Below are positions 1 through 64,000 of a stretch of 64,000 nucleotides of DNA, one piece after another (position 1 is the first letter of the stretch; each line of letters starts with the position of its first letter). A program made the translations under genes and the position numbers. The stretch comes from a virus. The stretch lies in IMG/VR virus record IMGVR_UViG_3300007987_000009. One strand, 5' to 3'. Under the pieces are notes generated by a model, which searched no databases, was not told where the DNA came from, and worked only from the letters and a program-made list of their open reading frames with translations.

Positions 1-3000
1 TACAATTCGACAAACCCAGAAGAAGTGTTTCATGCTTTGAACAATCCAAACTTCGGATTGGGTGGTACCATCAAAGAACACAACGGCAACCTCGACCTAC
101 TAGTCTCTGCGATGTTGGGGGAACAAATTGATATACCCAAAACTTTAGATTTTGTGGGGGACGCATACGAACGACTTACTTATAGGTGGACATTACGATA
201 TCTAGAAAATCTTTCTACTTTTTTAGAAATGTCAGAAGTCGATTTAATAGAAAACTTCGAAAATTACACCGAAAATAACACAAGATGGGATCGTTTGTTT
301 GGAGATTCTTTTAGTTACGCTGATGGATATGGGATCAAAAACGTAATATCAACTTCGGCAATTTTGAGAATGACGGGGCTTTCTAAACCTTCTATATTCA
401 AACGGGGTGAAGACTGGATAGTCAAAAGACACGATGGCACATATTTCACATTAGATATAACGAACGCTCAGAAGAGCAAATTCTACGGAATACTAACCAA
501 AAATACACAGAAGGTGTCCGAAGACAGTGAAGCTTTCCCGGATATAGCAGATTATGCAGAAGGAGACTATTTGGTTAGGGGGGTTTCTTCCGAAAAAAGC
601 ATATCTTTGTATCAATTAGAATCAGGTTCATGGACCGAGATTGATGTGATCGGACAAATTGCCAATTTGCTTTACGAGTTGGAAACTCTGTTATACTCTG
701 CCGGACAGCACAGAGAGCCATTAGACGAATTTTATAATCTAGAGTTGACTAAAACAAACAGTCGTTTTAGAGATCTTGAAGAGACCGAATTTTTGTGTTT
801 GGTCGGAGAAGATGCACTACACAACACCGCGTTCCAGAGCGGGGATGCTTTTACATGGAACTACGCCAATACCGACATAGCAACACATCCACTTTCCGGA
901 GTTTTTTCTGCTAGGGGAAAGGCATCGTGGCAGGGATTGTATGAAGAAATATATGGAACAGCATATCCCCACCGAGAACCTTGGATCTTGCAAGGTTATG
1001 AAGAAGAGCCCACATGGTGGAAGACCACATACAAGAATAACGATTTAGGAATAGATCGATTCTGGAAAGAAACTATGTGGGATAACATATTCACTGGAGT
1101 CGTCCCAGCCGGACAAGAATTACCAAATGGAACTATTTCTACTGGCAACAGTGGAGAAACTCAAATTTACGATTACTCTCCCGTTAACGTAACCGGAAGT
1201 ACCGTGGCGGGTATTGCTAGTGATGAACTGGCACCACCATATTGGGATGGTTCGCTATCGGCAGACCCCCGCTTTAAACCACTATTCGACAAGAGTCTTG
1301 GCAATTATGTATCTTCTCCAAATGCGGATTTTCTTTTTGGACAAGATGGTCCAGTTGAGTGGAAATGGAAAAATAGTAGTAGCTACTTATATTTCTTGCT
1401 CAAGGCGTCTTTTTTGTGTGATCCAATAGAATTTTTTAGCAGAAACTATGGTGATGATTTGGTACAAGTAGATTGCTTGCTTGCTAACAAAGAAACCCAA
1501 AATATAAATCCACATTTTAAAACTCTATTCCACGGAGACTACAGAGAAGATGGCACGGTTTATTATTCTGCGGGTATACAGCAGTGGATCGTTAATTACA
1601 ATAGATATCTGGAGTTAGACGGGGGATCTTCTGACTATAGGGATTTATGGATTGGTTGGAATGTAAACGCAGCATACATTTTTAACACTCTGATCAACGA
1701 CACTACATTAGGTGTTTCGGGGGACCAGATCGACATAGTTGCTAGAGATTATGCGACATTCATTGATCGCCAGCTAAACTCGACCGAAAATACATTCTCC
1801 GCGATAAATTGGGCGGTCCAAAAAAGAGCCCCAATCACGGAAAGAACTCATTACGAAACAAGCAACTGGGTTTTCAAACCATATATTAAAAGTCCTAAAA
1901 AGAAGAAAACTATAGAATATTATCCACCACAAAATTACCAAGTTAGATTGGTGGGAACAAATACTTTTACAACCGGTGGGTATCAAATCAAGGCCACAGA
2001 AATAGACTCACCTAGAGGCTTTTGGAGAGCTATATATTCTTCACCTTTAGCGTTGACGGATGTTACTGGGTTAACGGCAGGGCCATACCAGTTTACTATT
2101 GATATCGACGGCACAACGTCTACTGTTGTCACCATAGACGGGTCACTCTCTCCCAATACTCCGACAGTTGGTGACGTTATCGCCAGTATCAATGATCAAA
2201 TAAGTGGTGCCTTTATCGATTTAGAAAACGGATATTTGATCATCCGCAGCGAGGCCACGGGTCTCGGTTCTTCAATAAGCATTAGCCTAGACAGCCTTTT
2301 TCCCGTAATATCTTCGGGCTTAGTGTCTGAGGACGGCATAACTGATTTCGAGTTCAAAAAAATATTCTATGTTTATGGCAACGTTTTGGGAGAGTTTTCG
2401 GCTGGTGACCAGATAACGGTCTCTTCTTCTACCAACTATGGTGGGACGTATACAGTTGACGACGTAATATACGATTTTAGAAGAAACGAGACTCTAGTTA
2501 AAGTCTTGGAAGATGTTGTTATAACTGACGACATCGTAGACGGAATTGTAAGCCCAGAAAATACCATAACAATCCCGTGGGAAACCGGGCAAGAGGTATT
2601 TTTAAACACAGACGGGGTACTACCGGGAGAACTACTGAATTATATTCCCTATTATATCGTAAAGATTAACGGTACAACATTCCAGATTTCAGAGAGTGAA
2701 GACCTAGCAAAATTGGGAACTGTTATAAATTTTGCCACTGCGGGTTCTGGTAACTTCTGGGTCGGAAAAGTCACAAACACGTTTAAACCGTTGAACAGAA
2801 TAGACTATGCATTCAGAAGACATGAACCAGACACTCGCCTCGTTAAAACCCTCTTTGAAGCTCAAAACGTAACCAGAATACAATCTCTCATAGATATTCT
2901 CTTTGGTTATGAAGCTCTGCTGGAAGATCGCGGTATTAAGTCAGTTCCTTTTGACAAGACCAATAAAGCCGAAGACAGTGGAAGAGACAATGAATGGATT

Positions 3001-6000
3001 TTGGAAATTGAAAAGTATATTGTGTGGCTAGACACTCTAATACAGAGAGCAGAAGAACTCCCCCCGAGAATATCTGCAACGGTAAACGTTGATTCTAGCT
3101 CTTTTATCAGTCCTTCTGGACAGTTCTTGGCGACTGGACAGGCCGTAAGGTTGAAAGCGGGTGAGGGTGGAACGGTGCCGGAAGAATTAAACAGTCCATT
3201 TAATGCGTTTGTACCATACTACGCTATTGTTACTAGGTCTGGTGCTATTCAGTTGGCATATTCCAAAAACGACGCCACTGCCGGAAGGTTTATAGAGTTT
3301 TCTACCGGCTCCGGGGAAGTGTATTTGGAAATTTTCAAAAGTGACAAAGTTCTTCCTAAAATGATGACCAATCCATATTACAACCATTTTGTTGTGAGCC
3401 ACGATAGAGGGTTACCTTCGAGTTTTGAGAGGGCCAGAAACGGGTTATTCGAAAGACAAAATGTTTTGGATGTTAATGGAGAATACATCGACTTAGAAAA
3501 TTTATTATTTTTCAGGAATGACAGAGAAACAAGCGTTTTGTTAACACAGAACAGCGAAAATAAGATTGCGGGTGCGGATTATTCTATTTTCGAGGTGTCG
3601 CACATTTGCAGGTTTAATCAGTACACTAGCGGTAACAAGTTAATATATGATCCCTTTTTAGGAATCAAAACCCCTAGGGTGTTTTTAAGTTTTCTGAGGC
3701 CGACAGAACCCACGGGAAGACTCCATGTGGGGGGTTTGGTTTTGAGTGACAACTCCTTAATAGATAACATCGAAAAATCGATACAAGATATAAGAGACTA
3801 TTACGATGTATACAACAACATTAGGGGTGATGATACTACAGAGGCAGTCAGAAGGTCCGTGGGGTATCAGGGACCAAAACAGTATATGGAAAACTTGGGT
3901 ATTAACGAAAAGTCACAGTTTGTATTTTGGAAATCTTTTGTACAAAACAAGGGTACAAATTTTTCACTTGAGGCTTTTACAAATCAACGTGCATTAACCG
4001 GAGTAACAGTTGATGAGTTCTGGGCATATAAACTATGTGAGTTTGGGGATTCTAAGAAAAAAGCCTACCCTGAGATAAAACTCAATACGGATGACGTAAT
4101 TAGAAAGGAACTTCGACTTGAATTTGTTCCACCAACTGGCGGAACTATCGGAAAGGACTATATTCCTATTCGACTAACTGATTTTAACCGTTGGGAAAAT
4201 CTTCCAGATGTTGTGGATCTAATGAAGCCGTTCAAGGGTTATTTCTTAGATGTTGAAGAAACTGAAATATTCACGAATGCTGAAAATCTAATACAAACGT
4301 CAACGATCACAAGTATTACCAATAATCCGGTTTTACGATTGAACGTCCCTGTTTATGGTGCTAAGATCGAGTATGAAATTTCTGATGAAAAATTCATTGC
4401 CAGCGAAGGTGTGGATTATAGATTTATAAACGGGTTAGTCATAGAATTCATTGCTACAAACATCGAGGTGTGGCAGAATATTACTGTTACTGGGTTGAGG
4501 TATTCATACGACAGTACTAACATTTTCAAGTTGATAGATAACAAACGTGAGGAACGGGTGGTTGCCGATATTCCTATATGGAACCCGGCTTTTGGACAAG
4601 AAAACCCAGTAGGAAATTATCCAATAGATTTTAAGCTAGAAAAAGATCCAGCCTCGTATACTTTGGATTTTGATGTTAATTCTTCCAGTGGCGCGTTTAT
4701 CAAGAGAGAAAGTTTTTGGGAAGAAAAACAGATAGGAAAAGTTTGGCTGGATATAACCAAAAAAGGATACGTTCCTTACTACGACAAATTCATTTTTCCA
4801 AATCAAGAAGAGCGCAGTCTGAAGTGGGGCAATTTAGCAGATTACGGAGAAATAGAAATGTATCGCTGGACAGAAAGTGATTTCTCACCAGAGGATTATA
4901 TTAACGAAGTAGAGAAACAGTCTCTAGAAAATATACCACTGGGGGAAAAGTTGACAGGAAATCCAAAATCTGTGGTTTATAAAAAAGTAGTAAATCCCGG
5001 AGCGGGACAAGCCCGGTGGGAAGAAGAAAAAACCATTGTAAGAAGTTTCCCCAAGGCCGGGATAGAATCGTCAGATTTGGAAGATTTCACACCTGAACAA
5101 TTTCTTGACCTGTACGTTAATGGAAAATTTACCTTAAGGTTTAATTATGTTTCCTATGACGTATTTTTGGCCACGCTCGCATTAGCAGAAACCTTCGGGC
5201 TTGATATCCCCGACAATTCAATAATTACGTTGGTAAAGGAAGCTGTTGTCCCTAGCGAAGAGGAAATTGATAATGGTGATTATATCCGGGTACATCCCCA
5301 CAGTAAGATAGACTACATAGACCGCGTGAGCGGTGATATAAAATCAAAGTATTACTTTTGGGTTAGAGGTGACAAATCACAGAAGTTGTTGAATAATACT
5401 ACACTTACTCTTTTTGACGCGGAGCGTGAACTCTCAGATATGACCAAACCCTACGCCGTTATTGAAGGATTCCGTGAGGAGGGTGATGGTTATGGTGTGT
5501 TGTTCGGGGCAACCTACGACCCCGACGACAACAATCTACCATTGCGATTCTCTCAACTTATCATCAAAGGTTTGGCAAACAGCGTTAAGAATAACTCTGA
5601 TTATGTACTAAGACTTCGGAAAGATTTTACATTAAGAGATGATCTGGGTCTTGATTTAGAAAAAAAGAACAAACACGTAGATTGGAAACTTATTAGAAAG
5701 AACCAAACTTCTAAAATCGATTTTATTCTTTGGAGAAAAGTGGTTGAAAGTACTACCGGATTTGAAGTTGTGGACGAATTGTTCAACATTGACGAGAGAG
5801 TCCCGGTTCCGTCTGAAGAAAGAGTCAGATACGATGTATTAGTGCGCGGCGCTTCTACACGAATTGGACTGGGTAGAGAGCAAACTTTAGTTGATAGAGA
5901 CATCCTAAGAAAACTTATTACTCAGGTGCTGTTTGAACCGAACAGAAAATGGTCTGTTGGTGATATAGAAGCGTTCTACGAATCTTATGATCTAACGGTA

Positions 6001-6783
6001 CCAGAGGGATACGTACAGCTACTCAGAGCGATATATGCTCTGTTCACCGTGAAAGAAGTCAATGACATCTTTTTTGAGATTCTGGAAAATTCTATGATTG
6101 CTAAGAAAAAGCACCCGGACTTTTTCAAGACTTCGTGGGTGGCCGTAGATGTTGGAAATGCGGGTACTATTTTAGAAGGTGAGACGCTGGAAATTGTTAA
6201 AGTGGTTGGTAGTGAATTAGAGTGTGCTGTAGACGTACCACCACCACCAACTCCTACCCCCACCCCAACCGTGAGTGTTACACCAAGTGTTACACCAAGT
6301 GTTACACCAAGTGTTACACCAATACTATCACCCACCCCAACCCCGTCGGCTGCATCCGTACCAATCTGGGTAGATATTACGCCTGATACATATTGGACTG
6401 GTGATCCAACTACGGGTGACGGACAGACCCCAACGGTATACACCAACCCATGTTGGACGAAAAGTTTTGAAGGGTTCAATAGTATGAACATAGTTATCAA
6501 TCCTGCATATGAAAACATTAACATTCAGGGTGTTAGATTTACATTAACATCATCGGGTACAGGCGGTGTGTCGGGTGACACACAAGTGACTTTTGATGCG
6601 ATATCGGGTGGGGCGGGGTATCAAGCAATGGAATTGGTGGATGGCGTTCCCCAGATATTTGAATATACCGGACTATCTGGAATTATAGGTACTGGTGCTA
6701 ATATTGATATTCTTGGATTTGCGTTTTCAGGTGAAATAACATTGTGCTCTATTGAAATTTTAACGTCTGATATCATACCATAA
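1..6783 (+). CDS. Very large virion structural protein (baseplate/tail-associated), 5'-truncated; Pro/Thr linker and small C-terminal domain
   Basis: Frame open from base 1, >2250 aa, directly upstream of tail genes; (SVTP)4 linker near C-terminus. Confidence 0.6.
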   Translation, partial: YNSTNPEEVFHALNNPNFGLGGTIKEHNGNLDLLVSAMLGEQIDIPKTLDFVGDAYERLTYRWTLRYLENLSTFLEMSEVDLIENFENYTENNTRWDRLFGDSFSYADGYGIKNVISTSAILRMTGLSKPSIFKRGEDWIVKRHDGTYFTLDITNAQKSKFYGILTKNTQKVSEDSEAFPDIADYAEGDYLVRGVSSEKSISLYQLESGSWTEIDVIGQIANLLYELETLLYSAGQHREPLDEFYNLELTKTNSRFRDLEETEFLCLVGEDALHNTAFQSGDAFTWNYANTDIATHPLSGVFSARGKASWQGLYEEIYGTAYPHREPWILQGYEEEPTWWKTTYKNNDLGIDRFWKETMWDNIFTGVVPAGQELPNGTISTGNSGETQIYDYSPVNVTGSTVAGIASDELAPPYWDGSLSADPRFKPLFDKSLGNYVSSPNADFLFGQDGPVEWKWKNSSSYLYFLLKASFLCDPIEFFSRNYGDDLVQVDCLLANKETQNINPHFKTLFHGDYREDGTVYYSAGIQQWIVNYNRYLELDGGSSDYRDLWIGWNVNAAYIFNTLINDTTLGVSGDQIDIVARDYATFIDRQLNSTENTFSAINWAVQKRAPITERTHYETSNWVFKPYIKSPKKKKTIEYYPPQNYQVRLVGTNTFTTGGYQIKATEIDSPRGFWRAIYSSPLALTDVTGLTAGPYQFTIDIDGTTSTVVTIDGSLSPNTPTVGDVIASINDQISGAFIDLENGYLIIRSEATGLGSSISISLDSLFPVISSGLVSEDGITDFEFKKIFYVYGNVLGEFSAGDQITVSSSTNYGGTYTVDDVIYDFRRNETLVKVLEDVVITDDIVDGIVSPENTITIPWETGQEVFLNTDGVLPGELLNYIPYYIVKINGTTFQISESEDLAKLGTVINFATAGSGNFWVGKVTNTFKPLNRIDYAFRRHEPDTRLVKTLFEAQNVTRIQSLIDILFGYEALLEDRGIKSVPFDKTNKAEDSGRDNEWILEIEKYIVWLDTLIQRAEELPPRISATVNVDSSSFISPSGQFLATGQAVRLKAGEGGTVPEELNSPFNAFVPYYAIVTRSGAIQLAYSKNDATAGRFIEFSTGSGEVYLEIFKSDKVLPKMMTNPYYNHFVVSHDRGLPSSFERARNGLFERQNVLDVNGEYIDLENLLFFRNDRETSVLLTQNSENKIAGADYSIFEVSHICRFNQYTSGNKLIYDPFLGIKTPRVFLSFLRPTEPTGRLHVGGLVLSDNSLIDNIEKSIQDIRDYYDVYNNIRGDDTTEAVRRSVGYQGPKQYMENLGINEKSQFVFWKSFVQNKGTNFSLEAFTNQRALTGVTVDEFWAYKLCEFGDSKKKAYPEIKLNTDDVIRKELRLEFVPPTGGTIGKDYIPIRLTDFNRWENLPDVVDLMKPFKGYFLDVEETEIFTNAENLIQTSTITSITNNPVLRLNVPVYGAKIEYEISDEKFIASEGVDYRFINGLVIEFIATNIEVWQNITVTGLRYSYDSTNIFKLIDNKREERVVADIPIWNPAFGQENPVGNYPIDFKLEKDPASYTLDFDVNSSSGAFIKRESFWEEKQIGKVWLDITKKGYVPYYDKFIFPNQEERSLKWGNLADYGEIEMYRWTESDFSPEDYINEVEKQSLENIPLGEKLTGNPKSVVYKKVVNPGAGQARWEEEKTIVRSFPKAGIESSDLEDFTPEQFLDLYVNGKFTLRFNYVSYDVFLATLALAETFGLDIPDNSIITLVKEAVVPSEEEIDNGDYIRVHPHSKIDYIDRVSGDIKSKYYFWVRGDKSQKLLNNTTLTLFDAERELSDMTKPYAVIEGFREEGDGYGVLFGATYDPDDNNLPLRFSQLIIKGLANSVKNNSDYVLRLRKDFTLRDDLGLDLEKKNKHVDWKLIRKNQTSKIDFILWRKVVESTTGFEVVDELFNIDERVPVPSEERVRYDVLVRGASTRIGLGREQTLVDRDILRKLITQVLFEPNRKWSVGDIEAFYESYDLTVPEGYVQLLRAIYALFTVKEVNDIFFEILENSMIAKKKHPDFFKTSWVAVDVGNAGTILEGETLEIVKVVGSELECAVDVPPPPTPTPTPTVSVTPSVTPSVTPSVTPILSPTPTPSAASVPIWVDITPDTYWTGDPTTGDGQTPTVYTNPCWTKSFEGFNSMNIVINPAYENINIQGVRFTLTSSGTGGVSGDTQVTFDAISGGAGYQAMELVDGVPQIFEYTGLSGIIGTGANIDILGFAFSGEITLCSIEILTSDIIP
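6274..6321 (+). repeat. 12-bp tandem repeat AGTGTTACACCA x4 (SVTP)
   Basis: Read directly. Confidence 0.95.
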
Positions 6784-6902
6784 GTACAATAGCCGGACGG
6801 AAATCCTTCTATATACTAAATAGTAACGAGGTATTGATAAGTTTTTCCACGACACAGAAAGGTAAGGCTTTCATCGTCGGGAACATGGTGGAATAAAAAC
6901 AT

Positions 6903-7691
6903 ATGGTACAAGAAAATAACAGTCTAAGCAGTCACTACAGTCAAGAGCAGATTAGAAAATATCTGATTCAATTTATGGCTATTTTTTCTGGTCTTCAAGT
7001 GAGTGTGGGGAAAAACGATTTCAATTCCGAATCAAATTTGATACGGGTTCCAGTTATTCATGGCTCCAAAGATAGGGTAGTAGCCCATATTATGGCGAGA
7101 AACTCCCCCAATATACCGGTCAAACTTCCTATTCTTAGTGTTCGGTTTTCAGATATGGAATTGGCACTGGATCGTATGAGCGGCATGAGAACCATAGATA
7201 AATCTGTAACTTTTCCTAGAGGGGGAGTTTTCCCTGATGATCTAAGAACAATCGAAAAACTTAAACCAATCCCGTGGAGAATCCGAGGAGAGGTTAACAT
7301 TCTAACATCTAATTTGTTTCATCAATATGAAATACTCGAACAAATAGCTTTAATATTTGATCCAGATCTTCTTCTGTATACCTCAGATGACCCCGACGAC
7401 CACACTGCAATACACCGAGTGATGCTAATGTCTATTGACAATGAAGAAAATTATCCCGCAGGAGGTGAAAGAAGAATACTTTCGTTGAATCTGTCATTCC
7501 AGATAGAGGCTTGGTTAAGTGCTCCTGTAAATGTAAGAGACGATATTATACAGAAAATAAAATTGAGAATACAAAATCTAGAAAAAGCTGCTAGTTTTGA
7601 AGAAGTAAAACAAATAGCAGCGTCCCGTGGAATGGAAGACGATTATGAAAATATATTTGATATTGATGACTTAGACCCACCACCTAGGTAA
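6903..7691 (+). CDS. Tail completion/sheath stabiliser, T4 gp15-like
   Basis: QIRKYLIQFMAIFSGLQV, RVPVIHGSKDR, LPILS pattern; position before sheath. Confidence 0.7.
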   Translation: MVQENNSLSSHYSQEQIRKYLIQFMAIFSGLQVSVGKNDFNSESNLIRVPVIHGSKDRVVAHIMARNSPNIPVKLPILSVRFSDMELALDRMSGMRTIDKSVTFPRGGVFPDDLRTIEKLKPIPWRIRGEVNILTSNLFHQYEILEQIALIFDPDLLLYTSDDPDDHTAIHRVMLMSIDNEENYPAGGERRILSLNLSFQIEAWLSAPVNVRDDIIQKIKLRIQNLEKAASFEEVKQIAASRGMEDDYENIFDIDDLDPPPR

Positions 7692-7760
7692 ATTTACAAT
7701 TTCCAAATACACGCCTAATAAATATCATTGAACATTTGCGATAATTCAGGAGAATAAAAT

Positions 7761-9908
7761 ATGGCAAGTTTAATTAGCCCCGGTGTAAGTGTAACCATTG
7801 ACGACCAAAGTTTTTTCATTCCGGGTCGTGCGGCTACAATTCCGGTAATTTTCATTGCGACTGCTGACGAGAAAACACAGCCTGACGGCGTGACTCCAGC
7901 ACTTGGTACATATGAGTATGGAGTTTTTAGAGAAGTAACGTCTATCCGTCAGGCCGTTGAACTATACGGAATTCCTAGATATTTGGAAAGTGTTGATGGC
8001 CAACCGTTCCACGGCGACGCCAGAAACGAATACGGTTTGGATGCGTTAAACAAATTTTTGGAAGTTGGTAACAGAGCATATGTTGTCCGTGCCAACGTGA
8101 ACTTGGACGATTCTATTACTGGAATCCGTGCATTGTGGGGACGCAAAATTTCAGAAGCTTCTGATTACGTTTGCGAGCTTTTCGAAGATTACCTAGCAGA
8201 GTTCAACGAAGAAAACGAATTGTATGGCCCAGCAGCCTCTACAGAAGTAGCTGGTTCTGACGCGAAACTTTTGATTGAAGAGGCTCTTACTGACCTATTC
8301 AACGTATATTCTTTCTCTTCCAAGAACAGAACAGGAAACAACAATCTTTTCAAGCAAAATTTCTTAGAGGATAACAACGTTGCTAGGTCGGGGTACCAAG
8401 AAATAGTATTTGATACAACCGGGGGCTTCCTAACCACCGATGATGTTACTGGACTGAATAACGATGCCACCACTTACGCATTTACCATTAGCATAGAAGG
8501 TGCAGTGCCGCAAACGGTTTCTCTAGATGGTGCGGCTATTCAGACTTTTGGAGAATTGATAGACGAAATTAACACCGAACTCGGTGGTGACGCTTTTATA
8601 GATTTTGTCGCGGGTCGTTTAAGAGTAACTTCTGCTTTGTCTGGGGCCACTTCAAGTATTGAAATAGAAGAAGGCGTTTCTGGTGCGACGGGACTATTTA
8701 GTTCCTTGAATCTATTCTTGTTCCTAGCTGACCCAGTACAGGGTCTAGGCACAGACCAACTATTAATTTTTGCCGACGGCTATGAAAATGCTGCCACTGG
8801 GGATTATTTTGGTCTGTATAATGCAATTGATGACAGTTCTTCGTACACTTGTCCAGAAATTGTGGCACTGTTGTCTACTGCCGCTAACGAGTATGAGTTG
8901 ACAAGAGAGTTCAGGAATTTCACCAGTTTGGGTATTAATGATGCTGAAAGAAGAGCAGAAATCGTAGCCCAGATGCAAGCTGCAATCAATGACCCGACCC
9001 TTGGTGTGAGAAACCCTGACGCTTATTCATATAACCTACTAGTAGCTCCGGGATACCACGAGCTTACGGACGAATTGAATAGGATGGCAGTTGACATGTT
9101 GGAAGAAGTATTTGTAATCGGTGAAACCCCGTTTGACAGACCGCCAACTGGATTTAACGGTATTACCACTTGGGCTCTTTCTTCAGAAAGAACCACATAT
9201 CCCGGCGCTGCTTACTACTATGGTCACGGAATTTCTTCTAATCTCGACGGTAGAAACATTCTAACCACCTCGGCCTCTACTGCCTTGAGAGTCTATGCTT
9301 TCAATGATAGAGAGACTGCCTTGTGGTACGCACCAGCGGGTGTCGAACGTGGATCATGTCCTCACCTAACAAAAACTGGTTATGTTTCTGGGAACTTGGG
9401 GGGTCCTACCACATTTGTAGAGGAAGATCTCAATGTTGGTGCTAGGGATTCGCTGTATGAGTTTCCTAAAAACATCAATCCGATCACACGCATATCCGGA
9501 AGAGGAATCTTGGTTCTTGGCCAGAAAACTGTGTACGGTGCCGTATCTTTGAGAGAATCCGTAAACATCGAAAGATTGTTGAGATACATCAAAAGAGAAG
9601 TTCGTAGAGGGTTGTTCCCTTACCTGTTTGAACCAAACGATCAGATTACTCGCGATCAGGTGAAAACTACTGTGGATAATTTCTTGTTCGGATTGATCAA
9701 CACTAGAGCATTGTTCGACTTCGCTACAATTTGTGACGATTCCAACAATACTCCAGATCGTGTTCAGCGCAAGGAACTTTGGATTGATGTGGCCTTAAAG
9801 CCAGTAACAGCGGTAGAATTTATCCCTGTTACTATTAGAGTGGTTGCTTTAGATGCAGACATCGGTGATCCGGGTAGCATTATCGCAAACCCACCATCTA
9901 ACACGTAA
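7761..9908 (+). CDS. Contractile tail sheath protein, T4 gp18-like
   Basis: LISPGVSVT N-terminus, WYAPAGVERG, INPI, GQKT, FEPND motifs; AGGAG RBS. Confidence 0.95.
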   Translation: MASLISPGVSVTIDDQSFFIPGRAATIPVIFIATADEKTQPDGVTPALGTYEYGVFREVTSIRQAVELYGIPRYLESVDGQPFHGDARNEYGLDALNKFLEVGNRAYVVRANVNLDDSITGIRALWGRKISEASDYVCELFEDYLAEFNEENELYGPAASTEVAGSDAKLLIEEALTDLFNVYSFSSKNRTGNNNLFKQNFLEDNNVARSGYQEIVFDTTGGFLTTDDVTGLNNDATTYAFTISIEGAVPQTVSLDGAAIQTFGELIDEINTELGGDAFIDFVAGRLRVTSALSGATSSIEIEEGVSGATGLFSSLNLFLFLADPVQGLGTDQLLIFADGYENAATGDYFGLYNAIDDSSSYTCPEIVALLSTAANEYELTREFRNFTSLGINDAERRAEIVAQMQAAINDPTLGVRNPDAYSYNLLVAPGYHELTDELNRMAVDMLEEVFVIGETPFDRPPTGFNGITTWALSSERTTYPGAAYYYGHGISSNLDGRNILTTSASTALRVYAFNDRETALWYAPAGVERGSCPHLTKTGYVSGNLGGPTTFVEEDLNVGARDSLYEFPKNINPITRISGRGILVLGQKTVYGAVSLRESVNIERLLRYIKREVRRGLFPYLFEPNDQITRDQVKTTVDNFLFGLINTRALFDFATICDDSNNTPDRVQRKELWIDVALKPVTAVEFIPVTIRVVALDADIGDPGSIIANPPSNT

Positions 9909-9932
9909 TAGATAAACCGTGCGGTAGAAAAG

Positions 9933-9959
9933 AAAAAGCCCCGCTCGCGGGGCTTTTTT
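9933..9959 (+). terminator. Intrinsic terminator (bidirectional)
   Basis: AAAAAGCCCCGC-TC-GCGGGGCTTTTTT between convergent genes. Confidence 0.9.
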
Positions 9960-10068
9960 ATGGTTTATTCCAAACCCATTTATTACTTCCACAATCCCAT
10001 ATTCGATACCACCCTTCTTTTCTCCTGTTCTCGTATTCTGTCATTTGCGGGTCGTCATTATACTGCAA

Positions 10069-10788
10069 TTAGATTTTAAATCTAGAAGAAATTTTTTTGT
10101 AAAATTGATTAACCCTAGATTCTAATCTTTTTCTATTTTCAGATTCTAAATATTTTCTAAAGTTCGGGTGTTCTTCTTCAATTAATTCATAGAACTTTGT
10201 GGAAAACTTTTTGGCGTCTTCGCCGATTGTTTCTTCTTTTAACTTGTCTATAGCCATTTTATAAGTAGCCTTTCTAGACGCTAGACCAGCATTTTCGGCT
10301 TTTCGGTTAAGGCTTTCGATCTGACCCTGTAACCGTTCCAAATAACGATTCATTTTCTCAACACCCAACATGTATGCTTTTTCGAAAAAATCTTTGCTGT
10401 TGAACTTTTTGCTTTTTTCATGATCCGTAAGTTGGTCAGAACCGTCAACTCCCTGATCCTCTAAATTATTAGCAATTTTTGCAAGTTCTTTGATGACTGG
10501 TATTGCAATTTTTTTATTTTCAATAAAGTCATCTACCGCACCAATTTCTGGTAGTGTTGGAGTTTGGATAACTATGGCGTATGTATCAGAATCTTTCCTC
10601 TTGGCCGCTCTTATTGATTCGGAGTTTCCTTGAATGATAACGATATCAACATTTGAAAAGAATCCATTTTGAATAACTTCCCCCAAATTGTATTCCAGTT
10701 TTCCGTTATTTGCGTCATAATGTGCATTGTCCAGATTGTCTACGAATGCATGCAAAGCGAGAGAAGCCCTGTTGTGGTTTTTGCCCAT
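10069..10788 (-). CDS. Hypothetical protein
   Basis: 239-aa ORF, AAGGA RBS, TAAATA upstream on minus strand. Confidence 0.75.
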   Translation of the reverse strand: MGKNHNRASLALHAFVDNLDNAHYDANNGKLEYNLGEVIQNGFFSNVDIVIIQGNSESIRAAKRKDSDTYAIVIQTPTLPEIGAVDDFIENKKIAIPVIKELAKIANNLEDQGVDGSDQLTDHEKSKKFNSKDFFEKAYMLGVEKMNRYLERLQGQIESLNRKAENAGLASRKATYKMAIDKLKEETIGEDAKKFSTKFYELIEEEHPNFRKYLESENRKRLESRVNQFYKKISSRFKI

Positions 10789-10884
10789 GTGTTTATCCTT
10801 ATGTGATCGAAGATATTTATAGAATAAAAAGTATCAGAATCGATAAATAATGATGAACACTAAAATACTTAGGAGTTAAAGAGT

Positions 10885-11484
10885 ATGGCAACAATCGCTG
10901 ATATGGGAATCCCCGGTGACCTAGGAGAAGGTATTTCACAACCTCTATATAAAAATCGCTGGAGAATTCAAATGAATTTGAGAGGTCAGGATGGGGATGG
11001 CGTAAGAGCGGTTACATCAATGGCCATCACGGCTGATAGACCAAAAGTAGAATACGAAGAAATTCAATTAGATAGATATAACTCTCGTGCATTTCTACAA
11101 GGAAAGTATACCTTCCAGCCTATCACGGTCGTAATAGAGCCAGATATGGGTGGAAGATGTCATTTGGGCATCCAGAGACAAATGGAAGTACAGCAAAAAC
11201 TTATTGGTCCGGATCGTGGTTTGTATCTGGGCCAAGCAGAAGCAGGATCTGACTACAAGTTTTCCATGATAATGCAATTGTTGAATGGTTCTCACCCAAA
11301 CGCGGGTGGAACTGCAATTTTGGAAGAATGGTTTCTTGAAGGGTGTGCTTTAAACAATGTTGATTTTGGGGACCTAGATTATCAGGCGTCTGAAACAATT
11401 AAAACCACTCTGACGGTTCGTTATGACCATGCATACTTGGTAGTCCGTGGAAGAGCGAAGTCTGCCCTAGGCGGCGCTGCTTAA
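10885..11484 (+). CDS. Tail tube protein, T4 gp19-like
   Basis: PLYKNRWR, GKYTFQPITV, FGDLDY, LTVRYDHA; AGGAG RBS. Confidence 0.85.
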   Translation: MATIADMGIPGDLGEGISQPLYKNRWRIQMNLRGQDGDGVRAVTSMAITADRPKVEYEEIQLDRYNSRAFLQGKYTFQPITVVIEPDMGGRCHLGIQRQMEVQQKLIGPDRGLYLGQAEAGSDYKFSMIMQLLNGSHPNAGGTAILEEWFLEGCALNNVDFGDLDYQASETIKTTLTVRYDHAYLVVRGRAKSALGGAA

Positions 11485-11510
11485 AGTATATAAAGCTCAA
11501 TTGAAAAATA

Positions 11511-11542
11511 CAAAAAAGGCCACAAAAATGTGGCCTTTTTTT
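11511..11542 (+). terminator. Intrinsic terminator
   Basis: AAAAAAAGGCCACA-AAAA-TGTGGCCTTTTTTT. Confidence 0.9.
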
Positions 11543-11572
11543 ATAAATAAAATAAAGGTGTGGTATCTTTAC

Positions 11573-12121
11573 ATGAAAATCCTAGCTAGAGTGCAATACG
11601 CTATACGTCAAGGTAACTTCGATGAAGCCAGAGAAGTCTTGAGTCAACAATCACAAACCTTTTTAGTGAATGATTTCGGTCCTAGTTTTGTCGTCGAGCC
11701 TGAACAACAAATAGACCTTAGTTACGCAGATTTGCAGAAAGACTATGGCGGCGGTAGGGTCTCTAGGGGGCTTATCTTCCTAGAATTGGTATCTTTATCA
11801 AAAAAGGGGAAAAATCTAAATAGTGTGTTGTTGTTTGATCGAATTCCCCAATATGCTAGCGTAAAAGCTTTGGATTTTGCGAAAACAACCGATGATAAGA
11901 TCAGATTCGTTTCGGAAAGTTTGGGAATTGGAAACCTTGTATCTGAATTGAGCATCTATAAAAAAGACCTACATGAAAATACTAAGACTAGATTGGTAGA
12001 AGTGTTTGATCAAGTCAATTCCGGCACATTCCTGAGAAAGAACAATGAAGATGTTCTTTCTTTTCTCAGAAAAAGTGTTAGAACATTAAAAATTTCGAAA
12101 GAGAGACTGGTGATTAGATAA
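11573..12121 (+). CDS. Hypothetical protein
   Basis: Start moved to first ATG after terminator and TATAAATA. Confidence 0.6.
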   Translation: MKILARVQYAIRQGNFDEAREVLSQQSQTFLVNDFGPSFVVEPEQQIDLSYADLQKDYGGGRVSRGLIFLELVSLSKKGKNLNSVLLFDRIPQYASVKALDFAKTTDDKIRFVSESLGIGNLVSELSIYKKDLHENTKTRLVEVFDQVNSGTFLRKNNEDVLSFLRKSVRTLKISKERLVIR

Positions 12122-12750
12122 TGACTGGTATAATAACAGGCCCGCTTTTATACACAAACGGAAGCGCTCCCGGACCAAGAGTCGCAGATAAATTTGCCTC
12201 TAGCGAAGCCCCAAAACTAAAATTTAACTTTTTTATCAAATTTCAATTTCGTCAAAATTCTCCTCCCAATGCCGAGTCTTTGGGTGAATTGTCAATAGAA
12301 TCAAATTATCTACCAGTAAAGACAGCAGGTAGAATCACCCCTATCATCAATTACAAAGATGTTAACTATTATGGGTATAGGACTAAAGTTGCTACTAAAA
12401 CCGATTTTTCGGTCCTGAACGTTACTCTGTATGATGATTCCAGCAACAGAAGTCATGAATTGGTCGACAGCTACATGAAAGCCATCAGTCCTCTAGCCGA
12501 CGCTAACAACGCTGATAGTGTAAGAGGTCTTACTACTGTTCAAGCACTACAAAACGGTAGTGAATTGGGCATTATAAAAACTATAACACTATGGCACGTG
12601 TCGAATGGTGGAGATAAGAAAACACAATACGAATTTTTTAATCCCAAAATAACAAACATTATAGCAGACGAACTTGATATGTCTGCATCTGACGTATCCT
12701 TAATCAATATTGCTTTTGTTTACGACGGATACAAAGTTACACACCTTTAA
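12121..12750 (+). CDS. Tail-tube-fold protein (baseplate tube initiator-like)
   Basis: Resembles the tube ORF: VTLYDD, DELDMSASD, IAFVYD. Confidence 0.65.
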   Translation: MTGIITGPLLYTNGSAPGPRVADKFASSEAPKLKFNFFIKFQFRQNSPPNAESLGELSIESNYLPVKTAGRITPIINYKDVNYYGYRTKVATKTDFSVLNVTLYDDSSNRSHELVDSYMKAISPLADANNADSVRGLTTVQALQNGSELGIIKTITLWHVSNGGDKKTQYEFFNPKITNIIADELDMSASDVSLINIAFVYDGYKVTHL

Positions 12751-12806
12751 GTTTCAAAACTAAAATCATACCATAAATATGTCTGCCAATATAAGGAGTA
12801 GATATT

Positions 12807-13088
12807 ATGCTTAAACCACTAAGAGACGAGGTGTTTGTCGAAATCGAAGAAGCCGAAAAAAGAAAGTCTGGGATAATTTTGCTCGGTGGATCGGGCAATA
12901 GTAACACCGGGACCGTCAAAGCAGTGGGTCCCGGATTCCGAAACCCTCACGGGGTTGTTGAGAGTATTCCGCTTAAGCTGGGAGACCGAGTGTTTTTCCC
13001 TAGGGGTACGGGGTTGCGTATAGAACATGAAAGAAACGAATTCCTCATGCTTAAGTTTGGCGATATCATGGGTAAGATAGAGGAATAA
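12807..13088 (+). CDS. groES: Co-chaperonin GroES
   Basis: LKPLRDEVFVE, SGIIL, GTVKAVGPG, GDRVFF, DIMGKIE. Confidence 0.92.
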   Translation: MLKPLRDEVFVEIEEAEKRKSGIILLGGSGNSNTGTVKAVGPGFRNPHGVVESIPLKLGDRVFFPRGTGLRIEHERNEFLMLKFGDIMGKIEE

Positions 13089-13090
13089 CA

Positions 13091-13561
13091 ATGCCTAAGC
13101 ATAGACCCACATCTGGTGGGCGGTGGGCTGAAGGCCAGTTTCAACCAAAAAACCCAGAAAAATATCTAGGAGACCCAAATCAAATTTTCTTTCGATCTTC
13201 GTGGGAACAAGAAGCATTCAAGTTCTGCGACAATAACCCTTACATAATCAAGTGGGCGTCTGAAGAAATCGCTATACCATACCGCAAGCCTAGTCCCACA
13301 ACCGGAATGTTGGTAGATTCCATATATCTTCCGGATTTGTTCGTTGTGATTAGTGATGAAATGGGCGAGATTCGCAGGGAATTGATTGAAATCAAGCCTA
13401 AAAAACAAACACAAAAATCAAGAGCTAGAAAACCGTTACAGCGGGCAAACGAAGAATATACTCTTATGGTCAATCGTTTGAAGTGGGAAGCGGCAGAACA
13501 TTGGTGCAAGCAACGCAATATAAGGTTTAGACTTTTGACCGAAGACGACCAGTTCTTATAA
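13091..13561 (+). CDS. Head completion nuclease, T4 gp4-like
   Basis: PKNPEKYLGD, RSSWE, WASEE, YLPD, IEIKP. Confidence 0.88.
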   Translation: MPKHRPTSGGRWAEGQFQPKNPEKYLGDPNQIFFRSSWEQEAFKFCDNNPYIIKWASEEIAIPYRKPSPTTGMLVDSIYLPDLFVVISDEMGEIRRELIEIKPKKQTQKSRARKPLQRANEEYTLMVNRLKWEAAEHWCKQRNIRFRLLTEDDQFL

Positions 13562-13595
13562 ATAATTCAATGAATAGCAATGGTTTAACCAGATT

Positions 13596-14888
13596 ATGTA
13601 TAAAAAAACAGTAGAAGAAACGGCAGCAAGCGGTTCTGTGGGAGCACACTCCATAGCCGTAAGAACAGACGGCGCGAAAGACGATTTCCCAACCCAACGT
13701 AGGGGTGGGAGTTTTTTAGACTTTATGGAAAAATTTAACTCTCGTCTCAAGAACAAAGCAAACATGAAACTTGTCGATTCTAGTAGACCTTTCCCTAAAA
13801 AGCTAAAAGAAAACGTATCTTTGGATCAAGTATATTCTAAACTTAGTGGTATTCGAAATCAGGGTAGAATGGAAGACAACAATACATCCACTTACGGGGT
13901 AGAAGACGACGACGGAAACTTGATGAAAATTACCGTTAGAGGAGATCAGGCCGAAAAGTTTGAGGTTGCTTTAGCACAAGAGTTGGGTGAGCTTGAAAAT
14001 TACAAGATGACAGGCAGGGGTGGTTATGGAAGAGAAGTTTCCATAGCAGAAGTTCTATATAACCTCAAACAACAGTTTGATATCATCACAGTAGAGTTTC
14101 CCGAAATACCCACTAATAAAGTTTACAATGCGGACAAGGTTTCTGATCCAGAAGATGCAGAGTTCGGTGAAGAAGAATTCCAGAAAGACGACGCCGATTT
14201 TTCTGATGATGAAGAATTCAATATGGACGGCATGGATGACACAGACGGCGATGCTGGCGGGATGGATGATCTTGGTGACGGCGACGACGAAACACCGGAA
14301 GACAGTGAACTTCCAGAGGAAGAAGATTTGGGTGTTGAGTTTGGTGATGAGGAAGAAGACGAGGGCGGTGCCAGCGGTCTACTGAAAAATATTGTCCAGA
14401 TGTTGACTAAACAAGCAGAAGCACAAGCAGCACAGGCAGAAGCAGAAGCCGAAAAATCTCGCGCGTTGCAAGCTGAATACACTGCAATGGCCGCAAAAGA
14501 AGAGATGGCAAAACAGACCGAACTTGCCAAAATGGAACGAGAAATGGAGGCACAGAAAGAGAGAGAAAAGGACGCCAAAAAGATGGCGGAGTTGGCCCGT
14601 CACAAATTAAGCAGTGTCTCTGAAGGTGGATCGTTTTTGGGCACCCTATTAGAACTAGACGATTTGGAAAACGAAATGACCATGAGGGTGAAAAGGCGAC
14701 AAGCCCAACAGATCGAAGACCCGGCGGAAAGACGTTTGAGGCTTCAGAGTATCACCTCTGACAGAAGGCTTGTGGCACATCGAAATCAGAAAGAAAAAGA
14801 AGAGCGCGAAGAAGAAGAGCGAAGAGAGAAAGAAGAGGGAGATGACAATGCACCTCAAACGATACACAATAGGAGAGAACAAAGATGA
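13596..14888 (+). CDS. Acidic coiled-coil protein, possible prohead core/scaffold
   Basis: D/E-rich middle, coiled-coil C-terminus, morphogenesis context. Confidence 0.4.
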   Translation: MYKKTVEETAASGSVGAHSIAVRTDGAKDDFPTQRRGGSFLDFMEKFNSRLKNKANMKLVDSSRPFPKKLKENVSLDQVYSKLSGIRNQGRMEDNNTSTYGVEDDDGNLMKITVRGDQAEKFEVALAQELGELENYKMTGRGGYGREVSIAEVLYNLKQQFDIITVEFPEIPTNKVYNADKVSDPEDAEFGEEEFQKDDADFSDDEEFNMDGMDDTDGDAGGMDDLGDGDDETPEDSELPEEEDLGVEFGDEEEDEGGASGLLKNIVQMLTKQAEAQAAQAEAEAEKSRALQAEYTAMAAKEEMAKQTELAKMEREMEAQKEREKDAKKMAELARHKLSSVSEGGSFLGTLLELDDLENEMTMRVKRRQAQQIEDPAERRLRLQSITSDRRLVAHRNQKEKEEREEEERREKEEGDDNAPQTIHNRREQR

Positions 14889-15271
14889 GAATCGAATATG
14901 TTCTCGAATATGTTCTCGAAATGATAGAAGATGAGTTTGAACTGTTTGAGGAAAACGAACTATTCGAAGATGGTTCACTGATTCCCGAAATACCGGTTAA
15001 GCGTTCCAAGAGAACAGTCACTCGACAGTTTAAACGCTATGGTAACAAGTTTGACCGCCAATACCGTTGTATGACTGGGCCTAGAAAGGGTAGACTCGTA
15101 AAAAACCCACAAAAATGCGGAATGCGAAAAGACCCAAAGCAGGTGCGAGCCGGTAAAAAATCTTCACGAATGAGAAAGGGAGAAAGAGTCAGAAAGACCC
15201 AACTTGCGAAGAGAAGGGCACCATCCAAGACAGTTCAAAGGCTAAACAAAAGAATGCGTGGAGAGGCATAA
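14885..15271 (+). CDS. Hypothetical basic protein
   Basis: ATGA overlap; acidic N-terminus, K/R-rich C-terminus. Confidence 0.65.
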   Translation: MRIEYVLEYVLEMIEDEFELFEENELFEDGSLIPEIPVKRSKRTVTRQFKRYGNKFDRQYRCMTGPRKGRLVKNPQKCGMRKDPKQVRAGKKSSRMRKGERVRKTQLAKRRAPSKTVQRLNKRMRGEA

Positions 15272-16135
15272 ATGAACGTAACGGAGATTAAACCCCCAAA
15301 AAGAGTTTTGGACCAATTCGACTTTACCATATTTCTGGCTGGCGCTATCGATATGGGTTCAGCGGTGGATTGGCAAACAGAAGTAGTAAAACATCTAGAG
15401 TCTAAAAAAGACGAAAGTACAACATCTATTGGGGTGTTCAACCCCCGTCGGAATGACTGGGATGAAACTTGGAAGCAAGACATAAACAATTCTAAATTTT
15501 TTGAACAGGTGTCTTGGGAACTGTCACATATAGACAACTGTGATATTGCGGTTGTTTATTTCACAAAAGACAGCAAAGCCCCCATAACCCTAATGGAACT
15601 GGGGAAGTTGTCCGAAATCAAACCACCAGAACATATAATTGTTTTTTGTCCGGAAGGCTACCACCGTAAAGGTAATGTTGATATTGTATGTTATAAAAAA
15701 GGCATAGCGGTGCATACAAAGCCTGAAAGTTTCTATGCGGCCATAGACAAGGCTTTGGGTCTATCAGAGCCCCAGAGCGTCTCTGAGAGCGTCCAAGACG
15801 TATCAATAGTAGAATCAAGAATAGAGAAAGATTCTTCTGATGAGGGATTTGTTGAAATAGAACTATTTGAAACGATAGAGACTGCTACACTAGGAGAACA
15901 AAATCTATTGGTTGTTACAGAATATGATGAAGTTAAATCGGATGATTCTTGTATCATGGGGAATGTTACTTTCCGAGACAAAAAGTTTTTTGCTGGAATA
16001 TGTAAAGAAAATGGTAGTGTGAAAACAAATCTGTATTTTAAGCGTGATGGACAACGGGTTTCCGAAAAGTTTACGATTGTTACGACTAGTGACGAATACC
16101 CCACAGAACAAATCATCATCGCAAAGGAACATTGA
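15272..16135 (+). CDS. Nucleoside 2-deoxyribosyltransferase-like domain plus unknown C-terminal domain
   Basis: IFLAGAID, DWQ, FNPRR, QVSWE, PITLMELG. Confidence 0.85.
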   Translation: MNVTEIKPPKRVLDQFDFTIFLAGAIDMGSAVDWQTEVVKHLESKKDESTTSIGVFNPRRNDWDETWKQDINNSKFFEQVSWELSHIDNCDIAVVYFTKDSKAPITLMELGKLSEIKPPEHIIVFCPEGYHRKGNVDIVCYKKGIAVHTKPESFYAAIDKALGLSEPQSVSESVQDVSIVESRIEKDSSDEGFVEIELFETIETATLGEQNLLVVTEYDEVKSDDSCIMGNVTFRDKKFFAGICKENGSVKTNLYFKRDGQRVSEKFTIVTTSDEYPTEQIIIAKEH

Positions 16136-16192
16136 TACACACTTTTTCGTGTGTCATAAATAACATCATAAAAACAATACATTATAGTCTCA

Positions 16193-16813
16193 ATGGAAAA
16201 GAAAAAACCATTTCTTATTTTACGTGAATTCTTGAACCCTCTAGCATGTGAACAAATCATAGAAGATTTGAGGGTTCGTAACACATATCCTATTATAGGA
16301 CAAGACGGATCTCCTAGGAAGAGCATTTTCCACAATAACCTGAACACGACAAGAATCATGAGGATGTTTGACGGAGTGGTGACAAGTTTAGAAGAAAACT
16401 TCGATACAACATATCTGGGAACACACCAATTGATGTTTGAATGGTATCCAACCAAATATAAGAAAGCTGAAGCTATAGTAGACGCATATCAATACCAAAA
16501 AAATGGTGGTTGGAAAAAATCAAACCTTATTGACTTTACAGGAATACTGTGGTTAAACGACTATAATGACAAAGGAGATTTTGATCCTTTCTTTGAAGTA
16601 TATGGGGGGAACCTAAATTTCCCCAACTTTGATATCAACTTTCGTCCAGAGAGGGGTACATTAGTTATTTTTCCGTCTGCTCCAAATTTTGTTTACCACG
16701 TGGGAGAAGTATCATTCGGAAGCCTCACGCAAGTACATTTTCAGATACGAAGCACCGGGGACTTTCAATTCAATAAAGACGATTACGATTTAAACCCTTC
16801 AAATTGGGATTGA
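16193..16813 (+). CDS. 2OG-Fe(II) oxygenase-fold protein, metal ligands apparently degenerate
   Basis: ILWLNDY, GGNLNFP, PERGTLVIFPS; HxD reads IVD. Confidence 0.7.
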   Translation: MEKKKPFLILREFLNPLACEQIIEDLRVRNTYPIIGQDGSPRKSIFHNNLNTTRIMRMFDGVVTSLEENFDTTYLGTHQLMFEWYPTKYKKAEAIVDAYQYQKNGGWKKSNLIDFTGILWLNDYNDKGDFDPFFEVYGGNLNFPNFDINFRPERGTLVIFPSAPNFVYHVGEVSFGSLTQVHFQIRSTGDFQFNKDDYDLNPSNWD

Positions 16814-16874
16814 TCTTTTTGCCCCAAGATGTTTAACTACATGCCTCGAAGAGACAAAAGGTGAAATTAGTTAT

Positions 16875-19064
16875 ATGTATCTTTCTACGCAACTAACAGA
16901 AGACCGAAAAAACGTTATTGTTTGGGAAAGAGGCCCAGACGGTAAGAGGGTCGCTGTATATTACGATGCCCCATATGAATTTTTTGTAGAGAACGAAGAT
17001 TCTGACCAAGAATGTTATTCCGTTACAGGAAAAAAACTAGAAAAGATAGAGTTTACGAGCCATTATGATTTCTATGGCGGCAGGAAGAGATTGAGAGAAG
17101 CGGAAATAAAGATATACGAATCTGATATTTCTCCCGAACTCAAAGTTTTGAGTGACAACTATTACAATAGTCCCCTTGACGGGGATCTTCATGTAACTTT
17201 CTATGACATTGAGGTTGATTACGACCCAGAGAGGGGTCATTCTAGACCCGACAACCCGTATGCTAGAATAAGTTCTATCGCTCTATACCATAAACACACT
17301 GACGAATCTATCGTCCTTGCATTAAGACCGAAGACGGGCGAATGGTCTAAGGTCCAACTAGACGAACTTCCTAGAGACTTATTTGATCATTCCAAGATTG
17401 AATTACTATCTAACGAAAAAGAATTGTTGACGCGTTTTTATCAAGAGATAGAAGACAGTGATGTCGTTAGCGGTTGGAACAGTGACTGGTTCGATGACCC
17501 ATACATCTATAGTAGAACCATGAAAGTCTTGGGTAAAAAATATACGAGGTTGATGAACTTTCCAGAGTCCGATTTGGATGTTCGTGTGGACGAACGCGAG
17601 AAATTCGGCACAATGGAAATGGTGGTTAAACCTCATGGGAGAATTTGGATAGACTTCATGGAGATGGTTAAGAAATTTGATGCGAGCGAACGTGATTCTT
17701 ATTCTTTGGAATCCGTTGCTGAAGAATCTCTAGATGGGTTTCAGAAGTTGAGTTACGACAAATCTCTGTATAGATTGTATCACGAAGATTTTGACGAGTT
17801 TTTACGATACAACATTCGAGATACAGACATTTTGAAACATCTTGACTTGAAGTTCAAGTATATGGACCTAGCTTTGAACTTTTCTCATATGACAACCAAT
17901 AATATTCCAGCGGTTTTGGGAACAACTAGTACGTCCGACACAGCTATTCTAAATTTCTGCAAACACGAGCAGGACAAAAGGCTTGTGTTGCCGGATGCTC
18001 CTTATGATGTATTTGATGATGGTACAAAGTTTGAAGGTGCTTTCGTATTAGATCCACAAATAGGTCTACACGAATGGATTGCATCTGTAGACATTAAATC
18101 TCTATATCCATCTAGTATGAGGGCCATCAACATTTCACCCGAAACAATAATAGGTCAATTCTTCGAAAACGAAAAAGCGTTTGAATACATTCAAGAAAAA
18201 TCGGGAGATATACATCTTACCCTGCTCTACGAAGATGGAAATGATGAGACCATGACTGCCTCAGAATGGAGAAATGCTCTAGAGAAGCGTAACTGGGCAA
18301 TAAGTGGCCATGGGACAATTTTTGATCAGGCTAAAGACGGGGTCATACCCTGTATCTTGACGAAGTGGTTCGACGAGCGAATCGAATATCAAAAGAAAAA
18401 GGTTGACGCTTATGCGAAACATCAAGAAACCAACGAAGAACGATATAAGAAGGAAGCCGAGTATTACGACAATATACAATACTTGAAAAAGATTCAGCTT
18501 AATTCTCTCTATGGGGTATTCGGAAACAAATATTTCAGATTTTTCGATGTTAGACTCGCAGAATCCACAACCAAGACCGGTAAGAACATCCTATTGCATA
18601 TGGCTAAAAAAATAGCTCTTATTTTAGACGGAGAGTACAAATATCCTTCAAAATCAATACTTTATGGTGATACTGATAGTGTGGTCGAATCTTCAGTAAT
18701 TGAAATCAATGGGGAATTTAAGAATGTAGGAGAATGGTTTAAAGAACATTCGACAAAATACGGTACATATATGGAGGGCAAAAAAGAAATCATAAAGATG
18801 CACGGAGACAACAATTATTCACCATGTTACAACCCAGAAACTAAGAGAATAATTGATAAAGAAATTCTTACGATATACAGACACAAAATAAGTAAACCAC
18901 TATTTCGCATTGAGTTGGAATGTGGAAAAATTGTCACAGTGACAGAAGACCACTCATTGGTAGTAGAGCGGGACGGTCAATTCATTGAAATAGCCCCCGA
19001 CGACTTGAAAAATGATGATGTTTTTATAACTATCAACCGTGATACTGATAAAAGGAGACTGTAG
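16875..19064 (+). CDS. Family B DNA polymerase, N-terminal part + IntN (18678-19061)
   Basis: DIEVD, GWNSDWFD, DIKSLYPS, KIQLNSLYG, YGDTD then intein block A (SVVESSVI) and block B (VTEDHSL). Confidence 0.95.
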   Translation: MYLSTQLTEDRKNVIVWERGPDGKRVAVYYDAPYEFFVENEDSDQECYSVTGKKLEKIEFTSHYDFYGGRKRLREAEIKIYESDISPELKVLSDNYYNSPLDGDLHVTFYDIEVDYDPERGHSRPDNPYARISSIALYHKHTDESIVLALRPKTGEWSKVQLDELPRDLFDHSKIELLSNEKELLTRFYQEIEDSDVVSGWNSDWFDDPYIYSRTMKVLGKKYTRLMNFPESDLDVRVDEREKFGTMEMVVKPHGRIWIDFMEMVKKFDASERDSYSLESVAEESLDGFQKLSYDKSLYRLYHEDFDEFLRYNIRDTDILKHLDLKFKYMDLALNFSHMTTNNIPAVLGTTSTSDTAILNFCKHEQDKRLVLPDAPYDVFDDGTKFEGAFVLDPQIGLHEWIASVDIKSLYPSSMRAINISPETIIGQFFENEKAFEYIQEKSGDIHLTLLYEDGNDETMTASEWRNALEKRNWAISGHGTIFDQAKDGVIPCILTKWFDERIEYQKKKVDAYAKHQETNEERYKKEAEYYDNIQYLKKIQLNSLYGVFGNKYFRFFDVRLAESTTKTGKNILLHMAKKIALILDGEYKYPSKSILYGDTDSVVESSVIEINGEFKNVGEWFKEHSTKYGTYMEGKKEIIKMHGDNNYSPCYNPETKRIIDKEILTIYRHKISKPLFRIELECGKIVTVTEDHSLVVERDGQFIEIAPDDLKNDDVFITINRDTDKRRL

Positions 19065-19065
19065 A

Positions 19066-20016
19066 TTGGATAAGAAGATTATAAGATCAAAAATTAAAAA
19101 TATAACAAAAATTGATAATCCGGAAGAACAATATGTTTATGATGTTGTCATGAAGGATGCGGCCTTTCCATATTTTATGGCAAATGACATTTTAGTCCAC
19201 AATAGCGTTTATTTCTATTCCGGTTTAGGCGAAGAGGACATCACGGCGGAAGAGGTATCTGCTGTATCTGATGCAATTTGTAAGAAGGTCAATAAGAGTT
19301 ATCCTCAATACATGAAAAAGGCTTTTAACTGCACTGGTGGTAGAGAGAACTACATCGTCGCAGAAAAAGAAATTGTTTCTGACCGGGGAATATTTGTCAA
19401 AAAGAAACATTACATTTTACACTTGGTTGAATTAGATGGTAAAGAGGTTGACAAAATGAAAGTCATGGGTCTTCAGATCAAGAAGACAAATATTCCCAAA
19501 GCCATTAGAATTAAACTAACGGATTTTTTCGAAAGATTTCTTAAGGGAGAAAGTTGGATTGTTATCAAAAGGGACATTGTAGACTACAAGAATTCTTTGC
19601 GGGATGGGGACATTTTTGACATAGGGGTTCCTTCCGGCGTCAACGATGTCGAAGAGGGTACGCAGGTATTCAAAACTGATCCGAAGAAAGTGTATCACAT
19701 GGTCCGGGCTTCCATTCTTTACAATGAGTGCCTAAAAACTTATGAGGACCATGAATCGTATCCTATCCGATCCGGAGATAAAGTTAAAAAGTTTTATTTT
19801 CTCAAGAAGAAAAACTTTGGAATGTTTAATGCTATAGCACTACCAACGGATATGACAATTAGACCAGATTGGTTAACAGATTTCCTTCCATATGTTGACA
19901 GAAACCGCCAGATAAAATCTCTGGTAGACCAGCCCATTAAAAACATATTAGATGCCATTGGCGAAGCTGTGCCGAACAGCAGAAACACACTAGCGGACGA
20001 ACTCATTGAATTTTAG
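19066..20016 (+). CDS. IntC (19066-19203) + DNA polymerase C-terminal part
   Basis: AAGGAG then TTG start; YVYD..FMANDILVHN/SVY; KKHY, KVMGL. Confidence 0.88.
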   Translation: MDKKIIRSKIKNITKIDNPEEQYVYDVVMKDAAFPYFMANDILVHNSVYFYSGLGEEDITAEEVSAVSDAICKKVNKSYPQYMKKAFNCTGGRENYIVAEKEIVSDRGIFVKKKHYILHLVELDGKEVDKMKVMGLQIKKTNIPKAIRIKLTDFFERFLKGESWIVIKRDIVDYKNSLRDGDIFDIGVPSGVNDVEEGTQVFKTDPKKVYHMVRASILYNECLKTYEDHESYPIRSGDKVKKFYFLKKKNFGMFNAIALPTDMTIRPDWLTDFLPYVDRNRQIKSLVDQPIKNILDAIGEAVPNSRNTLADELIEF

Positions 20017-20059
20017 ATCACAAGGTATTATACTTTAAGAAACATTAAGGAAATAATGG

Positions 20060-20800
20060 ATGATAAAATTATCAGAAGACAGCAAGAACATTGTTGTCGC
20101 TGCCGCCAAATACTGTAATATGGTAAAGATCGAAGCGGTAATGATCGATAAAAAAGGCATAAGAGCAAAACAAGATGATTTTGCGGTCTATGTTATCGAG
20201 CCGGGAGACTTTGATTATTTGGAATTTGACGAAATGTTTATGAATAGAGTAGATTCCTTTGCACCTAGAATAAAGATGTTCGAAGCCTCTAATATAGACT
20301 TTGACATTTTTGTGGAAACCAAAGAAAATGACGCTGGCGATCATTTTGTTACAAAGGCAATTTTGAAAGGTGGTAAGACTTCGGTAGAAGTTCGCTGTGG
20401 TAATCCTTCTATCGTTGCACGAAACCGGTGGCCCAAAAAGTTTAACGACCCAATTGACTATCAATTTACCTTGGATAAAGAGGAACTTGCCATTTTGAAA
20501 AGAGGTTTGAGTGCAATGGGTGCGGATCATTTTGAGGTTTCGTCGGAAGACGGAGAAACCATTTCCGTTCGTATAGTAGACGTAGAGGGTGATGTTCTAA
20601 AAAAAGAACTGGATGCAGAATTAAATGTGTTAAACGATGATGCGGAAGAAGAAATGAAATTCTCGTACATATTCAAAATTCTTATTCCCTTACTCACACA
20701 AGCAGTAAGTCAAGAATCAGAAATAAGAATTTCTAGGAAAGGTGTCATGTGTTTGAACATATCCGGGTTGAGCGTATACATATTTCCGGGCGTAGACTAA
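20060..20800 (+). CDS. Probable sliding clamp (gp45-like)
   Basis: 246 aa, acidic, immediately after polymerase; inferred from size and context. Confidence 0.45.
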   Translation: MIKLSEDSKNIVVAAAKYCNMVKIEAVMIDKKGIRAKQDDFAVYVIEPGDFDYLEFDEMFMNRVDSFAPRIKMFEASNIDFDIFVETKENDAGDHFVTKAILKGGKTSVEVRCGNPSIVARNRWPKKFNDPIDYQFTLDKEELAILKRGLSAMGADHFEVSSEDGETISVRIVDVEGDVLKKELDAELNVLNDDAEEEMKFSYIFKILIPLLTQAVSQESEIRISRKGVMCLNISGLSVYIFPGVD

Positions 20801-20820
20801 AATTACAAAGGTGAATAATT

Positions 20821-21225
20821 ATGTTTGGTAATAAAAAGAAAATCGAAGCACTAGAAGAGAAAATCGAAGCACTAGAAACAGATTTAATATGCATGACACA
20901 AGAACTCGAATCCAATTTCGGCGAAATGAGTGACATTTTGGAAGGCATCAACTCTCAGATGGAAGGTTACAGGAAGTATGAAGAGAACAAAAGAATCATG
21001 AAAGATTCAGACGAACCGTGGGCGGACTTTATGACTGAACTCACCTCTGACGGAAGAGTCAAAGTCAAATTTGATTGGAACAAGGCTATGATTCAAGAGC
21101 TTAGAAGAATGGGGTTCAATGCCCAATCTGAGGAAGATTTAATTTCTGCGTACTTCTCCAAACTGGTTGGGGAGCATGGAGAGGTCATGTCACACGAAGA
21201 TTTAGAAGGGATCAAGAACGCGTGA
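20821..21225 (+). CDS. Hypothetical protein
   Basis: 134-aa ORF with RBS. Confidence 0.7.
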   Translation: MFGNKKKIEALEEKIEALETDLICMTQELESNFGEMSDILEGINSQMEGYRKYEENKRIMKDSDEPWADFMTELTSDGRVKVKFDWNKAMIQELRRMGFNAQSEEDLISAYFSKLVGEHGEVMSHEDLEGIKNA

Positions 21226-22184
21226 ACCGTCTCTTAGTGGTTGATTCTAACAACCTCATACATATCGAATTTCACAACAATAAGGGTTTTGACGGTGGAA
21301 AGGCGGCTGTCGATCTTGCTATATCTCAATTCATTTTACGGCTAAATTATCTGAGAATGAATTATAAACCAACCACGATCATTCTGTGTTTTGATTCTCT
21401 GTCAAATTGGAGAAAAAAATATACAAAGACAACAGCGGCCATAACCAATAAAGTCTACAAAGAGAACCGTACAAAAAAATTGTCTAAGAAAGAGAAAGAA
21501 ATTAAAATATACTTGGACCAGAAAATAGACGAACTTGCAGCCGCCCTCAGAAATAACACTAAACTGTTTGTTTTGTGTAAAGACGGGATCGAATGCGATG
21601 ATTTCGTGGGTGGGGTTTGTCAAATTTATGGGGGCCAGCCGGGGGTTGAACTCAAGTTGGTTTCTTCAGACAAAGACTATATCCAACTTCTCAGACACGA
21701 AAATGTCGAAATTGTAAACCCACTAAAAAACGGAAAAAAAAGAAGTCTAAAAGATTTCAACAATGACCCCGACTTATACATTTTTGAAAAGTGCATCCGT
21801 GGTGACAGCAAAGACAATGTTCGGTCTAGTTATCCGAGGCTTCAAAGAAAAAAACTCGTAGAAGCTTTTTATGATGATTACAAAATGCAGAATTTGATGG
21901 AACATGAGTTTGAGGAAACCATTTATGACGAACACAAGGAAGAATACACAAACGTGAAGTTCAAAGTAAGAGACCTTTTTGAAGAAAACCGTTTGCTACT
22001 GGATCTCGAATCGCAACCTGATGAAATCAAAGAAGAGATATTTGATGAAATTGAACGAGAACTGTGTTCTAAGAAAAAAATGAGTATACCATACTTTTTG
22101 AGATATCTGGGAAAAAACGACATGAAAAATGTCATTTCTTCGATGACCAGAATCACAGATACTCTAGCCAATAAACCGTATTAG
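21222..22184 (+). CDS. rnh: T4 RNase H-like 5'-3' exonuclease
   Basis: VVDSNN, NWRK, YKENR, ECDD, SSDKDYIQL, GDSKDNV. Confidence 0.9.
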   Translation: MNRLLVVDSNNLIHIEFHNNKGFDGGKAAVDLAISQFILRLNYLRMNYKPTTIILCFDSLSNWRKKYTKTTAAITNKVYKENRTKKLSKKEKEIKIYLDQKIDELAAALRNNTKLFVLCKDGIECDDFVGGVCQIYGGQPGVELKLVSSDKDYIQLLRHENVEIVNPLKNGKKRSLKDFNNDPDLYIFEKCIRGDSKDNVRSSYPRLQRKKLVEAFYDDYKMQNLMEHEFEETIYDEHKEEYTNVKFKVRDLFEENRLLLDLESQPDEIKEEIFDEIERELCSKKKMSIPYFLRYLGKNDMKNVISSMTRITDTLANKPY

Positions 22185-22187
22185 CAT

Positions 22188-22643
22188 CTATTCGCCGTCT
22201 TTTCTTCTGGTTTCGCCGCCACCAAACCAATTTTGTTCATTTTCGGGTCTAACCGAACGCTGATCTGATTCTGGTTGATAATAATCGCTTTTACTTTTCG
22301 TGAAGCTCCATTTGGGTCCGGAATTTAGGTAAAGGCCGATGACGGCAGTAGACAGTCCTACGATAATGGTTACGAAGCTGGTTTGCGAGACGGTCGGACC
22401 TCCTACAACTGCAATGACGGTACAGGCCATCTCTGTGGCTTGTACTGGGTCTATCTCTGCATCTATTAGCGTTTTCAAGATGTTGTTATCACAACGGGTT
22501 TCTTCAAAAAGACTAATAGATTTGTACCACTGGTACATGTTGTATACTAAGACGCCATACATGAATAACAAGATTCTTGGAATTATCCTCAAAGAATCAA
22601 AGGCTTTGGCAAAGTCTAAGATGAAATCGGTTATTTTTTGCAT
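22188..22643 (-). CDS. Membrane protein with two hydrophobic segments
   Basis: RIIPRILLFMYGVLVY and SFVTIIVGLSTAVIGLY. Confidence 0.65.
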   Translation of the reverse strand: MQKITDFILDFAKAFDSLRIIPRILLFMYGVLVYNMYQWYKSISLFEETRCDNNILKTLIDAEIDPVQATEMACTVIAVVGGPTVSQTSFVTIIVGLSTAVIGLYLNSGPKWSFTKSKSDYYQPESDQRSVRPENEQNWFGGGETRRKDGE

Positions 22644-22677
22644 GGATAAATATCCTCAGTTGTAGTATTTATTTTGA

Positions 22678-23451
22678 ATGCCCAAGAAATCCAAGAATCC
22701 TAGGGGAAGACCCAGAAAGAAAAAGAAGAAGGGTACACCCGGAAGGCCCAAAATATGTATGCCTTTTGAGGATGCCGTGGCTCTTGTTCGCCAAGAAAAC
22801 ATCCAGTCATTTCGAGATTATCTGAAATGGTATGAGTTCCATGCCCCGGCCAGAATACCCAAGAGACCGGATAGGGCGTACCTCAAAGAATGGAAGGGGT
22901 GGGGGTACTATTTGGGAAACTACAACGAATCAGTTCCACAGTATCGCACTAAGAAATTTAGACCCTATGAAGATGCTAAAACATACGCCCATCATTTAGG
23001 ATTTACCTCCTTGGTACAATGGCATGCTTTCTGCAAGACCGGACAAAAGCCGGAAGACATCCCCGCGAGACCAGATATCCATTACAAAAAGACTGGTGAG
23101 TGGTTTACTTGGACCGATTTTCTAGGAACCAGAATAAATCATCGGCTAGATCATATACAAGAAAGACAACAATATTTCTATATTGCACAATACCCAAATC
23201 CAGCGTTTTACAATGTGTACGCTTTTGGTACTACAATTTCTGTCATAAACACTTTACGAGACGAAGACTTTAAGGTTTTAAAAATTTATGAGATGCATGA
23301 AGATTTTGATTGGGTGGATGTTGTCGACACTCACGGAGAGCAGTTTTATGGTAGTGGAAGACCCGACGAGTACTTAATAAGAAACCCCGGAGCTTTTCTT
23401 TCCGAGGTGTCTCTTGAACTTGTGGAAGTACCTATTAATAGTTTCAATTAA
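22678..23451 (+). CDS. Protein with two integrase-repeat-like units, probable DNA binder
   Basis: Repeated (F/Y)EDA..W..IP.RPD..Y..W..W..LG; GRP-rich basic N-terminus. Confidence 0.6.
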   Translation: MPKKSKNPRGRPRKKKKKGTPGRPKICMPFEDAVALVRQENIQSFRDYLKWYEFHAPARIPKRPDRAYLKEWKGWGYYLGNYNESVPQYRTKKFRPYEDAKTYAHHLGFTSLVQWHAFCKTGQKPEDIPARPDIHYKKTGEWFTWTDFLGTRINHRLDHIQERQQYFYIAQYPNPAFYNVYAFGTTISVINTLRDEDFKVLKIYEMHEDFDWVDVVDTHGEQFYGSGRPDEYLIRNPGAFLSEVSLELVEVPINSFN

Positions 23452-23903
23452 TGGGTTTCGATTTCTTCATATTCATCTGAGTTTTCGTTCTTCTTAATTT
23501 GCACAAAAGCGGAATGAGCTTCTCTGATGATAGGTCTGTGTAAAACCCTGCCTATTTCTTGAAACTGCTCTAAAGTCAACCAATGGGTACTTTCTGTTTC
23601 ATAATGTGGCTTATTAAAATCATTGATGTCTTCAACTTCACATATGTACAAATGGGTTCTTCCCAAGAATTCACCTAAATAATAATACCACAATACGTTA
23701 CTTTCTTTTAGTCCCAATTCTTCTTCAGCCTCGCGCACTGCGGCATCTTCGTGGTTTTCTCCATTTTCTATTCTACCTTTGCAAAACTGAGGATCACTAC
23801 CACCGTAAGTTTGATCACTGGGAACCATAAAGTTCATTAAAACAGTCCCATCTTCTTGGACAAAGAACGGAATCATCCCGGCTCTGTATATTTTTTGTTT
23901 CAT
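23448..23903 (-). CDS. Nudix hydrolase
   Basis: Nudix box GRIENGENHEDAAVREAEEELG. Confidence 0.92.
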   Translation of the reverse strand: MKQKIYRAGMIPFFVQEDGTVLMNFMVPSDQTYGGSDPQFCKGRIENGENHEDAAVREAEEELGLKESNVLWYYYLGEFLGRTHLYICEVEDINDFNKPHYETESTHWLTLEQFQEIGRVLHRPIIREAHSAFVQIKKNENSDEYEEIETH

Positions 23904-24017
23904 AAATTTCTCCTAATGTAAAAAGTAGTATACCAAATTTCACGCTTTTTTTCAAGTACTAAATAATCGTGAAATTCAAAATTGTTCACTGGAACTATTT
24001 AAAAGGAGTTAAAGAAC

Positions 24018-24461
24018 ATGAAATACAGACATTACGTTTCTATGGACCTATATGGTAACGGAATTGGATACAACGTGGTAATCGTCAAGGAAGAAGAAAG
24101 CAATGGAGACGTTTACTTCATCAAGGAAGAAGATCTTGATAGAATAGACAGAAGTAGAATGCGTCAGATTCTTTCTAAGCGAAACGCGGACCAATACCCC
24201 CTATGGGATTTGATGGCACAGACCACCCTTAAAAATGGTGTTAATGCTCTGGAGTATTTCCACCAGTTAGTACAGGTTAGAACGGCGTCCGGTCAGATCA
24301 TCCCACCTTCTTCTGCAAGACAGGGTATGCGTCGGCCTATAGTTCAACAGAGACCGCCGCAAAAGGTACAGGAATCTTCCAAAAATACTGAGGCGGCTTC
24401 AGCTTCAACCTCTACTTCGAAAAAGAGTCCGGGAAGACCCAAGAAGTCGTCTAACTCCTAA
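24018..24461 (+). CDS. Hypothetical protein
   Basis: AAGGAG RBS, TAAATA upstream, C-terminal PGRPKK. Confidence 0.75.
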   Translation: MKYRHYVSMDLYGNGIGYNVVIVKEEESNGDVYFIKEEDLDRIDRSRMRQILSKRNADQYPLWDLMAQTTLKNGVNALEYFHQLVQVRTASGQIIPPSSARQGMRRPIVQQRPPQKVQESSKNTEAASASTSTSKKSPGRPKKSSNS

Positions 24462-24494
24462 AATATACCTCCACTGCCTCGGGGGTTAGATGAG

Positions 24495-24522
24495 AGAGAG
24501 GGCTTTCGCCCTCTCTTTTTTT
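24495..24522 (+). terminator. Intrinsic terminator
   Basis: AGAGAGGGC-TTTC-GCCCTCTCTTTTTTT. Confidence 0.9.
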
Positions 24523-24559
24523 GCCTAAATAAATAAGAAATATACTGTAAAGGCAAGAC

Positions 24560-25954
24560 ATGAAAGAAACAATCTTCGTCCAAATAGCAAGCTATCGTGA
24601 TCCTGAATTAATACCCACTCTAATCGACATAACCAAACAGGCAGACAGGCCGGAGAACCTTAAGATAGTAGTATGCTGGCAGCATGGTGAGGAACAAGCC
24701 ACGGAAGACTTTCTTGACGCCGGAATAGAGATAACCGAGGTACTAACATACCATCACGCAGAGGTTGACGGAACTGTGACAGATTTCCATGTTCTAAGAA
24801 CGGAATTGCGGGGTGCAGTCATCGACTTTATTGACGTTGATTACACTTTGGCACGGGGTGCATGTTGGGCTAGACACATGATACAACAACACTATGTTGA
24901 TGAAATCTACACTCTTCAACTCGATTCCCATCACAGGTTCGTTGAGGGTTGGGACACTATTCTAATTAACATGCTAAACCAGTGCAAAAAACATTCTAAA
25001 AAGCCGGTTCTTACCGGATACATTCCTTCTTATAATCCGGAGAAAGACCCGGAAGGAAGAGTACAAGTTCCGTGGCAAACCAACTTTGATCGCTTTATCC
25101 CAGAGAGTCCAGTATTCTTCATTCCATCCGAGATGAAGGATTGGAAAGAGAAGAAAGAACCTATCAGGGCTAGATTCTATTCGGGCCATTTTGCCTTTGC
25201 GGATGGGAGCTTTGCAGTTGATGTTCAACATGATCCCGAATACTTCTTCCACGGGGAAGAAATATCTATCGCGGCTAGGGCGTTCACTCATGGTTATGAT
25301 CTATACACGCCACATAAAATCGTAGCATGGCACGAATATACTCGAAAGGGAAGAACCAAGGTCTGGGACGATCATACCACCGACATGAAGAAAACGGGTG
25401 TGATTGAAAAAGACTGGGTAGAGCGGAATGAACTTTGTCACAAGAGGAATAAAATCTTATTTGGGATGGATGGAGAAAACCCTAATCAAATTGATTTTGG
25501 AAAGTATGGATTCGGGGCAGAAAGAACTGTTCGAGAATATGAAGAGTATGCGGGTATTAGCTTCGAATACCGGGGGGTCCAGCAAGCGACATTAGATCAG
25601 ACTGAACCCCCAGTGAATTACCCGTATGAGACAGAAGAAGAGTGGAAGAACTCTTTTGCTCGATCCAACGACATCAGAATATGTGTCCATAAAAACGAGT
25701 TTCCAAAATGTTTTGAGGATGGTAAACTTATAGACGACATAGATTTCTGTTATGTGGGAGCACACGATTCTGGTGAAGTAGAAATTCAGAGAAAAGATTT
25801 AAGTTCTAATGAATTTAAAAGACACATAAATTCAGACAATGGTTGGATTGACTACCGGTTTATATTTGTATCTACCAGAATACCTAAAAGCTATACATTG
25901 TGGCCACATAGTAAAAGCAGGGGTTGGTTGGGTAAAGTAAAAAAAGATGTTTAG
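24560..25954 (+). CDS. GT60-like GlcNAc transferase
   Basis: TIFVQIASYRD, GACWAR, LQLDSHHRF, FFHGEE, RAFTHGYD. Confidence 0.85.
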   Translation: MKETIFVQIASYRDPELIPTLIDITKQADRPENLKIVVCWQHGEEQATEDFLDAGIEITEVLTYHHAEVDGTVTDFHVLRTELRGAVIDFIDVDYTLARGACWARHMIQQHYVDEIYTLQLDSHHRFVEGWDTILINMLNQCKKHSKKPVLTGYIPSYNPEKDPEGRVQVPWQTNFDRFIPESPVFFIPSEMKDWKEKKEPIRARFYSGHFAFADGSFAVDVQHDPEYFFHGEEISIAARAFTHGYDLYTPHKIVAWHEYTRKGRTKVWDDHTTDMKKTGVIEKDWVERNELCHKRNKILFGMDGENPNQIDFGKYGFGAERTVREYEEYAGISFEYRGVQQATLDQTEPPVNYPYETEEEWKNSFARSNDIRICVHKNEFPKCFEDGKLIDDIDFCYVGAHDSGEVEIQRKDLSSNEFKRHINSDNGWIDYRFIFVSTRIPKSYTLWPHSKSRGWLGKVKKDV

Positions 25955-26064
25955 AAATTAACACGTTGGGGTGAAATAATTCTACTTCAATTGAAATAGT
26001 GTTCTCGGGTGGAAAACATGCTAGAATATTGCAATATGCGATTGTAGGGGTAATAAGTACAAAC

Positions 26065-26862
26065 ATGAGAGTTTTGAAAGTCAACTATGTTACAGGTTCT
26101 AATTTCGGGGATTGTGTTTTTCCATATATGCTTAATAAAATGGGAATACCCTTTCAACGAGTAGATCACAACGAGGAATATAAAGTAATTTCCACAGGCT
26201 CCATATTGGGAGTTGGTACTAAGCGGAATACAATGGTTGGGGGTAGCGGAATAATAAGTGCTTCGACAAATGTAGAACCAGATGGAATATTTTTTTTAGT
26301 TAGGGGTAAACACTCCGCAAACAAGATAAGAAAAGACGTACCCTTGGGGGACCCGGCTATAGCACTGTCCAAGTTTTACAAGCCGAGTAACAAAAATAAA
26401 AAATACGAAGTAGGTTTAATACCACACCAAATACATTTTGATCGAATAGTTGAAGAAGTTAAAGAGCTAAAAAAAGATTATCACATAATTGATCCGAGTA
26501 CCCGTTACGGTAAAAATTTCGAAAATTATATAGATCAGGTCAATTTATGCGAGAGAATAATAAGTACTAGCCTACATGGATTGATTACTGCACATGCATA
26601 TGGAATTCCGGCCATAGCATATCATTATGATAATCGTTTGATGGGAGATAACATCAAATTCCAAGATTACTATTCGGTGTGGCCAGAATTTGAAGATTCT
26701 AATGTGGATGAAGTTTTAGAATATTGTACGGTTGCTGATTTAGATAGCGTAGAAAGATTCTGGTCACCGAGTCCAAATCAAATAAATATGCGGTCAGATA
26801 CTATAATGGATAGCTGTCCTTTTTTGGCGGAATTGGGTTGTAACTATTATTCAGAGAACTAA
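26065..26862 (+). CDS. Polysaccharide pyruvyl transferase family protein
   Basis: NFGD, GSIL, VRG, LGDPA, STSLHGLITAHAYGIP, KFQDYY. Confidence 0.88.
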   Translation: MRVLKVNYVTGSNFGDCVFPYMLNKMGIPFQRVDHNEEYKVISTGSILGVGTKRNTMVGGSGIISASTNVEPDGIFFLVRGKHSANKIRKDVPLGDPAIALSKFYKPSNKNKKYEVGLIPHQIHFDRIVEEVKELKKDYHIIDPSTRYGKNFENYIDQVNLCERIISTSLHGLITAHAYGIPAIAYHYDNRLMGDNIKFQDYYSVWPEFEDSNVDEVLEYCTVADLDSVERFWSPSPNQINMRSDTIMDSCPFLAELGCNYYSEN

Positions 26863-26864
26863 TT

Positions 26865-28469
26865 ATGGGTACCAAACCAAACATAACATACGTAACGGCT
26901 CTTTATGATTTAGGAAGAGACAAATTAAATGAGTCATTTTCTAGAAATATGGAACATTATTTAAATTCTTTTAAGAAACTTCTGGAAAAAGACATAAACT
27001 TGGTGATATTTTGTGAAAAAAAATTAGAAGACTTTATTTGGAAGTACAGGAATAAATCTAACACCCATATTGTTATAAAACCCGTAGAAAGTTCTTTCAA
27101 AAAACAGATAGAACAGGTTAGAAGCAATCCGAGTTGGTATAAACAGGCACGATGGTTAGAAAATAGTCCACAAGCAAAATTGGAAAATTACAACCCTTTA
27201 GTAATGAGTAAGCAATTCATGCTCAATGATTCTGCTATATGGAATCATTTCAACGCGGACTATTTTTTCTGGATAGATGCTGGAATTTCAAACACTTTAA
27301 ATCTTGGTTATTTCGATGAACCACATTTCGAACAGCGTTTAATACGAAAAGTTCAGAACAATAAAATGCTATATCTGGCTTTCCCGTATGACGGACAAAT
27401 CGAGGTCCACGGTTTTAAAAAGTCAGGAATGGACAAATACGCCGGTACCGATACGAAGTATGTTTGTCGTGGAGGCTTTTTTGGAGGCTCTAAGACCTCC
27501 ATAGAGCGAGTTAACGGGGTTTATTATCATATGCTCCAAACCACCCTAGAAAATGGCTACATGGGGACGGAGGAAAGTGTATTCACTATTATCTCATACA
27601 CAAACAAGGATTTATTCAACGTAGAGATGATTGAGCCGAATGGGTTGATATACAAGTTCTTTGAAGACCTCAAAAAGATAGAGATATCAGAATCCGAAGA
27701 CATGGCCCTGTACTTTTTAACCTTTAACGCACCAGAGCAAATCGAAAAGCAGTTTGAGATATTTGATAGAACGTTCAAGAGATTCTTCGGAGAGAGTAAG
27801 AAGTATTTGATCAACAATTCTACAGATCGTAAGCACGATTCCGCCTATTCCAAACTGTGTGAAAAATACAACGTTCACCAGTTCAAGTTTGATAACATTG
27901 GAATCACTGGTGGTAGAAGATTCGCCGCAGAACACTTTAATGAATCAAAGCATCGTTACATGATTTTCTTTGAAGATGATATGGTCATGAACGAGAAAGA
28001 TGGAATATGCAAAACTGGTTTCAAAAATAAAGACTCCGATCTTTTTAACAAGGCCACTACAATTCTAGAAGAAAACCAGTTAGACTATTTAAAACTCACT
28101 TTTAGTGAGTTTTTTGGTGACAACTTTAAAAACTGGACATGGCACAATATTTCTGGGAACGAAAAACAGACATATTTAGAGAATGATGAAGTAGATGCCG
28201 ACAAAACAAGAATGTTTTACGGTGGCTCTTATAGGGGATTACCTTATATGGTGGGAGAGTTTTTTTATTGCAACTGGCCCATTTTGTTTTCCAAAGAAGG
28301 TAGTCGAAAAGTATTCATGGGTCACAAAATTTCTCATGAGGCCGGGTTGATGACAAACACCCAAAAAGAAATTAGGACGGGGAACATAAAAGCGGGATGC
28401 CTGTTGGCATCCCCTATTACACATCACAGGTTTGTACACTATCCGGCTTCTGCCAGAAAAGAGAGTTAA
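26865..28469 (+). CDS. HtrL/YibB-like glycosyltransferase fused to a second GT-A domain
   Basis: TYVTALYDLGR, FFWIDAG, CRGGFFGG; second domain FFEDD. Confidence 0.75.
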   Translation: MGTKPNITYVTALYDLGRDKLNESFSRNMEHYLNSFKKLLEKDINLVIFCEKKLEDFIWKYRNKSNTHIVIKPVESSFKKQIEQVRSNPSWYKQARWLENSPQAKLENYNPLVMSKQFMLNDSAIWNHFNADYFFWIDAGISNTLNLGYFDEPHFEQRLIRKVQNNKMLYLAFPYDGQIEVHGFKKSGMDKYAGTDTKYVCRGGFFGGSKTSIERVNGVYYHMLQTTLENGYMGTEESVFTIISYTNKDLFNVEMIEPNGLIYKFFEDLKKIEISESEDMALYFLTFNAPEQIEKQFEIFDRTFKRFFGESKKYLINNSTDRKHDSAYSKLCEKYNVHQFKFDNIGITGGRRFAAEHFNESKHRYMIFFEDDMVMNEKDGICKTGFKNKDSDLFNKATTILEENQLDYLKLTFSEFFGDNFKNWTWHNISGNEKQTYLENDEVDADKTRMFYGGSYRGLPYMVGEFFYCNWPILFSKEGSRKVFMGHKISHEAGLMTNTQKEIRTGNIKAGCLLASPITHHRFVHYPASARKES

Positions 28470-29716
28470 ACGTTTTCCAGTCGAGTCGAAGTGCTTTGTG
28501 TTTGAGAAACACTAACAGTTAGGGTATATTCAATCTCAATTATTCTGTTGGCCTTTTTAAGGATAGGCGAAAATGTTATATGAGTTAGTAGTCGCTCTCT
28601 TTCATTACCGGGATTTGCCGCATCGTTTTGTACGCCAGCATTAACCCCGGTACTTAATGACGTATCAACTTTAGTACAATCGCCGGTCAACGCAAATAGA
28701 AAATCACTACCAGAATTAGAGCACTCTAATTGTAATGTTGCAGTGGAACCCTGAAGTACACTTCTAAATACCAAATTTCCGAATGTCTCTTCCCCAGAAA
28801 TCGTAGAATACGTAGACCCTCCCTCTTGGTCCGTGATCAAAACAGTCAAATCGTTGTCCAACTCTGTGGTATCGCCACCAGTTAACCAAGCACCAGTGTT
28901 TATTCCCTCACAGAGATCACCGTAGGTAACTTCTCCACCAGAACCAGAACCGGAGCCGGGTATAGTTATTTCTACCGTGCGAGCTTGGCCCTGTACTTCG
29001 TAGTTGAAATTGTAGAAATTGCCAAACATAGAAGCCGGGATTGAGTCGCTAGATATCTTATTGTTGACATTCACGACGGATTCGGCGGGACTAGCACTAG
29101 CGGGTTGGCCGCGTGTGTAGAAACCTAGTTCATCGAATTCAAAAGTTTTTTCCGAGTCGGTAATAGTGCTATCTACTGTCACTCCCGGCAATTGCGTGGT
29201 CGGTTCGTTTTGATTAATGAACATTCTGGCAACAATGTTAGATTTTCGTCCCACTTCTACAGAAGTAACACCACCACCACCGGGGTCATCACTAGGAACA
29301 GCGCCACCACCCGGTCGGGTAGAATTCGGTCCATATGAACCGGGGTCCGTACCAAATTCACTATTTTCGAAAAATTCATATTCCCCTGCGGTTAACTCCC
29401 AGTTGCCTTCATCGATTATTTCAGAATAAGTCTCGTTGTAGAGTCTAGATTCCCAACCGTCACCTCTGGTACCGTCATTAGGAGGGTTTAATATAGTGAC
29501 TTCTCCCGCGTCAGTGAAACTACCGCCGTTCCCAAAAGCTATTCTGTGTATGAAATGGTTTGGTTCGTTGGCCAGACCTTTAGCAATAACCCTAGCCATA
29601 TTTTGAGAATGAACGGCGTTGCTTTTATCTAAAAGGTTCAATTTTTCGCCGGTATCCGGGTTGATTTCATTGAGTACAACTCGCGTACTGAATTCTACGT
29701 TAATACGTTCTTTCAT
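28466..29716 (-). CDS. Virion structural protein (tail/baseplate-associated)
   Basis: IAFGNGG, FDELGFY, THITFSPILK..IEYTL; G/S/T-rich. Confidence 0.55.
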   Translation of the reverse strand: MKERINVEFSTRVVLNEINPDTGEKLNLLDKSNAVHSQNMARVIAKGLANEPNHFIHRIAFGNGGSFTDAGEVTILNPPNDGTRGDGWESRLYNETYSEIIDEGNWELTAGEYEFFENSEFGTDPGSYGPNSTRPGGGAVPSDDPGGGGVTSVEVGRKSNIVARMFINQNEPTTQLPGVTVDSTITDSEKTFEFDELGFYTRGQPASASPAESVVNVNNKISSDSIPASMFGNFYNFNYEVQGQARTVEITIPGSGSGSGGEVTYGDLCEGINTGAWLTGGDTTELDNDLTVLITDQEGGSTYSTISGEETFGNLVFRSVLQGSTATLQLECSNSGSDFLFALTGDCTKVDTSLSTGVNAGVQNDAANPGNERERLLTHITFSPILKKANRIIEIEYTLTVSVSQTQSTSTRLENV

Positions 29717-29815
29717 GGATTTGTTTGATAACTTGTCTATCTTTATTTATAACTTGGGATTATATTTGACTCCAGTTGTCACAAGTCTATAAAATATGTA
29801 AATACTCCCAGAAAA

Positions 29816-30823
29816 ATGGTAAAAACAATGAACACGAAGTGTTTGGACAAGATTAAAGAGCATTGTGGCGATTTGGATTTTCAATGCTTGTCACAAATGG
29901 ATTATTACCTTGTGGGACAAGAATGCTATCAAGAGGTACAAAAATTAATGCAGAAACAAAATTCAGTATTTTTCGACGGAGAATACAATAGAGTGGGACA
30001 AAAACTTCTAGAAGAGGGTATTTGGGTTTACAACAAAAGAACCGGAAAACGGTGTCTCACTATACGAGCCGAGATGACAAAATATGATATGTCCGATACC
30101 GATGCATTTCCACTTCTTACGACCAAGAAGATGGATATTCGTCCTATTGCGGCAGAACTGATAGGATTCATTAAAGGACACGACAGCGCCGCTCTGTTTA
30201 GAGAAGAGGGCTGCAAAATTTGGGATGCGAACGCAAACGACAACGAGCAGTGGTTAAATAATCCAAGCAGAAAAGGACAAGATGATCTTGGTAGGATTTA
30301 CGGAGTACAGGCTAGAGATTGGAAGAGACCAGACGGTGGAAGTGTCGATCAGTTGTCCATGTGCATCTCCAAGATCAGTAAAGGTATCGATGATCGTAGA
30401 CTGATTGTAACCCATTGGAACCCCGGTGAACTGGACAAAATGGCACTCCCTCCGTGTCATATTACATATATGTTTACAATCTTGGATGGATACTTACACA
30501 TGACTATGGTCCAAAGGTCTTGTGACTACCCGTTGGGAGTCCCGTACAACATAGCAAGCTACGCCCTGCTACTCCGTATAGTCGCTAACATGACCAATCT
30601 GAAGACTGGAGAACTTTCTCACGTAATGCACAACATCCACATTTATGAGGACCAAATAGAACTTTTCCGGGAACAAATGGAGCGTGAAATTAAACCTTCA
30701 CCAACTATAAAAGTCCCTACTTATGATAACCTGAGAGAATTTTGTGAAAACGCAACGAAAGATTCTTTTGTTATATCAGATTATGACCCTCTTCCGGCTA
30801 TCAATTTTCCGTTCAGTGTCTAA
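29816..30823 (+). CDS. thyA: Thymidylate synthase
   Basis: FPLLTTKK, DLGRIYGVQ, MALPPCH, QRSCDYPLGVPYN, HIY. Confidence 0.96.
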   Translation: MVKTMNTKCLDKIKEHCGDLDFQCLSQMDYYLVGQECYQEVQKLMQKQNSVFFDGEYNRVGQKLLEEGIWVYNKRTGKRCLTIRAEMTKYDMSDTDAFPLLTTKKMDIRPIAAELIGFIKGHDSAALFREEGCKIWDANANDNEQWLNNPSRKGQDDLGRIYGVQARDWKRPDGGSVDQLSMCISKISKGIDDRRLIVTHWNPGELDKMALPPCHITYMFTILDGYLHMTMVQRSCDYPLGVPYNIASYALLLRIVANMTNLKTGELSHVMHNIHIYEDQIELFREQMEREIKPSPTIKVPTYDNLREFCENATKDSFVISDYDPLPAINFPFSV

Positions 30824-30841
30824 GATTTACCATCACGCAAC

Positions 30842-30872
30842 GATGTCCTAGGTTGAGACTACCTAGGACATC
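30842..30872. terminator. Hairpin between convergent genes
   Basis: GATGTCCTAGGT-7nt-ACCTAGGACATC. Confidence 0.7.
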
Positions 30873-30881
30873 CAAAAACCA

Positions 30882-31541
30882 TTAGGGAAAATCGAAATCT
30901 TCCAGACTTTTTGACTGCAAAGAAGTTATATTGGTTGGTCGTGAGAAGTTGATGACTCGATGGTGTGTTCCTTTTTTCTTTAAATGTTCGGCGAGAGAGT
31001 TGAAGCAGGGTATCAGCTTATCATCATATGTTTTTTGTTTGACCACGATCCTGTATCTATTATGATAGTGGGACGAAGTTCCATCAGAAGTGCAGTCAAA
31101 GCCAAAGAGATAGATGTTTTTTGCCCCCATTTGATCCATGAGATCGATAGCACACACCCCTATATTGTTACCACACACGTCATATCTCTTTAATCTGTAG
31201 TTTGGTCCAAAAGAACATCTGGATATCATAGAATTTCGCAAATACATAATATAGTCATTTCTTTGTGGTGTATGTACTCTTCGGTCTAGATTGACTCTTA
31301 GTGCGTATTTCTGTCTTCTTTCATCCAAAAGTTTTTTATTATTTCCTTGCCAACTGGAATCCATAAACATACAAGCGAGGCATGTGTCGAAATCTTGTAG
31401 CGCAGAATTAAGACAAATGGTTCTGTCTTTAGGAATTTTGGTAACATATTCTGCTGAAGGATTGAAAGATTTTCCACCCCCGATGATGTAGATGTCTTTT
31501 CCCCCAACCTCTTTTGCAAGTTCGTCTATTAATTCAGACAT
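30882..31541 (-). CDS. DUF115/Maf-like glycosyltransferase-related protein
   Basis: IYIIGGGKS, ICLN, MGAKNIYLFGFD, HYH. Confidence 0.7.
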   Translation of the reverse strand: MSELIDELAKEVGGKDIYIIGGGKSFNPSAEYVTKIPKDRTICLNSALQDFDTCLACMFMDSSWQGNNKKLLDERRQKYALRVNLDRRVHTPQRNDYIMYLRNSMISRCSFGPNYRLKRYDVCGNNIGVCAIDLMDQMGAKNIYLFGFDCTSDGTSSHYHNRYRIVVKQKTYDDKLIPCFNSLAEHLKKKGTHHRVINFSRPTNITSLQSKSLEDFDFP

Positions 31542-31546
31542 ATCAT

Positions 31547-32164
31547 TTACTTCTTTTGTTTGTTCAATATTTTTTGTTGATATCTATCGACTTCTATATG
31601 CCATTCTTTCGGGTTTTCCCATTTCACGTTGTGTGCGGAATCGTCGTGTACTCTCCAGTATAATCCCATTCTGTCATCGCCATATACAACCCCGTGATAG
31701 ATTGATGCTAGGTTGAATAGAGTTCTTTCGCTTGTTCTGGCCAACGCGGTCGAATCAAACACACGTTCGATTATACTTCTACGATAAACTACTACATGAT
31801 GCATTTGTATATTTTGGGAAAAACCGATTGGTTTAGCTGGTTTGTGAAACCACTTGCCATAAACTTTTTTTTCCGAATCCATTACAAAATGATTAGTATA
31901 GTAGGCCGAATATCCTTTTTTGAGAACTTCTAAAGCTATTCCAAAAGTGCCGGGGACCAATATGTCGTCGTCATCCACAAAAGATACAAATTCGGAATTT
32001 CCCTCCATGATTGCTTTAACTCTGGCTAATCCTATACGACCTTCGATAAATTTTGACAAAAAAAGATTTATAGGCTCATCGTGCAAACTGTCCAAGCATT
32101 CTTTGGCATATTTTCGACCTGTTTGAATTACATGCACATCAATCATTTCTTTTCTGTATCTCAT
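31547..32164 (-). CDS. GT2-family glycosyltransferase
   Basis: CLDSL, FVSFVDDDD, YWRVH. Confidence 0.82.
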   Translation of the reverse strand: MRYRKEMIDVHVIQTGRKYAKECLDSLHDEPINLFLSKFIEGRIGLARVKAIMEGNSEFVSFVDDDDILVPGTFGIALEVLKKGYSAYYTNHFVMDSEKKVYGKWFHKPAKPIGFSQNIQMHHVVVYRRSIIERVFDSTALARTSERTLFNLASIYHGVVYGDDRMGLYWRVHDDSAHNVKWENPKEWHIEVDRYQQKILNKQKK

Positions 32165-32750
32165 TTTTATAGTATTCTACCGCATCTTGCCATTCCTTGG
32201 GGTTGTTTTTGTTATTAAAAGTTTTTCTTTTGTGTAAATTGTGTTCATGAATCCTCCAATACATTCCCATGAATGGATCACCCAATACCTTCCCATCATA
32301 TATTGCCTTTAGGTTTAATAAAAGCTGGTCTGATGCATATATTCCATCTAGCAAGTGTAACACGGGTAGTATTACGTCCCTCCTATAGACAACAACGTGA
32401 TGCATTTGTGCAGCCTGTCCCATCCCCGGTTTTGCTGCAATCTTGCCAAAGCGCTTGCCTTTTACCTGTCTATTTTCGTCTAGATAGTAATGATTGGAGT
32501 AATATGCGGTATAGCCCTTTTCCATTACCCGCAATGCTCTCTCAAACACTGTGGGAACAGCAATGTCATCATCATCGAAACAAGAAACATACGGGGAATG
32601 TCCTTGCATGAATCCTTTTATTCTGGCTTTTCCGTGATTTCCGTCTACATAATCAACAAAGTGTAGATTTATCGGAGAACCTTCCAAACTTTCCAAACAT
32701 TCGTCAAGATATCCTCGGTCATTTTTAATTATATGGACATCAATATTCAC
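32139..32750 (-). CDS. GT2-family glycosyltransferase (paralog of neighbour)
   Basis: CLESL, YVSCFDDDD, shared QMHHVVVYRR, YWRIH. Confidence 0.82.
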   Translation of the reverse strand: MNIDVHIIKNDRGYLDECLESLEGSPINLHFVDYVDGNHGKARIKGFMQGHSPYVSCFDDDDIAVPTVFERALRVMEKGYTAYYSNHYYLDENRQVKGKRFGKIAAKPGMGQAAQMHHVVVYRRDVILPVLHLLDGIYASDQLLLNLKAIYDGKVLGDPFMGMYWRIHEHNLHKRKTFNNKNNPKEWQDAVEYYKNEIQKRND

Positions 32751-32765
32751 TAGAATTGTTCCTAT

Positions 32766-34406
32766 TTAAGGGGCACAATCTTGGCTTCTAGCTTCAATAT
32801 TACAAATGGTTACGACATCATAATTATCTATTCTCGTGTAGCTTACTGATATAGACGCGGGGTCTAATGAAGAAACACCATCGAACAGGCCAGAAGTTTC
32901 ATCTAATTCATATACAAATGGAACACCGTTTGTTAGTTCAACTGTGTCAACAACAGTTGGTCCTATTAGACTATTAGCATTAATTTGTATATCTACGTCA
33001 ATATTGGGTGTCGGTCCGGACAACAACAGTTCGAATCTTATACCGTGAGACAAAGAAACCCCCGAACCGGAATATTCTATCGGGTTAGTTGAAACTGACG
33101 AACCGAATTCACCATAAACAAAACAGGTTCCGTCAAAATACGGGTTCGACTCAGACCCAAAAACAGACCAATCCGTAGTATCTCCTACCCAACAAAAAGA
33201 CACGCCCGAAGGTGTAGGCGTCACTGTAGGCGTCACTGTAGGCGTTACTGTAGGCGTCACTGTAGGCGTCACTGTAGGGGTAGGTGTCGGTGTAGGTGTT
33301 GGCGCGGTTGACGATGTAATAGACACTGTAGGAGTTGGGGTGCTGGACGGCAACGGAGCCACTACAACATCTTTTTCTATTTTTGGATAGACGACTTCAA
33401 TGTTGGATGGGTCAGAATATAAAACACCATTCACAAACACAAATGATGTATTCTCCGATTTTTGTCCTATTTCGCCAATGTCAATCAATTGTCCCAAATT
33501 CTTATCTGCTTTGTCATATGGACTGTTCGCTAACAATAACAAAAGTTGTTTAGACTTTATTTCACTAAAAGTTTCCGTATCAGGAAATAAATTTATTCCT
33601 TTGATTGTTAGACGAGTCAACTGTGGAATGTCTTGTAATGACTCATAGCGATCTTTTATAACTCTAAAATCTGCTATGTTTTTGGTTTTCACATTGAAGT
33701 TTCGCCTTCTTCTGAAAAGAATTGACCTAAAATCATTCCAAGGCGACAAGCCAGCTTCTAACCCAGATAAGGTTTCGACACAAAAAATAGGCTCTTCATT
33801 CGGTTCTTGCAGAACAATGTCCAACTGTATTGGACCGTTTGTATATATTTCTCGAAATGGCGTTCTATATCTGGATATGACTGCAAAAGATAACGTGTTG
33901 TTGTAAGAAATTTGGGTGAGATTTTCTGTATCTGGAATTGTATCTATACTGTCTTCCGAAATACTTCTGGCAATCAAATGAGCCTGTCCGGTGAAAGATC
34001 CACTAAAAACAATCTCTAGTTCGTTTGAAGATTTGTTTATAACGCTGAATACATTAGAACCCACCGGCACTATTTGTGTCCCATCTTCTGATTCCAGAAA
34101 AACCTTGACGACCGGTTGCGTATTGAGGTTGTGTTTAATTATCCATTTGTCTGATAGAATGCTTTGGTAATGCTTGAAAAATATTTTCCTAGGGGCAAAG
34201 TTTTCAAGATTACCAGCAGGGTCCGCTTCTCGAAAAGCCTCGCGAAAATTGTAAGCGTTTCTAGAGAGTTTATACATTTTACCCCTACAACCTTCGGTTA
34301 TTGTACACGAGCTGAACATGTTCAACCCTCTGGAGTTTTCTAGAAGTTCGATGTCCCTCTTGCAGGTATCACATTGATATTTTATAGTTGCCATGAATAT
34401 ATTCAA
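32766..34406 (-). CDS. Probable virion protein with Pro/Thr linker and C-terminal domain shared with ORF 1-6783
   Basis: WIIKHNLNTQP motif, (TPTV)n linker, N-terminal Cys pairs. Confidence 0.6.
   Translation of the reverse strand: MNIFMATIKYQCDTCKRDIELLENSRGLNMFSSCTITEGCRGKMYKLSRNAYNFREAFREADPAGNLENFAPRKIFFKHYQSILSDKWIIKHNLNTQPVVKVFLESEDGTQIVPVGSNVFSVINKSSNELEIVFSGSFTGQAHLIARSISEDSIDTIPDTENLTQISYNNTLSFAVISRYRTPFREIYTNGPIQLDIVLQEPNEEPIFCVETLSGLEAGLSPWNDFRSILFRRRRNFNVKTKNIADFRVIKDRYESLQDIPQLTRLTIKGINLFPDTETFSEIKSKQLLLLLANSPYDKADKNLGQLIDIGEIGQKSENTSFVFVNGVLYSDPSNIEVVYPKIEKDVVVAPLPSSTPTPTVSITSSTAPTPTPTPTPTVTPTVTPTVTPTVTPTVTPTPSGVSFCWVGDTTDWSVFGSESNPYFDGTCFVYGEFGSSVSTNPIEYSGSGVSLSHGIRFELLLSGPTPNIDVDIQINANSLIGPTVVDTVELTNGVPFVYELDETSGLFDGVSSLDPASISVSYTRIDNYDVVTICNIEARSQDCAP
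33213..33278 (-). repeat. 12-bp tandem repeat x5.5 (VTPT)
   Basis: TGTAGGCGTCAC units on plus strand. Confidence 0.95.
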
Positions 34407-34538
34407 GCCTTTAAAGTATTTATCTTTAGTATCATGTTATGTATTTGCCGCATAAATATAACTCACACTCTTCTCTTTGAATAAGCAAGTCTTTATACTT
34501 TGTCATTGAGACTGGACAAGATTATTTATATTGGCAAT

Positions 34539-35084
34539 ATGAGCAAGATAATAGAAAACATAAAAAAAGAATGCTCCGATTTTCTTTCTATCACGAGCGT
34601 ATATCCAGCATTGAAAGCGTTCGATGACCATGGGAAATATTTTCGCAAAGTTAAAGTACGCCATAAGAAAAAACCAGTTGGTTTCATTCGCATTATCGGA
34701 GATGCTTTGCAAAAGGAGCATCGGAACATTCACATGCGTTCAGTAGTCGTCAACGGTCCTCATAGTGAAAAAGATGGGATGAAAACACACTACATCTTCC
34801 CGAAAAACGGGTTCAAATTTTTGTTCAATCCTAGAATCAATGATCACGAAGAGTATCGATACTCTTATACCAAATTGTTAGGATTAGATTTGGTCGACAA
34901 AGGAAAAGCTTTAGAAATGATGGAAGATTCAATCGAATACGCATACACCTCAGACAATACGTCATTGAACGATGCGTTAAAATCCAAGAAAGAAATTATC
35001 TTTTATGGAATGCAGTATTATTACACGGTGTCTTCCGAAAAATACCCATGCTACAACGAGTTGATACGACTCTTGCAAAAGTAA
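34539..35084 (+). CDS. Hypothetical protein
   Basis: ORF from first ATG. Confidence 0.65.
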   Translation: MSKIIENIKKECSDFLSITSVYPALKAFDDHGKYFRKVKVRHKKKPVGFIRIIGDALQKEHRNIHMRSVVVNGPHSEKDGMKTHYIFPKNGFKFLFNPRINDHEEYRYSYTKLLGLDLVDKGKALEMMEDSIEYAYTSDNTSLNDALKSKKEIIFYGMQYYYTVSSEKYPCYNELIRLLQK

Positions 35085-35177
35085 AGACATAAGTATAAGA
35101 TACTCAAAGAATATTTCTTGAAAGACCCCTTCGGGTCTAAATAATCATCACCCAGCGCCCAACAATTAGGAGAAAGA

Positions 35178-36848
35178 ATGAACGCTAAAAAAGAAATTTT
35201 GGTAGAAAAGCGAGACGGAAGAAAAGAACCCCTAGACCTAGATAAGATACACAAAATATTGACATGGGCTTGCGAAGATGTAACCGGTGTTTCGGTATCC
35301 GACATCGCAATTAAAAGCCAGTTACAGTTTTTTGATGGAATGAAGGCAACCGAGATTCATTCTACATTGACTAAAACGGCGGCAGATTTAATATCTGAGG
35401 ACGCCCCAAATTATCAATACGTTGCAGCCAAATTGATTAACTTTAATCTCAGGAAAGAAGTATACGGTATGATTACCCCGTGGCCAATTAAAAAATTGGT
35501 AGAGAAGAATGTCGCAACCGGCTATTACACGAAAGAACTTCTTGAATGGTATGATGATCAAGAGTGGCGCAAGATGGACAAGATGATCAAACATGACCGG
35601 GATTTCGAATTTTCTTACACAGGAATGAAACAACTTTTAGGAAAATATCTTGTCCAAAACCGCGTAACAAAAGAATACTACGAAACACCACAGATGGCAT
35701 ACATGCTAATTGCAGCAACTCTTTTCCATGGCTATCCCGAAGACACTCGAATGAAGTTCGTAAAAGAATATTACGATGCCTTGAGTAAGTGGGACATTTC
35801 TGTTCCTACACCGATTTTAGCGGGAGTAAGAACACCTACCAAACAGTTCAGTTCTTGTGTATTAATTAATTCTGGTGACTCACTTTCCAGTATAAACGCA
35901 ACAGCTTCTTCTATCGTAAATTACGTTTCACGTAAAGCAGGGATTGGCATAAACGCTGGTAGGATCAGAGCAGTTGGTTCTGAGATTAGAAACGGAGAGA
36001 TCAAACACACTGGGGTCATTCCTTTCTTGAAATATTTTCATGCTGCGCTAAAAAGTTGTAGTCAAGGTGGGGTTAGGGGAGGTGCTGCGACTGTGTATTG
36101 GCCTTTCTTTCATTACGAGTTTGAAAATCTTATTGTTCTGAAAAACAATAAAGGGGTCGAAGAGAATAGAATCAGACATATGGACTACGGAGTACAATTA
36201 AACAGATTGGCGTATAAAAGGTTGATAGAGGGTGGGAAAATAACTTTCTTTTCTCCCCACGAGGTTCCAGACTTGATGGACGCATTCTATTCCGGAGATA
36301 ACGATGAATTTGAAAGAATATACGAAAAATATGAGAGAAGTAGAAAGATAAAAATGAAATACAGTCTACCGGCTCTAGAAGTGTTTGGTACGATAATGGA
36401 TGAAAGAGTCTCGACGGGTCGTATCTACATCCAAAATATCGATCATTGTAACACACAAGGGTCTTTCATATCGAAACTTCATCCTATAGAACAGAGCAAT
36501 TTGTGTGTGGTTGGGGATACAACGATAGATGTCTTACTGGATGACGAAATCCTTGAAACTATAATAATAGAAGATTTGGCTAAGTATCTGGTTGCTCATA
36601 GAAGCGTTAAAGTGAAATCATATGATTTGAATACCGGTACCGAAGTATATAGTGAAATAACGGATTTTGCACAAACCGGAATTAGTGAAGAACTTATCAC
36701 CATAACGTGTGAAAAAAGTGGAAAATCCGTAACCTGCACTGGTGAACATAAAATATTTACTATGAACAGAGGCTATGTTGAAGCTAAGAACTTGCGTGAA
36801 GACGATGTTCTTAAAATATTTATGGGCAATACAATATCCAAACACTAA
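35178..36848 (+). CDS. nrdA: NrdA fragment 1 (442 aa, ATP cone) + IntN1 (36504-36845)
   Basis: VEKRDG, QFSSCVL, CSQGGVRGG, QSNL then CVVGDT and TCTGEHK. Confidence 0.96.
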   Translation: MNAKKEILVEKRDGRKEPLDLDKIHKILTWACEDVTGVSVSDIAIKSQLQFFDGMKATEIHSTLTKTAADLISEDAPNYQYVAAKLINFNLRKEVYGMITPWPIKKLVEKNVATGYYTKELLEWYDDQEWRKMDKMIKHDRDFEFSYTGMKQLLGKYLVQNRVTKEYYETPQMAYMLIAATLFHGYPEDTRMKFVKEYYDALSKWDISVPTPILAGVRTPTKQFSSCVLINSGDSLSSINATASSIVNYVSRKAGIGINAGRIRAVGSEIRNGEIKHTGVIPFLKYFHAALKSCSQGGVRGGAATVYWPFFHYEFENLIVLKNNKGVEENRIRHMDYGVQLNRLAYKRLIEGGKITFFSPHEVPDLMDAFYSGDNDEFERIYEKYERSRKIKMKYSLPALEVFGTIMDERVSTGRIYIQNIDHCNTQGSFISKLHPIEQSNLCVVGDTTIDVLLDDEILETIIIEDLAKYLVAHRSVKVKSYDLNTGTEVYSEITDFAQTGISEELITITCEKSGKSVTCTGEHKIFTMNRGYVEAKNLREDDVLKIFMGNTISKH

Positions 36849-36864
36849 ATAAAGATACACGGAA

Positions 36865-37794
36865 ATGACATTACCGACTATGAATTACGAGAAAATCTAT
36901 AACAATTTCATTATAGACTTTATTAACACTGATGTTAAGACTAGGATAATTCGAAGAAACCCGAGGGATTTGAGGCTCAATTCTGATAATTTATATGTTG
37001 AAAGACATCATATAGTTCCTAGATCAGAGGGAGGAATGGACAGTGAAGATAACATCGTGTCCCTCTTACCAGAAGAACACTTGTTTATACACTACTTGCG
37101 TTATAAAGTTTATGGGAAATATAATGATATTTGTGCCGTAAATCTAATGCTAAATGGCTTTTTTGGAAAAAAGTTGGAAGATATTCATGTTAACAAAATA
37201 CTGAGGAAAAAGTTTAAATACCAAAGAGAAGCTTTTTCTAGATTTATCAAAGCCAACAATTCCGGTCACCCAAGAATTTCTGAAGCTAGGAGAGGAAAAA
37301 TGCCTGTCAAGGATTTCATCACTGGAGAAATGATAGGCTCAGTTGATGTAAATCACGAAAATGTTCTGGGCGGAAAATGGGTTCACCATTCTAAAGGAAA
37401 AAGTTTAAAAAAAGATCAAAAAGAATATTTGAGCAAAAGGAATCGGGGATTAAAAAACTTTAATGCTCACAATATAAAGAACGAAGAGTACCTTGAACAG
37501 ACTATAGATTACATAAAGACTTGTTCCGATGGAAGGTTTATAAAATCTGAGTACAAGAAGTACTGCGAAGAAAAAAATTTAATTTACATAATAAACTTTT
37601 CTAAGCACCGTTGGAACGGGTCTAGGAAAAAATTTATTGAAGCGCTACGTAAAGAATGCAATAATCGTGGGATAGAGTTTGAATATGATCGTTATTATCG
37701 ATCTTCCCAACAAAAACAACAGATACGAGAAAGTAGTCTTGGAAAAAAAAGATTTTACCACCCGGACGGATCATTCACACTACAAAGGAAATAA
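36865..37794 (+). CDS. Free-standing HNH homing endonuclease
   Basis: ERHHIVPRSEGGMDSEDNIVSLLPEEHLFIH. Confidence 0.9.
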   Translation: MTLPTMNYEKIYNNFIIDFINTDVKTRIIRRNPRDLRLNSDNLYVERHHIVPRSEGGMDSEDNIVSLLPEEHLFIHYLRYKVYGKYNDICAVNLMLNGFFGKKLEDIHVNKILRKKFKYQREAFSRFIKANNSGHPRISEARRGKMPVKDFITGEMIGSVDVNHENVLGGKWVHHSKGKSLKKDQKEYLSKRNRGLKNFNAHNIKNEEYLEQTIDYIKTCSDGRFIKSEYKKYCEEKNLIYIINFSKHRWNGSRKKFIEALRKECNNRGIEFEYDRYYRSSQQKQQIRESSLGKKRFYHPDGSFTLQRK

Positions 37795-37799
37795 TACAA

Positions 37800-38798
37800 A
37801 TGTTAACAATAACTAAACAGAAAATAACCAGACCCGTTTATGACATTACAGTAAAAGATACGTCAAATTTTTATGCGAATAATATACTAGTACACAACTG
37901 TGCGGAGATAACTTTGCCCACAACGCCTTTTGAGGGCGTCAATGACGAAAATGGTAGAATAGCTTTATGCACCCTCTCTGCTATAAATTGGGGAAATATC
38001 AAAAAGCCTGAAGATTTTGAAAAACCATGTGAGTTAGCAGTAAGGGCATTAGACTCTCTATTAACGTACCAAGATTTTCCTGCCATACAAGCAGAGCTTT
38101 CGACAAAAGAATTTAGAACTTTGGGTATAGGAATTATAAACTTGGCGTACTTTTTAGCCAAAAATAATATGCGTTATGACGGGTCTGCATTCGAGACAGT
38201 AGATGAATACATGGAAGCAATGGCGTTCTATTTGACCAAAGCTTCTGTACAACTTGCTAAAGAGCAAGGTCCTTGTGAACTTTCGGCAGAAACAAAATAT
38301 GGGATAGGGCAGTTCCCTTGGGAAAACCGCAAGAAAGAAATAGACGAGATCATACCACATAAGACCCGCTTTGACTGGGAAGGTCTACGATCCGAGATGG
38401 CACAGTATGGTATTAGAAATGCTACGTTGATGGCTCTGATGCCTAGCGAATGCCAGAGCTTGGACAACGAGATACTAATGAAAGACGGTTCTAAAACAAC
38501 ACTCGAAAAACTAATCCGAGAGTACGGAAACATTTCCATAGAAGACATTCATAGCAACCCGTTTATGATTGGACAACGGTTTTCTTTCCTGAAACCCGTA
38601 GAGTTGTCTGACTCTATAGCTCACGAGTTTTATTACAATGGACCTAAAGAAATCATTGAAATAGAATTTGAAGACGGATCATCATACAAGTTCACTGAAA
38701 ATCATAGATTGTTAGTTGATAGGGGCGGAAGCAGCCAATGGATCGAGATCAAGGATTTAAGAGAAAATGACAATGTAGTTAGCGTTAATACTAAATAA
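37800..38798 (+). CDS. nrdA: IntC1 (33 aa) + NrdA fragment 2 (184 aa) + IntN2 (38451-38795)
   Basis: PVYDITV..ANNILVHN/CAEI; ALCTLSAIN; LMPSE/CQSLD and FTENHRL. Confidence 0.95.
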   Translation: MLTITKQKITRPVYDITVKDTSNFYANNILVHNCAEITLPTTPFEGVNDENGRIALCTLSAINWGNIKKPEDFEKPCELAVRALDSLLTYQDFPAIQAELSTKEFRTLGIGIINLAYFLAKNNMRYDGSAFETVDEYMEAMAFYLTKASVQLAKEQGPCELSAETKYGIGQFPWENRKKEIDEIIPHKTRFDWEGLRSEMAQYGIRNATLMALMPSECQSLDNEILMKDGSKTTLEKLIREYGNISIEDIHSNPFMIGQRFSFLKPVELSDSIAHEFYYNGPKEIIEIEFEDGSSYKFTENHRLLVDRGGSSQWIEIKDLRENDNVVSVNTK

Positions 38799-38849
38799 AA
38801 AAGTAACGGCATTAACGCCAACTTGGAAGACCGGGGGGGGGGTATTGGC

Positions 38850-39845
38850 ATGACTAAAAAATTTAATCCGTATGATCCGAAATATGTAATGAAGCGAGAC
38901 AATTGTTCTTTGGAAGAAGCAGAAAAAACTATTTGGTTGTTGAAAGAAAAGAATGCGTGGAATAGAGGGAAGAAGATAAAAAAAGCCAACCCATATGATC
39001 CGAAATATGTAATGAAGCGAGACAATTGTTCTTTGGAAGAAGCAGAAAAAACTATAGAACAATTTAAAAGGTCTAAAGCAACATCTAAGGACAACTTTGT
39101 AAAAAGATATGGCAAAGTCGAAGGACTAAAAAAATATGAGTCTTGGGCAGAAAAAACCTTACGAAGTGGGTGGGAATTGGCCAAAGAAAATGGAAGGGCA
39201 CAATCTCCGCGCTGTAAGGAATTTTACATGAAACGGGGCTTGGATGAATCTACTTCGATTGAAAAAGCGAAAGAATATCAAAGAGAAAATAGCCCACTCC
39301 ATGTAGAGTATTACATTAAGCGCGGAAAATCATTGGAGTACGCGAAAAAGAATATAAGAAAAATACACGACAAAAAGAAAGGAATAGACTCTTATGCAGA
39401 ATATTTGAAAAAAACTACAGAAATGACTGAAGTGGAGATAAAAGAAAAAATACGAGAGGTCAGGGGCCATAATTCTAAGAAAAAGCTAACCGACGAAGAA
39501 TTTTCTGCTAGAATGAAAAAATTGAGGAAAACCATGGAAGATTCTGGGATTTGGGTGCCATATGAATCCTTGACAGAATATGAATCCTATAAAAGAGAAG
39601 TATGGTCGCATACCAATCAAAATGACCTATCTGAATTAAAGAATTTTTATCTTAGAGGAAAAGCTGGGGAGGATGGAGCATACCATCTAGATCACAAATT
39701 TTCTATATCTAGGGGATTTATAGAAGGTATACCGCCAGAAATTATAGGCGACAAGAAGAATTTGGAATTTATTCCTTGGGAGGAAAATCTGTCTAAACAA
39801 GGAAAATGTACAATAACAATAGAGGAATTACACAATGAAAATTAA
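38850..39845 (+). CDS. Putative homing endonuclease, C-terminal HNH, N-terminal duplicated repeat
   Basis: YHLDHKFS..NLEFIPWEENLSK. Confidence 0.75.
   Translation: MTKKFNPYDPKYVMKRDNCSLEEAEKTIWLLKEKNAWNRGKKIKKANPYDPKYVMKRDNCSLEEAEKTIEQFKRSKATSKDNFVKRYGKVEGLKKYESWAEKTLRSGWELAKENGRAQSPRCKEFYMKRGLDESTSIEKAKEYQRENSPLHVEYYIKRGKSLEYAKKNIRKIHDKKKGIDSYAEYLKKTTEMTEVEIKEKIREVRGHNSKKKLTDEEFSARMKKLRKTMEDSGIWVPYESLTEYESYKREVWSHTNQNDLSELKNFYLRGKAGEDGAYHLDHKFSISRGFIEGIPPEIIGDKKNLEFIPWEENLSKQGKCTITIEELHNEN
38871..39055 (+). repeat. 62-bp exact direct repeat (38871-38932, 38994-39055)
   Basis: Encodes YDPKYVMKRDNCSLEEAEKTI twice. Confidence 0.92.
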
Positions 39846-40374
39846 AAGCATAAAACGAAATGTGGGCGTAGAACACACTTGGGATATATCTACGGATACC
39901 GAACAATACGCCCTATCAAATGGATCGATAAGTCACAATACTTCTTCACAATTAGCTAATGCCACCAACGGCGTAGAGCCGCCCAGAGGGTTGATCAGCG
40001 AGAAAAGTTCTAAGGACGGCAAAATGAAACAGGTGGTTCCTGAAATCTATCGCCTGAAGAACAAGTACGATCTTCTATGGGAACAAAAGTCACCAGATGG
40101 TTATTTGAGGATAATGAACATTATACAAAAGTATGTTGACCAAACCATTTCGGCAAATGTCAGCATCAATCCAGAAAACTATCCGGACAATAAGGTCCCT
40201 CTTCAGGAGCTTTTAAAGCAACTCCTTGAGTTTTACAAATATGGTGGCAAGACCTTATACTATCACAATACTTATGATGGTGCCGGGGAAGAAAAGGAAG
40301 AAGTCGAAGTAGTATTAGAGCCCAAGACCGAGGAACTTGACGATGAAGAAGGTTGTTCTTCATGCATATTATAA
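39835..40374 (+). CDS. nrdA: IntC2 (35 aa) + NrdA fragment 3 (144 aa)
   Basis: MKIKSIK..TWDI..SNGSISHN/TSSQ; NGVEP, DQTIS, KTLYY, C-terminal CSSC. Confidence 0.95.
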   Translation: MKIKSIKRNVGVEHTWDISTDTEQYALSNGSISHNTSSQLANATNGVEPPRGLISEKSSKDGKMKQVVPEIYRLKNKYDLLWEQKSPDGYLRIMNIIQKYVDQTISANVSINPENYPDNKVPLQELLKQLLEFYKYGGKTLYYHNTYDGAGEEKEEVEVVLEPKTEELDDEEGCSSCIL

Positions 40375-40396
40375 AGTATAATAACTAAGGAAAGAT

Positions 40397-41512
40397 ATGA
40401 CTAAAAGCGTTTATAACCCAGACAACAAAAAGTCTCACAAGAAATGTACAATGTTCTTGGATGATCAAAATACTTCGGTAACGATAGCTCGTTATGACGA
40501 CGTTAAATATCCAAAAGCCACTAAGATGTATGAAAAACAACTTAGTTTCTTTTGGCGTCCAGAAGAAATTAACATATCAAGAGACGCCAAAGATTTTAGG
40601 GACCTGTCAGATCACGAGAAACATATATTTTTGTCTAATTTGAAAAGACAGATTCTCTTAGACTCTGTTCAAGGAAGATCACCGAATCTAGCGTTTCTTC
40701 CCATAACAACATTACCGGAAATAGAATCTTTCATCGAGGTGTGGTCCTTTGTTGAAGGTATTCACAATCAATCGTACACTCACATTATCCGCAACGTATT
40801 GCCGAACCCGTCTATGGTGTTTGATGAAATAAACAACATACCGGAAATTCTGGAATGTGCCTCCGACATCAGCAAACATTATGATAATTTGATAGCTATC
40901 ACTAACTACGTCGATGTTAATGGGTATGACGCACCAGTCAGCAAATATGAACACAAAAAAGCCCTATGGATGGCATTGATGGCCGTCAACATTTTGGAAG
41001 GGATCAGGTTTTATGTGAGCTTTGCTTGTTCGTGGGCTTTTGCTGAACAGGACAAGATGGAAGGGAATGCCAAAATAATAAAGTTCATTTGCAGGGACGA
41101 AAATTTGCATCTGGGGTTCACACAATTCTTGCTGAATACTTTAGAAAAAGATGACCCAGATTTTATAAAAATACGTAGCGAAACCGAAGAAGATTGTGTC
41201 CAAATGTTTATTAGTGCTGTAGATCAGGAAAAAGCATGGGCCGATTATCTCTTCAAAGACGGGTCTATGCTAGGACTGAACGCACAACTGTTGAAAGATT
41301 ATGTAGAATGGATTGCAAACAAACGAATGACAAGAATCGGGTTGAGTAGTCCATACGTGGTGCCTAGAGACAATCCTCTATCGTGGACAGAATCGTGGAT
41401 AGCTGGCCGAGAAACACAAAACGCCCCACAGGAAGTTGAGATATCAACGTATCTTGTTGGTGAAGTAGACAAAAAAGTAGAAAACGAGGCTTTTAAAAAT
41501 TTCAGTTTATGA
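40397..41512 (+). CDS. nrdB: Ribonucleotide reductase class Ia beta subunit
   Basis: FFWRPEE, LLDSVQGR, LEGIRFYVSF, RDENLH, APQEVE. Confidence 0.97.
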   Translation: MTKSVYNPDNKKSHKKCTMFLDDQNTSVTIARYDDVKYPKATKMYEKQLSFFWRPEEINISRDAKDFRDLSDHEKHIFLSNLKRQILLDSVQGRSPNLAFLPITTLPEIESFIEVWSFVEGIHNQSYTHIIRNVLPNPSMVFDEINNIPEILECASDISKHYDNLIAITNYVDVNGYDAPVSKYEHKKALWMALMAVNILEGIRFYVSFACSWAFAEQDKMEGNAKIIKFICRDENLHLGFTQFLLNTLEKDDPDFIKIRSETEEDCVQMFISAVDQEKAWADYLFKDGSMLGLNAQLLKDYVEWIANKRMTRIGLSSPYVVPRDNPLSWTESWIAGRETQNAPQEVEISTYLVGEVDKKVENEAFKNFSL

Positions 41513-41584
41513 TATCGTTAAATAACTTTGTTATTAATTCTACCCGAATAATATATAAATACAAACAGTATCCGAGACAAAAAA

Positions 41585-42013
41585 TTGAAACTAACAGAAA
41601 TAATGAACCCAACTGATTCTGGTCCAAAAAGAATTGCTGTATACCAAACAGACCATGAGTTCCTTCCAACTCATCGTAAATTCGTTGCAGAAGGAAGTAT
41701 TGTTGTGGATTTGGATGAAAAAAGAACTCCCTCGTTGTTTTCAGACCCCGCATATTTTTTGAATGGTGTGCAGGGGTGGGAGGGAACAGCTTACTTTACT
41801 AATTTATATGGTGAGTATATAAAAGGAAAAAGAGATCATTGGGGAAAAGTCATACAGCCAGACCAGATAAAAAATCTGAAATACGATTTGTTTGTACATC
41901 TTACATATGGGGAAAAACAGGGAGCACTTTTCTCGGAAGTCGATTCGACTCACAAAGAAGAGATTGAAAGAGTAGCATATCCTAAATTGCTGGAAGCCAT
42001 TAAAGAGCTATAA
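41585..42013 (+). CDS. Hypothetical late protein
   Basis: TATAAATA upstream, terminator downstream. Confidence 0.6.
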   Translation: MKLTEIMNPTDSGPKRIAVYQTDHEFLPTHRKFVAEGSIVVDLDEKRTPSLFSDPAYFLNGVQGWEGTAYFTNLYGEYIKGKRDHWGKVIQPDQIKNLKYDLFVHLTYGEKQGALFSEVDSTHKEEIERVAYPKLLEAIKEL

Positions 42014-42038
42014 AAAGCCGGGAGGTCCCGGCTTTTTT
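42012..42038 (+). terminator. Bidirectional intrinsic terminator
   Basis: AAAAAGCCGGGA-GG-TCCCGGCTTTTTT. Confidence 0.88.
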
Positions 42039-42058
42039 GTTTAATGTTAGACTTCTCA

Positions 42059-43035
42059 TTACCTCATGATTATACCATTTGCGGTAATGGTGTTGGCTGT
42101 TTGTGAAACCCCACAGTTGCTGTTGATTATAGAAACCACCCCACCGTCGGATACTACAACGTCATCCGCACTGTCATTTGCGCCATCTTTACGAACAGTA
42201 CAAAGATTTATTACACAATTTGAGCCACGTACTGCTAAACAATCGTGTTCGCTGTTGATTATAGACGCCTGTTGAATATACCCTCGACAACCGGGGCTGA
42301 GGTCCAAATTCACGTTAGCAGAGCCACTGACACTGCCCCCTACCACGTTAACGTTTGAGCCCCAGTACGCCCCAATATTGTCAAGCCACCCCAGAGCCCC
42401 ACCCGAAAAAGTATAATCTACCTCATAATTCTGACCGGTCCCGGTATCTCGCGAAAAACTTCCGTTGCCTAAAGTTACAGACGACTGTGCACAAAAAATG
42501 TTGTTAGTCAAAAAATCAGAAATTCCAGAGACCTTTCCACCATTGTTGTAATCGTTCTCAAAAACCAACTGTGAAGCAGAAAAGAGGGAAAGTCCCGCTC
42601 GATGGTTACCTAAATTATTGTTTCCAGCATACAGGGTCCCGGTGTCATCTAGCTTAAAATGAGTTGCTATTAGGGGTAGTATGGTGTTAGTGGCACTAAC
42701 GAAGGCTGCAGAGTCATCATCACCAAGGGAAAGCATATATTCTCTGGAGACTAGAACAGTGTCATCATCACTTGTGATTTTTACATTTTTATAATCTTTA
42801 TTTTTTAAAACCAGATTCTCTTTAAAACATATCCAGACAATATATTGATAATAACTTGTTGAAAATTTGTTGAAACAAATGAATCTAAGTGTGCCAATGC
42901 AGCACCCAATGTAGGGAAGTCTCCCCCCGAACCCACGCTAAAGGTTGTAGAAGTGGGCGCAAATGCAGCGCTCAATACATCTCTTCGGGGTCTTTTACCT
43001 TCTTCAACGACATATACATATTTTTCCGAGGCCAT
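42059..43035 (-). CDS. Tailspike/beta-helix-like protein interrupted by a -1 frameshift near 42820-42826
   Basis: VGSGGDFPTLGAAL; downstream frame is open upstream to T_TTA_AAG. Confidence 0.65.
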
Positions 43036-43126
43036 TTTTTTTCCTTAATTTTCCGACTACTGTATTTATTATTCCGACCCATTAGCATAAATAAAGTCGA
43101 ACTAGACCAACAATAAAGACCAACAT

Positions 43127-43621
43127 ATGTTTAAAAATGCGTATGATTATTTGAAAAACACACCAACATCTAATTTTTCTCCAAGCGAATGGCCAGTTCC
43201 AGAAGATTTGAAATACGTAAACGCAGAGGTGTTGTATAACTTAGATATAACTAGATATGCATTTGGGCGGTCGGTTTTTCCAAGTGGAGTTCCAGACGGT
43301 CTTGTACGGCGTACCGGGTCCAAGAACAGCAGACATTATATTGGCGATGGCTCTCTCGGAAAAGCGGTGGATGTTTTTCCTTCTGTAGCCGTTATGGATT
43401 TTTGGATTTGTGCAGTTGAAAATACTGTATGGCAAGGAATTGGGGTATACTTGGATACTAATGTAAATAGAAGACAGCCTCAACCCATGGTACACCTTGA
43501 TATAGATCGTAGGAAACATGGCAATCGAGTATTTTGGGTTAGAAATCGTGGTGAATATATCTACAAACACGAAGAGCCGGAGAAATTCTGGGATTTAATA
43601 GCAGAAGCAAGTACGCGTTGA
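43127..43621 (+). CDS. Peptidase M15-like endolysin candidate
   Basis: SRHY, KAVD, GIGVY, VHLD zinc motifs. Confidence 0.7.
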   Translation: MFKNAYDYLKNTPTSNFSPSEWPVPEDLKYVNAEVLYNLDITRYAFGRSVFPSGVPDGLVRRTGSKNSRHYIGDGSLGKAVDVFPSVAVMDFWICAVENTVWQGIGVYLDTNVNRRQPQPMVHLDIDRRKHGNRVFWVRNRGEYIYKHEEPEKFWDLIAEASTR

Positions 43622-43704
43622 AAGAGATAATTGTATTGCGTGTTGATCTTCTTCAATGTATAATTGAATTATTGTACTAACAACAACCAACAACTAGGTG
43701 CTTA

Positions 43705-44010
43705 ATGGAATATCTTATAAAATTTGGTAATAAAAAGATTGCCTTGTCCAGAACGGACATAGCAAATTTATACCCAGAAATCGAACCGTTCTTCTTAGCG
43801 ATAATGCAGGGTTTGGATGAAGTCCAAACTTCTCGATTTGTCAAAGAATACAAAATTTTCATGCAGAGTCTGGCAGAAAACAGAAAGAAAAAGCCTTTGA
43901 CAACCAAAGAAGAACATTCTATTATTGAAATGTCCGCCAAGGAAAAGAAACCATTTCCTTCTGAAGGAGCTGAAATTTATGATTTTAATACTAGGAGAAA
44001 ATTATCGTGA
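43705..44010 (+). CDS. Hypothetical protein
   Basis: ORF overlapping next start. Confidence 0.55.
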   Translation: MEYLIKFGNKKIALSRTDIANLYPEIEPFFLAIMQGLDEVQTSRFVKEYKIFMQSLAENRKKKPLTTKEEHSIIEMSAKEKKPFPSEGAEIYDFNTRRKLS

Positions 44011-44543
44011 CAATAGCTAAAGCCTACAGCTTGGTACCAATGGCTGCTAGAGTGTTTATTAGAGACGAAGACGGGAAGACGAGCCCGGTACTTAGTGGAG
44101 AATTATTCGATGGTAAAAGGGTAGTTGTATTTGCGTTGCCCGGAGCATTCACTCCCACTTGTTCTTCTAGACATCTTCCAGAATTTGATGAACTGTACGA
44201 TCAGATTATTGACTCCGGGGTCGATGAGGTTTACTGTATTAGCGTGAATGATGTCTTTACAATGTCTGCATGGTTTGATAGCCTAGACATCGAAAACGTG
44301 GAAATGGTTGCAGATGGAAATGGAGAATTTACCCGTGGAATGGGAATGCTTTGCTCCAAGAACAACGCGGGATTGGGCATGCGCTCGTGGAGATACAGTG
44401 CGGTTGTCGACAATGGGTACATAGAAGCTCTTTTCTGTGAATCCTGCGGCCCAACAATGTGCATGGACGAGTTCGATGGCGACCCTTTCGATGTGTCCGA
44501 CGCACAGACAATGTTAGAATATTTACAAGATGGTCTGCTCTAA
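44007..44543 (+). CDS. Peroxiredoxin (Prx5/redoxin type)
   Basis: LPGAFTPTCSSRHLP, SVND, DGNGEFT, RSWRYS. Confidence 0.95.
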   Translation: MTIAKAYSLVPMAARVFIRDEDGKTSPVLSGELFDGKRVVVFALPGAFTPTCSSRHLPEFDELYDQIIDSGVDEVYCISVNDVFTMSAWFDSLDIENVEMVADGNGEFTRGMGMLCSKNNAGLGMRSWRYSAVVDNGYIEALFCESCGPTMCMDEFDGDPFDVSDAQTMLEYLQDGLL

Positions 44544-44681
44544 AAAATTGATTTTAGAAGTGCTGATAGAACACCCAATTATTAGTGAGATACTGAATGA
44601 TGGCAAACAGGATGGACCAAATAGCGTTGGACTACTTCAATAAGAATCCTCAAGAAAGAGACGAGGTAATCAAAGCCTATT

Positions 44682-45089
44682 ATGCTTGACATTCTTCTAA
44701 CTACGAGGAAGGCGCTCATAGATTTTTTTAATGATTCTAGAACCGCCGAATGCACGGGGTGTGGTCGAACTAGAGAACAAGTTCGCTACGATGAGTTGCC
44801 CCCAAAATGTTCTAATCATAGAGAAACTTACACTAAATATTATATCACAAGCAAAATTTACGAAGAAGAAAAAATATCTACAACTACTTGGTAAGGCAGA
44901 GAATCATGTACCGCAGTTAATAGAAACGCACGGATTGAACGGAAGGGTTTAAGCTTGGATGCATCATACGCACGGGTACGACCCAGAAGTGGTATCTATG
45001 TATGTGGATATATCCTAGGCCCTTCATAAAGACTATCTAGAAGAAATGTTAATACACAAAGAGAAATCAAAAAATGACAAATTTAAAAC
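44682..45089 (+). pseudogene. Disrupted ORF (frameshift plus two in-frame stops)
   Basis: Shift in A-run near 44870, TAA 44950, TAG 45016, frame continues. Confidence 0.4.
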
Positions 45090-45901
45090 CAAAATGGGTA
45101 GTTGACAAGTACATATTCGATGGTTCCAGAATACCAGTAGAAGTATTTGACGAACTTGGAATAGAATTTTTCGAATACGATTACATTCCGTTTCTTATAG
45201 AAGATAGAAGAATACCTTTTGACACCTCTGAGCCCGTAATAACCTACACCACACTTGGTGTGGTGAAAAAAATGAGACAGTTTTGGGGTTGTTATTACGA
45301 TGATCTAAAATACAACTGTAACGTCTACATGTCATTGCTTGATGTAGACGACAGAATGTTTTTGAACCACGACCATTTGTACTGTACCCTGTCCGATTTA
45401 ATCACAAAACCGAATTACTATTTTGAACTTATGGGAATAGATCAACTCTTTTTCAGACCCAACCGGGGATGTAAAGAGTTTACCGGAGATGTTTGGAGCA
45501 TGGAACAATTGCCTAGAGAACTTGATGCTATTGTTAAAATGTATGGAGTCGATTTGGATTCGATGATTTTGATATCTACCCCCAAAAAGATATTCGAAGA
45601 AGAGAGATTTATTGTCGGCAACAGAGAAATTCTTGCAAGCTCCCGATACGCAGTCGAAGGCATCCACGTTGAAGACACAAAAGTAAATCTAGAATCCAAG
45701 GAATCTGTTCAAAGAATCCTTGATACTTCCGACTGGCTCCCGGACACACTTTTTTGTATTGATATAGCTACAACAAATGAAGGTCCTAAAATAGTTGAAC
45801 TGAACTCTTTTAGCTGTTCTGGTTGGTACGCAATGGACCCGAGGGAAGTTGTCAGAAAAGCGTCTGATGTAGTTATGGAAGAATATAGAAAGCAGTTGTG
45901 A
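45074..45901 (+). CDS. ATP-grasp protein (R2K/DUF4343-like)
   Basis: FFRP..KEFTG, EERF, IDIA, KIVELNSFSCSGWY. Confidence 0.8.
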   Translation: MTNLKPKWVVDKYIFDGSRIPVEVFDELGIEFFEYDYIPFLIEDRRIPFDTSEPVITYTTLGVVKKMRQFWGCYYDDLKYNCNVYMSLLDVDDRMFLNHDHLYCTLSDLITKPNYYFELMGIDQLFFRPNRGCKEFTGDVWSMEQLPRELDAIVKMYGVDLDSMILISTPKKIFEEERFIVGNREILASSRYAVEGIHVEDTKVNLESKESVQRILDTSDWLPDTLFCIDIATTNEGPKIVELNSFSCSGWYAMDPREVVRKASDVVMEEYRKQL

Positions 45902-46410
45902 TTTATGCTGGCATCGGCTCTAGAGAAACCCCAGAGCCCTTCTGCAAGATAATGCGAAAAATAGGGCGTACTTTTGGCAGTCGTGGTATGATTTTAAGGA
46001 GTGGTAACGCCAGAGGCGCGGATGAGTCTTTTATTAGAGGAGCAATGGAAGTTGGTGGTAAAATGGAAGTATATTTGCCTTGTGTCGGGTTTGGAACTAT
46101 AAAGCCAGCCCAAGATGACGATAGGTTTGTTAATATAATACCAAAAGGTGCGTTCAATATAGCCGAAAATTTTCATCCAAGATGGAATAGCCTGTCAGAC
46201 TTTGCAAAAAGACTTATGGCTAGAAACGTACTACAGGTTTTGGGCCAAGACCTCAATTCACCAGTAGATTTTGTCGTGTGTTACACACACGATGGGTTAG
46301 CAAGCGGGGGCACCGGTCAGGCTTTGCGCATTGCCGAAAGCTACAATATCCCAATCTTTAATCTCAACATACAAAAAGATTTCCAAGACCTGAAGCCATA
46401 TATTCGCTAA
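45898..46410 (+). CDS. DprA/Smf-like SLOG protein
   Basis: YAGIGSRETP, LRSGNARGAD, GGTGQA. Confidence 0.85.
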   Translation: MIYAGIGSRETPEPFCKIMRKIGRTFGSRGMILRSGNARGADESFIRGAMEVGGKMEVYLPCVGFGTIKPAQDDDRFVNIIPKGAFNIAENFHPRWNSLSDFAKRLMARNVLQVLGQDLNSPVDFVVCYTHDGLASGGTGQALRIAESYNIPIFNLNIQKDFQDLKPYIR

Positions 46411-46443
46411 TAAGTAAACTTACAAATATCATTGTTATAAATC

Positions 46444-46466
46444 GGGCGACAGAACCCCTGTCGCCC
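46444..46466. terminator. Hairpin between convergent genes
   Basis: GGGCGACAG-5nt-CTGTCGCCC. Confidence 0.65.
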
Positions 46467-46478
46467 TATTCGACAATT

Positions 46479-48103
46479 TTAAACTGGACAGGTTCCCCAT
46501 ACTGGAAGTTTGGCCGTTCCATTGATTGGACTGTTGATTGCAAAGCTTGATGGTTCCGGGGTAATATTTGTAACACACCACCCGGATATGTCTTGATCAA
46601 ACGACGTTGCGTTTGCAAACATAAAGCTCATAAGGTTTCTATTAGTTACACTACTAACATCCCAAGAACCAATATCTGCATTGAAAGCAGTAGCACCTGA
46701 AAACATTGAGGTCATGTCACTAACATTTGAAACGTCCCAAGAGCTAATATCTGCATTGAAAGCAGTAGCACCTGAAAACATTGAGGTCATGTTACTAACA
46801 TTTGAAACGTCCCAAGAGCTAATATCTGCATTGAAAGCAGTAGCACCTGAAAACAAGTTGCTCATGTTTGCTAGTGATTGAATGTTCCAGCCGGAAAGAT
46901 CACGATTGAACGGAGTTCCACTAAACATAAAGCCAGCAGAAATTAACGATTCTGTGTTCCAGTTCCCGATGTCGGTGTTGAAAGAGCGAGCGTTAGAGAA
47001 CATGAACCCCGTGTCGGTTACTGAAGAAACATCCCATTCGCCGATGTCCACATTAAATTGATAACAAGAATCAAACATAGAATTCATATTAGTTACTGAA
47101 GAAACATTCCACCCACCCACATCATCATTAAAACTATAACAACTATCAAACATCGAAGCCATGTTTACTGCACCCGAAGTGTCCCAAGATGAAGCATTTA
47201 TCGATTTGAGGCTGTTGCAACGCGCGAACATGTCAGACAGATCACACGACCCCGAGAATTTCCAGTCTGTGGCATCAACAGACGAAAGTGTCGCACAGTT
47301 GTTAAACATGCTAGTGCAGTTACAATTGTTAAATTTCCATCCTCGCAAACATAGTGTATCTATCTGTTCTGAGTCTATAAACATTTGAGCGGTTGTAGTT
47401 GCTTTAGAAACGTCCCATTTGCTCAAATCTAATCTGTTTGTGTTTCTGCTCCTATTGAAAGTTGATTGGAAATTAGTAACGTTTGAAACATCCCAATTTT
47501 GCAAAGACTCTTTGGCTTTTTCTGTCAAAAAGGAATCTCTGAAACAAGAGTTTAATGTAATAACACTAGGGGGTAATTCTTCTGGTAGATCGTCGACGTA
47601 TCCAAATTCAAAAGTACTTACCAGACCGGTAATACCTAGATCTCCAAAATCTACAATACGTTCGCTCGTACTATTGAAATCGAAAAATGATCCAAAAGTC
47701 TCCGACGTACCACTAATGGATATAGTATATTTTCCTTTAGTAGGATAATTGCGGTTTACGTTAACAGACGCGCCTTGGAAATTTTCAACTGGAGACCCAT
47801 CTCCCCAATCTATTAAAATATCACAATTAGAGAAAAAATACCCAGAAATACTATTGTTGTTACTTGCAGAAGTGTCAATCTCTATAAGCATCGGGCGATA
47901 CGCCAAGGGTTTGACAACAGTTTTTCCATTTTCCAAATTTACATAAACACTATCGCCATCCTCTATTATGTCTTCTATTGTTTTGAGTTTTCTATCTGTG
48001 TTGTAGCAATATTTCGAGGAATTGGCGCGCAAGTTTAAAGTAGAGATAACCTCTTTGGCCTGACTGAATCAACTGTGTCTAGTACGTATAAAAATTCTTT
48101 CAT
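46479..48103 (-). CDS. DUF285/BspA-type repeat protein; likely start 48103 with -1 frameshift near 48053
   Basis: About 25-aa WDVSNV..M..MF..A..FN.DI repeats; IDWGDG domain. Confidence 0.8.
46671..46855 (-). repeat. About 75-bp near-exact tandem repeat in DUF285 gene
   Basis: AATATCTGCATTGAAAGCAGTAGCACCTGAAAACA recurs at 75-nt period. Confidence 0.88.
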
Positions 48104-48183
48104 TTTGGTATAGTTTCCATTTTCGGGGCATCGATTATATTTATATTTTCTACTAAGAAAAAAAAAAAAATTCCAAATGGGGG

Positions 48184-48212
48184 TTGACATACACGATTTT
48201 TCGGTGTAGAAT
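48184..48212 (+). promoter_or_regulatory. sigma70-type promoter
   Basis: TTGACA-17-TAGAAT. Confidence 0.8.
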
Positions 48213-48234
48213 GGCCTTCCAAATAAATGTTAAA

Positions 48235-48276
48235 AGTTCGCTAATGTATAAATAGTAAAAGAACATTTGGCCGAAC
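48235..48276 (+). promoter_or_regulatory. T4-type late promoter TATAAATA inside a hairpin before HNH gene
   Basis: GTTCG-CTAATGT..ACATTTGG-CCGAAC; related motif at 54284-54313. Confidence 0.6.
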
Positions 48277-48282
48277 AAAAGT

Positions 48283-48996
48283 ATGGATTATGAGAAAATT
48301 TACGCAAATTTAATTAATAGGGCAAAGAATAGAGAATTACAAGGATATGTGGAAAAGCATCATATAGTGCCTAAATGTTTGGGTGGGGACGATTCTGTAG
48401 AAAATTTAGCGATACTAACCCCGGAAGAACATTACTTGGCGCACCAGTTGTTGGTAAAGATGCACCCAGATCATGAAGGATTAACATGGGCCGCACTACA
48501 AATGACAGGTCGCCCAATAAGTGAACAACGAACCAATAACAAAGTGTATGGTTGGCTAAGAAGAAAACACTCCGAAAACTCGAAAAGGAGAGTGGGAGAG
48601 AAAAACGGATCATACGGAAAAAGATGGTTTTATAATCCAGACACTTTGGAAAACATCAAGTGCGATCCACAAGGAAAACCAATTGGATTCATTGCGGGTA
48701 GAATAATTAAAAAAGAAAAGAAGAAAACATATTGTCTAGATTGTGGAAAAGAGGTAGAAAAGCCAAGGGCAAAATACTGTGATTTTCACCGCAAAAGAAG
48801 AATGAAAAAAGTAGATTGGGGAAAGTCTAAAAGGAAAAAAACCGATCTAGACATAAAAAAAGCCTTGACATCCAACAATTATGATGTTACGATGGCAATG
48901 AAAAGTTTGGGTTACTCCGAAAAATCGTGTGAAGGAGGAAATACCAGATACAGATTTAAAAAAATATTATCAGAAATTTTACAGACTGATAAATAA
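48283..48996 (+). CDS. HNH homing endonuclease
   Basis: EKHHIVPKCLGGDDSVENLAILTPEEHYLAHQLL. Confidence 0.9.
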   Translation: MDYEKIYANLINRAKNRELQGYVEKHHIVPKCLGGDDSVENLAILTPEEHYLAHQLLVKMHPDHEGLTWAALQMTGRPISEQRTNNKVYGWLRRKHSENSKRRVGEKNGSYGKRWFYNPDTLENIKCDPQGKPIGFIAGRIIKKEKKKTYCLDCGKEVEKPRAKYCDFHRKRRMKKVDWGKSKRKKTDLDIKKALTSNNYDVTMAMKSLGYSEKSCEGGNTRYRFKKILSEILQTDK

Positions 48997-49009
48997 CGTA
49001 GAAATTAAT

Positions 49010-49096
49010 GCGAGTGTAGCTCAGTTGGTCAGAGCGCGACCCTTCCAAGGTCGAGGCGAATAGGTTCCGCAGGTTCGAATCCTGTCACTCGCTCCA
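49010..49096 (+). tRNA. tRNA-Gly(TCC) with 15-nt variable region
   Basis: GCGAGTG/CACTCGC, CGACC-CTTCCAA-GGTCG, U73, CCA. Confidence 0.9.
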
Positions 49097-49113
49097 AATT
49101 TTGCTTGAGGTAT

Positions 49114-49349
49114 ATGAATACTAAAATTAAAGCTCTAAAGAGAGAAATACGAGTAATACAAGAATCTCTCGAAAAGAAAATAAAGAGCTTGACGCATTAC
49201 ACAAGGTGTGGTGTAATGGTGGCTGTAAAAGCGGACTGCACAGATGGACAGAGGAAGAAGTCACTGAAGAGTTAGTCTTAATAGCAGAAAAAAACACAAT
49301 TAGACTACGACAATGGTGGGAAAATTCAAAAAGTCGTAAAAAAGCTTGA
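49114..49349 (+). CDS. Hypothetical protein, frameshifted at A-run near 49175
   Basis: GAGG RBS; frame resumes as NKELDALHKVWCNGGC. Confidence 0.45.
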
Positions 49350-49374
49350 CAAGTGATATAAATAGGTTTATACT
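49346..49374 (+). promoter_or_regulatory. sigma70 promoter with embedded TATAAATA
   Basis: TTGACA-17-TATACT. Confidence 0.85.
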
Positions 49375-49402
49375 TGTAAAACATTAAAGAATTAAAAAAA
49401 TT

Positions 49403-49567
49403 ATGAAAACTATTGCAAACACAAAAATTAATATCGACGGACACAAGACTATTGCGTCTACCGATACTATTATTTCCGCCAAAAATTGGTCGGAGAGTCA
49501 GCAAGTGCGCGATAATTTTGCGCCTAGCAATAGTGCCTTTTTGTCTAAAGGACGAGGGATGGTTTAA
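49403..49567 (+). CDS. 54-aa putative leader peptide
   Basis: MKTIANTK..GRGMV; 3' end overlaps antiterminator strand. Confidence 0.6.
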   Translation: MKTIANTKINIDGHKTIASTDTIISAKNWSESQQVRDNFAPSNSAFLSKGRGMV

Positions 49568-49625
49568 ATAATCCAAACCTCAGAAAGAAAGACAAAAAGG
49601 CAGCTTAAAAAAGCTGCCTTTTTTT
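49534..49625 (+). promoter_or_regulatory. Mutually exclusive antiterminator/terminator (attenuator)
   Basis: 49534-49546 pairs with 49590-49602; terminator 49594-49625. Confidence 0.8.
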
Positions 49626-49746
49626 ATGTTCAAAACAGTGCAAACGGAAACGAGGTCCAATCAGCACTTTAAAAAATGAACGGGCGGGAACGAGGATGAA
49701 AACTCTCTTGTGAGTGGAAAAATTCGTTCTAAAACAAATTGTAGGT

Positions 49747-49806
49747 GCCCCCGGCTACCATTTTGTAGGTTGAGAAATGTGTAGGACGGTAGCCGGGGGC
49801 TTTGTT
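49747..49806 (+). terminator. 13-bp GC-rich inverted repeat, terminator-like
   Basis: GCCCCCGGCTACC..GGTAGCCGGGGGC-TTTGTT. Confidence 0.55.
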
Positions 49807-49872
49807 ATGCTTTATACTTGACAAAGAATGTTAAACTTAGTATAAGAAGATCAAACAATAAAGGATAAAGTT

Positions 49873-50094
49873 ATGGAAGATTATCAAAAAAGAGTGTTAG
49901 ATGAAAAACATGATCTAGACCAGAAAATATTCAGGTTGTACTGTTTCATAAACTCCAACAGTAAACCATACGGAGATTCTATATTTCCCACTCTGTCCAA
50001 AACAGAACAACAACTAATGAAAGAACAGCTTCAAATAATGAATTCATATTCTGATATTCTAGGCAAGCGAATAGCAGAATGGGAGAAAGAATAA
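49873..50094 (+). CDS. crAss001_48-like small helical phage protein
   Basis: YQKRVLDEK..LD.K..L..F..Q..M..YS.IL..RI. Confidence 0.65.
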   Translation: MEDYQKRVLDEKHDLDQKIFRLYCFINSNSKPYGDSIFPTLSKTEQQLMKEQLQIMNSYSDILGKRIAEWEKE

Positions 50095-50204
50095 TGGCAT
50101 ATATCGTCCATTTTATTTTCCCCAACCGCGATGGCAAATACCCCATCATAATAATAAAGTAATGCAACATACACAAGTCACGGAGTTTACGGGACTTGTT
50201 ACAT

Positions 50205-50287
50205 ACACCTGATGACTAATTGGCAGGTCACCAGCCTTTCACGCTGGAGTCAGAGATGACGAGCGGGTTCGAATCCCGTCAGGTGTG
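50205..50287 (+). tRNA. tRNA-Glu(TTC) with long variable arm, no encoded CCA
   Basis: ACACCTG/CAGGTGT, CCAGC-CTTTCAC-GCTGG, GTCA-GAGA-TGAC. Confidence 0.85.
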
Positions 50288-50381
50288 CTTTAGCCCTTGC
50301 CATAGGGCATACCAAGATGGTAGAATAAGAAAAAGTGGCAAAAATATGTAAGACCACTGATCTTAAAATGGAGAAATAGAA

Positions 50382-50861
50382 ATGAAAAATAACACATACA
50401 GACTACAACTGAGTTTGGTAAATGATAATAATGAACGTGCTGCCGAACATACATTAGAAACGGCTATCGCTAAAGAAGCCGTGGAAACCGCGATAATGGT
50501 ACGTGGCGACATAATTGAAGAAATATGTGACCTGTTGATTGGAGAAGTTAGAGATATTTTAATTGATCGCAATCAGTTGGAAGTTTCGATTCATAGTTTG
50601 GTCGGACAATTGGCCGAGGGAAATCAGGTAGGGAATGATATGGTAGATAGTACAAGCGATGATAGAACTACAAACAACACCATGAGACATAATTACAGAG
50701 TGTTGTCCGATACTGAAAAAAGAGCGATGTCCAACATCAAAGACATGGGCCTAGAACTTCACGAATACATTGATAGTTTGGGAAGTTCCAGAGAACTATC
50801 CATCGCAAAAACAAAAATTGAAGAAGCTGTCATGTGGGCAGTCAAGCACGTGACAAAATGA
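50382..50861 (+). CDS. Protein with C-terminal Acb2/Tad1-like helical hairpin
   Basis: YRVLSDTEKRAMSNIK..RELSIAKTKIEEAVMWAVK. Confidence 0.65.
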   Translation: MKNNTYRLQLSLVNDNNERAAEHTLETAIAKEAVETAIMVRGDIIEEICDLLIGEVRDILIDRNQLEVSIHSLVGQLAEGNQVGNDMVDSTSDDRTTNNTMRHNYRVLSDTEKRAMSNIKDMGLELHEYIDSLGSSRELSIAKTKIEEAVMWAVKHVTK

Positions 50862-51109
50862 TTTTCAGGGCAAAAACACTTGGAAATGAACCGGAGTTAC
50901 AAATCAAAGGAACTGACATAGATCATATTCTTAGTTCTAGATTCTTTGATTATTATTATTATCCGGATGACGGGAAATTCGACGTTGTGGCCGATCCAGA
51001 GTTAACAATAGTGAAAGTCGTTGAAACGGGTGACAGTTTTGATCAAGGCGTACTTATTGGATGGATAGAACACGAAATTCGAAAGTCTGAAGTAAGATCA
51101 GGAAAATAA
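50858..51109 (+). CDS. Hypothetical protein
   Basis: ATGA overlap. Confidence 0.55.
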   Translation: MIFRAKTLGNEPELQIKGTDIDHILSSRFFDYYYYPDDGKFDVVADPELTIVKVVETGDSFDQGVLIGWIEHEIRKSEVRSGK

Positions 51110-51110
51110 T

Positions 51111-51452
51111 ATGACTGAAACATTAGAATCTTTAGCAAAAAAATATTACAATCTTATAAACGAGATTGCAGGAACAATAGTTGATTTGGAATCTAGTATT
51201 GGCCCAGAACATTTCGATACCAAACAAGAAGAGACGCTCGTAGCTTTATATTCTTTACTCGACGGTATCGAAGACCAAAACTTTGTAGATTGGGTAAAGC
51301 GTGATGCTGAAGAATTGAAAGAAGCAGTGAAAAAAGCATATCCAAATGGTGACTATTACTCCGTGACGGGAATACAAATGCGTCAAGAAATTGATCGTAC
51401 TATAATCAGTGATATTCTTATAGAAGCTTTGAAAGACAAGAAAAAAAATTGA
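51111..51452 (+). CDS. Hypothetical protein
   Basis: AGGA RBS. Confidence 0.65.
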   Translation: MTETLESLAKKYYNLINEIAGTIVDLESSIGPEHFDTKQEETLVALYSLLDGIEDQNFVDWVKRDAEELKEAVKKAYPNGDYYSVTGIQMRQEIDRTIISDILIEALKDKKKN

Positions 51453-51518
51453 GGACCCTCTCTCGGAGATATTATAGTTTCTATTTTGAAAATGTTCAGT
51501 CCGAAGTATCAATATTAT

Positions 51519-51802
51519 CAAGAAAACAAAGAAGACCCCGTCCTTCAGGGAAGGGGACAAATTCTAAAAATATTCACTACTTGACATAAACACTAGATAG
51601 TGGTACAATATCAAATATTCAGTATCGATAACCAAGTGCTGAATAATATTGTAAATATCTACCTTAAAAGCAGTAGAAAAAAGAACCGTAGGGCATACGG
51701 GGATAGCTTGCGGAGTCCGACATAAATCTAAAGTTCTTGTAGAGAACAATGTAGTGGACGATGAAACAAGAATCCTCTTCCTTTAGGGAGAGGAGAAGTC
51801 AA
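51519..51802 (+). mobile_element. Non-autonomous IS200/IS605-family mini-element (left end, promoter, omega-RNA-like right end)
   Basis: TTAT|CAAGAAA start, subterminal hairpins, tnpB-tail-like TVGHTGIACG, GTCAA end. Confidence 0.75.
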
Positions 51803-51804
51803 AT

Positions 51805-51880
51805 GGGGCCGTAGCTTAATTGGGAGAGCAGTTGCTTTGCAAGCAACAGGTTGTCGGTTCGATCCCGACCGGTTCCACCA
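51805..51880 (+). tRNA. tRNA-Ala(TGC)
   Basis: Cloverleaf, G3:U70, CCA. Confidence 0.95.
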
Positions 51881-51886
51881 TTTAAA

Positions 51887-51962
51887 GTAGGGTGAACTAG
51901 TGTGGTCATAGTGCTGGTCTGAAAAACCAGAAAAGTCGGTTCGATTCCGGCACCCTGCACCA
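51887..51962 (+). tRNA. tRNA-Phe(GAA)
   Basis: CTGGT-CTGAAAA-ACCAG, CCA. Confidence 0.92.
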
Positions 51963-51967
51963 AGTTT

Positions 51968-52128
51968 AAGATGTATGGTGATCGTTGTAAATTTTACTAA
52001 TAGTAATTAGATTGTTCTATTTAATCTTTTTAAGATTAAATTGAGAACAATAACACAATGCGATTTAAATGCGCCGTAGTGGGGAGCAGCCATACTTCTT
52101 TCTTTTAGGTGAGTAACTCAATAACCTA
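51968..52128 (+). ncRNA. Unnamed structured RNA candidate
   Basis: GTATGG/CCATAC, ATCG/CGAT, long inner hairpin. Confidence 0.5.
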
Positions 52129-52245
52129 TCAATTAGACCGTATAAATGGAGATAATACAGATAATAAGATAGAAAATTTGAGACTTCTCTGTCCTAACTG
52201 TCACTCCCAGACCGGTACATATGGTGAAAGGAATATTAAAACAAT

Positions 52246-52320
52246 GGGTGTATAGTTCAATGGAAGAACGGGTCCCTGTTAAGGACTTGGTTGGGGGTTC
52301 AAATCCCTCTGCACCCGCCA
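52246..52320 (+). tRNA. tRNA-Asn(GTT)
   Basis: Cloverleaf, GCCA. Confidence 0.92.
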
Positions 52321-52330
52321 AAAACAATTA

Positions 52331-52405
52331 GGGTGAGTAGCTCAGTGGCAGAGCATTCCGCTGTTAACGGAACGGTCGTCGGTTCGAACCCGACCTCGCC
52401 CTCCA
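52331..52405 (+). tRNA. tRNA-Asn(GTT), U73
   Basis: Cloverleaf, TCCA. Confidence 0.9.
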
Positions 52406-52593
52406 ATTTAAAATGTAACTAATAGCCCGACGCATCCGAAAGTAACATCGGACACAGATTGAGTTCAATGCGGAGCAATTGGTTGAGAGGAAGGAAGAGC
52501 CTTATATGATTTAAACACGCTGGTCCTCGCATGATCGTCCCGATGATAAGAGCAAAGATCGTTAATATTGTCGCCAGTGTCTAAGAATTCAAT

Positions 52594-52631
52594 GCCGGAT
52601 GATCTACGTGTGAATCCACGTACCGGCTCCA
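52594..52631 (+). ncRNA. CCA-ended tRNA minihelix-like element
   Basis: GCCGG..TACGTG-TGAATC-CACGTA-CCGGC-TCCA. Confidence 0.5.
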
Positions 52632-52635
52632 AATT

Positions 52636-52738
52636 GTTGCATTATTCTAATGTAAAGTGAAAACCGGTTAGTAGCTTTGCTTGGTAGGATGACAGCCAGA
52701 GGCTGTTGGCACAGGTTCGAACCCTGTATGCAACACCA
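52636..52738 (+). ncRNA. tRNA-like RNA without canonical D/anticodon arms
   Basis: GTTGCAT/ATGCAAC-ACCA, perfect T arm, two non-standard arms. Confidence 0.75.
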
Positions 52739-52748
52739 AATTAACAAT

Positions 52749-52825
52749 ACCGAGGTAGCTTAACTGTCTAGAGTCCCCGACTGTCACTCGGGTGGATGCG
52801 GGTTAGAATCCCGTTCTCGGTGCCA
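52749..52825 (+). tRNA. tRNA-Asp(GTC)
   Basis: CCCGA-CTGTCAC-TCGGG, GCCA. Confidence 0.9.
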
Positions 52826-52833
52826 AATTCGAA

Positions 52834-52909
52834 TGGGGTGAAACGCAAAGGGTTGAGCTGACTGGCTTTGAACCAGTCGTAGAGAGTTCGATTCTCTCCA
52901 CCCCGGCCA
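52834..52909 (+). tRNA. tRNA-Gln(TTG)
   Basis: ACTGG-CTTTGAA-CCAGT, GCCA. Confidence 0.88.
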
Positions 52910-52916
52910 CAACAAT

Positions 52917-52994
52917 GGAGCAGTAGTTTAATTTTGGTAAAATGCCTCCCTGTCACGGAGGATGATGCGGGATCATACCCCGTCTGTTCCGCCA
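52917..52994 (+). tRNA. tRNA-Asp(GTC)
   Basis: CCTCC-CTGTCAC-GGAGG, GCCA. Confidence 0.9.
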
Positions 52995-53003
52995 AATTTC
53001 AAT

Positions 53004-53081
53004 GCCCATCTAGCTAAACTGGATACAGCATTCGGCCACGAACCGAAAGAATTGGGAGTTCGAATCTCTCGGTGGGCACCA
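53004..53081 (+). tRNA. tRNA-Arg(ACG), C33
   Basis: TTCGG-CCACGAA-CCGAA, CCA. Confidence 0.9.
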
Positions 53082-53087
53082 AACAAT

Positions 53088-53169
53088 GTGGGGGTTGATC
53101 CTGTGTGATTGTTAGATGGATTTCTAGACCTGAAGGCGAACGACGGTGAGATTCCGTGTCCCTACACCA
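53088..53169 (+). ncRNA. Degenerate tRNA-like element
   Basis: GTGGGGG/TCCCTAC-ACCA, ACGG-TGAGATT-CCGT; anticodon arm unclear. Confidence 0.55.
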
Positions 53170-53186
53170 ACATCAATTATAACATT

Positions 53187-53265
53187 GGGGGCGCATGTTC
53201 CAAGGGATGGCGAGGTTGCCTTGCAAGCTACCTGTGGTCGGTTCGATTCCTGACCGTCTCCACCA
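53187..53265 (+). tRNA. Atypical tRNA-Ala(TGC)
   Basis: G3:U70, loop CTTGCAA, weak D arm, CCA. Confidence 0.8.
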
Positions 53266-53274
53266 ATTTTTTAC

Positions 53275-53303
53275 TTGACATGACTGTCATTTCAGTGTAT
53301 GAT
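53275..53303 (+). promoter_or_regulatory. sigma70 promoter
   Basis: TTGACA-17-TATGAT. Confidence 0.8.
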
Positions 53304-53344
53304 CTTAGTATCGATACATGGAGAAGAAAGTTTTTAAACAATTC

Positions 53345-53420
53345 GGGTCGTTGGCAGAATGGTTATGCACCGGACTCTTAATCCGTCATAATGGGGGTTC
53401 GATTCCTCCACGACCCACCA
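53345..53420 (+). tRNA. tRNA-Lys(CTT)
   Basis: Loop CTCTTAA, CCA. Confidence 0.92.
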
Positions 53421-53430
53421 AATTACCTTT

Positions 53431-53655
53431 ATGAAAAACAATCACAAACATCGAAAAAAATCTATGAAGAATCGGAATGGTAGAACTCATTACGAAAAAG
53501 GACATGGTATCTATACGATGGAAGGAAAAAATCCTTTGAAGATTCGACTTAAAGCTAAAAATAAATGTAAGAATAAGAATAGGAATAGGGGCGGTATAAA
53601 GGTAACACTTGCCGATATATGGCCAAAAAATACCGAGGACACGTTAGTGGATTAA
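53431..53655 (+). CDS. Small basic hypothetical protein
   Basis: 74-aa K/R-rich ORF. Confidence 0.4.
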   Translation: MKNNHKHRKKSMKNRNGRTHYEKGHGIYTMEGKNPLKIRLKAKNKCKNKNRNRGGIKVTLADIWPKNTEDTLVD

Positions 53656-53751
53656 CTATTGTAGATAAGGTCTGGTACTGCAACTAGCCTCTGATGCAAG
53701 CTAGATAACAGAGAACGGATTAACTTTACTACAGTAGCCCACTGACTCCTC
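53635..53751 (+). ncRNA. Rod-shaped structured RNA candidate
   Basis: GAGGA/TCCTC, GTTAGTGG/CCACTGAC, CTATTGTAG/CTACAGTAG. Confidence 0.55.
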
Positions 53752-53886
53752 ACAAATTAAATAATTTTGACTTGGCTAGTGAAGGAAAGTATACTTAATC
53801 GGGCCGACGAGCCTTTACTCCTCCCGAAGAGCGGTATCGTAAAGATATATGGACCGCCTATGTGTAGTGTCAAATATAATATAAAT

Positions 53887-53973
53887 GAAATGCTGGTTAG
53901 CCGAGTTTCTGTTTGATACGGCGATAGGTTAAGCTCGGTCTCGTCATAGAGAGATGCGCCGTTTCCAGATTTC
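53887..53973 (+). ncRNA. Pseudoknotted structured RNA candidate
   Basis: Three helices plus ACGGCG/CGCCGT. Confidence 0.5.
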
Positions 53974-53976
53974 AAT

Positions 53977-54052
53977 ACCCCCGTAGCTCAATGGGAAGAG
54001 CATGGTCCTTCTAAGGCCGTGGTTGCGGGTTCGAGTCCTGCCGGGGGCACCA
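53977..54052 (+). tRNA. tRNA-Arg(TCT)
   Basis: Loop CTTCTAA, CCA. Confidence 0.92.
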
Positions 54053-54060
54053 ATTTAAAT

Positions 54061-54162
54061 GGAGAGGTTATCCGAAAGATTCGGGGTAGCGGAGGCGATC
54101 TTGAAAATCGTTTGTTAGTGTAAAAAGCTGGCGTGTGGGTTCGAATCCCACCCTCTCCGCCA
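54061..54162 (+). tRNA. tRNA-Ser(TGA), enlarged D loop
   Basis: Loop CTTGAAA, long V arm, GCCA. Confidence 0.88.
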
Positions 54163-54172
54163 ATTTTACAAA

Positions 54173-54244
54173 GGGGCTGCTGTATGGGACAGGCTTGTGA
54201 TTTGCAATCACGATGGCGGGGATCGTTACCCCGTAGCTCCACCA
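54173..54244 (+). tRNA. Compact tRNA-Ala(TGC)
   Basis: G3:U70, loop TTTGCAA, T loop ATCGTTA, CCA. Confidence 0.82.
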
Positions 54245-54325
54245 AATTCAATGCTAATATGAACACATCAAACTTATACAGAGAGTTCGCAAATGTATAA
54301 ATAGAAACACATTAAGAAAGTTCTT

Positions 54326-55147
54326 ATGGAATATAGTAGGCATTATGAAACTCTTTGTGAACGAGCAAAGAATAGAAATTTAGAAGAATATACTGAAAAG
54401 CACCACATCATTCCTAGATGTATGGGAGGGACAGATGGTGGAGAAAATTTAGTTGACTTAACTCCGGAAGAACATTATGTGGCACATCAGCTTTTGGTTA
54501 AGATGCATCCGGATAATGGAAGTTTGATATATGCGGCTAATATGATGTCTGTGGATTCAAGTTGTACTAGTAGAAACAATAAGAGGTATGGTTGGCTTAA
54601 GAAAAAATACCAACAAGTGGCAAAAGCTCGCATAGGCCCCAAGAACGGCTCATACGGCAGAAGCTGGTATTATCACCCTGATACTAAACAAAATGGAAAG
54701 TTTTTGAAAGATCAACAGCCGAATGGCTGGATAAAGGGGAGAATTCTTCCCGAAAGCAAAAAAAGAAGATGGTTCTACAATCCGAAATCGTTGGAAGTAG
54801 TATATGTGTTAGAAAAAGATAAACCGGACGGATGGGAAAGAGGAAAAAATCCCAAAAAGCTCAAGAAAAAGCCTCAACCCGAGCCGAAGTTGATTAAAAA
54901 ATGTAAAAACTGTGGTAAAGACTTTGAACCAAAGAAGAAACAAGTAAAATACTGCATTGAATGCGGATACAAGACACATTCTAGAAAAAATCGAAAAAGA
55001 TTCAAAGAAAAAGAAATAGAGTTTTTGAATCTTATCAAATCGGGTGATAGCTTCTCTAACATCTTAAAAAAGCTGGGATATAAATCATATAACCTCCAGA
55101 ACGGGGTGGGAAAGTGGGCTAAAGAATTACTAGAAAGAAAAATATAG
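54326..55147 (+). CDS. HNH homing endonuclease
   Basis: EKHHIIPRCMGGTD..NLVDLTPEEHYVAHQLL; paralog of 48283. Confidence 0.9.
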   Translation: MEYSRHYETLCERAKNRNLEEYTEKHHIIPRCMGGTDGGENLVDLTPEEHYVAHQLLVKMHPDNGSLIYAANMMSVDSSCTSRNNKRYGWLKKKYQQVAKARIGPKNGSYGRSWYYHPDTKQNGKFLKDQQPNGWIKGRILPESKKRRWFYNPKSLEVVYVLEKDKPDGWERGKNPKKLKKKPQPEPKLIKKCKNCGKDFEPKKKQVKYCIECGYKTHSRKNRKRFKEKEIEFLNLIKSGDSFSNILKKLGYKSYNLQNGVGKWAKELLERKI

Positions 55148-55235
55148 GAAGGTAAACCAGACATGGGTTTGGAGCGACCTGCTAAGTCGATTGTCCCCCA
55201 ATGGGGATGTGGTTCGAGTCCACTGCCTTCCACCA
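55147..55235 (+). tRNA. tRNA-Ser(GCT)
   Basis: Loop CTGCTAA, V arm, CCA. Confidence 0.85.
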
Positions 55236-55248
55236 AATTATGATATAT

Positions 55249-55338
55249 GGAATGACGGAAACTGGCGTATCAAGCATCTTGGAAAGGTGTCCCTCGGCGT
55301 GAGTCGGGGTGTGGGTTCGACTCCCACTCATTCCGCCA
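55249..55338 (+). tRNA. tRNA-Ser(GGA), reduced D arm
   Basis: Loop TTGGAAA, long V arm, GCCA. Confidence 0.82.
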
Positions 55339-55344
55339 AACAAC

Positions 55345-55420
55345 AGGTGTCTAGCTCAATTGGTAGAGCAGCGGTCTCCAAAACCGCAGGTTGTGGGTTC
55401 GAGGCCCTCGGCACCTGCCA
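55345..55420 (+). tRNA. tRNA-Trp(CCA)
   Basis: GCGGT-CTCCAAA-ACCGC. Confidence 0.95.
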
Positions 55421-55484
55421 AAATTCTATTGACAGTATGATGTATACGTGTTATTATACAATAAACAAAATATTGGGATACATT

Positions 55485-55781
55485 ATGCCGTTCTCTGTAG
55501 TTAAATCGGACAATTCCGTCGAAGATATCGTATACCGACAGATAAAAATCTCTGGTTCAAAAATTTATGAGGTATATTTAGGAGAAGATCTTCTTGGCCA
55601 ATTACACCACCAACGCAACTCATGGACAGCCATAATCATGTATGATGGTTTTGATTCTAATACCGCACTAAGAATGGTTGAAGGATTTTCCACCAGATAC
55701 GATGGTGTGGCATATATGCTGTATGCCTTGGGGTTTTGGAGGCGTTATTCGATACACACACAGGACCCGTGCGTCCCATAA
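55485..55781 (+). CDS. Hypothetical protein
   Basis: ATG after TTGACA-17-TATTAT promoter. Confidence 0.6.
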   Translation: MPFSVVKSDNSVEDIVYRQIKISGSKIYEVYLGEDLLGQLHHQRNSWTAIIMYDGFDSNTALRMVEGFSTRYDGVAYMLYALGFWRRYSIHTQDPCVP

Positions 55782-55819
55782 TTACGTGTCAACGCGTTCT
55801 TGTGTATTAAATTTTTTAT

Positions 55820-56019
55820 CAAGAAAGCAAAGAAGACCCCTTCCTTCAGGGAGGGGACAAATTCTAAAAAAATATCTGCCTCAAAAGTGGTAGAAAAAAG
55901 AACCGTAGGACATACGGGAATAGCTTGCGGAGTCCGACATAAATCTAAAGTTCTTGTAGAGAACAATGTAGTGGACTGTGAAACAAGAATCCTCTTCCTT
56001 TAGGGAGAGGAGAAGTCAA
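55820..56019 (+). mobile_element. Second IS200/IS605-family mini-element copy (internal deletion)
   Basis: Near-identical to 51519-51802, same TTAT flank, lacks promoter segment. Confidence 0.78.
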
Positions 56020-56095
56020 GGGTCTGTAGTTTAATTGGCAAAACAGCGGACTTTTAATCCGCACGTTCTCGGATCGTACCCGAGTGGACCCACCA
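56020..56095 (+). tRNA. tRNA-Lys(TTT)
   Basis: GCGGA-CTTTTAA-TCCGC, CCA. Confidence 0.92.
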
Positions 56096-56116
56096 ATTTT
56101 TACAAAGGAAGTTGTT

Positions 56117-56392
56117 ATGAAATCATTAGAAGATCGATGTGCCGAAGCCATCCGTTTAGAAATTTTAAAAGAGTTTGAGGGAAAGCGATTTTCCAGAACT
56201 AATCAAGGGAATTTTTATTTGAATGAACATAGCGGGGGGTGCAGAGTAAAAGACGCTGAAGTTAGAATAGTTGAAGAGAGTCCATATGACTCTGATCACT
56301 GGTGTGATGTCACCACATTCAAAACCACACTGATATTGGAAAGTCTTAAAGGTAATAAGACGTATCGCTGCGAATATGATATTTTTTGTTGA
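56117..56392 (+). CDS. Hypothetical protein
   Basis: AAGGA RBS. Confidence 0.6.
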   Translation: MKSLEDRCAEAIRLEILKEFEGKRFSRTNQGNFYLNEHSGGCRVKDAEVRIVEESPYDSDHWCDVTTFKTTLILESLKGNKTYRCEYDIFC

Positions 56393-56432
56393 TAGAAAAA
56401 CCGTCTAAGATAATTAAATTTTGGAGAGAGTA

Positions 56433-56708
56433 ATGAAGAAAACGGTTGTTGGTAGAAAGGTAGAATTGGATTGTGAATGTTACTTGGACGAGGCGACAGA
56501 TTCTTTCTGGGGCTACGTAGACCATTGGCTTGAACAAAACAATATGACTAGATCGGATATTATAGGCACCCCGTATTTGTCGCTAGACACTATGAACTCC
56601 AAATATGAGAAGAGTACAGAATATCCCCGTCTCAATGCAGAGTTTCAAACTCTCGAAACGGATAAAGAGTTCAATACCAGAGTTGCGTCGGTAAAAATAA
56701 AAAAGTAA
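56433..56708 (+). CDS. Hypothetical protein, may continue to 56833 via A_AAA_AAG
   Basis: GGAG RBS; -1 frame open. Confidence 0.55.
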   Translation: MKKTVVGRKVELDCECYLDEATDSFWGYVDHWLEQNNMTRSDIIGTPYLSLDTMNSKYEKSTEYPRLNAEFQTLETDKEFNTRVASVKIKK

Positions 56709-56841
56709 TGCGAGCAAGTCGGTTGAAAGAATCGCGAGAGTCATACTTGGTTAAGAAAATGTACGACGAAATTTACTCTTACAATGAAGAAAAATATCGC
56801 GAGCTGCTTCAAAAGGAAGAAGCTACAGTATAAAAAACAAT

Positions 56842-56917
56842 ATCCCCATAGCTCAGCGGTCAGAGTTTCCGGTTTCGACCCGGAAGGTCGGGAGTTCGAA
56901 TCTCTCTGGGGACGCCA
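56842..56917 (+). tRNA. tRNA-Arg(TCG)
   Basis: TCCGG-TTTCGAC-CCGGA, GCCA. Confidence 0.9.
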
Positions 56918-57067
56918 AATAGTGTTCCAAAGTGTCTGTGAGCAGGGTCGCAGCGTGTAATTGACCGTACCATACGATAAGGGGTAGCCGGGGCGGAACT
57001 GGCAATATTTACTTGACGCACGTTACCATATTGTGTATAATTTGATATCTAATACGAAGGAACAACT

Positions 57068-57256
57068 ATGAAATTCAAAGAACTTGATGAGCCTATTGTC
57101 AGTAGCGATTTGTATTACGATTTGATGCAAGGCTATATCGATCCGGAAAAGTTACTGGAAAATCCGGAAATGGTCACTGCTGTAAAAGAGGCCATATACC
57201 TGCTAGGCCAGTTTTTGGATTTGGCAGAAGCAGAGGGCGTATTGGAGGTTGCTTGA
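57068..57256 (+). CDS. Hypothetical protein
   Basis: TTGACG-17-TATAAT promoter, AAGGA RBS. Confidence 0.65.
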   Translation: MKFKELDEPIVSSDLYYDLMQGYIDPEKLLENPEMVTAVKEAIYLLGQFLDLAEAEGVLEVA

Positions 57257-57257
57257 T

Positions 57258-57572
57258 ATGTCGCAACATACCCCCGATGGATGGGCAATCCTAGAGCAAG
57301 AACAACCAGACAAACGCAAAGAGTATTTTGTTTTTGGTAGCTGGAGCGGTAGTTATCTGTACGGAGATTCTTGGAGAGCCAACAGTGGCATCAAGAATGT
57401 CGAAGAAACTGATGATTCATACCTGTTTCATGGTTACAGTGGTAGTGTATACCGTTGTTCCAAGCATTCGGAGGGTCGCATCAGCGCTTATAACGTTGGG
57501 GTCATGACAGACCTTGCAGAGCGCAGTAACGCCAAAGTCGTAAAATACGATGATGTGAAGGAAAACTTTTGA
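57258..57572 (+). CDS. Phage hypothetical protein
   Basis: GGAGG RBS; WSGSYLYGDSWRANSGI. Confidence 0.7.
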   Translation: MSQHTPDGWAILEQEQPDKRKEYFVFGSWSGSYLYGDSWRANSGIKNVEETDDSYLFHGYSGSVYRCSKHSEGRISAYNVGVMTDLAERSNAKVVKYDDVKENF

Positions 57573-58138
57573 ACATTTTTGTTCTTTCAGAATGCCCAAT
57601 TGAAGCAGCACAATTCCAATGTAATGCTCATGTTGTCAAGATGATTCTGGAATCTGCTCAGATGCTTTCTACTGCGCATCGTATTCTTGATGGAGAGCTT
57701 TCTATCATTGAGAAGAACGGCAGAAAATGCAAGGTCTATACATTGAACGATGAACGTGATGGGCAGATGTACAAAGCCACCCACATCAATCATCCATGTT
57801 CGATATGGTGTCGAGAGTCAACCTCAAATTATGATTGGTTGTACAATCATTTCTTGATGCTTTGTGAAGAGTACCAATATCGCTACAACAAGATTCACAA
57901 GACTGATTCGTTGTTGGGAGAGATTCTAGCAACTCATCCAGATAATCTTCCTGAGCATGGGATGACACGATTTGCTTTAGCAATGCCAGATGAGTTTAAA
58001 ATGGATAATGTGGTAGAATCTTATCGTCTTTATTACTCTTCAAAAATTAAAGATTTCAAGATGGTTTGGAAGAACTCTGGCCCACCGGAATGGTTCAGGA
58101 TGTTGACGCTCTTAGATCAAGATTATAATATAACCTAA
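57569..58138 (+). CDS. Pyrimidine-dimer glycosylase (DenV)-like family protein
   Basis: NIFVL, HVVKMILESAQMLSTAH, THINHPCSIW. Confidence 0.75.
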   Translation: MNIFVLSECPIEAAQFQCNAHVVKMILESAQMLSTAHRILDGELSIIEKNGRKCKVYTLNDERDGQMYKATHINHPCSIWCRESTSNYDWLYNHFLMLCEEYQYRYNKIHKTDSLLGEILATHPDNLPEHGMTRFALAMPDEFKMDNVVESYRLYYSSKIKDFKMVWKNSGPPEWFRMLTLLDQDYNIT

Positions 58139-58151
58139 AAAGGACACAAAA

Positions 58152-58511
58152 ATGAAAATGTACTGTATATTCTCACGGGAATCCTTGAAAGCCATGAAAG
58201 GAATACGAGGAAAGATGGCTTCACAAGCTGGACACGCTTTTCTACATGCCTTTTGGGACAGTGAAGAACGCTATTTGTATGATGCAATTGAATATGCAGA
58301 ATCAATGAACGCAGTTAAGATAACTTGTGTCGTTGACACTCAAGAAGAATTGAAGAGGTTGTATCACACGCACCTAAACGTCTGTGGGGTTACTCAAGTT
58401 GTTGATAGCGCTTTTACGGTATTGGATGCTCCGATGTTGACATGTGTAGGTATTGGACCGATAAGAGATGAAGAGGCTGAAGAACTCAAAAAGCTGGAAT
58501 TATTGACATGA
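58152..58511 (+). CDS. Peptidyl-tRNA hydrolase, Pth2 type
   Basis: GKMASQAGHA, KIT, DSAFT, TCVGIGP. Confidence 0.88.
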   Translation: MKMYCIFSRESLKAMKGIRGKMASQAGHAFLHAFWDSEERYLYDAIEYAESMNAVKITCVVDTQEELKRLYHTHLNVCGVTQVVDSAFTVLDAPMLTCVGIGPIRDEEAEELKKLELLT

Positions 58512-58579
58512 GAATTGCCGCTGTTGTGGCGCTAGGTGGAGTACCAAAAAAGAATGAACACTAAGTACTAGGAATCGAT

Positions 58580-58804
58580 ATGAGCTATTTAAGCACTGAA
58601 AAAGCAGAAATTTTTTCTATACCGGGAAACAAAGATGAACATTGGGTCCGATTTGTTTACCGGGACACGGAAAAAAATAGATGTACTATATTTTTTTCTG
58701 TGTCCAATAGGGATCAGGCCAACGTTTGGGTTGATGCCCTGAACGCAGGTCTAACAAGAAACAGCGAAAAAACTTTTACAACACAGGTGACGAACAATGA
58801 TTGA
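58580..58804 (+). CDS. Hypothetical protein
   Basis: AGGA RBS. Confidence 0.55.
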   Translation: MSYLSTEKAEIFSIPGNKDEHWVRFVYRDTEKNRCTIFFSVSNRDQANVWVDALNAGLTRNSEKTFTTQVTNND

Positions 58805-59003
58805 CATAAAAGAAACAGTGAGAAGTGACGTACATTTCAGATACTTCCGTGATGGGGCCTTGTGGTATGAAACCTGTAATGGAGATTTGTTTCCGGTTCC
58901 GGTAGATGATGCGGGTTCTTCAACTTTCAACAGAGAGGAAAAAGGAATGTATCTGATGCGCTGGATGCGTAAATGGAACGAAAACCACAAAGAGGAAGAT
59001 TGA
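58797..59003 (+). CDS. Hypothetical protein
   Basis: Overlapping start; FPVPVDD..MRWMRK. Confidence 0.6.
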   Translation: MIDIKETVRSDVHFRYFRDGALWYETCNGDLFPVPVDDAGSSTFNREEKGMYLMRWMRKWNENHKEED

Positions 59004-59059
59004 ATGATATCTGTGAAAGAAGACCTTTTGATTTTTGGTTCATAGCTGGAGCTATTGAA

Positions 59060-59533
59060 ATGACAAACAAAAATACCATATTGTATTTTGATCTGGAAAA
59101 CACTCTCATTGAGCATTGGACTGATCAAAGACTTTGTTGGCAAAACAACAACAGGTCAATTTTTGACTACCATAATCACTCCAAAATTGGAATTTTTAGT
59201 TTTGCGTTGTGGTGTGATGAAAACATACAGACGTTTATCATCGACGGTATGATGGGCATGATTCAAGACGAATATGGGATTGAAATAGATGTGGATGAAA
59301 TCATTCACGTAAATGACATGATAGAAGCATACAACACAATCTCAGGCACAACAACCGAACATCCCGGAAGCAACAATAAAGTCATGTATTTCGAGGCTTG
59401 GTTGGACGTAAATTTGCCGCGCTTAGACGAATATGAGCATATTGCACTGGTAGATGACACCGCAGAAGAATGTATGATGTCATATGGACCTGAGAACAAA
59501 CATGTACACTACAGAAACCCGACAGTGATTTAG
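59060..59533 (+). CDS. HAD-like protein
   Basis: LYFDLENTL, ALVDD. Confidence 0.5.
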   Translation: MTNKNTILYFDLENTLIEHWTDQRLCWQNNNRSIFDYHNHSKIGIFSFALWCDENIQTFIIDGMMGMIQDEYGIEIDVDEIIHVNDMIEAYNTISGTTTEHPGSNNKVMYFEAWLDVNLPRLDEYEHIALVDDTAEECMMSYGPENKHVHYRNPTVI

Positions 59534-59778
59534 GATTTTATACAATGGAAAATAATAAAATAGCAAGAACTGCATTTTATGAAATCAGTAAGACTTTAAA
59601 CCTTTCTTACATTTACTCACCCGATGTTTGGCAAAATTTACCAAAACATTTGAAAGGAAGAGTTGGTGAGAATTGGGGAAAATGTTGATAATGTAGACAT
59701 TAAGGTGTATGATTGCTACTGTTGCGGTGCCAAATGGAGTACCATAGAAAGAATAAACACCAATCAAGAGAAATAGAT

Positions 59779-60387
59779 ATGGGATATTTAAAAACAGAAA
59801 AAGCAGAAATTTTTTCTAACTACGAAAAATTTAATGAGTTGTACGCAGCGCATTGGACTCTTAGAAAAATAAAAGACGAACTACATCCGCGTGTTGAAGA
59901 GGTTTTCTTTAGATATATCAAAGCTAGACGTTGGAGCTTGGAGCGCAAAGATGAGTATCCCGAAAATTTCAGAGAATGCTTGGGCCTCGAAGAATGGGGT
60001 TACTCACATCATCCATATGCAATAAAAGTTACTATAACTTGGAAAGCTAATAGCGGACTGGAAGTTACTAAATCTTTCTTTCTGCCTCCATCTCTTATCT
60101 ACGATGAAGAAGCTTTGAAATTCTTCGAAGAAGATGAAAAATGGAAATCTGAGAATAAGGACAACTTGGTTTATGATGAACCTGTTATGTTTTCATCGTC
60201 TGACGGATATGATGTCTACACCATTAAAGAATTTAAAGATTTGGTATTTAATGGAGTAATTGTTGATTCTGATGGAGTTGGTCATCCGGTCAAGAATAAA
60301 AAAGCATGTGGGGAGTGGGAAGTATATCCGTCGCGCATACATGAAATACCGATAGAAGCCACTCACATTGTGTGGTACAATAATTGA
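59779..60387 (+). CDS. Hypothetical protein
   Basis: ATG start shared by repeat with 58580. Confidence 0.6.
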   Translation: MGYLKTEKAEIFSNYEKFNELYAAHWTLRKIKDELHPRVEEVFFRYIKARRWSLERKDEYPENFRECLGLEEWGYSHHPYAIKVTITWKANSGLEVTKSFFLPPSLIYDEEALKFFEEDEKWKSENKDNLVYDEPVMFSSSDGYDVYTIKEFKDLVFNGVIVDSDGVGHPVKNKKACGEWEVYPSRIHEIPIEATHIVWYNN

Positions 60388-60566
60388 GAGACTGTAAATT
60401 GGCGGTATTCTAATAGACTATGTATAGAACACCAGCTTGCTACAGACTAGGATACTATTAAAAAGTATACATTACTAGCATCGAGCCTAGACTTCGGTGT
60501 GGACATATTTTACAGACTTATGTATAATAATACAATTTTCTAGAAAAGTAGCACAGTCTCTTTTTT
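60386..60566 (+). ncRNA. Multibranch structured RNA candidate
   Basis: AGAGACTGT/ACAGTCTCT closing helix then T-run. Confidence 0.45.
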
Positions 60567-60704
60567 AAGTTGACAACATTCCATCAAGGATGTACGGTTG
60601 ATAAATAGAAAACAAAAGGTATAAACCAAAGATTGGATCGATCACTGGCTATCTTTGGGACGGTCTAAAAGTCGAAAAATTAAGTTTTAAAATTTAATTA
60701 CAAT

Positions 60705-60780
60705 GGAACCATAGCTCAGTCGGTAGAGCATTCGACCGATAATCGAAATGTCGCAGGTTCGAATCCTGCTGGTTCCACCA
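60705..60780 (+). tRNA. tRNA-Ile(GAT), C33
   Basis: TTCGA-CCGATAA-TCGAA. Confidence 0.93.
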
Positions 60781-60787
60781 AATTAAA

Positions 60788-60863
60788 GCCTCGTTAACTC
60801 AATTGGCAGAGTGTCGTCTCGACAAGGCGAAAGTTCGTGGTTCGAGTCCACGACGAGGCACCA
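60788..60863 (+). tRNA. tRNA-Val(GAC), C33
   Basis: TCGTC-TCGACAA-GGCGA. Confidence 0.92.
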
Positions 60864-60893
60864 CTTTACATTTTTACCTGAATATTATAGAAT

Positions 60894-61523
60894 ATGAACC
60901 AGTGGAACACAGAAAGGAAAATTAGTATGAACAACAAAAATATTCAGAAAATTGTAGAACAAAAAATACAAACTCTTGTGGAAGAACGTCGAGACATCCC
61001 CGTACAAAGAGAAGCTCCTGAAAATGTCGAGGAATACAAAGCCATAGGAAAGTTCTCTCCTCCATTGGGAATACGAGATTCCAAGGCACCTCTGGTGGAA
61101 GAATTAACACAACAATTTATTAATGCTGTTGAGCTTGAAGTTGTTACTGAGTTATACTCAAATTTGCAAAAAATTAAACCAAATGGTCCCGATCTTCTTG
61201 AGGAAATTCTTAAAATTTCGGAAGGTCCAACAAACTACACACATGTTTTGTTGAATCCTATTACTCTGTCATTAATACAATCTAACACAGGAAACAATTG
61301 GAAATATACCCAAAATCAAACTACCGGATTTTCTATTCTCGAAGGACCGAATAGGGTCGGAGTTATAACCACGGGCGACGGTAGAGAAATAATTGTATTG
61401 TTAACCATAATGGATAACCCTTTTGTGTTTTTCTCAAAAGGTGATATTGTGATACAAGTTGGAGACGTTGAACTTTCGAAAAAGGGAGTATCGTTTCATT
61501 ACAAGACACATATCAGGAAATAG
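60894..61523 (+). CDS. Hypothetical protein
   Basis: 209-aa ORF; start may be second ATG. Confidence 0.6.
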   Translation: MNQWNTERKISMNNKNIQKIVEQKIQTLVEERRDIPVQREAPENVEEYKAIGKFSPPLGIRDSKAPLVEELTQQFINAVELEVVTELYSNLQKIKPNGPDLLEEILKISEGPTNYTHVLLNPITLSLIQSNTGNNWKYTQNQTTGFSILEGPNRVGVITTGDGREIIVLLTIMDNPFVFFSKGDIVIQVGDVELSKKGVSFHYKTHIRK

Positions 61524-61610
61524 TTCTGATTTGATATTCTTCGTAGAAAATTAAACTGTTCTTCCTGAAAAAATAAAGATTTTGTTTCTGTAGCGTACAG
61601 ATAAAACAAT

Positions 61611-61689
61611 TGCGGGAATGGAGAAAGAGTAGTCTCGCTTGGCTCATAACCAAGAAAACGGGGGGGCGCAACTCCCCCACCCGCTACCA
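61611..61689 (+). tRNA. tRNA-Met(CAT), initiator-like
   Basis: 1:72 mismatch, loop CTCATAA, CCA. Confidence 0.85.
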
Positions 61690-61694
61690 AACTA

Positions 61695-61770
61695 GGGGCC
61701 GTAGCTCAATTGGGAGAGCACTACAATGGCATTGTAGAGGTCGGCGGTTCGACCCCGCTCGGCTCCACCA
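61695..61770 (+). tRNA. tRNA-Ala(GGC)
   Basis: CTACA-ATGGCAT-TGTAG, G3:U70. Confidence 0.93.
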
Positions 61771-61894
61771 AATACTTGACAAAAGCAGTTCATCATGAAA
61801 TAATTGTACTTTAAAAGGAGAACTCATTATGAGTATGAAAACTGTAAGAGAAATAACCACCGAAGAGTGTCCGTGGTTGGACGATAACATTGCA

Positions 61895-61922
61895 GAAGGA
61901 AGGGGTCTTCTTTGCCTTTTTG
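61895..61922 (-). mobile_element. Isolated left-end fragment of the IS605-like element
   Basis: Reverse complement of 55820 left end with 2 mismatches, TTAT flank. Confidence 0.7.
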
Positions 61923-61953
61923 ATAAATAAATCGAATCAGAACCAAAAATTAC

Positions 61954-62286
61954 ATGAAAATTAATGAAGTATTATCGGAAATGACTGAACAACAGATATA
62001 TGACGCTAAGAACCTCCCAGACGAACTAGAAATCGGGGAGGTTTTTGGAAATAAAGCAACTGTTATGGGAAGCACCGTGTATGCTGACAAATTCAAGGTA
62101 GAAAAAAAGATTTTTGATAAAGCTCTTAACACGTATTTCTATGTGGCTTTTAGCTTGGACCGAACAGTACCCCATTACGACCCGGACGAAGCTTGGGAGT
62201 ATGACTATTTTAAATTCAGCATACAAAATGGAAGAATAAAACCGGCCCCCGGTTTCGGGGGAGTGATAACAAATTACAACTTTTAA
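61954..62286 (+). CDS. Hypothetical late protein
   Basis: TAAATA upstream; MKINEVLSE start. Confidence 0.6.
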   Translation: MKINEVLSEMTEQQIYDAKNLPDELEIGEVFGNKATVMGSTVYADKFKVEKKIFDKALNTYFYVAFSLDRTVPHYDPDEAWEYDYFKFSIQNGRIKPAPGFGGVITNYNF

Positions 62287-62325
62287 AGCTTGACAACTTT
62301 TATCCAATGTTATAAACTGAGGGTG

Positions 62326-62376
62326 TGGATGTGGTTATAAAGTAAACCCAGTGGGGCTCGAATCCTCCAACATCCA
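62326..62376 (+). ncRNA. Anticodon-less tRNA-like mini-RNA
   Basis: TGGATGT/ACATCCA, D-like and T-like (CTCGAAT) arms, right after a promoter. Confidence 0.5.
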
Positions 62377-62407
62377 AATTTTTAATTTATAAACGAAGGA
62401 GTTAAAT

Positions 62408-63022
62408 ATGTACAACCCATTTTCATTCAAAAAGAATGATGCAGTAGAAATATTGGTAATCGCAGATCGATCTGGCTCTATGCAATCCATTGAAAAAGAT
62501 GCAGTCGGAGGGTTCAACGCGTTTTTAAAAGAACAAAAAAGTATAGAGGGGGAGGCAAGACTCTCTTTGGTTCTTTTTGACGATCAATATGAAATGAAAC
62601 TAGATTCTGTTCCCCTTGCAGAGGTCACGGAGATAGAATCTTTGGGGCCAAGAGGAATGACTGCGATGAACGATGCTATTGGTCGTGCTATGAATAGTCT
62701 GTTTGAAAAAGACCCAGAAAAGGCTATTATTTGTATTTTGACCGACGGTCAGGAAAACGCGAGTCGAGAATACAACAATTCGCAGATTAAAGAAATGATT
62801 CAGAAAGCGGAAAAAGAAAAAGGATGGCAGGTTATCTATCTCGCCGCAAACCAAGATGGATTTAGTGAAGGCGCAAGTAGGGGAATATCAAAATCTAACA
62901 TTTTTAACTATAACGCTGATGCTAACGGGATCAACGACGCGTACAAGGACTTGAGTTTTTCTGTTCGCTCTTATAGACAAAATACTTCCAACACTTACAC
63001 GGACAAAAACACCGTGGAATGA
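62408..63022 (+). CDS. vWA domain protein
   Basis: MIDAS DRSGSM, GMTAMNDA, LTDGQEN. Confidence 0.9.
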   Translation: MYNPFSFKKNDAVEILVIADRSGSMQSIEKDAVGGFNAFLKEQKSIEGEARLSLVLFDDQYEMKLDSVPLAEVTEIESLGPRGMTAMNDAIGRAMNSLFEKDPEKAIICILTDGQENASREYNNSQIKEMIQKAEKEKGWQVIYLAANQDGFSEGASRGISKSNIFNYNADANGINDAYKDLSFSVRSYRQNTSNTYTDKNTVE

Positions 63023-63026
63023 AAAC

Positions 63027-63311
63027 ATGAATCTTGAAAATTACGTAAAAGATTTGGAAGGGTTTATCAAGAACCGGTTGGCGTATTTCGTATCAGAATA
63101 TGCCGTCGAAGGAGATTCCGAAGATTTATCGGGTGTTACTTTAAAAGATTTTATGGACAGAGAAATAGACAAAGTGACTATTCAAATAGATAGTGCGTAT
63201 ATTTCACGAGATCACGTGACTGGACAGAGAATTTTTAGGGTTAATGCAAAAATGGGAAATGACACTTTCTGCTCGGAATTGAGAGTAAACGATTATATCT
63301 TCAAAAAGTAA
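63027..63311 (+). CDS. Hypothetical protein
   Basis: 94-aa ORF. Confidence 0.6.
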   Translation: MNLENYVKDLEGFIKNRLAYFVSEYAVEGDSEDLSGVTLKDFMDREIDKVTIQIDSAYISRDHVTGQRIFRVNAKMGNDTFCSELRVNDYIFKK

Positions 63312-63328
63312 AAAAGTCGAAAAAAGTG

Positions 63329-63357
63329 TTGACAAATGTCCCACATGGTAGTAATAT
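63329..63357 (+). promoter_or_regulatory. sigma70 promoter
   Basis: TTGACA-17-TAATAT. Confidence 0.8.
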
Positions 63358-63363
63358 GTATCA

Positions 63364-64000
63364 CATGATCTGTTTTGAAAGATTCAGATCAAAAGTTTAA
63401 AGCATGGATGCTTGCTTTGGGCAACCAGAGTAAAGGGTGAAAGAACTACAATTCATCCGTCCCGCAAGGGTCAAGCCATGCAAGCGCCGGTTAGGAAGTA
63501 CGAGATAAAACTCTAAGGCTTCCCCGTATGATAAGTGCGGTGTGTGCGAAATCGAGAGTAAGAGTCCGAAAGGATAGTCTCAGAGCCATTCGGTGAGAGA
63601 CAAGGCAGTTGGCGCTGCTCACTTTTACATGCCAACTCGATGAGCATTTAATACTAAGGCGTAGGTATAGGGTTCGATTGTTCGCGCAAGAGATGCTCTG
63701 TACCATCTTGATCGGATGAAGTGTAACAACTTCAGTCGTGAAAAGACGTTGAGTAGCTCGCAAGGCGAAAGACAGTGTGGAGTGTTGTATTCTGATGGAC
63801 AAAATCTGTTGGAGCAACTGGGGCAGCACTTCATGGTAGGTAATACGATACGGCCAAATTGGTAAAGGCATCTGTTTCCTAGACAGACGATTGAAGGTTC
63901 AATTCCTTTTATTGTTGAAAAAGCGAAAGTCTGCCTCAGTGTGCTGTTAAAGGCGATTAATACCAGACCGAAAAGAATCTGGTGCAACAATACCCGCAAG
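63364..64000 (+). ncRNA. Large structured ncRNA, GOLLD-like, 3'-truncated
   Basis: >600 nt without plus-strand ORF, many GNRA hairpins, embedded tRNA-like domain. Confidence 0.6.
63844..63917 (+). tRNA. tRNA-Arg(CCT)-like domain embedded in the large RNA, no CCA
   Basis: TCTGT-TTCCTAG-ACAGA, GAAGG-TTCAATT-CCTTT. Confidence 0.65.

Follow-up and report, generated by a model that had tools for sequence, protein, structure and literature searches.

A probable leader-peptide transcription attenuator conserved at the head of tRNA arrays in uncultured large phages

Comparative analysis of the phage DNA shown above, of which the complete 64-kb stretch is referred to here as the window, revealed a compact cassette that we consider probably to be a ribosome-mediated (leader-peptide) transcription attenuator, on comparative evidence only and in the absence of transcript or ribosome data. 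The cassette is one diverged member of a conserved family found at the head of tRNA arrays in many uncultured large phages. Its anatomy, its conservation, the coding selection on its short ORF, the co-variation of two competing RNA strands and its position before tRNA arrays were all observed, and the attenuation reading of the preliminary description, which had been made from the window alone, gains its support from the pairing, the ORF and the array position. Its probable effect is that transcription proceeds into a conserved RNA and the tRNA region behind it only when ribosomes are slow. The elements of the cassette and of the region directly behind it are as follows.

49346-49374, plus strand: sigma-70-type promoter, TTGACA-17-TATACT, with 11 of 12 consensus matches
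49403-49567, plus strand: leader ORF of 54 codons plus stop (ATG at 49403, TAA at 49565-49567), a diverged member of a conserved small-peptide family
49473-49496, plus strand: hairpin within the leader ORF that holds the Trp codon, from the MFE fold of the transcript
49487-49489, plus strand: invariant Trp codon of the leader ORF
49534-49546, plus strand: predicted antiterminator 5' strand, TGCCTTTTTGTCT, ORF codons 44-48
49554-49581, plus strand: small hairpin inside the antiterminator helix, with the leader stop codon in its loop
49590-49602, plus strand: predicted antiterminator 3' strand, AGACAAAAAGGCA, of which 49594-49602 doubles as terminator 5' arm
49594-49625, plus strand: intrinsic terminator with a 13-bp stem and 4-nt loop (hairpin 49594-49623) and U7
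49635-49734, plus strand: conserved structured RNA, reached only on read-through (covariance model R1, 99.1 bits)
49747-49800, plus strand: 13-bp GC-rich hairpin followed by CUUUGUUAUGCUUUAU, read from the sequence
49818-49846: nearest downstream promoter candidate, TTGACA-17-TATAAG, doubtful, its -10 lacking the conserved last T
49873-50094, plus strand: first downstream gene, a crAss001_48/Sequestin-family protein (Pfam PF21825, E 2.3e-16)
50205-50288, plus strand: first downstream tRNA, tRNA-Glu(UUC)

Behind tRNA-Glu(UUC) lie 17 further tRNAs on the same strand, up to position 63917, and a gene for an Acb2/Tad1-hairpin protein also follows the Sequestin-family gene and tRNA-Glu. Two of the listed hairpins allow only inferences at this stage: the one holding the Trp codon is a possible pause hairpin, for which no conservation data are available, and the GC-rich one at 49747-49800, absent from the terminator-scan list because its loop measures 28 nt, is possibly a second, weaker stop or a processing site.

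The preliminary description had named the near-consensus promoter, a 54-codon ORF, a 13-bp complement between its late codons and a site overlapping the terminator, and a peptide lacking any single-codon run. Each of these was recovered on re-examination, and the absence of a one-codon run leaves the leader without classical regulatory codons. The complementarity of TGCCTTTTTGTCT to AGACAAAAAGGCA is perfect over 13 nt, with 43 nt between the arms. A scan of both strands of the 64-kb window allowing up to one mismatch returned these two sites only, and shuffled sequences predicted 0.31 such 13-mer matches over the whole window, so that the pairing cannot be put down to chance. As nine of the 13 nt of the antiterminator 3' strand (49594-49602) also belong to the terminator 5' arm, the two helices are mutually exclusive. 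The caveat of a weak ribosome binding site was likewise justified, the Shine-Dalgarno sequence of the window leader being AAAGAA only, and the two other reading frames are also open across the leader region.

Sequence searches with the window peptide retrieved as homologues only an identical protein and that of contig L095, and no Pfam or PHROG family matched. Three weak matches (E 2e-4 to 8e-4) to long proteins with Ig-like or fibronectin repeats were rejected as artefacts, because scores add up over repeats. Ten near-identical contigs of the same phage (L001-L010) are invariant here and offered no informative variation. L095, reached through the neighbouring DprA-like gene, is a syntenic contig of a related phage, with ribonucleotide reductase, redoxin, an ATP-grasp gene and the DprA-like gene at 60% identity. 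In its unit a promoter is followed by a 58-codon ORF with a good Shine-Dalgarno sequence (AGGA); the encoded peptide shares 55% identity with the window peptide and differs by in-frame indels. The L095 strand UGCCUUUUUGGGUC pairs with GACACGGAAAGGCA ahead of a related terminator. Between window and L095 the ORF retains 69% DNA identity with a dN/dS of 0.47, and the non-coding DNA behind the terminator retains 94%. This conserved stretch served as the pattern for finding further loci. In viral contigs a first pattern gave five matches and a second gave 72, of which 30 were true loci (those five included), and pattern scanning of metagenome contigs yielded 52 loci. After removal of identical copies, 50 non-identical members remained, all from phage metagenome contigs, including ones from freshwater samples. 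The cassette was not found by pattern scan in one genome per species of 185,579 bacterial and archaeal species, and BLAST against 50,697 deposited phage records found neither the cassette nor the downstream RNA.

The layout of the family, with one cassette per locus, consists of a sigma-70-type promoter, a short ORF, a strand at the ORF end that is complementary to a terminator arm, the terminator, the 100-nt RNA and usually a tRNA array on the same strand. Of 41 members, 30 have a promoter with at least 10 of 12 consensus positions ahead of the ORF. In 17 members an AUGAUG begins 6-7 nt after the end of the -10 hexamer, which suggests that the mRNA is leaderless in these. Of the 50 members, 49 have the ORF itself, with 22-58 codons; in one member an in-frame ATG farther upstream would extend it to 72. 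The distance from the ORF end to the conserved RNA is 64-77 nt, except in the two members with an extra hairpin, where it is about 119 nt. The ORF products are 9-55% identical to the window leader. All 49 peptides contain Trp, 48 of them exactly one, preceded by KQ at a few residues' distance in most and followed by an R/D/N-rich motif, and the distance from Trp to the stop ranges from 8 to 32 residues. In the best-sampled subgroup every indel is in frame, with dN/dS values of 0.15-0.8. We find, on this comparison, that the ORF is a coding sequence under protein-level selection; its translation is inferred from the presence of the ORF in 49 of 50 members, the kept frame and dN/dS below 1, which together argue against an accident of a structured RNA. 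AlphaFold2 gave no confident fold for the peptide (pLDDT 55), and the lack of both a predicted fold and a known family fits a sensor rather than a product.

The 252-nt transcript of the window is strongly structured (fold z-score -7.1 relative to shuffles). Folding of both conformers, as proposed in the preliminary description, showed them to be nearly isoenergetic: within the full transcript the two lie within about 2 kcal/mol, the terminator form amounting to -73.5 kcal/mol and the form with the full 13-bp antiterminator to -72.9 kcal/mol, and the MFE structure, at -75.1 kcal/mol, contains 12 bp of the antiterminator. The terminator hairpin folded alone has -17.4 kcal/mol. Similar behaviour was seen in the 22 relatives analysed first, where full-length conformers usually differ by no more than a few kcal/mol. 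When transcripts were folded before the terminator 3' arm exists, 6-13 nt of the terminator 5' arm were sequestered in 21 of these 22 members, by a partner strand contained in the final 45 nt of the ORF. An equivalent terminator hairpin was found in 21 of the 22 and identified by eye in the remaining one (L154), whose U tract is interrupted; U tracts are shortened in several group-2 members. In relatives the antiterminator 5' strand mostly ends 2-8 nt before the stop codon, and in the window and L095 it starts 33 nt and ends about 21-24 nt before it, with the stop inside the helix loop. Across the relatives the stop codon is always in or just after the antiterminator 5' strand. No upstream partner that competes for this strand was detected in the folds of the window or its relatives, and the hairpin at 49473-49496 does not include it.

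Loss of the alternative pairing in related phages, which according to the preliminary description would refute the attenuation reading, was not encountered; the opposite was found, the pairing being kept in 21 of 22 members with changing sequence. Antiterminator strands differ by subfamily and change along with their own terminator arm: the window has UGCCUUUUUGUCU/AGACAAAAAGGCA, and other subfamilies have GGGUCC/GGACCC, GGGGUUCCG/CGGAACCCC, CCGGGGUUCU/AGAACCCCGG or GGGGGU/ACCCCC. Since the register of the helix slides between subfamilies, column-wise alignment of the antiterminator with MAFFT was impossible, and duplex energies of cognate and non-cognate strands were compared in place of column-wise covariation. 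Cognate strands averaged -17.4 kcal/mol versus -12.8 kcal/mol for non-cognate ones, 18 of 20 members paired better than shuffled strands (z -2.3 to -6.5), and strands of the window clade showed no cross-pairing with other clades. By these sequence-based measures, co-variation of the competing strands and conservation of the alternative pairing are evident.

These observations can be joined into a mechanism in which the role of ribosome position in deciding the fold, and the nature of the signal, are inferred. A host-type promoter would give rise to a transcript that opens with the 54-codon ORF. With no ribosome near, 49534-49546 would pair with 49590-49602 once the latter is made, most of the terminator 5' arm would be removed and transcription would read through. 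A lead ribosome that keeps pace and occupies the last dozen codons or the stop when the terminator 3' arm emerges would block the helix, and with the helix blocked the terminator would fold and transcription would end at about 49625. When the leader is translated slowly or translation stalls, more read-through would be expected into the 100-nt RNA and on towards the Sequestin gene, tRNA-Glu and what remains of the tRNA and anti-defence region. Because the first-formed helix removes the terminator 5' arm, the terminator is expected to act only if that helix is kept from forming, and the sole conserved candidate for preventing it appears to be a ribosome on the last codons or on the stop codon, which always lies in or beside the 5' strand. 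The earlier proposal that completed translation masks the antiterminator holds only in part: a ribosome would cover the strand at about codons 41-52, but one at the stop codon would sit in the antiterminator loop and not on 49534-49546. As no segment that would sequester the antiterminator is evident, an untranslated leader would give read-through, unlike in the trp system, where an additional upstream segment pairs with segment 2, acts as pause hairpin and anti-antiterminator and brings termination back if nothing is translated. A counter-point to this scheme is that the local terminator hairpin could displace the long-range helix kinetically.

The likely signal would be how fast the phage-supplied tRNA species decode, for instance once host tRNAs have been lost, given that the family heads tRNA arrays and its leaders carry codons for nearly every array tRNA. 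Comparison of leaders with their own arrays revealed that in eight of ten arrays all isotypes occur in the leader, the other two missing Cys only. A 25-tRNA array without only Asp and Glu is preceded by a peptide without only Cys, Asp and Glu. In a compact subfamily, whose arrays carry Ile, Trp, Cys, Lys, Gln, Met, Arg, His and Phe tRNAs, the peptides of 22-25 residues read MTKQIFKHMFCIRWYQ... and contain every array isotype; these isotypes make up 62-70% of residues versus 36-47% expected (p 0.008-0.02). In all 13 of 13 loci the leader samples more array anticodons than random windows of the phage's own genes, with single p values from 0.0002 to 0.12 and a Fisher combined p of 4e-10, the loci being related and not fully independent. 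Codon matching is not significant in several subfamilies, e.g. those of L149 and L121.

For the window the corresponding values are modest: phage tRNAs read 37 of 53 leader codons versus 57% expected (p 0.044), and 15 of 17 anticodons are sampled versus 12.7 +/- 1.7 in random gene windows (p 0.12). Twelve of the 54 leader residues have no phage tRNA of their own among those called by ARAGORN (five Thr, two Gln, two Met, His, Pro and Leu). Two tRNA-like genes that escaped ARAGORN would cover three more leader codons; their anticodon loops point to Gln(UUG) for the one at 52834-52909 and to a class II Ser(UGA) for the one at 54061-54161. The prediction that Thr, His, Pro, Leu and Met tRNAs lie past the window end failed, as none occur in the next 9 kb, and no further tRNAs of any kind were found in these 9 kb. 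The suggestion in the preliminary description that the leader may sense general translation failure, such as host tRNA cleavage, gains support from codon sampling at the level of the family, support that is weak for the window phage alone.

Nearly every locus with enough DNA downstream has a tRNA array on the same strand, with up to 29 genes, so that the placement of the cassette near the start of a tRNA region, noted before for the window, extends to the family. Most loci have their first tRNA 70 to about 400 nt past the conserved motif, and the window has it 534 nt past the motif; an exception is L098, with no tRNA in 1.5 kb downstream. No strong promoter separates the RNA from the first tRNA in 24 of 31 loci, and one is present there in the other seven (7 of 31). 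The caution that downstream genes have other promoters applies to the window in part: several tRNA blocks have strong promoters of their own (e.g. at 51581, 53275 and 55429), but the nearest candidate, at 49818-49846, is the one without the last T of its -10. Owing to these block promoters, control by the window cassette would extend no further than the RNA, Sequestin, tRNA-Glu and perhaps the Acb2-like gene.

The first product of read-through would be the 100-nt RNA, which directly follows the U tract and is present once per locus, with a single copy in the window. It consists of a P1 hairpin (AGUGC/GCACU, loop AACGAGG), an invariant AAAAAAURAACGGGCGG, and a P2 stem interrupted by the internal loops GGAUGA and AAAAU. 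In the alignment 96.9% of cells pair versus 26-41% with partners slid, and five of five P2 pairs have changed on both sides. Rfam searches of the window gave no hit at gathering score, the sub-threshold matches being STnc400 at 27 bits (gathering 80) and CopA-like at 30 (gathering 60), and in six relatives they returned nothing but tRNAs. One locus (L185) carries the RNA behind an ordinary gene without any attenuator, which identifies it as a separable module. Short words of the group-2 RNA, GGAAAGUCCG, ACGGGCGG and AGGUAACGC, occur in RNase P RNA as well. An identity as RNase P RNA was rejected in the absence of a model match (E up to 1 for the window stretch and up to 0.1 for six relatives), and we treat the resemblance as one of common motif words. 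The element GCACUnUAAAAAAU, half of which falls within the P1 stem, may resemble the rrn or lambda boxA and is regarded as a lead only. The role of this RNA is unknown, and processive antitermination or array processing are no more than guesses.

Taken one step further, the observations are compatible with a model in which phage tRNA arrays are under feedback: the leader, often on a leaderless mRNA, would sample codons of the phage's own tRNAs, and slow decoding, for example upon cleavage of host tRNAs by a defence nuclease, would favour the antiterminator and release the conserved RNA and the tRNAs, with the RNA perhaps carrying the polymerase through the long untranslated array or directing its processing. 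We offer this extension tentatively, as a possibility that we would not yet rely on.

Other explanations for the cassette have to be weighed against attenuation. It may represent no more than a small phage gene that has a promoter to itself and ends in a leaky terminator, with a peptide acting in trans and a complement that only tunes termination or stabilises the mRNA 3' end, ribosome position carrying no signal. Such a gene would account for the purifying selection on the peptide, its invariant Trp and common KQ motif, and would be compatible with the own promoters of the window tRNA blocks and the promoter after the RNA in some relatives. We nevertheless regard it as unlikely, since a default helix that removes the terminator 5' arm would defeat a plain terminator and yet is conserved and co-varying, and since the stop codon always falls in or just after the antiterminator 5' strand. 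Nor does a plain gene explain a peptide without predicted fold that varies widely between subfamilies in length (22-58 codons) and sequence while the RNA geometry stays constant, or leaders that track the tRNA content of their own array.

The same switch could alternatively be set by a nascent regulatory peptide of the TnaC/SecM kind, or by a factor or ligand, with Trp and nearby residues stalling the ribosome on a specific signal and not through decoding speed. The Trp found in 49 of 49 peptides, with KQ before it in most and the R/D/N-rich motif after it, together with dN/dS below 1 and the subfamilies without significant codon matching (L149, L121), speak for such a peptide. The variable distance from Trp to stop of 8 to 32 residues speaks against it, selection on amino acids is equally expected under the codon-sampling model, and tRNA-Trp is present in nearly all complete arrays, so that sampling also explains the invariant Trp. 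On balance this explanation appears quite improbable. That promoter and terminator merely delimit a structured small RNA without coding function, with an incidental ORF and the 13-bp helix as part of the mature fold, could draw on the fold z-score of -7.1 over the 252-nt transcript, the weak Shine-Dalgarno sequence and the two other open frames, but is hardly tenable in view of an ORF kept in 49 of 50 members despite low peptide identity, with in-frame indels and synonymous excess, the good Shine-Dalgarno sequence of L095 and the AUGAUG at the predicted 5' end in many members.

Leader-peptide attenuation, the reading we prefer, has well-known counterparts. The cassette resembles the enterobacterial leaders trpL, hisL, pheL, leuL, thrL and ilvL in its promoter-proximal short ORF and intrinsic terminator, in an antiterminator and terminator with nucleotides in common, and in the presumed selection between them by ribosome position, a lagging ribosome giving read-through. 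It differs from them in that the family has no run of codons for one amino acid and samples many codons, many members appear leaderless, the cargo consists of a structured RNA and tRNA genes instead of enzymes, and the setting is a phage. In contrast to the four-segment trp type, no 1:2 anti-antiterminator hairpin is evident in the family, which has three segments. In E. coli, the pheM leader before pheST, the genes of phenylalanyl-tRNA synthetase, reports on decoding of cognate codons, responds to a single amino acid by way of its Phe codons and has a protein gene under its control. The cassette would share with pheM the placement of a part of the translation apparatus under a leader peptide, and it differs in the many codons sampled and the RNA product. 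Attenuators such as bmrB-bmrCD, vmlR, ermK and the whiB7 uORF would be similar in responding to general ribosome slowing on a short uORF without a codon run, stalling freeing the antiterminator, but they answer drugs, control resistance proteins and have no sequence similarity to the cassette; none is known to be linked to tRNA genes. As far as the sequences allow, the logic would be that of known leader-peptide attenuation, and the differences would be the broad codon sampling, the three segments, the frequent leaderless starts, the cargo of RNA and tRNAs and the occurrence in phages.

Full-text literature searches found no published account of leader-peptide attenuation of tRNA genes, nor is such control discussed in a published survey covering 10,006 candidate viral RNAs. 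Should the feedback model described above prove true, it would provide the first known case of tRNA genes controlled by an attenuator, and the 100-nt RNA would constitute a new RNA class. Whatever its role, a well-supported new structured RNA comes with the family, whose about 50 natural variants of one switch are suited to reporter work. Why phages carry tRNA arrays is debated, the main proposals being codon usage, shut-off of the host and evasion of defences that cut tRNAs. A translated sensor that releases the array on slow decoding would, if confirmed, show the expression of these tRNAs to be conditional and make its trigger directly testable. In the phage studied here, two candidates for anti-defence genes, Sequestin and Acb2/Tad1-like, lie directly behind the switch, a placement that would link the sensing of translational stress to counter-defence.

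Immediately 3' of the attenuator's terminator, at window 49635-49734, lies a conserved structured RNA of 100 nt, which occurs in a single copy per contig in about 80 phage contigs (e.g. L100:1034-1133 and L211:7632-7737) and matched no family in Rfam. Its P2 stem shows strong co-variation, and an invariant 17-mer, AAAAAAURAACGGGCGG, is single-stranded. In one member, phage contig L185, the RNA is present without the attenuator.

As the -10 hexamer ends 6-7 nt 5' of a double AUGAUG in several members of the cassette family (L098, L100, L101, L116, L135, L147, L149 and others), the leader mRNAs of these phages are probably leaderless. Members of group 2 within the family (L103, L119, L123, L142, L154) carry an additional leader of 74-93 nt between promoter and ORF, featuring a hairpin with a co-varying stem (AUGAUGAA/UUCAUCAU versus GCUGAA/UUCAGC) that is lacking in the window's subfamily.

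Additional features were located around the cassette and elsewhere in the window:

16875-19064, family B DNA polymerase ORF, intein-splicing-domain match at its end
35178-36848, ribonucleotide reductase large subunit ORF, intein-splicing-domain match at its end
48283-48996, HNH-type endonuclease gene between a DUF285 gene and tRNA-Gly
49873-50094, Sequestin/crAss001_48-family protein
50382-50861, 159-aa protein with a C-terminal Acb2/Tad1 hairpin domain
51707-51772, RAGATH-18 match directly 5' of tRNA-Ala (41.1 bits, slightly below the gathering score of 44.9)
52834-52909 and 54061-54161, two tRNA-like genes that escaped ARAGORN but gave matches to Rfam's models for tRNA and tRNA-Sec

Since both ORFs end in intein-splicing-domain matches, the polymerase and reductase genes appear to be intein-interrupted. 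The endonuclease gene is absent from the corresponding site in the syntenic contig of a related phage (L095), and is thus probably a mobile insertion. Judged by their anticodon loops, the first tRNA-like gene (CUUUGAA) would be a Gln(UUG) tRNA with an odd D region, and the second (CUUGAAA) a class II Ser(UGA) tRNA.

In L224, a contig of the same phage as the window, three further genes adjoin the tRNA region:

L224:5742-6101, peptidyl-tRNA hydrolase (PTH2), inside the window near 58150-58510
L224:14372-15025, RNA ligase, past the window's end
L224:19240-19926, Thg1-like gene, past the window's end

Together, these may constitute a tRNA repair set. The Sequestin/crAss001_48-family and Acb2/Tad1-hairpin proteins, encoded among tRNA genes shortly downstream of the cassette, are candidate signal sponges.
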